Shown one piece after another: positions 1 to 29,940 of a stretch of 29,940 bases of DNA. The position numbers were made by a program, and so were the translations under genes. The DNA lies in the IMG/VR virus record IMGVR_UViG_3300027813_002889, positions 1-29,940 of that record; one strand, 5' to 3'. Each line of letters begins with the position of its first letter. The stretch's first letter is position 1. The notes beneath the pieces are model-generated. The model did no database searches, had not been told where the DNA came from, and saw only the letters and a list, made by a program, of their open reading frames with translations. This DNA comes from a virus. Its lineage: Duplodnaviria; Caudoviricetes.

Positions 1-246
1 CACCCTATTATGGAGGAATATGGTAATAATAAAGAATCGATATTCCTCCATGCTGAGATAGATGCATTTAATAAAGCATTAAAATTACTATCAAAAGAAC
101 AACTTACAAAATGCGACTTATATGTTCTAAGAGTAAAACGAGGCAAGAAAAATCAGTGGGTTAGAGGACTAGCTAAACCATGTAAGGGTTGTATGAAAGC
201 TATAGTACAACATCGAATTCGTAATATCTTTTTTACACAGGACTAA
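1..246 (+). CDS. Zn-dependent cytidine/deoxycytidylate deaminase-family protein, 5'-truncated by the window edge
   Basis: HAE (LHAEIDA) and PCxxC (PCKGC) zinc motifs. The frame is open back to base 1 (HPIMEEY...). Confidence 0.75.
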   Translation, partial: HPIMEEYGNNKESIFLHAEIDAFNKALKLLSKEQLTKCDLYVLRVKRGKKNQWVRGLAKPCKGCMKAIVQHRIRNIFFTQD

Positions 247-252
247 TTGTAA

Positions 253-258
253 TAAATA
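253..258 (+). promoter_or_regulatory. T4-late-like promoter (TAAATA)
   Basis: AATAAATA in the intergenic gap before the nuclease. The same motif recurs before many genes. Confidence 0.5.
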
Positions 259-292
259 ACTGAGTAGTTTATAAAACGAAAGGTGAACTTGC

Positions 293-742
293 ATGTATGA
301 ATACAGGTGTAAAATATTAAGAGTTATCGACGGTGACACAGTAGATGTTGATATTGATTTAGGTTTTGGAATATGGATGCATAAAGAACGAGTTCGAATG
401 ATGGGTATTGATACACCAGAATCACGAACACGGGATAAAATTGAAAAGAAGTTTGGATTAGCATCAAAAAAACGATTAAAGGATATGCTTCCAGTTGGAT
501 CAGCACAAACACTAAAAACGCAAATAGCGAAAGATGGTGAAGATGCTAAAGGGAAATTTGGTCGTATTTTGGGAGATTTTATAGTTCATTATGCACCTGA
601 GGATAGAGAAACTGGAGCATCTGAAATTATGATAATGGAAGGATATGCCGTTTCATATCATGGCCAGAATAAAGACGATGTTGAAGCAGAACATTTAAAT
701 AACAGAGAACGATTAATAAAAGAAAAAAAAGTAGTATTATAG
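293..742 (+). CDS. Thermonuclease (SNase family)
   Basis: RVIDGDTVD, RVRMMGIDTPES and KFGRILG motifs; SD AAGGTG. Confidence 0.9.
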   Translation: MYEYRCKILRVIDGDTVDVDIDLGFGIWMHKERVRMMGIDTPESRTRDKIEKKFGLASKKRLKDMLPVGSAQTLKTQIAKDGEDAKGKFGRILGDFIVHYAPEDRETGASEIMIMEGYAVSYHGQNKDDVEAEHLNNRERLIKEKKVVL

Positions 743-744
743 AA

Positions 745-1068
745 ATGTATAGACCGTTGCCGGATGGCTTAACAATATCATCATCACACGTACAAGGGTT
801 GGGCCTATTTGCAACGAAAAACTTTGATGCAAACACAGTTCTGGGTATTGTACATATTGCTAATAAAAACTTCCCACATGGTTATATTAGAACAGCATTA
901 GGGGCGTTTTATAATCACTCTGAAGACCCTAACTGTAAGACACTAAAAGGGTACTGGCATCAACTGCCTGTTAGATATCTTGTTACTACTAAGCCTATAA
1001 AGGCAGAAACTGGGTTACTGCAAGAATTAACAGCAAAGTATAGTTTATATACAGATTTTGATAGCTAG
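745..1068 (+). CDS. SET-domain protein (putative lysine methyltransferase)
   Basis: SHVQGLGLFA (GxG motif I), FYNHSEDPNC (NHS motif III) and ELTAKY (motif IV). Confidence 0.85.
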   Translation: MYRPLPDGLTISSSHVQGLGLFATKNFDANTVLGIVHIANKNFPHGYIRTALGAFYNHSEDPNCKTLKGYWHQLPVRYLVTTKPIKAETGLLQELTAKYSLYTDFDS

Positions 1069-1107
1069 TGCTTTATATTAGCACATAAGTCTCACTAAAG
1101 ACCCACT

Positions 1108-1113
1108 TAAATA
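1108..1113 (+). promoter_or_regulatory. T4-late-like promoter (TAAATA)
   Basis: CTTAAATA upstream of the cell wall hydrolase SD (AAGGA). Confidence 0.5.
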
Positions 1114-1147
1114 CAGTCCAGTCTAGATAGAAATAAAGGACAACGCC

Positions 1148-1696
1148 ATGAAAAGATTATGCATGGGGTTTCTGTTCATTGCTATACTAATTAGTAGCAA
1201 CGTATATGCGGCAGAGATATATACTCAAGAACAGGAACCAGAATTATATTGTTTAGCAGAGAATATTTATTGGGAGTCTCACCCAGATAACCTAGCCGGT
1301 AGAGCGGCCGTTGCCGATGTAGTACTTAATAGAGTAGCTGACACTCGGTTTCCTAATACAATCTGTGAAGTTGTTAAACAAGGACTAACGCAAGAAAGCT
1401 GGAGAACAAAAGGTAAAGAAGTTCCTGACGAAGAACGGGTTTTTAAACCTATTCGAAACATGTGCCAATTTAGTTGGTGGTGTGACGGGAAGCCAGACAT
1501 CATTCTTAATAAGGATGGAAAAGACTGGCGTAACATTCAAGAACTTGCATATAAGATCTTTACCAAAGGATACCTACGAGGCATAAGCGATAATGCAACA
1601 CATTATCATGCACCGTATGTTCATCCTGAATGGAATAAACGATTTATAAAAAAGGGCAGAATTGGACTGCATTTATTTTATCGTCAACAAAAATAA
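1148..1696 (+). CDS. Cell wall hydrolase, SleB/Hydrolase_2 family, with signal peptide
   Basis: CLAENIYWE (catalytic Glu), VVLNRV..FPNTICEVV, CQFSWWCDG, ATHYHA.YV.P.W, IGLHLFY. Confidence 0.9.
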   Translation: MKRLCMGFLFIAILISSNVYAAEIYTQEQEPELYCLAENIYWESHPDNLAGRAAVADVVLNRVADTRFPNTICEVVKQGLTQESWRTKGKEVPDEERVFKPIRNMCQFSWWCDGKPDIILNKDGKDWRNIQELAYKIFTKGYLRGISDNATHYHAPYVHPEWNKRFIKKGRIGLHLFYRQQK

Positions 1697-1699
1697 TAT

Positions 1700-2515
1700 A
1701 TGAAGAGACCAAATAAAATTGTAATAGCATTTTTTATCTTCATCCACTTAGGCGCACTTCTAGCCTTTATCCCTGGTACTTTCTGCTGGAGTGCAGTAGC
1801 CTTAATGATCTTTATGCATTGGTTAACAGCGTCAGTTGGAATATGTTTAGGATTTCATAGATACTTAACACACCGAGCAGTAATACTCCCAAAGTGGTTA
1901 GATTATATTATTACAACTATTGGAACATTAGCTTGTCAAAATGGTCCAATTAATTGGGTAGCTCATCATAGAATGCATCATGGAGGATCCGATACTTCAA
2001 TGGATCCGCATAATGCTAGTGAAGGCTTTTGGTGGTCACACATAGGGTGGATGTGCTATACTCAACATAAATTTGATCATCCTGCGAGAATAACTAGATT
2101 TGCTAGAGACATAAGTGATAACCGTTATTATCAATTTTTAGACAAACACTTTATATTATTGCAAATTGGATTAGCAATTCTTTTTTATCTACTTGGTGGA
2201 GTATCTTGGGTAGTATGGGGAATCTTTGTTCGCTTAGTATTAGTTTACCATTCTACTTGGTTTGTTAATAGTGCTTGTCATATATTTGGATATAAAAACT
2301 TTAAATTAGATTTTGATAGATCTACAAACTGTTGGTGGAGTGCAATATTAAGTTATGGCGAAGGTTGGCATAATAATCATCATGCAGATCCAAAACGTGC
2401 TAACAACAGAGTTAAAGCCTTTGAGATTGATCCTACCTTTATTCTTATTACAATACTCAAAAACCTTGGTTGTTTGAAATTGGCAAGGCGAAGGTTGACT
2501 TCTATACAAACATAG
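1700..2515 (+). CDS. desC: Delta-9 acyl-lipid fatty acid desaturase (DesC-like)
   Basis: Three His boxes (HRYLTH, HHRMHH, HNNHH), GFWWSHIGW, TWFVNS, GEGWHNNHH and TM segments. Confidence 0.9.
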   Translation: MKRPNKIVIAFFIFIHLGALLAFIPGTFCWSAVALMIFMHWLTASVGICLGFHRYLTHRAVILPKWLDYIITTIGTLACQNGPINWVAHHRMHHGGSDTSMDPHNASEGFWWSHIGWMCYTQHKFDHPARITRFARDISDNRYYQFLDKHFILLQIGLAILFYLLGGVSWVVWGIFVRLVLVYHSTWFVNSACHIFGYKNFKLDFDRSTNCWWSAILSYGEGWHNNHHADPKRANNRVKAFEIDPTFILITILKNLGCLKLARRRLTSIQT

Positions 2516-2523
2516 TGTATTAT
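2495..2523 (+). promoter_or_regulatory. sigma70-type promoter
   Basis: TTGACT-17-TATTAT with a TG extension. Confidence 0.5.
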
Positions 2524-2612
2524 AATTGTATTATGACACTTATGACAAACATAACAGTATCCAAAAAGAATATTCATCAAAATATTTTGGTGAACCTTTC
2601 TTTATTTTATGC

Positions 2613-2641
2613 TTGACCTTTGGGAAAATGTTTGTTATAAT
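2613..2641 (+). promoter_or_regulatory. sigma70-type (early) promoter for the lipoprotein cluster
   Basis: TTGACC-17-TATAAT. Confidence 0.75.
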
Positions 2642-2676
2642 GTATACATAATGAAAAACTACCTATGGAGGCTAAA

Positions 2677-3234
2677 ATGAAAGGCAATTTAAAAACAGCA
2701 GTAATATGTGGTGCATTAGCATTAAGTATTTCAGCTTGTAGTACAGTAACACATGTTGTAGACCAACAACAGGATGTAGTACCAAATTGGTACATGCATT
2801 GTAAGGATACCGGATCAGAAGGTTTATTTTGGTGGAGTAAAGATTATTACTATGCTTGTGGTGGATCTGTAAGTGGCTTTAAAGAAGCGGCTTATGATAA
2901 AGCTACACAAATAGCAAAAACCAAAATTGCTGATCGCATTAACGGTGAAGTTAACAAGCGAACAACTATTGAGTATAATGATGCTGGTAGTGAAGATTCA
3001 CTTACTAGTTCAACTCAGAGTCAAATGCTTATTGTTAATAAGATTACAGATACCGCAGTAAGACATTATTCTCAAAATGATGGATACCTATATAAAAGAA
3101 ATGGCGTATACCATTACTTCGTAATGATTAAAGTTGAGAAGGAAATTATTGATTCGTTGGTAACTGAAGCGAAGGCTAAGGATACCAAAATAGATACTAC
3201 TAGTATCAACAAGTCAGCTAAGAGCATAGACTAA
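2677..3234 (+). CDS. Lipoprotein (LPP20-like)
   Basis: Start moved to ATG 2677 because of SD GGAGG at 2667-2671. Lipobox ISAC; VPNWY...A.DKA...AK..IA pattern. Confidence 0.7.
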   Translation: MKGNLKTAVICGALALSISACSTVTHVVDQQQDVVPNWYMHCKDTGSEGLFWWSKDYYYACGGSVSGFKEAAYDKATQIAKTKIADRINGEVNKRTTIEYNDAGSEDSLTSSTQSQMLIVNKITDTAVRHYSQNDGYLYKRNGVYHYFVMIKVEKEIIDSLVTEAKAKDTKIDTTSINKSAKSID

Positions 3235-3288
3235 TGTTGGACACTTATCTAATCCATAATATAATTCTAACTTTAATAGGAGTGTGGA

Positions 3289-3648
3289 ATGGACAGCCCA
3301 TTTTGTAAGTTACTACTCATAAGTTCAGTATGTATTTTAGTAAATGCGTGTAGCTCTACTAAACATCTTACACTTGAAGAGGCAGGACACTCATACTGTG
3401 AAAACGAAAAGGTTATCGTTGAGCAGAACGGTGTCATTGACTCCGCCCAAGTAACTAAATGTACCGACAATCCAGTTAAAAAACTCCTACCACCTAAAAT
3501 GGGTGTAGGCAAAGATTGTCGATCATTTTTATTCATCTCTCAATTAGGCGGCCGCAATGTTGAACGAATAGGCTATGCTTGTTTAATGAAAGGAAAAGAC
3601 TATGAAACATCTCGCTGGTATATTGTGCAGTCTCCTTATCATAACTAG
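3289..3648 (+). CDS. Cys-rich lipoprotein, function unknown
   Basis: SD AGGAG, hydrophobic signal and lipobox VNAC; four further Cys in the mature part. Confidence 0.7.
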   Translation: MDSPFCKLLLISSVCILVNACSSTKHLTLEEAGHSYCENEKVIVEQNGVIDSAQVTKCTDNPVKKLLPPKMGVGKDCRSFLFISQLGGRNVERIGYACLMKGKDYETSRWYIVQSPYHN

Positions 3649-4054
3649 TTTAACAGGTTGTATGGGGTCTGGTAGTAATAAAAGAACATACAATACTAGT
3701 ACGAGTACAATCTCTAGTGTACAATCAACATACCAACCAGCTAATAGCTATGTAGGTATTTTAGCCAATTTTGCTCAATGGCAGTGGCATAGACTACCGG
3801 ATGAAGATAGACTTCAACAAGAACAAGCTATATACTTTGCTTTGGACAATGTTGATAACGGAGCATCGTCTAATTGGTATAATAACAATACAGGGACAAA
3901 TGGTAAAATTACTGTTATGTCAACATTTCCTATGGGAAGTGGGTATTGTCGAACAGTAATATCTAGATTACAACATAAAGGAAAAATGCGTGATTTTAAA
4001 GAGACTGCGTGTAAAGAGACAGGACATAATGGCTGGCGCTTTATTAAACAGTAA
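3602..4054 (+). CDS. RT0821/Lpp0805 (17-kDa surface antigen-like) lipoprotein
   Basis: Lipobox LTGC; W.N..TG..G.I......GYCR...ETAC....W pattern. Confidence 0.75.
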   Translation: MKHLAGILCSLLIITSLTGCMGSGSNKRTYNTSTSTISSVQSTYQPANSYVGILANFAQWQWHRLPDEDRLQQEQAIYFALDNVDNGASSNWYNNNTGTNGKITVMSTFPMGSGYCRTVISRLQHKGKMRDFKETACKETGHNGWRFIKQ

Positions 4055-4086
4055 TCTAACCATATTATTCCGTTTAACCCCACAGA

Positions 4087-4142
4087 TAAATATAGTATCG
4101 GGGAGAATTGTCTCCCTAGTAGTATATTAGGGAGAACAAATG
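4087..4142 (+). promoter_or_regulatory. Late-type promoter followed by a 5' leader with two mutually exclusive hairpins
   Basis: TAAATA 4087-4092. GGGAGA 4101-4106 and the SD-containing TAGGGAGA 4128-4135 both pair with TCTCCC(TA) 4111-4118. Confidence 0.6.
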
Positions 4143-6053
4143 TTTTTAGCGATTCTAACATTCTTGTCTGCATTAACCATTAGTGCAGTAGCAATCTATT
4201 ATAGTGTTGCTGGCCTGGCGGCCATTTTTGCGGCGGCAGTAGTTCCCATTATTGTTATGGGTGTATCATTAGAAGTTGGTAAACTAGTGACGGCTGTTTG
4301 GCTTCATCGCTATTGGGATCGAGCTGTTTGGTGGCTTAAAACATATCTTGCAATTGCTGTAGTTGTTTTAATGTTTATTACTTCAATGGGTATCTTTGGA
4401 TATCTTTCTAAAGCCCACATTGAACAAACAAGTATGAGCATAGAACAAGTAGCTCAAATCGAATCAATTACTGAAAAACTAGCACGTTCAGAAGCAAAAG
4501 TAACTCGTTGGACTGACGAAATTGATCGCTTAATGAAAGGCGAAGACATTCGTGTTGACACGTTAATTGAAAAAGAACAAGCAGAACTAGACAAACTTTA
4601 TAAAAGAATTAACGAAGAAAAAACAGCGGCCAAAGTTGTTACCGCAACAGAGATTGAACTTCAAAATGAAAGACTAAAACAAGCACAATTACGTAAATTT
4701 CAAGATATTAAGGCCGCGAAAGATCGAATGGAAGATTCAACATTTGGTGGCGGTACTCAATATGACAAAGCCGTAGAAGAAGCTAAAGCAAATGAATTAT
4801 CAGTTGCCAGCTCTGCTCAACGTGAAATTAGAAACGTTAACAAAAGATTAAATGAAACATTAGTAGCTATTGATTCTCGTTATGTTGATGAGATTAAATC
4901 TATTAATGATCGAATTCAGAAACTCCGCGGCCAAGCTAACGCAAAAACAGAAGATATTGACGGACGGGTAACAGACTTAGAAGCATTTATAGACAAAGAA
5001 CAACTTAAAGTAGATACTGCTAGAGAAGAGAAAGCAATATTCGAAAAACAATTTAGACAATTAGAAGCAGACGTAGGACCCATTAAATATATTGCTGAGT
5101 TTGTTTATGGTCAAGAGTCTGATGCAGATTTATTAGAAAAAGCTGTACGTTGGGTTATTATTGTTATTATATTTGTATTTGATCCGTTGGCAGTACTTTT
5201 ATTAATAGCAAGTCAGTATTCATTCCAATTTAGAAGAGAAAACATTATAGGTACAGATCCAGACCCAAAGGATGATGGGCCTGATGATAATGGGCCGGAC
5301 GATGACGACCCAAAGGACGACCCTAAGCCCTTTCCACAAGTCTCAGACGGAGACTGGATGTACGATATACCAATAATGCCTGAAGATAAAGATAAAGATG
5401 AGGATCATATTGAACTTCCCAAAAGTATAAGTCATGAACCTGAACAAATGGAACTACCGTTAGAAGAACCCAAAGAAGACATTTATGTAGATCCTAGACA
5501 AATGGAATTTGACTTTTCTGAAAAACCAGAAGAAACTACCAAGTATGATATTTCTAAAGAAGAAGTTGAAGAAATATTAGAAAACATTGAGACGGAGCAA
5601 GTGCCATTTCCTGAAATACCAGCGGCAGTAGTTCAAACTAAGTTATCACAAGCACAAATTAGAAAACTAGATGCAATGGATGAAGACTGGAAAAAAGCTA
5701 AAGCACAATGGAAAGAAGACCATCCTAAGGATACAATTAAAACACAAAAGATTGCATACCTTAATGGTAAGATTGAAGACTTTCCTTGGGAAGGTGATTA
5801 CCAAAGTATGAAAACAGAATCAGAAATAATGCAAGACGAGTTAGAACCAATTGCTACTGAATTAGACGAGGCAATGGAAGAAGTTGATGGCGTAGATAAA
5901 TGGAATGATTTTATTGACAATGCGAACAAGGCGGCCGAAGAAGAAGACTTAGATCAAAAAAAAAAATTCGAATCGACAAACTACTACACAAAAGTAAGCA
6001 ACAAACAAACAAAACAGAAAACACGGGAATTACCAGACGATACACAGAAGTAA
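4140..6053 (+). CDS. Membrane-anchored long coiled-coil protein (DUF4407-like) with acidic C-terminal region; possible -1 extension to 6133
   Basis: Three N-terminal hydrophobic helices (SLEVGKL...ITSMGIFGYLS), long coiled coil, VGPIKYIAE, a further TM (IIFVFDPLAVLLL) and a D/E/P-rich tail. Confidence 0.8.
   Translation: MFLAILTFLSALTISAVAIYYSVAGLAAIFAAAVVPIIVMGVSLEVGKLVTAVWLHRYWDRAVWWLKTYLAIAVVVLMFITSMGIFGYLSKAHIEQTSMSIEQVAQIESITEKLARSEAKVTRWTDEIDRLMKGEDIRVDTLIEKEQAELDKLYKRINEEKTAAKVVTATEIELQNERLKQAQLRKFQDIKAAKDRMEDSTFGGGTQYDKAVEEAKANELSVASSAQREIRNVNKRLNETLVAIDSRYVDEIKSINDRIQKLRGQANAKTEDIDGRVTDLEAFIDKEQLKVDTAREEKAIFEKQFRQLEADVGPIKYIAEFVYGQESDADLLEKAVRWVIIVIIFVFDPLAVLLLIASQYSFQFRRENIIGTDPDPKDDGPDDNGPDDDDPKDDPKPFPQVSDGDWMYDIPIMPEDKDKDEDHIELPKSISHEPEQMELPLEEPKEDIYVDPRQMEFDFSEKPEETTKYDISKEEVEEILENIETEQVPFPEIPAAVVQTKLSQAQIRKLDAMDEDWKKAKAQWKEDHPKDTIKTQKIAYLNGKIEDFPWEGDYQSMKTESEIMQDELEPIATELDEAMEEVDGVDKWNDFIDNANKAAEEEDLDQKKKFESTNYYTKVSNKQTKQKTRELPDDTQK
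5956..5966 (+). other. A11 homopolymer, candidate slippage/frameshift site
   Basis: GATC-A11-TTC. The -1 frame is open from 5918 to TAA 6131-6133 with no start codon. Confidence 0.6.
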
Positions 6054-6140
6054 TTGAGCCTAATCAACAATATGTTCAAAATTCAGAACAGAACCAAGAT
6101 TCTGTTTGGAACAAAATAAAATCTAATAAGTAATTACAAT

Positions 6141-6533
6141 ATGGCACAACCCACTATTAACTTAATTACATCACCAGATAAATTACATTCATCAGAATTA
6201 AGTTTTCTTTTAATTAATCCTAGTAATGTTCTTAAAGACCAATTTAATGATGTAATAAAAAAAGTAAAACGTACAGCTAACTTATATCTGTTTGAAGAAA
6301 CAGAAGGATCTGATATTGAATGGTTACTCGATGTATTAAGCATTGTAGACTATGTTATTCTAGATATTGACAATACTAAAGAAACTGAATGGTTAGTAGG
6401 ATACGTTTTGTCTTTTGATAAAACATATTACTTGACATCACACCCTATTAGAGTGTATAATGTATTAAACAAGAATAGAGTGTTTGACGTAAAGCAAATT
6501 GCTGAAGGAGTAAATTATTTTGCGAAAGTATAA
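6141..6533 (+). CDS. Hypothetical phage protein
   Basis: 130-aa ORF; TAAGTA 8 nt before the ATG and no SD. Confidence 0.75.
   Translation: MAQPTINLITSPDKLHSSELSFLLINPSNVLKDQFNDVIKKVKRTANLYLFEETEGSDIEWLLDVLSIVDYVILDIDNTKETEWLVGYVLSFDKTYYLTSHPIRVYNVLNKNRVFDVKQIAEGVNYFAKV
6432..6461 (+). promoter_or_regulatory. Consensus sigma70 promoter inside the upstream CDS, pointing at bS21 copy 1
   Basis: TTGACA-18-TATAAT. Confidence 0.7.
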
Positions 6534-6762
6534 CGAGAAGTATCGCCAGGAAAAAGGTTTAGAAGTTGTTGTTAAAAACGGCAATGTAGAAGGTGCTCTT
6601 AGAAAACTTAAAAAGAAAATTGCAGAAGATGGGTTAATGATTGAATTGCGTGAGCGTCAACATTATGTAAAGCCCAGTGAAAAACGTGCAAAGGATAAAG
6701 CGGCCGGCAAAGCACGACATGAAAAAATGATAAAAACTCGTCAAGAAAAGGTAGGCTGGTAA
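6520..6762 (+). CDS. rpsU: 30S ribosomal protein bS21 (copy 1)
   Basis: V.V.NGNVE.ALR.LKKK...G...ELRER.HY.KPSEKR; TTG start with SD AAGGAG. Confidence 0.92.
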   Translation: MRKYNEKYRQEKGLEVVVKNGNVEGALRKLKKKIAEDGLMIELRERQHYVKPSEKRAKDKAAGKARHEKMIKTRQEKVGW

Positions 6763-7341
6763 ATGGAACTAAAAGCTGATTTATGGTTTCCTAGTATTGT
6801 ATTTGCAGGAATGAATGAAGATATAAATTTAGACTTTTTGAAAGTAACCGCAAATGAGTTAAAAGGCGATGACAAGTCTAATAAATGGTGTAGCGAATCG
6901 ATATCTACGTTTGATGATTTAGAACTTAACAAAAAGCTAATGATGAGAGCCTTTCAATCAGAGCTTGATAAGGCTGTAAATCATGTGTGTAAAAGTATAG
7001 GACTACCAGCAGTTGCGTTCCAAGGATTTAAAATTCATAGTAACGGTCCCGGAACATATAACACTCAACATAATCATCCAGGGTCGTTGTTAAGTGGACT
7101 ATTTTTTGTTGATGAACCAGAAGTTGATATGGGTAATGTACAATTTTTTAGAGATGACGAATCTCGTTATTACTTGCCTACATTAGATTTATACAATAAT
7201 ATTACAACAAAGTTAGCGTCATATAAACCGCAAACTGGATTAATGCTAGTCTTTCCAAGCTGGATTAAACATGCAACAACAATGAATAACAGCGACAAGA
7301 ATCGTCTTGTAATATCATTTAATTACGGAGTTAAACAATGA
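6763..7341 (+). CDS. 2OG-Fe(II) oxygenase-like protein (TIGR02466 type)
   Basis: LWFPS, HNHPGSLLSG, FPSWIKH and NRLVISFN motifs. Confidence 0.85.
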   Translation: MELKADLWFPSIVFAGMNEDINLDFLKVTANELKGDDKSNKWCSESISTFDDLELNKKLMMRAFQSELDKAVNHVCKSIGLPAVAFQGFKIHSNGPGTYNTQHNHPGSLLSGLFFVDEPEVDMGNVQFFRDDESRYYLPTLDLYNNITTKLASYKPQTGLMLVFPSWIKHATTMNNSDKNRLVISFNYGVKQ

Positions 7342-8477
7342 GAATCGAACACGACATTAAACTAGACTATAGTGATGTTTTATTTAAACCAAAACGAAGC
7401 ACACTAACAAGTCGAAGAGACGTAGAGTTAACACGATCGTTTAAGTTTCTAAATAGTGGTAAAGAGTGGTCTGGTATTCCAATTATGTCATCAAACATGG
7501 ATGGTGTAGGTACATTTGAAATGGCAAAAGTACTACAAGAGCACCAGATGATTACAGTACTTCGTAAGCATTATAATATCGATGATTGGGAAAAAGCAAT
7601 CGGTAATGGTGTGAAAATGAAATACCTAAGTGTTTGTACAGGTACAGGAGTTATATGGGATCCTGAAGCTCCTGATTACGTAACAATGAAAAAAGTCCTA
7701 TCTAAGTATCCTGATATTCCTTTTATTTGCGTTGATGTTGCAAACGGATATCATGAGAATTATGGAGACTTTGTTGGACGACTACGTGATGAATATCCGG
7801 ATAAAACTATAATTGCTGGTAATGTTATTACTGGTGAAATGACAGAAGAATTACTATTACGTGGTGCAGATATTATTAAGTGTGGAATTGGTCCTGGATC
7901 AGTATGCACTACACGATTACAAACAGGTGTTGGAGTACCACAGTTATCTGGAATTATAGAATGTGCAGATGCGGCCAATGGTATTGGTGGACACGTAATT
8001 GCTGATGGTGGTTGTGTACACCCTGGTGATGTGTCAAAGGCTTTTGGAGCCGGAGCACACTTTGTAATGTTAGGCGGAATGTTAGCAGGCCACGATGAAG
8101 GTGGTGGCGATATAATTGAAAAGTATTACAAAACAGGTGAGTGGCGCAAAAATGTACACACCCTAGAAGGCCTTGAAACTATTACATGGGAAGACGCAAT
8201 TGATCAAAAGAAGTTTATGCAGTTCTACGGTATGAGTTCGGATGCGGCAATGAGAATTCACGGATCAAGAAAAGATGGCTATCGTGGTGCTGAAGGCAAA
8301 GTTGTAAGTATTCCACACAAAGGTGCTGTTAACGATACGCTAACAGAAATTTTAGGCGGAGTCCGTAGTACTTGTACATATATTGGAGCACGACGTATTA
8401 AAGATATGTGTAAGTGTACTACATTTGTAAGAGTAAACCAACAAGTAAACAATGTTTTTACACCATTCAATGTGTAA
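7338..8477 (+). CDS. guaC: GMP reductase
   Basis: KLDYSDVL..PKRSTL.SR, DVANGY, GIGPGSVCTTR, ADGG, MLGGMLAGH, FYGMSS, YRGAEGK, GGVRSTCTY. Confidence 0.95.
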   Translation: MRIEHDIKLDYSDVLFKPKRSTLTSRRDVELTRSFKFLNSGKEWSGIPIMSSNMDGVGTFEMAKVLQEHQMITVLRKHYNIDDWEKAIGNGVKMKYLSVCTGTGVIWDPEAPDYVTMKKVLSKYPDIPFICVDVANGYHENYGDFVGRLRDEYPDKTIIAGNVITGEMTEELLLRGADIIKCGIGPGSVCTTRLQTGVGVPQLSGIIECADAANGIGGHVIADGGCVHPGDVSKAFGAGAHFVMLGGMLAGHDEGGGDIIEKYYKTGEWRKNVHTLEGLETITWEDAIDQKKFMQFYGMSSDAAMRIHGSRKDGYRGAEGKVVSIPHKGAVNDTLTEILGGVRSTCTYIGARRIKDMCKCTTFVRVNQQVNNVFTPFNV

Positions 8478-8492
8478 TGGTTACATTTATAC

Positions 8493-8541
8493 TTGCATTT
8501 TAACCTAAAAGTGTGTATATTATACACGTAGATGATAAATA
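8493..8541 (+). promoter_or_regulatory. Tandem sigma70-type and late-type promoters for hsp20
   Basis: TTGCAT-17-TATATT (8493-8521) and TAAATA (8536-8541). Confidence 0.55.
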
Positions 8542-8548
8542 CATACGT

Positions 8549-8612
8549 TGTAAGAGTTGCCGATAGAGGGGCTTTTACACATAACTTGCTTAATAAAAGG
8601 AGAAACGCAATG
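8549..8612 (+). promoter_or_regulatory. ROSE-like RNA thermometer in the hsp20 leader
   Basis: 5' hairpin 8549-8579; CTTGCTT (8585-8591) pairs with SD AAGGAG (8597-8602) with a bulged G. Confidence 0.7.
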
Positions 8613-9071
8613 AACAAACAATTAACACCCATCACCATATTCAATCAACTAAGACCCGTTACAATTGGTTTTGATAACGTATTCGATCATTTTGAAAGAA
8701 TGATTGGAGACGAACATTTCTTTAATGGTAACGCCAACTATCCACCATACAATATTGTAAAGACAGGTGACTACACCTATGATCTTGAATTGGCTTTGGC
8801 TGGCTTCAGTAAAAAGGATATCGATGTTGCATACCAAGATGGCATGTTGACAGTTAAATCCAATCATGAAGCTGAAGCTAAAACCGAGCAAGATGATATT
8901 AATGGCGGTATGCTACACAGAGGTATTTCTAAGAGGTTCTTTTCTAAGACCTTTACGATTGCTGATGATGTAGAAATTAAAGGCGCTGAGTTGAAGGATG
9001 GACTTTTACGTGTAACATTAGAACGTATAATTCCTGAAAACAAAAAACCAAGATCAATTACTATAAAATAA
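8610..9071 (+). CDS. Small heat shock protein (Hsp20/IbpA family)
   Basis: Start moved to ATG 8610 (SD AAGGAG). IGFD, YPPYNI, LALAGF, HRGISKR.F, GAELKDGLL motifs. Confidence 0.95.
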   Translation: MNKQLTPITIFNQLRPVTIGFDNVFDHFERMIGDEHFFNGNANYPPYNIVKTGDYTYDLELALAGFSKKDIDVAYQDGMLTVKSNHEAEAKTEQDDINGGMLHRGISKRFFSKTFTIADDVEIKGAELKDGLLRVTLERIIPENKKPRSITIK

Positions 9072-9077
9072 TATAAC

Positions 9078-9112
9078 GGGTGCGGACTAGTTTTTAGTTC
9101 GTACCCACTTTT
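9078..9112 (+). terminator. Stem-loop between hsp20 and dnaK (weak terminator, attenuator or stabiliser)
   Basis: GGGTGCGGACTAG/TTAGTTCGTACCC 13-bp stem with G-U pairs, followed by ACTTTT. Confidence 0.55.
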
Positions 9113-9132
9113 ATAAACGGGAGAAGATAACT

Positions 9133-11022
9133 ATGAGTAAAATTATTGGAATCGACTTAGGCACAACCAACTCATGTATAGCGATTATGAGTGGTAGTGA
9201 AGGCAAAGTCGTAGAGAACGAAGAAGGCACAAGAACAACACCGTCAGTCGTAGGAATAACTAACGATGGACAACTTGTTGGAGCATCAGCTAAAAGACAA
9301 GCAGTATCAAATCCAGAGAATACTGTTTTTGCAATTAAACGTCTAATGGGTAGAAAATTTAACGATCCAAGTCTTAAAGAAGATATTAAAACTTCACCCT
9401 TTAAAATCATTAAAGCTAAAAACGGTGACGCTTGGGTTAAACTAAAAGATAAAGAATATTCCCCTGCACAGATATCTGCTTTCACATTACAAAAAATGAA
9501 AGAAACAGCAGAAAAATATACAGGATCACCAGTTACAAAAGCAGTAATTACAGTACCTGCATATTTTAATGATTCACAAAGACAAGCAACTAAAGATGCA
9601 GGTAAGATTGCAGGACTTGAAGTTGAACGTATTGTTAACGAACCAACAGCGGCCGCACTTGCTTATGGCTTAGATAAAAAAGAGTCAGGTGTAATTGCAG
9701 TATACGATTTAGGTGGTGGTACATTTGATGTATCTATCCTGGAAATTGGTGGTGGCGTATTTGAAGTTAAAGCAACTAATGGCGATACTGCTCTAGGTGG
9801 CGAAGACTTTGATAAAGTTTTAATTGATTATATTGCAAGTGAATTTAAAAAAGAAGCTGGCATTGAATTAAAACAAGATAAACTCGTAATGCAACGTCTT
9901 AGAGAAGCGGCAGAGAAAGCTAAGATTGAACTTTCATCAACTGTAGCAACTGAGGTTAGTTTACCGTTTATTACTGCTGATGCTAGTGGTCCTAAACACT
10001 TAAATGTAAAAGTTACAAGAGCTAGTTACGAAGCAATGGTTGGAAAACTAATTGAGCGTACACTTGAACCTTGTAAAATAGCTCTTAAGGATTCAGGATA
10101 TAAAATTAGTGATATTGACGAAGTTGTAATGGTTGGCGGAATGACTAGGATGCCTAAGGTACTTGAAGTTGTTGAAAAGTTCTTTGGCAAAGCACCAAAC
10201 AAAAGTGTTAACCCAGATGAAGTTGTTGCTATCGGAGCCGCAATTCAAGGCGGAGTACTTCAAGGAGATGTAACAGACATTCTTCTTTTAGATGTAACAC
10301 CGTTATCATTAGGTATTGAAACACTAGGTGGAGTTACTACACCACTTATTGAAAAGAACACAACAATTCCTACAAAGAAAAGCCAAACGTTTTCAACTGC
10401 TGAAAATAACCAACCATCTGTTACTATTAAAGTTACACAAGGTGAGCGTCAAATGGCCGCAGACAATAAACTACTAGGAAACTTTGACTTACATGAAATT
10501 CCACCAGCACCAAGAGGTACTCCACAGATTGAAGTTACTTTTGATATTGATGCAAATGGAATTGTAAATGTATCAGCTAAAGATAAAGGAACTGGTAAGG
10601 AACAATCAATTCAAATTCAAGCGTCAGGTGGATTAAGTGATGCTGAAATTGATACTATGGTTAAAGATGCTGAATCTAATAAAGAGGCCGATACCAAAAA
10701 ACGTGAGGAAGTCGATGCTAGGAATAGTGCTGACGGACTTGTGTTTACTACTGAAAATTCATTAGAAGAACATAGTGATAAGATATCAGATGAAGATAAG
10801 GCTACTATTGAAACAGCAATTACCGAGTTGAAAGATGCACTTACGGGAACTGACGTTGAAATAATTAAACAAAAAACTCAAAGTCTAAGTGAAGCATCTA
10901 TGAAGCTTGGAGAAGCTATATACAAGAGTCAACAAGAAGAGACTACCTCAGAAGAATCCAAATCAGAAGATAAAAAAGAAGATATCATTGATGCAGAATT
11001 TGAAGAAGTAGACAAAGCATAA
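9133..11022 (+). CDS. dnaK: Molecular chaperone DnaK (Hsp70), alphaproteobacteria-like
   Basis: [25 protein letters not shown], linker [19 protein letters not shown]; IQASGGLSD and SMKLGEAIY...DAEFEEV tail. Confidence 0.98.
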
Positions 11023-11055
11023 GAACGTCATTAAAACACCTCAAGGAGATTATCG

Positions 11056-11367
11056 ATGATAAGTAATGTTATGGACGACGTAGCAATTGATGAAAAAATT
11101 ATACAAAAAATTGATGAGCCAGCTCTCTATAAAGTAATCTTCCTTAACGATAGTGCTACACCTATGGAATTTGTTATAGAAGTACTCATGACAATCTTTA
11201 AACATTCAGAAACTACGGCTAGAGATATAACTGTAAAAATACATGAGGAAGGTTCGGCGGTAGTTGGATTATATACATTCGAAATTGCAGAACAAAAAGG
11301 TGTTGAAGCAACTAATTTGAGTCGCTCGCACGGCTTCCCCTTACAAATTAAAGTGGAGAAGGAATGA
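11056..11367 (+). CDS. clpS: N-degron adaptor ClpS
   Basis: YKVIFLND..TPMEFV, IHEEG.A.VG.Y..EIAE.K, GFPL motifs; SD AAGGAG. Confidence 0.92.
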   Translation: MISNVMDDVAIDEKIIQKIDEPALYKVIFLNDSATPMEFVIEVLMTIFKHSETTARDITVKIHEEGSAVVGLYTFEIAEQKGVEATNLSRSHGFPLQIKVEKE

Positions 11368-11912
11368 GCAATTTAAAAGACCTAACAAAAGAAGTACATC
11401 AAAATGCAGAACGGCAAGAATTTGTAGAAGTTTTGATGTCAGGAAAAATTCATGACGACACTTATGCAATATTCTTAGCTAATCAACATCCTATGTATAA
11501 TGTCCTTGAATCGCTTGCAACAGCTAAAGGTCTATTAGACGGCTTGCCAGGCATCTGTAGGGCTCATGCAATTCATGAAGATTTTAAAGAACTTTGGAAA
11601 CATGACGAAGCGGCACCACTATTAGATGTTACTAAACGATACACAGATCATATTTCAAATATCTCAGACGACAAGACAAAATTGTTTGCACATATCTATA
11701 CACGACATATGGGTGATTTAAGTGGAGGGCGGATGATATCAGGATTTATACCCGGAGAAGGTAGATTATACCAATTCGATGATCCAGATACATTGAAAGC
11801 AAAAATACGTGAACGGCTAACAGATGAAATGGCCGACGAAGCGAAAGTTTGTTTTGCATTTGCCGCCCAAACCTTTAAAGAGATGTTATCGTATGTCAGA
11901 ACAAAAAGTTAA
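11364..11912 (+). CDS. hemO: Heme oxygenase (biliverdin-producing)
   Basis: LKDLTKEVHQNAE (proximal His) and AHIYTRHMGDLSGG distal helix; DEAKVCF. ATGA overlap with clpS. Confidence 0.92.
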   Translation: MSNLKDLTKEVHQNAERQEFVEVLMSGKIHDDTYAIFLANQHPMYNVLESLATAKGLLDGLPGICRAHAIHEDFKELWKHDEAAPLLDVTKRYTDHISNISDDKTKLFAHIYTRHMGDLSGGRMISGFIPGEGRLYQFDDPDTLKAKIRERLTDEMADEAKVCFAFAAQTFKEMLSYVRTKS

Positions 11913-13392
11913 ATCAATATGTATTGCAGGTGGAGGATCAGCAGGCTGGTTAACTGCCGCAAGAACTTTATTTGAATGTTCAGACTTTGATGTTACATTA
12001 GTTGAAAGTCCAACCGTTCCAATAATTGGTGTAGGTGAAGCAACCTTATTAGGATTTGATCACTTCTTAACTAAATCATGTAATATACCCTTAGACATAT
12101 GGACTAAAGAATGTGACGCTACAATTAAATTAGGTACAAAATTCACTGACTGGTATGGCAATGGTCTTGATCTTTGGTCTCCTTTTTTAGTTCCTCTTAC
12201 GAAACCCAACGAACATCATTATGATTTAATTGATCTTGCTATTGAAGGTGGAGTTCCTGCTACAGAATTTTATCGTGAATGTTCTACTTGGTACGAGATG
12301 TGTATTGACCAACAAAGAATACCTAGCACAACTACAGCATCTGGTAAAGACTTTGGTGTAGGTTATAACTTAGATGCAGTAAAATTAGCAAACTTCCTAA
12401 GTCAACATTGTAATAAAACTTATCCTAAATTAACACATATTAAACAAAATATTTCTAATGTTATTACCAAAGACGGAAATATTAATCATTTAGTATTAGA
12501 GGACGGAAGTCTTATTGAAGCTGATTTCTTTATTGATTGTACTGGATTTAGAAAAATACTGTCAAATGCATTAGAAGGAAGCGAGTGGAAAAATTATGAT
12601 ACACAAGTATTTACAAATGCCGCAGTTGCTAGTCAAATTGATTATAAGTCAGACGACGAACCTCAACACCCATACGTAGATGCTGAAGCTTGTGACTTAG
12701 GCTGGATATGGAAAACTCCTATTAAAGAAAGAATAGGCAGTGGATTGTGTTATAATAGGAATGTTACAACAAAAGAAGAAGCAGAAAAATTCTTTATAGA
12801 CTATTGGGGCGAAGATAGGTTAAAAACAGGAAAGTTTAATCATATTAATTATGATCCAGAGTATAATGCTAACAACTGGAGAGGTAATTGTGTTAGTGTT
12901 GGACTATCAAGTGGGTTTGTTGAACCGTTGGAGTCATCTGGATTAGCTTTAATGATTGCAACTATAAGATGTATTGATCATATATCAAAGGGCACTTATA
13001 CGCCAGAAGATAGAGATATATTTAATAACAGGATGAATTTGTTATATGAAAATACTTTTGATTTTATAGGATTACATTATTTTAATAACCAACGTACAGG
13101 TCCATTTTGGGATAAGGTTAGCAAAGAGTTTGATTGCACAGACACGTTATATAATGCGGTTGCTGGATTTAAAAATGTTCCTACTCATACACACTTTGAA
13201 CAATACTATCCAAGAGACGGTGGAATGTACCATGAATACAGTTGGAAGTTATGGACTTATGGTAGTGGAATAATGCCGGCAACGGTAACATTAGACTCGT
13301 CTAAAGCTACAGAATTAATTCGTGACATAAAAAACGACGAGTACAAACGATCGTTGCCTGGACTAACTAATCGCGAATGGACTAATAGATGA
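11893..13392 (+). CDS. Flavin-dependent halogenase (tryptophan halogenase family)
   Basis: Start likely ATG 11893 (MSEQKVKSICIAGGGSAGW). IGVGEAT, ATIKLG (catalytic Lys), FIDCTGF, GWIWKTP, FVEPLESSG. Confidence 0.9.
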   Translation: MSEQKVKSICIAGGGSAGWLTAARTLFECSDFDVTLVESPTVPIIGVGEATLLGFDHFLTKSCNIPLDIWTKECDATIKLGTKFTDWYGNGLDLWSPFLVPLTKPNEHHYDLIDLAIEGGVPATEFYRECSTWYEMCIDQQRIPSTTTASGKDFGVGYNLDAVKLANFLSQHCNKTYPKLTHIKQNISNVITKDGNINHLVLEDGSLIEADFFIDCTGFRKILSNALEGSEWKNYDTQVFTNAAVASQIDYKSDDEPQHPYVDAEACDLGWIWKTPIKERIGSGLCYNRNVTTKEEAEKFFIDYWGEDRLKTGKFNHINYDPEYNANNWRGNCVSVGLSSGFVEPLESSGLALMIATIRCIDHISKGTYTPEDRDIFNNRMNLLYENTFDFIGLHYFNNQRTGPFWDKVSKEFDCTDTLYNAVAGFKNVPTHTHFEQYYPRDGGMYHEYSWKLWTYGSGIMPATVTLDSSKATELIRDIKNDEYKRSLPGLTNREWTNR

Positions 13393-14174
13393 GAATTGCA
13401 GGAGCACAAATACCTGTCACATTAGACATAGAAGAAAATACTAAAACTATTAAAACGTCTATAGACTGGGCAGTAAAAAACGAATGTCATTTTTTAGTAA
13501 CACCTGAAGCTTCGTTAAGCGGATATGATTCTTATTTTGATGAAGACAAGTTATGTAACGCATTAGCCGAAATAGAAGAGTATATTACCTTAAAAAAAAT
13601 AGGCTTATGTTTAGGAACACTATGGAAAGAGAAAGAAGAAGTCGGCGAAGTTAGACGAAACCAAATTAGATTCTATGATAATTATGGAAAAATATTAGGT
13701 GTCACAAATAAAACATATCTAGTTACTCATGATACTGGCTGTTTAGCTCATGAGCTTGACGAGAAGAGTGTTACTATTCATAATCTTCGCTGTCCTACAG
13801 TACAATTAACTGGTCGGCAACAACTTAATGTAGCTGGATTAATATGTAATGACCTTTGGGGTAACAGCTGGGTAGGTAAACCAAGTTTACCTAGGTTAGC
13901 TTTAGAATCTGAATTGTGTGAATTATTCATTCATTCAACAAATGGTGCTAGAGGTAATGTTCATGATGAAATTTATAATAAATGGCATGACGCACACTTA
14001 TTAATGACTAGTCAAGCCACAGGCATTCCTATTATAACTGTTGACAATACTTGTCATATAACCGGACAGCCGTATGACGGTCCTACTAGTAGCGAGAGTG
14101 GAGTAACAGTAGACGGCAAATGGGTAACTAGTGTTCCAAGGACAGGAACACAACATTTTTATTATGATTTTTAA
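13389..14174 (+). CDS. Carbon-nitrogen hydrolase (nitrilase superfamily)
   Basis: RIAGAQ; Glu-Lys-Cys triad in TPEASLSG, NKTYL, LICNDLW. ATGA overlap with the halogenase. Confidence 0.88.
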   Translation: MRIAGAQIPVTLDIEENTKTIKTSIDWAVKNECHFLVTPEASLSGYDSYFDEDKLCNALAEIEEYITLKKIGLCLGTLWKEKEEVGEVRRNQIRFYDNYGKILGVTNKTYLVTHDTGCLAHELDEKSVTIHNLRCPTVQLTGRQQLNVAGLICNDLWGNSWVGKPSLPRLALESELCELFIHSTNGARGNVHDEIYNKWHDAHLLMTSQATGIPIITVDNTCHITGQPYDGPTSSESGVTVDGKWVTSVPRTGTQHFYYDF

Positions 14175-14183
14175 GGAGTAAGT

Positions 14184-14291
14184 ATGCGTTGGCACATTTT
14201 AACAGTAGTAGTATTAATCGCTATGGTTAGTATAACAACACATCTATATGTTTATATGGATGAAGTAATAAAAGGATATTTTATAACATGA
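14184..14291 (+). CDS. 35-aa single-TM small protein (not in the ORF track)
   Basis: SD AAGGAG 14173-14178. MRWHILTVVVLIAMVSITTHLYVYMDEVIKGYFIT; its stop overlaps the pcyX start (ATGA). Confidence 0.7.
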   Translation: MRWHILTVVVLIAMVSITTHLYVYMDEVIKGYFIT

Positions 14292-14983
14292 GTGTATTGT
14301 GGGACAAGTTAATTGAATGTCAAAATGATATAATTGATATATTCGACAATCAATGTAAGGAAATAAACGAGCCAGGTATGGATCATTTTAATCAAGCTGA
14401 CGGCAGTTGGATTAATCGAGTCTGGGCTAATGATAATGTACGGAGAGCTCATATTGATGTAGTTGATGCTCGCGAGTCAAAAGGGCTTTGGATGATGCAT
14501 GTCTGTTGTTTTCCTGTACTAAACAATAACGGACCTATATATGGATTTGACGTAATATCAGGCGAACACAAGATGACCGGTGCCTTCCATGATTTTTCAG
14601 CTTCATCTGGTGGAGAAGACCATCCGTTAGTAGAATGGTATGAACATGCAGTAGAAGAATTTATTCCAAGTAAAAAGCGTGAATTACCTGAATGGGCTAG
14701 GAATATTTTTACACCTAGTATGATTGCCGCAGGTAATGTTAGAAGTGATGACGAAGCTACAGCTATAGTAGATTTAGCAGTAAATAATCTAAAGGTTTAC
14801 TTTGAAAGTATAGGAGAATATACTGGAATGGGAGACCGCGATATAACAGTAGCATCACAAAATTATTATTGTCATAATCAGCAACAAAATCCACATACAC
14901 CACGAGTAATGACTAGCTTAGGGCTTAAAGAAGCTGACGTACAAAAGTTTTGTACAGATATGCTGTTCCCTAAAATAGTATAA
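14288..14983 (+). CDS. pcyX: Ferredoxin-dependent bilin reductase, PcyX type
   Basis: RRAHIDVVD.RESKGLWMMH, GPIYGFD, TGAFHDFS, RELPEWA..IF, MIAAGNV, QNYY...Q..NPHTPRVM.SLG and terminal LFP. Confidence 0.88.
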   Translation: MSVLWDKLIECQNDIIDIFDNQCKEINEPGMDHFNQADGSWINRVWANDNVRRAHIDVVDARESKGLWMMHVCCFPVLNNNGPIYGFDVISGEHKMTGAFHDFSASSGGEDHPLVEWYEHAVEEFIPSKKRELPEWARNIFTPSMIAAGNVRSDDEATAIVDLAVNNLKVYFESIGEYTGMGDRDITVASQNYYCHNQQQNPHTPRVMTSLGLKEADVQKFCTDMLFPKIV

Positions 14984-14986
14984 ATA
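14979..14986 (+). promoter_or_regulatory. T4 late promoter consensus TATAAATA
   Basis: Exact match overlapping the pcyX stop, 8 nt before ATG 14995. Confidence 0.7.
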
Positions 14987-14994
14987 ACAGTACT

Positions 14995-16092
14995 ATGCGA
15001 TTTTATGAATTTAAACAGTCTCTTAACGAGTACTCAGACTTAGACCAAGAAAAAGAAGAAATCCTAGCTAAGATTTCAGGTCTAACTGCGTCAAATCCCG
15101 ACGAGGCAGAACTACTAGACAGAATTTATAAACTTTTAAATAAAACTCAAATAGGTACTAATATCGAAGCTGGATTTAATGCCACACTTGGCGATGAACA
15201 ATTTAATCCAGCTGAGCTTAAAAGAGTTAAACAAGAAATAACAAAGATTATTGCTAGTGTAGAAACTGATTACAAATCATTAAATGCTTTTATAAAACGC
15301 ATGGAAGCAGGTGGAGTAGTTAATATTTCAGCTTTACAAAAGCCGGTATCATCATTTCAGGAAGTATTTGGTGACAATAGCGGAATACAAGCATTTAAGG
15401 CACTAGCTAGTTACGGTGTTGGTAGAAAGCAAAAAGGCCCAGGAGAATATGCACTTGCATGTTTAAGTAATCAGATTAAACTAGCAGACGGCGAAGGCGA
15501 CATAGAAGTTAAGGGCATTGGAAAAGTAGAACTAAAAGCGGCAATGAGTAAATCCGGTGGACGCATTGGTTACGGCGGCGGCTCACAAAAAAATAAAGTT
15601 GATGTTCTTAATCAATACAAGGATATAATTCCTACAGTGATGGAATCTCTTGCCAAAAATGCTAAGGGAGGATCATTAGGATTTCCAAAATTCCTACCTG
15701 CATTAAATGTTGACCTTCCAGTAACTGGAGGCGGATCTAATCCTAAAGCACTAGGGCCAGATAATCAAAAAAATCGTAAACTGATTATGCAAAGCCTTAT
15801 GGGGATGGACATGGAGAATTATGCTGACAGCGTTGCACAATTTATTAGCTCAAGTGAAGATACTAATGCTTGCGAAAGTGCATATTTAAAAGCTAACTTT
15901 GAGTGGTATAAAAATAGAGATCACTTTGATGCATTACTACTAATGAGTGTACAAGGACAAAAAACTATGATGATAAAATCTGGAGAAGATCTAATAAAAG
16001 CTAGACCAATGTTATCAAGTTTATCTATTAGTATTATTCCAACACAAGCAGGTGCTGGACGTGAACAATGGGCACAATTAACTCCGAGATAA
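14995..16092 (+). CDS. Putative PD-(D/E)xK-fold nuclease-like protein with a capsid-targeting-like N-terminus
   Basis: GPGEYAL...GDIEV...VELK; N-terminus MRFYEFKQSLNE. Confidence 0.5.
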   Translation: MRFYEFKQSLNEYSDLDQEKEEILAKISGLTASNPDEAELLDRIYKLLNKTQIGTNIEAGFNATLGDEQFNPAELKRVKQEITKIIASVETDYKSLNAFIKRMEAGGVVNISALQKPVSSFQEVFGDNSGIQAFKALASYGVGRKQKGPGEYALACLSNQIKLADGEGDIEVKGIGKVELKAAMSKSGGRIGYGGGSQKNKVDVLNQYKDIIPTVMESLAKNAKGGSLGFPKFLPALNVDLPVTGGGSNPKALGPDNQKNRKLIMQSLMGMDMENYADSVAQFISSSEDTNACESAYLKANFEWYKNRDHFDALLLMSVQGQKTMMIKSGEDLIKARPMLSSLSISIIPTQAGAGREQWAQLTPR

Positions 16093-17166
16093 CTTTTCTA
16101 AACGCTTCTCTAAGCGTTTTAATTCACTAAACGCAAACTTAACAAGTACTTCATAATTATAATCAACTATCTCTTGCATTTTATTATAGTGCTTTGGCAC
16201 TTTACTTAATAACTTTTCTGCTGTTGATACAAGCATATTTGAATATGCATCTGTAATATCCCAATTCGAATCGTATCCTTCATCTATAAAATCATCAAAC
16301 GTTTTAAAGCCGTTTGCACGAAGATGTGCTAATGCAGGGAAAGATGCTCTTATAACAAATAGTGATCTATTTAAAATTGGTCTATATATTTTTTCTGTAA
16401 AGAATACAGAGCTATCAGTTTCGTGTGTTTCACAAATAAAACTTACAGTTGATTCGTCATATGCCTTAGTAGAGCTACCCCAACCTTGACTTGATATTCC
16501 TTGATCTAAATTAAATGTTTTTGCTTCGTCTATTGGACCTTGGTGTTTTTTAATAAACTGTTTTAACTGCGGATTATCAGTTTCAAAGGTTCCAAGAAAA
16601 CTATATAATGTAGTATCTGTTAACTTGCTCTTAAAAAAAGCTTCTATTATTTTACTTCTTGAAGGTTTATTAACTTTTCCTAATAGAAGATTACATCTAT
16701 TAATCCTTTTTGATAATAGCTTATTACTTATAGGTGTATGGAATGTAAGATGTCTTATTACTGCCGAAATTGCAAAGAAATCAATAAAAATTATACTTTG
16801 AAAATCTCGCATTCCGCTTTTATTCATTACAGTTAGAATATCTTTAGACTTTATACCATGTTGTTTTATATCAGCTACTTTTTTAAAATATTTTTTTTCT
16901 TGTATACCATTTTCATATGCTATGTCTATAATAACCTTTGTTGCAAGATTTTTATTTTTTCTATAATTTATAATTCTTGCTGGTAAAATAGAATTTTCTA
17001 TATTAGAATCTATTATAAAAAGGGTGCCGTTATACTTCTTTGCTTCTTTAGTAGTCTTAAGAAATTTTTCTTGTGGAAGTATTCCTGAGAGAAGGTTGCA
17101 ATTTACATATCCAAATACATTTTCAAATCCAGATTTATTAAGTTCAAAAAACTTATAATTAATCAT
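16078..17166 (-). CDS. Hypothetical protein, possibly glycosyltransferase-like
   Basis: 362-aa ORF with C-terminal ICET...FFTEKIYRPI...L..NGFKTF...DEGYD pattern; conspicuously AT-rich. Confidence 0.6.
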   Translation of the reverse strand: MINYKFFELNKSGFENVFGYVNCNLLSGILPQEKFLKTTKEAKKYNGTLFIIDSNIENSILPARIINYRKNKNLATKVIIDIAYENGIQEKKYFKKVADIKQHGIKSKDILTVMNKSGMRDFQSIIFIDFFAISAVIRHLTFHTPISNKLLSKRINRCNLLLGKVNKPSRSKIIEAFFKSKLTDTTLYSFLGTFETDNPQLKQFIKKHQGPIDEAKTFNLDQGISSQGWGSSTKAYDESTVSFICETHETDSSVFFTEKIYRPILNRSLFVIRASFPALAHLRANGFKTFDDFIDEGYDSNWDITDAYSNMLVSTAEKLLSKVPKHYNKMQEIVDYNYEVLVKFAFSELKRLEKRLEKLSRS

Positions 17167-17522
17167 TAAATACCTGCTAGAGTTATAATAATATAATATC
17201 CTAAATAATGAAACATTTGATCAACCATATTTAATAGCCAATACTTACGTTCGTTTGCCACCCATCCAAAATATTCTCGTATATGGGTCTTAGAATAGTC
17301 TGTATGCCAGTGTAGTATGTAATCAAGGAAGCCAAGTGCTACAGCAAGCTCTAAGGGCCCGTATAGAGCAAGTATAAGCACAGTTAAAGCGCCATGCGGT
17401 ATATAATGTTGCTGATGTGCTTTCCATCCGAAGTATTGAAGTTTAATATTCCCTAACCCAAAAGGTTGCATACCCAAATCAACTATGGCATGTTTAATCA
17501 TCAATAAAAGAAATATTTCCAA
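17166..17522 (-). CDS. DUF3307-like membrane protein
   Basis: KH..D...Q, H...H, HW..D..K and DQ..H motifs; TTG start with SD GGAG; TAAATA on the minus strand at 17547-17542. Confidence 0.75.
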   Translation of the reverse strand: MEIFLLLMIKHAIVDLGMQPFGLGNIKLQYFGWKAHQQHYIPHGALTVLILALYGPLELAVALGFLDYILHWHTDYSKTHIREYFGWVANERKYWLLNMVDQMFHYLGYYIIITLAGI

Positions 17523-17561
17523 CTTATGTCTCCGTTCGCTCTATTTAACCAAACATAGCTC

Positions 17562-17590
17562 TTGACATATACTAAGTATGATAGTAAACT
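17562..17590 (+). promoter_or_regulatory. sigma70-type promoter
   Basis: TTGACA-17-TAAACT. Confidence 0.6.
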
Positions 17591-17629
17591 ATTATTAAAA
17601 ATTAGGTAATAATTTATCTAGGAGTAAGT

Positions 17630-17821
17630 ATGTTACATAAAGTTAGTGAAGTATGTGATCTAATCAACGTAATACACGAGAAAAGTGAGGAATGTCGGAA
17701 GTTAAAATATGATAACCCAAAAACACCTGAAAGAGATCAGGAAATTGATATTTTAATTGCAGACATTCAATCGATGTGTAGACAAGTTGCTGAAGATAAG
17801 CAACCCTACGAAAAAAGATAG
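17630..17821 (+). CDS. Hypothetical small helical protein
   Basis: SD AGGAG and its own promoter; 63 aa. Confidence 0.7.
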   Translation: MLHKVSEVCDLINVIHEKSEECRKLKYDNPKTPERDQEIDILIADIQSMCRQVAEDKQPYEKR

Positions 17822-18219
17822 CTAGTAGGGGTCGTCGGCTTTGTTGTTGCCAATCCAATAAAGTCTTTAACAAATACAAAATGAGTGCTTAATGAGTCAA
17901 ACAGTTCAGTATTCAGACCTGTTGTCATTTGACCATAACTAGATTTGCCAATTTCTACATAGTATTCTGTATTACCAAATTCAGGAAATACACCTGTAAC
18001 AAAAAGACACGTGTCGCCTAGTTCTTTAGCATTACGACTTGACTTAATTGTTAAGTAAGATTCAGCAAAGGACCTTTTAGGTAGGAAATCGTTATGGTCA
18101 ATATGGCTTGCTAAAAGCATAACAATGTATGCTTCGATCTCTTCCGGCAAGCATACGCCATTATGTTCCTGAGTTTCTTTTATTACGCGATAAAATGCTG
18201 TTTGATAAACATCCCTCAT
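17806..18219 (-). CDS. Hypothetical phage protein
   Basis: 137-aa ORF (ELGDTCLFVTGVFP); TAAGTA 4 nt before the ATG on the minus strand. Confidence 0.75.
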   Translation of the reverse strand: MRDVYQTAFYRVIKETQEHNGVCLPEEIEAYIVMLLASHIDHNDFLPKRSFAESYLTIKSSRNAKELGDTCLFVTGVFPEFGNTEYYVEIGKSSYGQMTTGLNTELFDSLSTHFVFVKDFIGLATTKPTTPTSYLFS

Positions 18220-18295
18220 ACTGTACTTATCTGTTTTTGGTGAACCATCCTAATAAACTGTTGATTTTATTAGATTTATTTGAAACTAAAAACAG

Positions 18296-18323
18296 TTGAC
18301 TTATAGTTTAATGATGCTATAAT
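18296..18323 (+). promoter_or_regulatory. sigma70-type promoter
   Basis: TTGACT-16-TATAAT with a TG extension. Confidence 0.7.
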
Positions 18324-18350
18324 ACTAAAATAACATATAAGGGGAAAGTC

Positions 18351-18827
18351 ATGAAAGTTACTGTTGCAGGTGGCACCAAAAACCAAAAAAAATACAGTAA
18401 ATCACTGGCCTATTTCTGTGCCAAAAAATTAATGCACAAAAATCTAGCAGATAATATCAGTATACATGTTATTCTTCGAAATAACTTACATACAGAGGAA
18501 AATAATTTAGGTACTGTTATATGGGAAGATGACAGTTACAAGCCTCGTGAATTTACTATGGAAATTGATACTAGTGTAAGATTACGCAGAGTGTTAGAGA
18601 GTGTAGCTCACGAAATGGTACACGTTAAGCAATTTGCCAGAGGTGAAATGCGTGATCTAATGATAGCTGAAAGAGTTTCCTGGTTAGGTGCTAGTTATCA
18701 CAAACATAGCATGGATTACTACGATCAACCCTGGGAAATTGAAGCTCATGGTCGCGAATTAGGACTTTTTATACGCTGGGCAGAAGAACATAAGCTAGGA
18801 AAACAACGGTGGACGTGGGATCAATAA
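18351..18827 (+). CDS. HEXXH zinc metallopeptidase-like protein
   Basis: VAHEMVHVKQ and downstream PWEIEA. Confidence 0.75.
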   Translation: MKVTVAGGTKNQKKYSKSLAYFCAKKLMHKNLADNISIHVILRNNLHTEENNLGTVIWEDDSYKPREFTMEIDTSVRLRRVLESVAHEMVHVKQFARGEMRDLMIAERVSWLGASYHKHSMDYYDQPWEIEAHGRELGLFIRWAEEHKLGKQRWTWDQ

Positions 18828-18843
18828 ACCACTAAATACACGT

Positions 18844-19410
18844 ATGAGCACAAAAAAATACGATCAGTATACAGTACAGGATAGAATCGATGCAAGTTTA
18901 TACGATAATGATATCTATTACTTGTGTGGTGAAATCAACGAAGATTCCGTTGGACCTGCTGTAAAATGGATCTTATCAGCAAACTTACAGAAGAAACCAA
19001 AACGTAAATTAAAACTTTACATAAATTCAACTGGTGGAGATCTGTATGAAGCATTTGCTCTTATTGATACTATGCGTAACAGTTATCATCCAGTTGGTAC
19101 TATTGGACTTGGTGCTATAATGAGTGCAGGCTTTTTAATATTTGCTATGGGCGAACATGGTGAAAGATATATTGGTAAAAATACTGGTATTATGAATCAT
19201 CAACATTCAGATGCACTTGATGCCAAAATGCATGATATGAAAGCCCAAATGAAAGAAAACAATAACTGTGAATTACGCTGTTTAAATATGTTACGTGAAG
19301 CAACAGGAATGGCATTAACTGAAGTACGTAAGAAATTGAACAGTCCTAGTGATCAATACTTTACAGCCAAAAACTTAATAGACCTTAAGATAGCTGACCA
19401 AATTATTTGA
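18844..19410 (+). CDS. clpP: ClpP-family serine protease subunit
   Basis: LYINSTGG; Ser (IMSAG), His (MNHQ) and Asp (SDQYFTA) triad; IADQI. Confidence 0.88.
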   Translation: MSTKKYDQYTVQDRIDASLYDNDIYYLCGEINEDSVGPAVKWILSANLQKKPKRKLKLYINSTGGDLYEAFALIDTMRNSYHPVGTIGLGAIMSAGFLIFAMGEHGERYIGKNTGIMNHQHSDALDAKMHDMKAQMKENNNCELRCLNMLREATGMALTEVRKKLNSPSDQYFTAKNLIDLKIADQII

Positions 19411-19418
19411 GTTTTCGG

Positions 19419-19447
19419 TTGACATGCTAAGTTAATGATGTTATTAT
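19419..19447 (+). promoter_or_regulatory. sigma70-type promoter
   Basis: TTGACA-17-TATTAT with a TG extension. Confidence 0.7.
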
Positions 19448-19456
19448 AATAATAAT

Positions 19457-19478
19457 AATTAGGCAATAGTGAGGCAAA
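19457..19478 (+). repeat. 22-nt leader element, copy 1
   Basis: AATTAGGCAATAGTGAGGCAAA, 21/22 identical to 24771-24792. Confidence 0.8.
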
Positions 19479-19479
19479 C

Positions 19480-20190
19480 ATGAAAACAACAATTACAACA
19501 GAATTACCAATACTTGATGTTTTAGCTACATCATTTGCCGCACATCGAATTAATAATAGTTATTGCAAGGAAACTAGACGTTTTAGTGATAACTTAACTA
19601 AGTTTGCTAATAAAGAATTAATGCAGTACAAATTAAATACAGACCAATTTTTACCAGAGGACTACAAAGGCTTTAGAGTTACACAGGCAGATAGAAAAAC
19701 AGCAGAAGAGGCAATCAATTGGTTACAGAAAGATAATGCTTTAGATATTATTGCAGACAGATTATCAGATTTTATGCAATCAGTAATGCATTATATTTCA
19801 AGTGAAAAAGTAACCCCTAATACCTACGGTGTTGTTGCTGTAGTTCCTAAAGTATATTTTGAGGGATCTAAAAAGAAAATTCTTAAAAAGGAATTGAAAA
19901 ATAGTTTTAGTGAAAGTAAACATGTTGGGGCAGTAGGCGAAACTATTCAAGGTATGTTTACTCTTAATGAAGCAAGATTTATCGAAAAGTACGGATGTCA
20001 TGTTTTTAACGGATATATAGATAGTAATCTTATAAGTTTTTTTAAAAATATTGATCAGACACAAGTTGTACCAGAAGCAGGAACAACATTTAAAATTAAA
20101 GGTAAAGTTAGAAGATGCGGGGAAAACTTTATTACAAAGTTACCCGAAACACAATTAAATTATGCAAGATTTAAAGTTAATAATAAATAA
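19480..20190 (+). CDS. Hypothetical protein with a possible C-terminal OB-fold
   Basis: 236-aa ORF; SKHVG.VGE...IKGKV...ETQLNY pattern. Confidence 0.7.
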   Translation: MKTTITTELPILDVLATSFAAHRINNSYCKETRRFSDNLTKFANKELMQYKLNTDQFLPEDYKGFRVTQADRKTAEEAINWLQKDNALDIIADRLSDFMQSVMHYISSEKVTPNTYGVVAVVPKVYFEGSKKKILKKELKNSFSESKHVGAVGETIQGMFTLNEARFIEKYGCHVFNGYIDSNLISFFKNIDQTQVVPEAGTTFKIKGKVRRCGENFITKLPETQLNYARFKVNNK

Positions 20191-20253
20191 TAGTAATAAA
20201 ATGAAGTTCGACTATACAAAAGAAAAGAGTACTACTGGCACAGGAGCTGAAAA

Positions 20254-20478
20254 ATGTCTGAAAATGCAAAGTGGAAAGAACCCAACTATATTACAATGGA
20301 TGATGCCCTTGAAGACGACGATTGGGGGCTTATTATTACTGAAAGTGGTGACCTTAAAGGATTGTATATTCCGAAAGGTAAAGAAGAAGATAGAGTACCA
20401 GTTGCAATCCAAGATATATGTGAAGCGTTTTTTGGAGTCGACTGGCAAGACGATGATAAATTTCAAACAATACACTAA
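20254..20478 (+). CDS. Hypothetical acidic small protein
   Basis: SD AGGAG; 74 aa; fits between neighbours without overlap. Confidence 0.75.
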   Translation: MSENAKWKEPNYITMDDALEDDDWGLIITESGDLKGLYIPKGKEEDRVPVAIQDICEAFFGVDWQDDDKFQTIH

Positions 20479-20490
20479 ACAAGGAGTAGC

Positions 20491-20688
20491 ATGGAAGTAA
20501 TAGTAAGAAATGGAAACGTAGAGAAAGCATTACGTGTCTTAAAAAATAAGATAAAAAAAGATGGCCTTATGACAGAACTACGTGAACGGATGCACTACGT
20601 TAAACCTAGTGAAAAACGAAGACTCGCTAAAAAACGTGGCATTAAACGTGTTGCTAAAGAACAAGCTAAACGTGACGAACTAACGTAG
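20491..20688 (+). CDS. rpsU: 30S ribosomal protein bS21 (copy 2)
   Basis: MEVIVRNGNVEKALRVLK.K...G...ELRER.HY.KPSEKRR; SD AAGGAG. Confidence 0.93.
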   Translation: MEVIVRNGNVEKALRVLKNKIKKDGLMTELRERMHYVKPSEKRRLAKKRGIKRVAKEQAKRDELT

Positions 20689-20694
20689 GTATAG

Positions 20695-21180
20695 ATGAAG
20701 CTAGTTAAAGATAACGTTGACAAATTCTTTAAGTGGGTAAAAGGTACAGAGCTAGTAGAGTTAGATCATATCGATCCTAGCGAAGATCCTGTACGCCCGG
20801 AACTTGATAGTAAATGGAGAACAAGTCATGGACGTAAAATATACGGCTTGAAGTATGAAGATACAATTGAAGGTATTATTTGTGTAGCATATACAAATGA
20901 TATACCTCATAGTATTAGGGAGTTAGACTTAATGAGTCAAAATGCTAGTCTTCGAAATAATGTCGATACCGTAGTTGCCTATACAGTATGGTCACGTAAA
21001 AGAGGGGCCGGCAAAGAAATAATTGAGAAGCTTAAAGAGTTTGTTAAAACTACTCCAGAAATTACAACACTAGTAACCCTTTCACCCCTTACCCCAATGG
21101 CAACACACTTTCATATCCGCAATGGTGCGAAGTTAAAAGATATTAATACAACAACACAAAACTTTGAATATGAACTATAA
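20695..21180 (+). CDS. GNAT-fold protein resembling the malonyl-CoA decarboxylase catalytic domain
   Basis: AYTVWS...GAG..II, VTLSP and FHIRNGA motifs. Confidence 0.55.
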   Translation: MKLVKDNVDKFFKWVKGTELVELDHIDPSEDPVRPELDSKWRTSHGRKIYGLKYEDTIEGIICVAYTNDIPHSIRELDLMSQNASLRNNVDTVVAYTVWSRKRGAGKEIIEKLKEFVKTTPEITTLVTLSPLTPMATHFHIRNGAKLKDINTTTQNFEYEL

Positions 21181-21203
21181 CCTAAAAAGAGGACTATATT
21201 AAT

Positions 21204-21452
21204 ATGAATCAAATTGGCGAGTCAAGTTTCGATACCCATTGTGAAATTACAAATGAAGAAACTGGTCAAAAAGTTAAAGGAGAAGTACATAACTTTAAAG
21301 AAAAACAATTTTTAAGTGTAGTACTAAATCAAGCTGTTGAAATTAAATTAACGTATAATCCTCGATCTAAAATTTATTATGGAAGTAAGGGAGGAATGGA
21401 TTTTGTTTCAAACGGTCCTGTAGAACATATAGCTCATTTTAGGAGTAGATAA
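21204..21452 (+). CDS. Hypothetical protein
   Basis: SD GAGGA; 82 aa. Confidence 0.7.
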   Translation: MNQIGESSFDTHCEITNEETGQKVKGEVHNFKEKQFLSVVLNQAVEIKLTYNPRSKIYYGSKGGMDFVSNGPVEHIAHFRSR

Positions 21453-21736
21453 TGGATATCAAAGAAACCCTTGCAGACATGAAAGGTATTCCAACACAAG
21501 ATGACCTTGTCAGCACATTACAAGAAAAAACAGCAGTAGTTACGTTCTTAAAATTAGACGGCGATGAACGAATAATGACTTGTACTAAAAGTCTTAAAAT
21601 TATTCCAGAAGAAAGTCATCCTAAAACAGATAAAAAAGTTAAAGAAGGTAATGTTAATGTCTGGGATCTAAATGCTAAAGGTTGGAGGTCATTCAAATAC
21701 GATAGGGTAAAGAAGGTAGAAATTAATGAAGCCTAA
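21452..21736 (+). CDS. WYL_2/DUF2693-like SH3 beta-barrel protein
   Basis: VTF.K.DG..R.M.CT...VWDL...GWRSF..D.V. Confidence 0.75.
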   Translation: MDIKETLADMKGIPTQDDLVSTLQEKTAVVTFLKLDGDERIMTCTKSLKIIPEESHPKTDKKVKEGNVNVWDLNAKGWRSFKYDRVKKVEINEA

Positions 21737-22181
21737 ATTTATTGATGCATATATGGATGTTGCAGAAAGATTCGGAAAGCTATCATCTGCAAGACGATTA
21801 CATGTTGGTGCTATTATTGTTAAAGATAATAGAATTATTTCCATTGGATATAACGGTATGCCTACTGGTTGGGATAATAATTGTGAAGATTCAGTTATGT
21901 GGAATGGAGATGGCAAACAATTGGCAGAGCCTGTACTAAAATCCAAACCTGAAGTACTTCATGCTGAAACTAATGCTATTGCCAAGTTAGCACAGTCAAA
22001 TGACAGTGGATTAAATTCTGCGTTGTTTGTAACACATAGTCCTTGCTTAGAATGTGCTAAATTAATTTATCAAAGCGGGATTACTACAATATACTATAAA
22101 CACAAATACAGAGACAAAGAAGGAGTTGAATTTTTGGAAAAGTGTAAATTAAACGTTCATTGGGTTGAAACTGATGTATGA
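21726..22181 (+). CDS. cd: dCMP deaminase
   Basis: VGAIIVKDNRIISIGYNG.P, LHAETNAI, THSPCLECAK. Confidence 0.93.
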   Translation: MKPKFIDAYMDVAERFGKLSSARRLHVGAIIVKDNRIISIGYNGMPTGWDNNCEDSVMWNGDGKQLAEPVLKSKPEVLHAETNAIAKLAQSNDSGLNSALFVTHSPCLECAKLIYQSGITTIYYKHKYRDKEGVEFLEKCKLNVHWVETDV

Positions 22182-22428
22182 AGCTGGAATTGACGTTGTA
22201 CTTAAAAATCACCCGATTGACAAGTACGAACTAGTTTTTGTGTTACGATATATGATTAGAAACAAACTAGCCAAAGGTCCGAATCATGCATTAACAATGG
22301 TACAAGATCCAGATTTTGATTTGGATGACTTGTTCAGAAAAATGTCTGGTGCTGATGAAGACGAAATAAGTATAAATGATGACGATGATAACGACAAAGA
22401 TAACGAAAATAAAACAGAAGAAACATAA
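22174..22428 (+). CDS. Hypothetical protein with an acidic tail
   Basis: ORF overlapping the deaminase stop; start ATG 22174 or TTG 22165. Confidence 0.6.
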   Translation: MYEAGIDVVLKNHPIDKYELVFVLRYMIRNKLAKGPNHALTMVQDPDFDLDDLFRKMSGADEDEISINDDDDNDKDNENKTEET

Positions 22429-22588
22429 AGATTTTCCAGGCGAATTTATCACTATTAATGTATTAGAGAGAGAAATTGCTTATTACAAAACTCTAATCCG
22501 AGAACATGATACTGGTCATATTCATACTTGCATCAGTTTTCTACAGGAAAGAGTAAATCATTTAAAAGGCGAGTGTGGTCCTGGATAG
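22376..22588 (+). CDS. Hypothetical small protein
   Basis: LEREI.YY...I..HDTGHIHT.I..L..RV; start uncertain. Confidence 0.6.
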   Translation: MMTMITTKITKIKQKKHKDFPGEFITINVLEREIAYYKTLIREHDTGHIHTCISFLQERVNHLKGECGPG

Positions 22589-22604
22589 TTTTAATGTAAA
22601 TTAT

Positions 22605-22678
22605 GCCCCTGTAGCTGAGTGGTTTAGCAAGGTCTTTGTAAGTCCTAGACGGCAGTTCGATCCTGTCCGGGGGCTCCA
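22605..22678 (+). tRNA. tRNA-Thr(UGU)
   Basis: Acceptor GCCCCTG/CGGGGGC, U73, encoded CCA. Anticodon loop TT-TGT-AA; T arm GGCAG-TTCGATC-CTGTC. Confidence 0.9.
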
Positions 22679-22700
22679 AAATAAGGAAGTATAAAATAGT

Positions 22701-23417
22701 ATGGAAATTCCAATGGAAGTGACAAATAAATTACCTGAAATGCCACGTGATGGCTCAATAGACGAAACTGATGGACAAGCTGTTTTTAATTGGGTATTAA
22801 ACGAAATGAGGGCTGGTACTATTGGCTGGTTAAAATTTAATCTAATTTCTATTAAGTCTCGAAGTTTTGTTCCATTACCTTGGCATCATCAAGGACGGAT
22901 TGAAACAGAAAGACTGCATTTGGAGATTCCAGACCTCTATAAAGATAATCAAGGAATTTCAGAATATATTGCTAAAGATGAAGAAGGATGGAAACCTTGG
23001 GATGACTTTCCAGCACCACAGATGTCAGCTTATTTAAATACAGAAATTCCATCTGATACTATTAATCGGGCACGGTACACACGTATCCCACCAAACACTA
23101 CTACGGTGTTACACGAGCCTAGTAAAGATTTAAAATTTGAGAATCTTGAAACAGACATAATAAAAATTCTAATGACACTAGTAATGCCAAACACTAAAAA
23201 GTGTGTGTTAGAAGTTGACGGCTTTGATGCAGTTAATCTACAAGAAGGTATAATATATTTTTTAAATCCGTTTCGAAAACAAAGTTTAAAAAATACTTCC
23301 GATCTTGATTATTCAACACAACTAGATATAGAATTAAAACTAGGTAAGCAATGCTCATCATTTAGCGATGTAATAACTAGGAGTTATTTCCAAGCAATAG
23401 GACACATGCAAAAATGA
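22701..23417 (+). CDS. Divergent Asp/Asn beta-hydroxylase-like (cupin/2OG fold) protein
   Basis: R.RY..I.P.....LH...G..Y..N......N pattern; metal ligands incomplete. Confidence 0.5.
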   Translation: MEIPMEVTNKLPEMPRDGSIDETDGQAVFNWVLNEMRAGTIGWLKFNLISIKSRSFVPLPWHHQGRIETERLHLEIPDLYKDNQGISEYIAKDEEGWKPWDDFPAPQMSAYLNTEIPSDTINRARYTRIPPNTTTVLHEPSKDLKFENLETDIIKILMTLVMPNTKKCVLEVDGFDAVNLQEGIIYFLNPFRKQSLKNTSDLDYSTQLDIELKLGKQCSSFSDVITRSYFQAIGHMQK

Positions 23418-24025
23418 ACAATGGACCAGGAGCAGGATTTTGGATAGACTCTACCGCAAGTAATCGACCATTCTTTTACGGTGTCAAAGACGCCTTAACA
23501 GATGATTTAATTACACAGTTAGATCATTTTGTAGAAAGCGAACACCTTTTACAACAAGGTAAAGTGGTATTAGAAGTTGATGAGCCACAGGATTCACTAG
23601 ACCAGCATAGAATAACAGAAATAGCTTGGATTGATACTAGAACAAACGGAGAAGTATACAATAAGCTAACAGAAGTAATTCATTATGTAAATAATACCTA
23701 TTTTAAATTTAATATTGCATATATTGAAACTCTCCAATATAGTGTATATCCACCAACAGGCCACTATAGATGCCATACGGACGCATCACTTAAAGGATTC
23801 AACGGCTTCGGACGAAAGATATCTTTTTCAATTGGCTTAAATGATCCTAGTGAATACGAAGATGGTGAACTTGAAATTTGGACAGGTGGTGATAACTTTA
23901 AATGTAGATTGGATAAAGGCGAAGCATTATTTTTTCCGTCTTGGATCCCTCATCAGGTACATCCGGTCACAAAAGGCACACGAAAGTCTTTAGTAGGCTG
24001 GGTACATGGACCCGATTTTATATAA
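23414..24025 (+). CDS. 2OG-Fe(II) oxygenase (PKHD/prolyl hydroxylase-like)
   Basis: HTD, RKISFS, YEDGEL, FPSWIPHQV.PV..G.RKSLVGW..GP. Confidence 0.92.
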   Translation: MNNGPGAGFWIDSTASNRPFFYGVKDALTDDLITQLDHFVESEHLLQQGKVVLEVDEPQDSLDQHRITEIAWIDTRTNGEVYNKLTEVIHYVNNTYFKFNIAYIETLQYSVYPPTGHYRCHTDASLKGFNGFGRKISFSIGLNDPSEYEDGELEIWTGGDNFKCRLDKGEALFFPSWIPHQVHPVTKGTRKSLVGWVHGPDFI

Positions 24026-24040
24026 TTGGTTAACTAAAGG

Positions 24041-24069
24041 TTGACTTCTTTATTTAAAGATAGTATAAT
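24041..24069 (+). promoter_or_regulatory. sigma70-type promoter
   Basis: TTGACT-17-TATAAT. Confidence 0.8.
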
Positions 24070-24083
24070 AATAAAACTTGAAC

Positions 24084-24099
24084 AGTACAATATTGTACT
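24084..24099. promoter_or_regulatory. Perfect 16-bp palindrome (candidate operator or 5' hairpin)
   Basis: AGTACAATATTGTACT between the promoter and SD AAGGAGG. Confidence 0.6.
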
Positions 24100-24120
24100 A
24101 CATATAAGGAGGCTCATTAA

Positions 24121-24369
24121 ATGAAGCAAACAATTCAAGACAGCGTGTTGACCGCACTCAAAAACGGTTCAGAACTAACTAGCAAACAGATCGCCAGTAA
24201 ATTTAAAGCAGGCAATCCACAGGCTGTTATCCAGTCTTTAAGGTTTTCAGGTCATGCTGTTTATCTTAATACTAAAAAGAACGGTATTAAGAAGTACCGT
24301 CTTGGTAACCCTAGTAGAGCAGTTGTAGCCGCAGGTTACAAAGCACTTGCTACAGCAACAAGTAAGTAA
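24121..24369 (+). CDS. Small basic winged-HTH-like DNA-binding protein
   Basis: VL.AL..G.ELT.KQI...F...NP...I..LR..G..VY.N...YRLG.PSR; perfect SD. Confidence 0.7.
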   Translation: MKQTIQDSVLTALKNGSELTSKQIASKFKAGNPQAVIQSLRFSGHAVYLNTKKNGIKKYRLGNPSRAVVAAGYKALATATSK

Positions 24370-24387
24370 ATTTTAGCTTAGTTGGAT

Positions 24388-24421
24388 AAAATGGACGGCT
24401 TTCGGGTCGTCCATTTTTTTT
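24388..24421 (+). terminator. Rho-independent terminator with a UUCG tetraloop
   Basis: AAAATGGACGGCT-TTCG-GGTCGTCCATTTT; the T run totals 8. Confidence 0.9.
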
Positions 24422-24438
24422 GGAGTAAATAGTTAGTT

Positions 24439-24609
24439 ATGAAAATAGTTACCTTACTATTAGGAATTCTTGTATTAAGTTCTTGCACTAATACAACCGA
24501 ATATGTTAAAACCTGCAAGTTTCAAACAGTTGTAGAACTCCATGGGAATTCAAAATCAGACCTTTTTCAAAATGCAGTACCTCAAGCAAATATTAGATGT
24601 CCTTTTTAA
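24439..24609 (+). CDS. 56-aa lipoprotein (not in the ORF track)
   Basis: MKIVTLLLGILVLSSC lipobox; ends NIRCPF; TAAATA 7 nt upstream. Confidence 0.7.
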   Translation: MKIVTLLLGILVLSSCTNTTEYVKTCKFQTVVELHGNSKSDLFQNAVPQANIRCPF

Positions 24610-24610
24610 C

Positions 24611-24639
24611 TTGACAAACTCCAAAAAAGAGTATACAGT
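24611..24639 (+). promoter_or_regulatory. sigma70-type promoter for tRNA-Arg
   Basis: TTGACA-17-TACAGT, ending 6 nt before the tRNA 5' end. Confidence 0.6.
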
Positions 24640-24645
24640 TTACTT

Positions 24646-24722
24646 GTACCTGTAGTTCATCTGGATAGAACACTCGGTTGCGGACCGGGAGGCAGGAGGT
24701 TCGAGTCCTCTCAGGTACACCA
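24646..24722 (+). tRNA. tRNA-Arg(GCG)
   Basis: Acceptor GTACCTG/CAGGTAC, A73, CCA. D arm GTTC/GAAC with GGA (A20 Arg identity); stem CTCGG/CCGGG with loop TT-GCG-GA; GGTTCGAGTCC. Confidence 0.9.
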
Positions 24723-24732
24723 AAAAAAGAGG

Positions 24733-24761
24733 TTGACTTCCGTAGATAACGATTGTATAAT
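24733..24761 (+). promoter_or_regulatory. sigma70-type promoter for the DNA ligase
   Basis: TTGACT-17-TATAAT. Confidence 0.8.
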
Positions 24762-24770
24762 GTATATAAC

Positions 24771-24792
24771 AATTAGGCAATAGAGAGGCAAA
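24771..24792 (+). repeat. 22-nt leader element, copy 2
   Basis: AATTAGGCAATAGAGAGGCAAA. Confidence 0.8.
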
Positions 24793-24795
24793 TAC

Positions 24796-26124
24796 ATGAG
24801 AACACAACCACAAGAAGTTATTGAACGTTTAGAAGCTGACAATAGTAAACTCGCAAAACAAGCAATCCTTAAGGCGGCGATGGAAGAAGGACTAGATGAG
24901 TTCTTTGAAGGAGTGCGTATGGCACTTGATCCACTCGTTACATTTGGCGTTAAGAAAGTTCCTCAAAAAACCGAAAACGAAGTATTATCAGCACAAGGAT
25001 GTGCTTGGCCAGTATTTAAAGATCTAGCAGACAAGCTAATTGCAAGACAACTTACAGGCCATGCGGCACGTGATGCTATTGAACTTGTAATGAGTCTTGC
25101 TACTGCTGAACAATGGAATGGCTTTTATAGACGTATATTAATTAAAGACTTACGTTGTGGTATGAGTGAAAAGACTGTTAACAAAGTAGCTAAAGAGTTT
25201 CCGCAATATGCGATTCCAGTTTTTACTTGTAGTCTAGCACATGATTCAGCTAATCATCCAAAGAAAATGATTGGCATGAAACAAATCGAAGTTAAACTTG
25301 ATGGTGTTCGTGTACTGGCAGTTTGTAAAAATGGTAAAGTAGAATTGTTTAGCCGTAACGGAAAACAGTTTCATAACTTTGATCATATTATTAAAGAAAT
25401 TGAAGAAGTACTAAAAACTAGTCCTGCTCCATATGATTTGGTATTGGACGGTGAGGTAATGAGTGCAGACTTTCAGGATCTAATGAAACAGATACATCGT
25501 AAAGATGGTAAGAGAGCAACTGACGCAGTATTACACTTGTTTGATTTTATTCCATTACAAGACTTCCTTGCTGGTGGATGGGACAAATCCCAAAGTATTA
25601 GGAGCCAAATGGTGAAGGCTTGGGTAGCCCAACATACAAGCGTCTTACAGCACGTTACAGCGTGTGAGTGGGAAGATGTAGACCTGAGTACTACTGAAGG
25701 CAATAGTCGCTTTGTAGAGCTGAATAAAGCGGCTGTAGACGGTGGATACGAAGGAGTTATGATCAAAGATATTGATGCACCCTACGAATGCAAACGTACA
25801 CATGCTTGGCTTAAAGCAAAACCATTTATTGAAATTACACTAAAAGTCGTAGACGTTGAAGAAGGCACTGGACGTAATACGGGTAAATTAGGTGCCGTAA
25901 TAGTAGAAGGAGAAGACGATGGATACAATTATCACCTTAACTGTGGAAGCGGTTTCACTGACGATCAACGTACTAGCTTCTGGGCTGACCGTACTAACAT
26001 CATTGATTCTTTAGTAGAAATTAGAGCAGATGCTCGTACTAAATCACAAGATTCAGAAACTTATAGCTTACGTTTTCCAAGATTTAAGTGCTTTAGAGGC
26101 TTTGAATCCGGCGAAAAAATCTAA
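24796..26124 (+). CDS. ATP-dependent DNA ligase
   Basis: Motif I EVKLDGVR, LFSRNGK, VLDGE, LFD, YEGVMIK, WLKAK, CGSGF, SLRFPRF. Confidence 0.96.
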   Translation: MRTQPQEVIERLEADNSKLAKQAILKAAMEEGLDEFFEGVRMALDPLVTFGVKKVPQKTENEVLSAQGCAWPVFKDLADKLIARQLTGHAARDAIELVMSLATAEQWNGFYRRILIKDLRCGMSEKTVNKVAKEFPQYAIPVFTCSLAHDSANHPKKMIGMKQIEVKLDGVRVLAVCKNGKVELFSRNGKQFHNFDHIIKEIEEVLKTSPAPYDLVLDGEVMSADFQDLMKQIHRKDGKRATDAVLHLFDFIPLQDFLAGGWDKSQSIRSQMVKAWVAQHTSVLQHVTACEWEDVDLSTTEGNSRFVELNKAAVDGGYEGVMIKDIDAPYECKRTHAWLKAKPFIEITLKVVDVEEGTGRNTGKLGAVIVEGEDDGYNYHLNCGSGFTDDQRTSFWADRTNIIDSLVEIRADARTKSQDSETYSLRFPRFKCFRGFESGEKI

Positions 26125-26142
26125 AATTAAATTCACTTTTAC

Positions 26143-26170
26143 TTGACTTTTAATTTCCTTGCTATATAAT
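26143..26170 (+). promoter_or_regulatory. sigma70-type promoter
   Basis: TTGACT-16-TATAAT. Confidence 0.65.
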
Positions 26171-26209
26171 AGCTAATGCAACGGTTATTCTTTAAGGAGA
26201 AATATTGAG

Positions 26210-27502
26210 ATGGGGAAAACGATTAACTTGCGAGGAAGCAAGAAAAAGAAAAAGGTCGTTCGACGAACAAGTAACAAAAGCCATGAGCCTGATCTTTCAA
26301 ATGGATTAGAAATGTCTGCTAAAGATTTTCATTATGCAAGAAGTAAGGCGTTGGATCATTATCGCTTAGAACATAAAAGTTCTGATTTTAAACTTTGGAT
26401 TCTAGAATATTGTAAGAATCACGAGAAGTATAAAGATAATGTTGAAGCTATTGGTAAATGCCCTGACTATAAATTTACTAGTGCTACTGGTGGGTTATGT
26501 AGGCAACTAATGGCCGGTATGCCAGATGTGCATCCTAAAGAACAAGAATTTAGAGATAGTATGCCTGGATTAATGGGTGAAGTTAGATCGTCAACATCCT
26601 GGATCTATAAGCAACTAGATGAATTAATTCCAATTGGTGAAGCGATTGTTCAAGAAAAGAAAGACGCCTCAGTAAAATTAGTAGGAGGACCAGTATTGTC
26701 TATTCAAGATCGTATTAGAATACAAGCCTATAAGATGATGGAACCGATTGATGAGTGGTTAGATGGATGGAGTGTAACCCCACATAAATTTGAGCCAAAC
26801 GGATTTAATTTTTCTAAGCACTTTGTAGAACTAAAAGTAACACAAGCTCATGCTAGAAAAATATCAGAATTTTATGCCGCTGAGCTTTCTGAATTAGAAG
26901 AATTACTAACTCCGCTTTCTAAAAAAGAATTTTCGAAATTAAGCGAAAAAGATCAAGATTGGGCAGAACAACTTAAAGAAGCATATTCGTGTTATGATAA
27001 GAAAGATTTAAAACTAAAGCTAGAAGGACTTTCAAACTTTAAAGGAGCATTAGATCTTATTATTGCACAAAGCAAAGCTACTCGTAAAACACGAAAAAGA
27101 GCACCAAAGAGTAAAGAAAAACTAGTTAATAAACTAAAATATGCAATTAAAGATGATAAGTTCCAAATAGCAAGTATTAACCCGATAGATATTATAGGAT
27201 GTGAAGAACTGTGGATCTTTAATGTTAAAACACGCAAATTAGGAAGATATCTAGCTAGTAGTGTTGATCCACAGGGACAAGAACGTGAAGGTACAGGATT
27301 GAGTATTAAAGGTACAACAATTATAGGCTTTAAAGAAGAATCAGTACAAAAGACCCTTAGAAAGCCAGGGGAAAAACTTAAGGAATTTAAGGACGCTGGT
27401 AAGATTAAACTACGTACTTTCCTCGAAGATATCAATGCAGTTGACATTAAACTTAATGGACGGATTAATACCGATACTATTATTCTTAAGGCAGTAAGAT
27501 AA
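26210..27502 (+). CDS. Conserved-looking hypothetical myophage protein
   Basis: 430-aa ORF with SD AAGGAG; C-terminal W.FN.KTRKLG.Y...IKGTTI.GF...QKTLRKP...NGRIN..TIIL. Confidence 0.8.
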   Translation: MGKTINLRGSKKKKKVVRRTSNKSHEPDLSNGLEMSAKDFHYARSKALDHYRLEHKSSDFKLWILEYCKNHEKYKDNVEAIGKCPDYKFTSATGGLCRQLMAGMPDVHPKEQEFRDSMPGLMGEVRSSTSWIYKQLDELIPIGEAIVQEKKDASVKLVGGPVLSIQDRIRIQAYKMMEPIDEWLDGWSVTPHKFEPNGFNFSKHFVELKVTQAHARKISEFYAAELSELEELLTPLSKKEFSKLSEKDQDWAEQLKEAYSCYDKKDLKLKLEGLSNFKGALDLIIAQSKATRKTRKRAPKSKEKLVNKLKYAIKDDKFQIASINPIDIIGCEELWIFNVKTRKLGRYLASSVDPQGQEREGTGLSIKGTTIIGFKEESVQKTLRKPGEKLKEFKDAGKIKLRTFLEDINAVDIKLNGRINTDTIILKAVR

Positions 27503-27510
27503 ATACTAGC

Positions 27511-28632
27511 ATGAGCATACATGACATAAATGATACTGAAATTTTAGCAGTAAAAAATGGACTTTTACAATTAGGTGAAGCTATTGATACTATTGCTCAC
27601 AGACAACTTCCAGCACCTGAAATTGCAGATAGAAGTTTAAGTGGTAATAAGATACACGGTGGCAAAATTGCAGATTTTTCAAGTTTAGGAATCCGCGATA
27701 AAGCAACCAAGCAAATCCTTGTTGTAACTAATGATGGCGTACTTACAGATAATCTTACAGTCCAAGAACTGCTTGGTGATGTTAAGGTAGAATCTAATCT
27801 TACTGTGGGTGGTACTATTACTGCTTCTAAGTTAAATGTAGATGAGCTAAACGCAGATGTTAGAAACGAACGAACAACACCTTTAATATTTGAGTGTACA
27901 GAAGCAGACGGGCCTTATGGCAAAGGACTAATGTGGACAGGATCAGGACATACTAAGCAATTAATAATGTCTGCAAATCCTGATCGTATTTGGTCAAGTG
28001 AATCTTTTGATTTACACGAAGATTCCGAGTATCGTATAGGCAATGTTAAAGTATTAGGTAATACTGAACTTGGCCCAGATGTAACGACATCGAGTTTAAC
28101 AACTGTAGGAACATTACGTAATTTAAGAACAGACGGCAATTTAGTAATAGATCAATTTATCTTTTATGACGGGGATCAAATGCGCCTTGGCATAGGCACT
28201 GATGCTAGTAATGGACAATTAAGTGTTGCTGGTAATGAAGTTGAATTTATTATTGATCCAGAATATGATGCCGTTAATGTAGGAACATATACTACCAGTG
28301 ATATGAAATTAATCACTGATAATCAATGCCGAATAGAACTTAAAGCAAGTAACCGGATTAATATAGGATCCGATAGTGAGAGTGTTACAACGATCACTGG
28401 AAAATTAGGGGTTGGTGTTAATAATCCTGATGTATGTTTCAGTACAGCCGGTCCTGTTAAGTTTGAAAATAAAAAATTCGAAGTAGGAAGAGAAGCACCG
28501 GTAAACGGAATCTACGCTAAAGGCGATATTGTTTGGAACTCGGAACCACAACCAACTGGGTATGTTGGCTGGGTTAGTATTCGAAGCGGAACGCCGGGGA
28601 TTTGGAAACCATTTGGTGTTATAGGAGCATAA
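27511..28632 (+). CDS. Probable virion/tail-associated beta-rich protein
   Basis: Late-type TAAATA 5 nt upstream; TSSLTTVGTL, RLGIGT, KLGVGV repeats; KGDIVWNSEP...YVGW...G.PG.W..FG.I C-terminus. Confidence 0.65.
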   Translation: MSIHDINDTEILAVKNGLLQLGEAIDTIAHRQLPAPEIADRSLSGNKIHGGKIADFSSLGIRDKATKQILVVTNDGVLTDNLTVQELLGDVKVESNLTVGGTITASKLNVDELNADVRNERTTPLIFECTEADGPYGKGLMWTGSGHTKQLIMSANPDRIWSSESFDLHEDSEYRIGNVKVLGNTELGPDVTTSSLTTVGTLRNLRTDGNLVIDQFIFYDGDQMRLGIGTDASNGQLSVAGNEVEFIIDPEYDAVNVGTYTTSDMKLITDNQCRIELKASNRINIGSDSESVTTITGKLGVGVNNPDVCFSTAGPVKFENKKFEVGREAPVNGIYAKGDIVWNSEPQPTGYVGWVSIRSGTPGIWKPFGVIGA

Positions 28633-28636
28633 CACC

Positions 28637-28981
28637 ATGAAGCAATACCAGACTCACTTTTTAGAATCATTCGTGTGGATTGGACGAGTACTACCCTTAA
28701 CAGCATTACTAGGAATATTATTAGGCTTACATTTTGAGCTTGATACGTTTGTTCAATTCTTAAAGGCTTCAATAGCATTGACATTCGGAACTATTGCATT
28801 TATTTGGTGGTGGTGGGTAGTTGACGCTATTAGAAATCAAAATAAATTTTTTAATGAAAGTTACGACCGCTTTTCAGACATGCACCAAAATCTAATTGAT
28901 ATCAAGACAGATATTTCAAGAGTGCAAAAGTTACACATCGAAGAATTAGAAATTCTACATAAGAAACGCAAAGGACAGTAG
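28637..28981 (+). CDS. Two-TM membrane protein with a C-terminal coiled coil
   Basis: Two hydrophobic segments, a WWWW run and a basic C-terminus. Confidence 0.7.
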   Translation: MKQYQTHFLESFVWIGRVLPLTALLGILLGLHFELDTFVQFLKASIALTFGTIAFIWWWWVVDAIRNQNKFFNESYDRFSDMHQNLIDIKTDISRVQKLHIEELEILHKKRKGQ

Positions 28982-28982
28982 T

Positions 28983-29384
28983 ATGAAAAAGATATTTTTA
29001 ATATTAATTTGTCTAGTCTTTTCGCCTTCTGTTTTTGCAGAAGAAATTGACCCAACAAATAAATTTACAAGTAAAACAGACTTCTTTCGAAGCATGTCAT
29101 TTTGGTCTTGGTCAGATATACCTGAAACTATTACAACGTATATGGATACAGATCATGATGGAAAATTAGATGTTGTTTGGGCATTTCCCTTAATCAACGT
29201 ATTAGAATTGCCATCTTGTAGAGCTGAAGATGAACCTCTAGAACAAGAAGGCACCATGACATTTTCTACTTGTCATATTAACGAAGTTCGCAGTCCAATA
29301 CTTTATATAGTATCATCTAAAGGATGGCATTGCCATACTTGTCCATACCTAAGAATGGATAAGAACTCTGTTATAGTTCATTAA
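28983..29384 (+). CDS. Secreted hypothetical protein with an EF-hand-like loop
   Basis: Sec signal peptide (MKK...VFA); DTDHDGKLD; four Cys in the mature part. Confidence 0.65.
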   Translation: MKKIFLILICLVFSPSVFAEEIDPTNKFTSKTDFFRSMSFWSWSDIPETITTYMDTDHDGKLDVVWAFPLINVLELPSCRAEDEPLEQEGTMTFSTCHINEVRSPILYIVSSKGWHCHTCPYLRMDKNSVIVH

Positions 29385-29938
29385 GTTTTAATAATATAAT
29401 TTAAAATCAATGTTGGTTGGATGTTAACGTGGGCCGCACCGCCACCTGTTGTTCCTGTAGTTGCCGCACTTGATCCTCCAGAAACATCAATACCAGTTGT
29501 ATTATTTGTGTCACCTGTATCTGGTGAGTAGTTGTAACTATGCTCATGAGCAGGTATTTGTGATTCAGTAAGTGTTACCGTTTCAGCACCACCACTTGAC
29601 CCTAGTACATCACCATCAATGCCGCCTATTCCGCCAGCGCCTGTTAGTCTGTCAGCTGATACGCTACCCATGTCGTCTTGTCCAGCAATAGTACGACCAC
29701 GTAAATCTGGTATATTAAAAGTTGTTGATCCGTCACCAACTCCGTATACTTCTGCTAGTACTGTAAATAAGCCTGCGTATGTTGTTCTTAGAACAGCTTG
29801 TCCATAACAAAGAAGCCAACCTGTAGGAGCAGTGATACCTGCAAATGCTATAATAGAACCTGTTGGATTAGTTCCTAAATCAACGTATGTCTTAACTGCT
29901 TTTTCTGTTGGAACTGCTGAATCACTATTACCTGCTAA
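29381..29938 (-). CDS. Tail fibre protein 3' end with phage tail-collar domain (continues beyond the window)
   Basis: Frame open to the window edge: SDSAVPTEKAVKTYVD, PTGSIIAFAG..AP.GWLLC.G...GDGSTTFNIPDLRGR, GGAETVTLT..QIPAHEH, NIQP...LNYIIK. Confidence 0.9.
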   Translation of the reverse strand, partial: LAGNSDSAVPTEKAVKTYVDLGTNPTGSIIAFAGITAPTGWLLCYGQAVLRTTYAGLFTVLAEVYGVGDGSTTFNIPDLRGRTIAGQDDMGSVSADRLTGAGGIGGIDGDVLGSSGGAETVTLTESQIPAHEHSYNYSPDTGDTNNTTGIDVSGGSSAATTGTTGGGAAHVNIQPTLILNYIIKT

Positions 29939-29940
29939 GG

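Follow-up and report, generated by a model that had tools for sequence, protein, structure and literature searches.

The locus and its genes

The window, by which is meant the whole stretch of 29,940 nucleotides that was analysed, is a linear virus record (8% complete), and all the features described below lie on its + strand. The gene under study (4140..6053) encodes a protein of 637 aa with three N-terminal hydrophobic helices, a long helical hairpin, a fourth hydrophobic helix, and an acidic C-terminal region that is predicted to be cytoplasmic, the topology being deduced from hydrophobicity; residues 1-367 give an all-helical model (pLDDT 79.6, pTM 0.37). A conserved module, WK..HP...G.I...PW (5625..5813), recognized by alignment and by an HMM match, precedes a run of eleven A (A11, 5956..5966), the putative slip site, which was followed in the sequence, in DNA contigs, and by resampling. 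After the run, frame 0 continues for 28 aa (FESTNYYTKVSNKQ...; 5967..6053), which form the tail of the short isoform, and the −1 frame (5918..6133) would be translated from about 5966 following a slip, adding a tail of 55 aa that holds TEVIEP and YVQNSEQ..SVWNKI (motif at 6071).

The next gene (6141..6533) encodes a protein of 130 aa, modelled with a flavodoxin-like fold of the NDT/receiver type (pLDDT 88.2), whose best structural match is 4mcj_A (Z 10.3, rmsd 3.4, 124 aligned). The remaining neighbours are lipoprotein-like genes and rpS21, with no tail operon, and further genes that, from their translations, we take to be guaC-like, Hsp20-like, and DnaK-like. The T4-late promoter consensus is the basis on which two motifs of this region are read. 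The first, ATAAGTA (6126..6132), lies across the −1 stop, 8 nt ahead of the ATG that follows, and a motif of its type is found at the tail end in 23 of the 29 family genes with a putative slip site; it is likely to be a T4-late-type promoter, and its position over the stop would explain the terminal N-K-stop of the long tail. The second, ATAAATA (4086), belongs to a segment (4086..4139) that ends in a hairpin (4108-4139; z −6.4) pairing the Shine-Dalgarno of the 637-aa gene, with similar arms in 9 close genes. A late-type motif stands upstream of 75 of 137 family starts.

The 637-aa protein has no match above cut-off in Pfam, PHROGs, or NCBIfam, and matches no PHROG tail family; its Atlas matches are unnamed viral clusters, and fold searches of residues 1-367 returned uncharacterised phage relatives and generic coiled coils. 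One match bears the UniRef name DUF4407, and none of 35 members matches Pfam DUF4407 at E 0.01. A relationship with the tetraspanins was considered and rejected: PF00335 is weakly present in 29 of the 35 members, the protein of the window reaching 20-21 bits against a cut-off of 32.1, and only the 3+1 layout of helices is alike. The hallmark of tetraspanins is a cysteine motif in the large loop, and this protein contains no cysteine at all.

Relatives of the gene occur on contigs of up to 382 kb; among five family contigs, the T4-type gp23 is present in four and the RNA polymerase beta subunit in none, two of the contigs being at least 90% complete. The source is for these reasons most likely a T4-like giant marine phage that would be transcribed by the polymerase of its host. 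Shorter homologues without these tails are found in cultured phages and in Bdellovibrio and Polynucleobacter genomes.

The A11 run and the open −1 frame

The first-pass annotation had described an A11 run near the end of the 637-aa gene, a start-less −1 frame filling the 87-nt gap that follows, and a +1 frame closing within some ten codons, and in all these respects it was accurate, the translation included. The −1 frame has no stop from 5918 to the TAA at 6131-6133, contains no ATG, GTG, or TTG, and ends 7 nt short of the ATG at 6141, while the +1 frame meets a stop 10 codons past the run; one extra A gives a product of 664 aa, as against 637 aa unshifted. The run has TC directly on its 5′ side, with A_AAA_AAA present and A_AAA_AAG absent in phase, and no other run of A or T in the window reaches nine. 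By itself the run is unremarkable, because 2.0 runs of A9 or longer are expected from synonymous resampling in the + strand ORFs of the window, where one is seen; at this particular site codon usage alone would be likely to produce one (P 0.63). The open −1 frame, on the other hand, is beyond what chance would give: with the frame-0 protein kept unchanged, 3,000 synonymous resamplings of its tail lead to P = 0.002.

Homopolymers are error-prone, and the evidence comes from assembled contigs, so that a miscalled run has to be weighed, the true gene then having A12 and a single ORF. The A11 is spanned without indel by contigs from 4 of 4 DNA runs, belonging to four studies, although these are contigs and not raw reads, in which rare variants would be invisible, and at least one of the runs may be the source of the window itself; the run is again A11 in two other metagenome loci, L106 and L108. 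With the −1 relation recurring in 29 distinct genes whose runs are of 9, 10, or 11, and with the frame-0 tail conserved as a peptide, as described below, the assembly error that the first-pass annotation had kept in view is scarcely credible.

Downstream of the run, folding gave −0.6 kcal/mol and z 0.39 (5967-6030), and z −0.99 for the longer segment (5967-6110), which agrees with the earlier remark that no clear stimulator hairpin is to be seen there; folding of the site gave no 5′ hairpin either, and no Shine-Dalgarno match of at least four bases lies upstream of it. Contigs from four of the six RNA runs listed cover 4140-4385, 4480-4613, 4713-5081, and 5691-5892, together with the next gene; none of them spans the A11, and they are not proof of expression.

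Conservation of the run and of both tails

The family was assembled with locus queries taken from the N-terminal domain, the next gene, the module upstream of the run, the domain of the sister group, and the DNA pattern of YxQNxEQ, none of which included the A run or the frame-0 tail. This gave 322 sequences, 212 of them with the fourth helix (TM4), and from these 140 distinct and complete 3′ ends. L107, which has the length of the window, does not count as an independent locus. The YxQNxEQ..W tail is present in 50 of the 140, in frame 0 in 21 cases and in the −1 frame in 29, which will be called slip genes. All 29 carry a run of A9 or longer inside the open −1 frame (20 A9, 8 A10, 1 A11), and these variants differ by substitution, leaving the −1 relation unchanged; the run and both frames, whose absence from homologues had been named at the outset as a refutation of the two isoforms, are thus kept in all 29. 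Summing the resamplings, about 1.0 open −1 frame would be expected among the slip genes given their frame-0 proteins, as against the 29 seen, and among 369 upstream control windows the −1 frame is open in 26. Such counts overstate independence, because the slip genes are related and form some five or six clades. Genome bins yielded two more phage-like contigs, in which an A9 or A10 leads to the tail in the −1 frame, and in one locus (L323) the run lies further upstream, so that a slip adds two modules.

The two tails are both conserved as peptides, each with third-position bias in its own frame. In all 29 slip genes the run is followed by the frame-0 tail motif, which was matched in none of the 21 in-frame genes; in two loci, L206 and L215, a variant of it and the long motif are arranged in tandem. 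Its variation at codon positions 1, 2, and 3 is 3, 5, and 13 (14 genes), and that of the −1 tail, counted in its own frame, is 12, 13, and 24; within the latter, Q-N-x-E-Q is invariant in 40 aligned tails. If the −1 tail were the relic of an old frameshift mutation, no longer made, and the run plain lysine codons, the lysine-rich and A-rich sequence and the ease with which codon usage yields an A9 at the site of the window would be accounted for, but not the −1 frame that is open back to the run in all 29 genes where about one is expected, nor the invariant motif with its third-position bias, nor an arrangement that is met on either side of the deepest split in the tree of tail-bearing genes; we consider this origin most improbable.

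For a quick tree of the family 40 rows were left out, namely 39 near-duplicates and L074; the tree in question, a quick one of 38 tail-bearing genes, requires at least five changes between the slip and in-frame states. Slip genes stand on both sides of its deepest split, and a single slip clade is rejected (AU p 1e-59), which fits with one ancestral slip followed by repeated fixation in frame and fits likewise with repeated gains. So many switches might also be expected of a contingency at the level of DNA, in which slippage during replication would generate a minority of A12 genomes making only the long form, the two tails thus residing in different virions, and variants of this kind do exist among 120 listed protein clusters, where P0049 is the fused long form of a slip-type gene and P0048 ends in the +1 frame. 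Each of these, however, rests on a single contig, the A11 is read in 4 of 4 DNA runs, the frame-0 tail closes 110 of the 120 listed clusters (a list that leans that way, since the query contained that tail), and in most of the true in-frame relatives the difference lies in a lost overlap segment and not in the gain of one A. A contingency of this type is therefore regarded as very unlikely.

Two forms are not universally required, because the 21 relatives with the tail in frame are without an A9 leading into an extended −1 frame, as are the 7 homologues from the cultured phages Mosig, XacN1, immuto, RAS14, Mel-JY01, SCTP-2, and Xoo-sp13, among which no cultured model was found. Internal runs of A8 or longer, a sort of mirror site, are present in 12 of the 21 in-frame-tail genes, at numbers close to synonymous expectation (A8, 8 against 7.7; A9 or longer, 5 against 3.2); they stand out only against the depleted background described below, and are kept as a lead.

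The same step in other clades

An alternative terminal module of about 90 aa (GD.F.R.D..P..V.K), referred to as the B module, for which no convincing Pfam or PDB match was obtained, closes 65 other genes of the family, in frame in 46 cases, in the −1 frame in 13, and as a separate ORF in 6. Eleven of the 13 have an A9, one an A8, and one (L138) has no run in that frame, the single miss of the set, which in comparison with L149 appears to be a simple break. A further 7 family genes have A8 or A9 just before the stop, with −1 tails of 70-119 codons. Taken over the whole family, these counts indicate that cytoplasmic modules have been attached in three ways: in frame, by a slip, or as separate genes.

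At 10 of 12 sites of the B-module sister group a hairpin of 5-6 bp abuts the 5′ edge of the A9, with one two-sided compensatory change. The same hairpin may also be read as an SD-like AGG(T/A) placed 9 nt before the run, and most of this group has a Shine-Dalgarno match of 4-5 bases.

Polymerase or ribosome

The same two isoforms could be made from a uniform mRNA by −1 ribosomal frameshifting, or by ribosomes sliding on the lysine codons of A_AAA_AAA. The efficient form of the bacterial −1 heptamer is A_AAA_AAG, an internal Shine-Dalgarno acts on a −1 shift from about 10-14 nt upstream. Ribosomes reportedly slide on AAA runs (PMC4363877), which is to be counted in favour of this explanation. 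So are the extension in the −1 frame only, the in-phase A_AAA_AAA at every site, the SD-like AGG(T/A) of the B-module group, and the A_AAA_AAG that is present in phase at 19 of 20 phase-2 sites and at the three sites that have only an A8. Some phage shifts, moreover, proceed without a stimulator, according to a review (PMC5009743).

The length of the runs points in the other direction. All 29 slip genes have a run of at least nine, where codon usage would give about 12.8 (sum), and this floor, in a situation where seven bases would suffice for the ribosome, matches the hybrid of 9-10 bp and the nine-base rule for slippage (PMC5009743 and PMC1088944), and is counted for the polymerase. The sites occupy all three codon phases (7, 21, and 20 sites), and in 16 of the 21 phase-1 sites, the window included, A_AAA_AAG is absent although it could be reached by synonymous change. 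The codon that starts with the ninth A may specify T, R, K, or N, and TC precedes the run in 21 of 21 phase-1 and 6 of 8 phase-2 tail genes; both the ninth A and the 5′ TC persist where amino acids and phases differ. Folding on the 3′ side beats the null in only 1 of the 29 slip genes, and the site of the window itself has neither 3′ structure nor Shine-Dalgarno.

The genomic background is consistent with this. In 588 neighbouring ORFs (337,890 nt) A6 is found 304 times against 303 expected, A8 9 times against 35.4, and A9 or longer once against 25.5; T9 or longer is not found, against 4.5 expected, and the avoidance of T9 as well as A9 speaks against a ribosomal cause. A drop near nine is the mark of slippage-prone runs for Baranov (2005), where it is also stated that A9/T9 depletion cannot separate slippage in transcription from slippage in replication (PMC1088944). 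In five related contigs (838,868 bp), selected because they contain a site, there are 12 distinct A or T runs of nine or more, of which 4 are sites of the family, 2 represent a second shared A9/−1 site in a gene with a virion-protein match, and 6 are without such a pattern.

From the sequences, then, it is very likely that recoding at the A11 is real, conserved, and functional, and recoding of the mRNA by one route or the other has a high probability. That the A11 is a conserved recoding site at which the polymerase adds one A to part of the transcripts is probable, the comparative evidence being on its side, while an exclusively ribosomal route appears rather unlikely; polymerase and ribosome may both act, in different clades. 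The transcriptional slippage that had been favoured at the outset thus remains a preference, backed by comparison among relatives; the two isoforms of 637 and about 664 aa that had been proposed are supported by the A11 in DNA and by the conservation in homologues.

Proposed mechanism and role

If slippage by the polymerase is accepted, the RNA polymerase of the host would add one extra A to a share of the T4-like late transcripts, and two products would result, a 637-aa protein with the frame-0 tail and a 664-aa protein with the YxQNxEQ..W tail. Both forms would be located in the inner membrane, exposing a long coiled-coil loop on the outer side and the tails to the cytoplasm, and the slip would decide what fraction of the subunits bears the terminal docking motif, about one in four or five if the site behaves like that of tssM1. 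By analogy with TssM1, we infer that the protein could be a late inner-membrane scaffold composed of subunits with either tail, in a ratio fixed by the slip.

As to what might be docked, the 130-aa protein with the NDT/receiver fold is a candidate partner because it travels with the long tail: by a loose motif match, its gene comes directly after 49 of the 50 tail-bearing family genes and after none of the 65 B-module genes. That the YxQNxEQ..W motif binds this neighbour is speculative. Shared descent could give the same co-occurrence of long tail and 130-aa gene.

A broader picture may be sketched, which we put forward as tentative and rather doubtful as a whole: slippage by RNA polymerase would be a routine isoform switch in T4-like giant phages, where A9 would be purged and reserved for at least two gene families, with a hairpin in the nascent RNA as stimulator in one clade; the membrane family would have moved repeatedly among in-frame, slip, and separate-gene attachment, its long tail docking the NDT/receiver-fold neighbour; and this would be the first well-conserved phage case found by the literature searches.

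Novelty and meaning

Literature searches, covering main texts, found no report of recoding in this membrane-protein family. Frameshift and slippage terms have no matches in the main text of three jumbo-phage papers (10.64898/2026.10.24.761521, PMC7824862, PMC13282480), and passages of PMC10861913 have nothing to add. Recoding in phages, as reviewed, is ribosomal and almost wholly a matter of tail and capsid genes. To these the present site, a poly-A run conserved in a membrane-protein family that is widespread among giant aquatic phages, brings a new class of gene, and polymerase slippage is probably a mechanism little documented in phages. There is also a practical consequence, in that gene callers miss the long form: among the 120 closest catalogue proteins listed, the 110 already mentioned end in the short tail, and in the B-module relatives the missed part is an extension of 200 residues with a conserved domain. 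Finally, the natural series offered by the family (A8 to A11, three phases, with or without a 5′ hairpin, in frame or split) constitutes a test set for distinguishing slips of the polymerase from those of the ribosome.

Comparison with known systems

One parallel among phages is the methyltransferase CPt10_0091 of a Campylobacter phage, also T4-like, in which the frame is broken in a poly-A tract and rescue by transcriptional slippage was suggested; unlike the present case, it is a single gene and a passing suggestion, which neither documents conservation nor involves a second functional tail (PMC2853527). The lambda G/GT pair, which the first-pass annotation had invoked, is likewise a phage gene with two C-terminal forms made by a −1 step at a set ratio, but the step is ribosomal and of low level, and concerns a soluble chaperone in a tail operon (PMC5009743), whereas here the gene of a four-helix membrane protein, in a T4-like phage, has lipoprotein, rpS21, and chaperone genes for neighbours. 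Lambda is a poor model because the protein has four TM helices and no tail genes adjoin it, and T4 is said to lack G-T shifting (PMC5009743).

In the Roseiflexus IS630 a nascent hairpin abuts the slip site, as it does in 10 of 12 B-module relatives, although the motif is of the U5C5 type and not A9, and the site of the window is without such a hairpin (PMC5009743). The Shigella spa13 gene resembles the present one in that slippage yields a C-terminal extension ending at the next gene (PMC5009743); its slippage affects the expression of spa32 by overlap, while here the extension ends 7 nt short, and coupling to the next gene may be unneeded because that gene has its own promoter-like motif. In the dnaX of Thermus thermophilus, the source of tau and gamma, slippage on an A9 gives two products with no stimulator needed (PMC5009743, PMC1088944), but there the slip truncates, both shifted frames stopping at once, and here it is the unshifted form that is shorter, the shifted frame carrying a conserved motif.

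The nearest likeness is with tssM1 of Citrobacter rodentium and tssM3 of Yersinia pseudotuberculosis, where an A11 shortly before the stop of an inner-membrane protein leads, by an added A, to a long form; in tssM1 the efficiency of slippage is 20-25%, both forms and their ratio are needed, and a relative uses the run in reverse, to make the short form (PMC4256274). The tssM1 case is proven by experiment, and the site of the window is known from sequence; tssM1 is, besides, a bacterial type VI secretion gene with no homology seen, in which a large domain is switched instead of tails of 28 and 55 residues. Since slippage in the gene of a membrane protein had been described in C. rodentium tssM1 (PMC4256274), the initial remark that recoding was not known to be described in this class of gene needs correction, and what may be said in its place is that the type of mechanism is known, from tssM1 and from the dnaX of T. 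thermophilus, and that the gene family is likely to be new to it.

Arrangement of the C-terminal modules

In the family of the 637-aa membrane-protein gene, the cytoplasmic modules are also found outside the gene itself, as one or two separate ORFs on its 3′ side (loci L016, L025, L030, L031 and L035, and also L019), and at these split-module loci stop-start junctions take the place of the slip. Among the genes that carry the tail in frame, internal runs occur as A8 (L017, L040, L043, L077, L221) or as A9 (L127, L167, which the tree places within the slip genes), and all seven encode a short, basic tail in the −1 frame, with KKR[FY][RK].IGR in the five A8 genes. This could be a mirror arrangement; these internal runs show no excess over the synonymous null.

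In the relatives with the alternative B module, a hairpin of 5–6 bp adjoins the 5′ edge of the A9 at 10 of the 12 sites, namely L056 (3408–3431), L060 (4948–4971), L061 (4969–4992), L080 (3315–3338) and six other loci. In L080 both arms are altered, a two-sided change. This hairpin is a candidate nascent-RNA stimulator of slippage.

Genomic context and related genes

Upstream of the 637-aa gene (window 4086–4139), an ATAAATA motif is followed by a hairpin that pairs the Shine-Dalgarno (z −6.4) and has an alternative pairing with a GGGAGA lying upstream, an arrangement conserved within the close clade. Tail-bearing family genes are almost always followed by a 130-aa gene of an unnamed family (6141–6533, +), whose product has a confident flavodoxin-like predicted model, the best structural match being an NDT-like protein.

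The window also carries host-type metabolic and chaperone cargo: two rpS21-like genes (6520–6762, confirmed by family search, and 20491–20688), DnaK-like and ClpS-like genes (9133–11367), what we take to be a heme-oxygenase-like gene (11364–11912) and, by family search, a PcyA-like gene (14288–14983). The plus-strand run is broken by a short block of minus-strand ORFs (16078–18219, −), with lower GC and reversed skew; a further ORF (29381–29938, −), presumably tail-collar-like by motif, is incomplete, cut by the window end.

Short homologues of the membrane domain are found in cellular genomes, in Bdellovibrio and Polynucleobacter (for example L372:2968–3753 and L350:2989–4020), with many Bdellovibrionales loci among L351–L400.

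A second gene, common to L416 (1171–2411, −) and L412, likewise combines an A9 with a start-independent −1 tail, of 112–113 aa, and weakly matches phrog_14154, a virion structural protein family.
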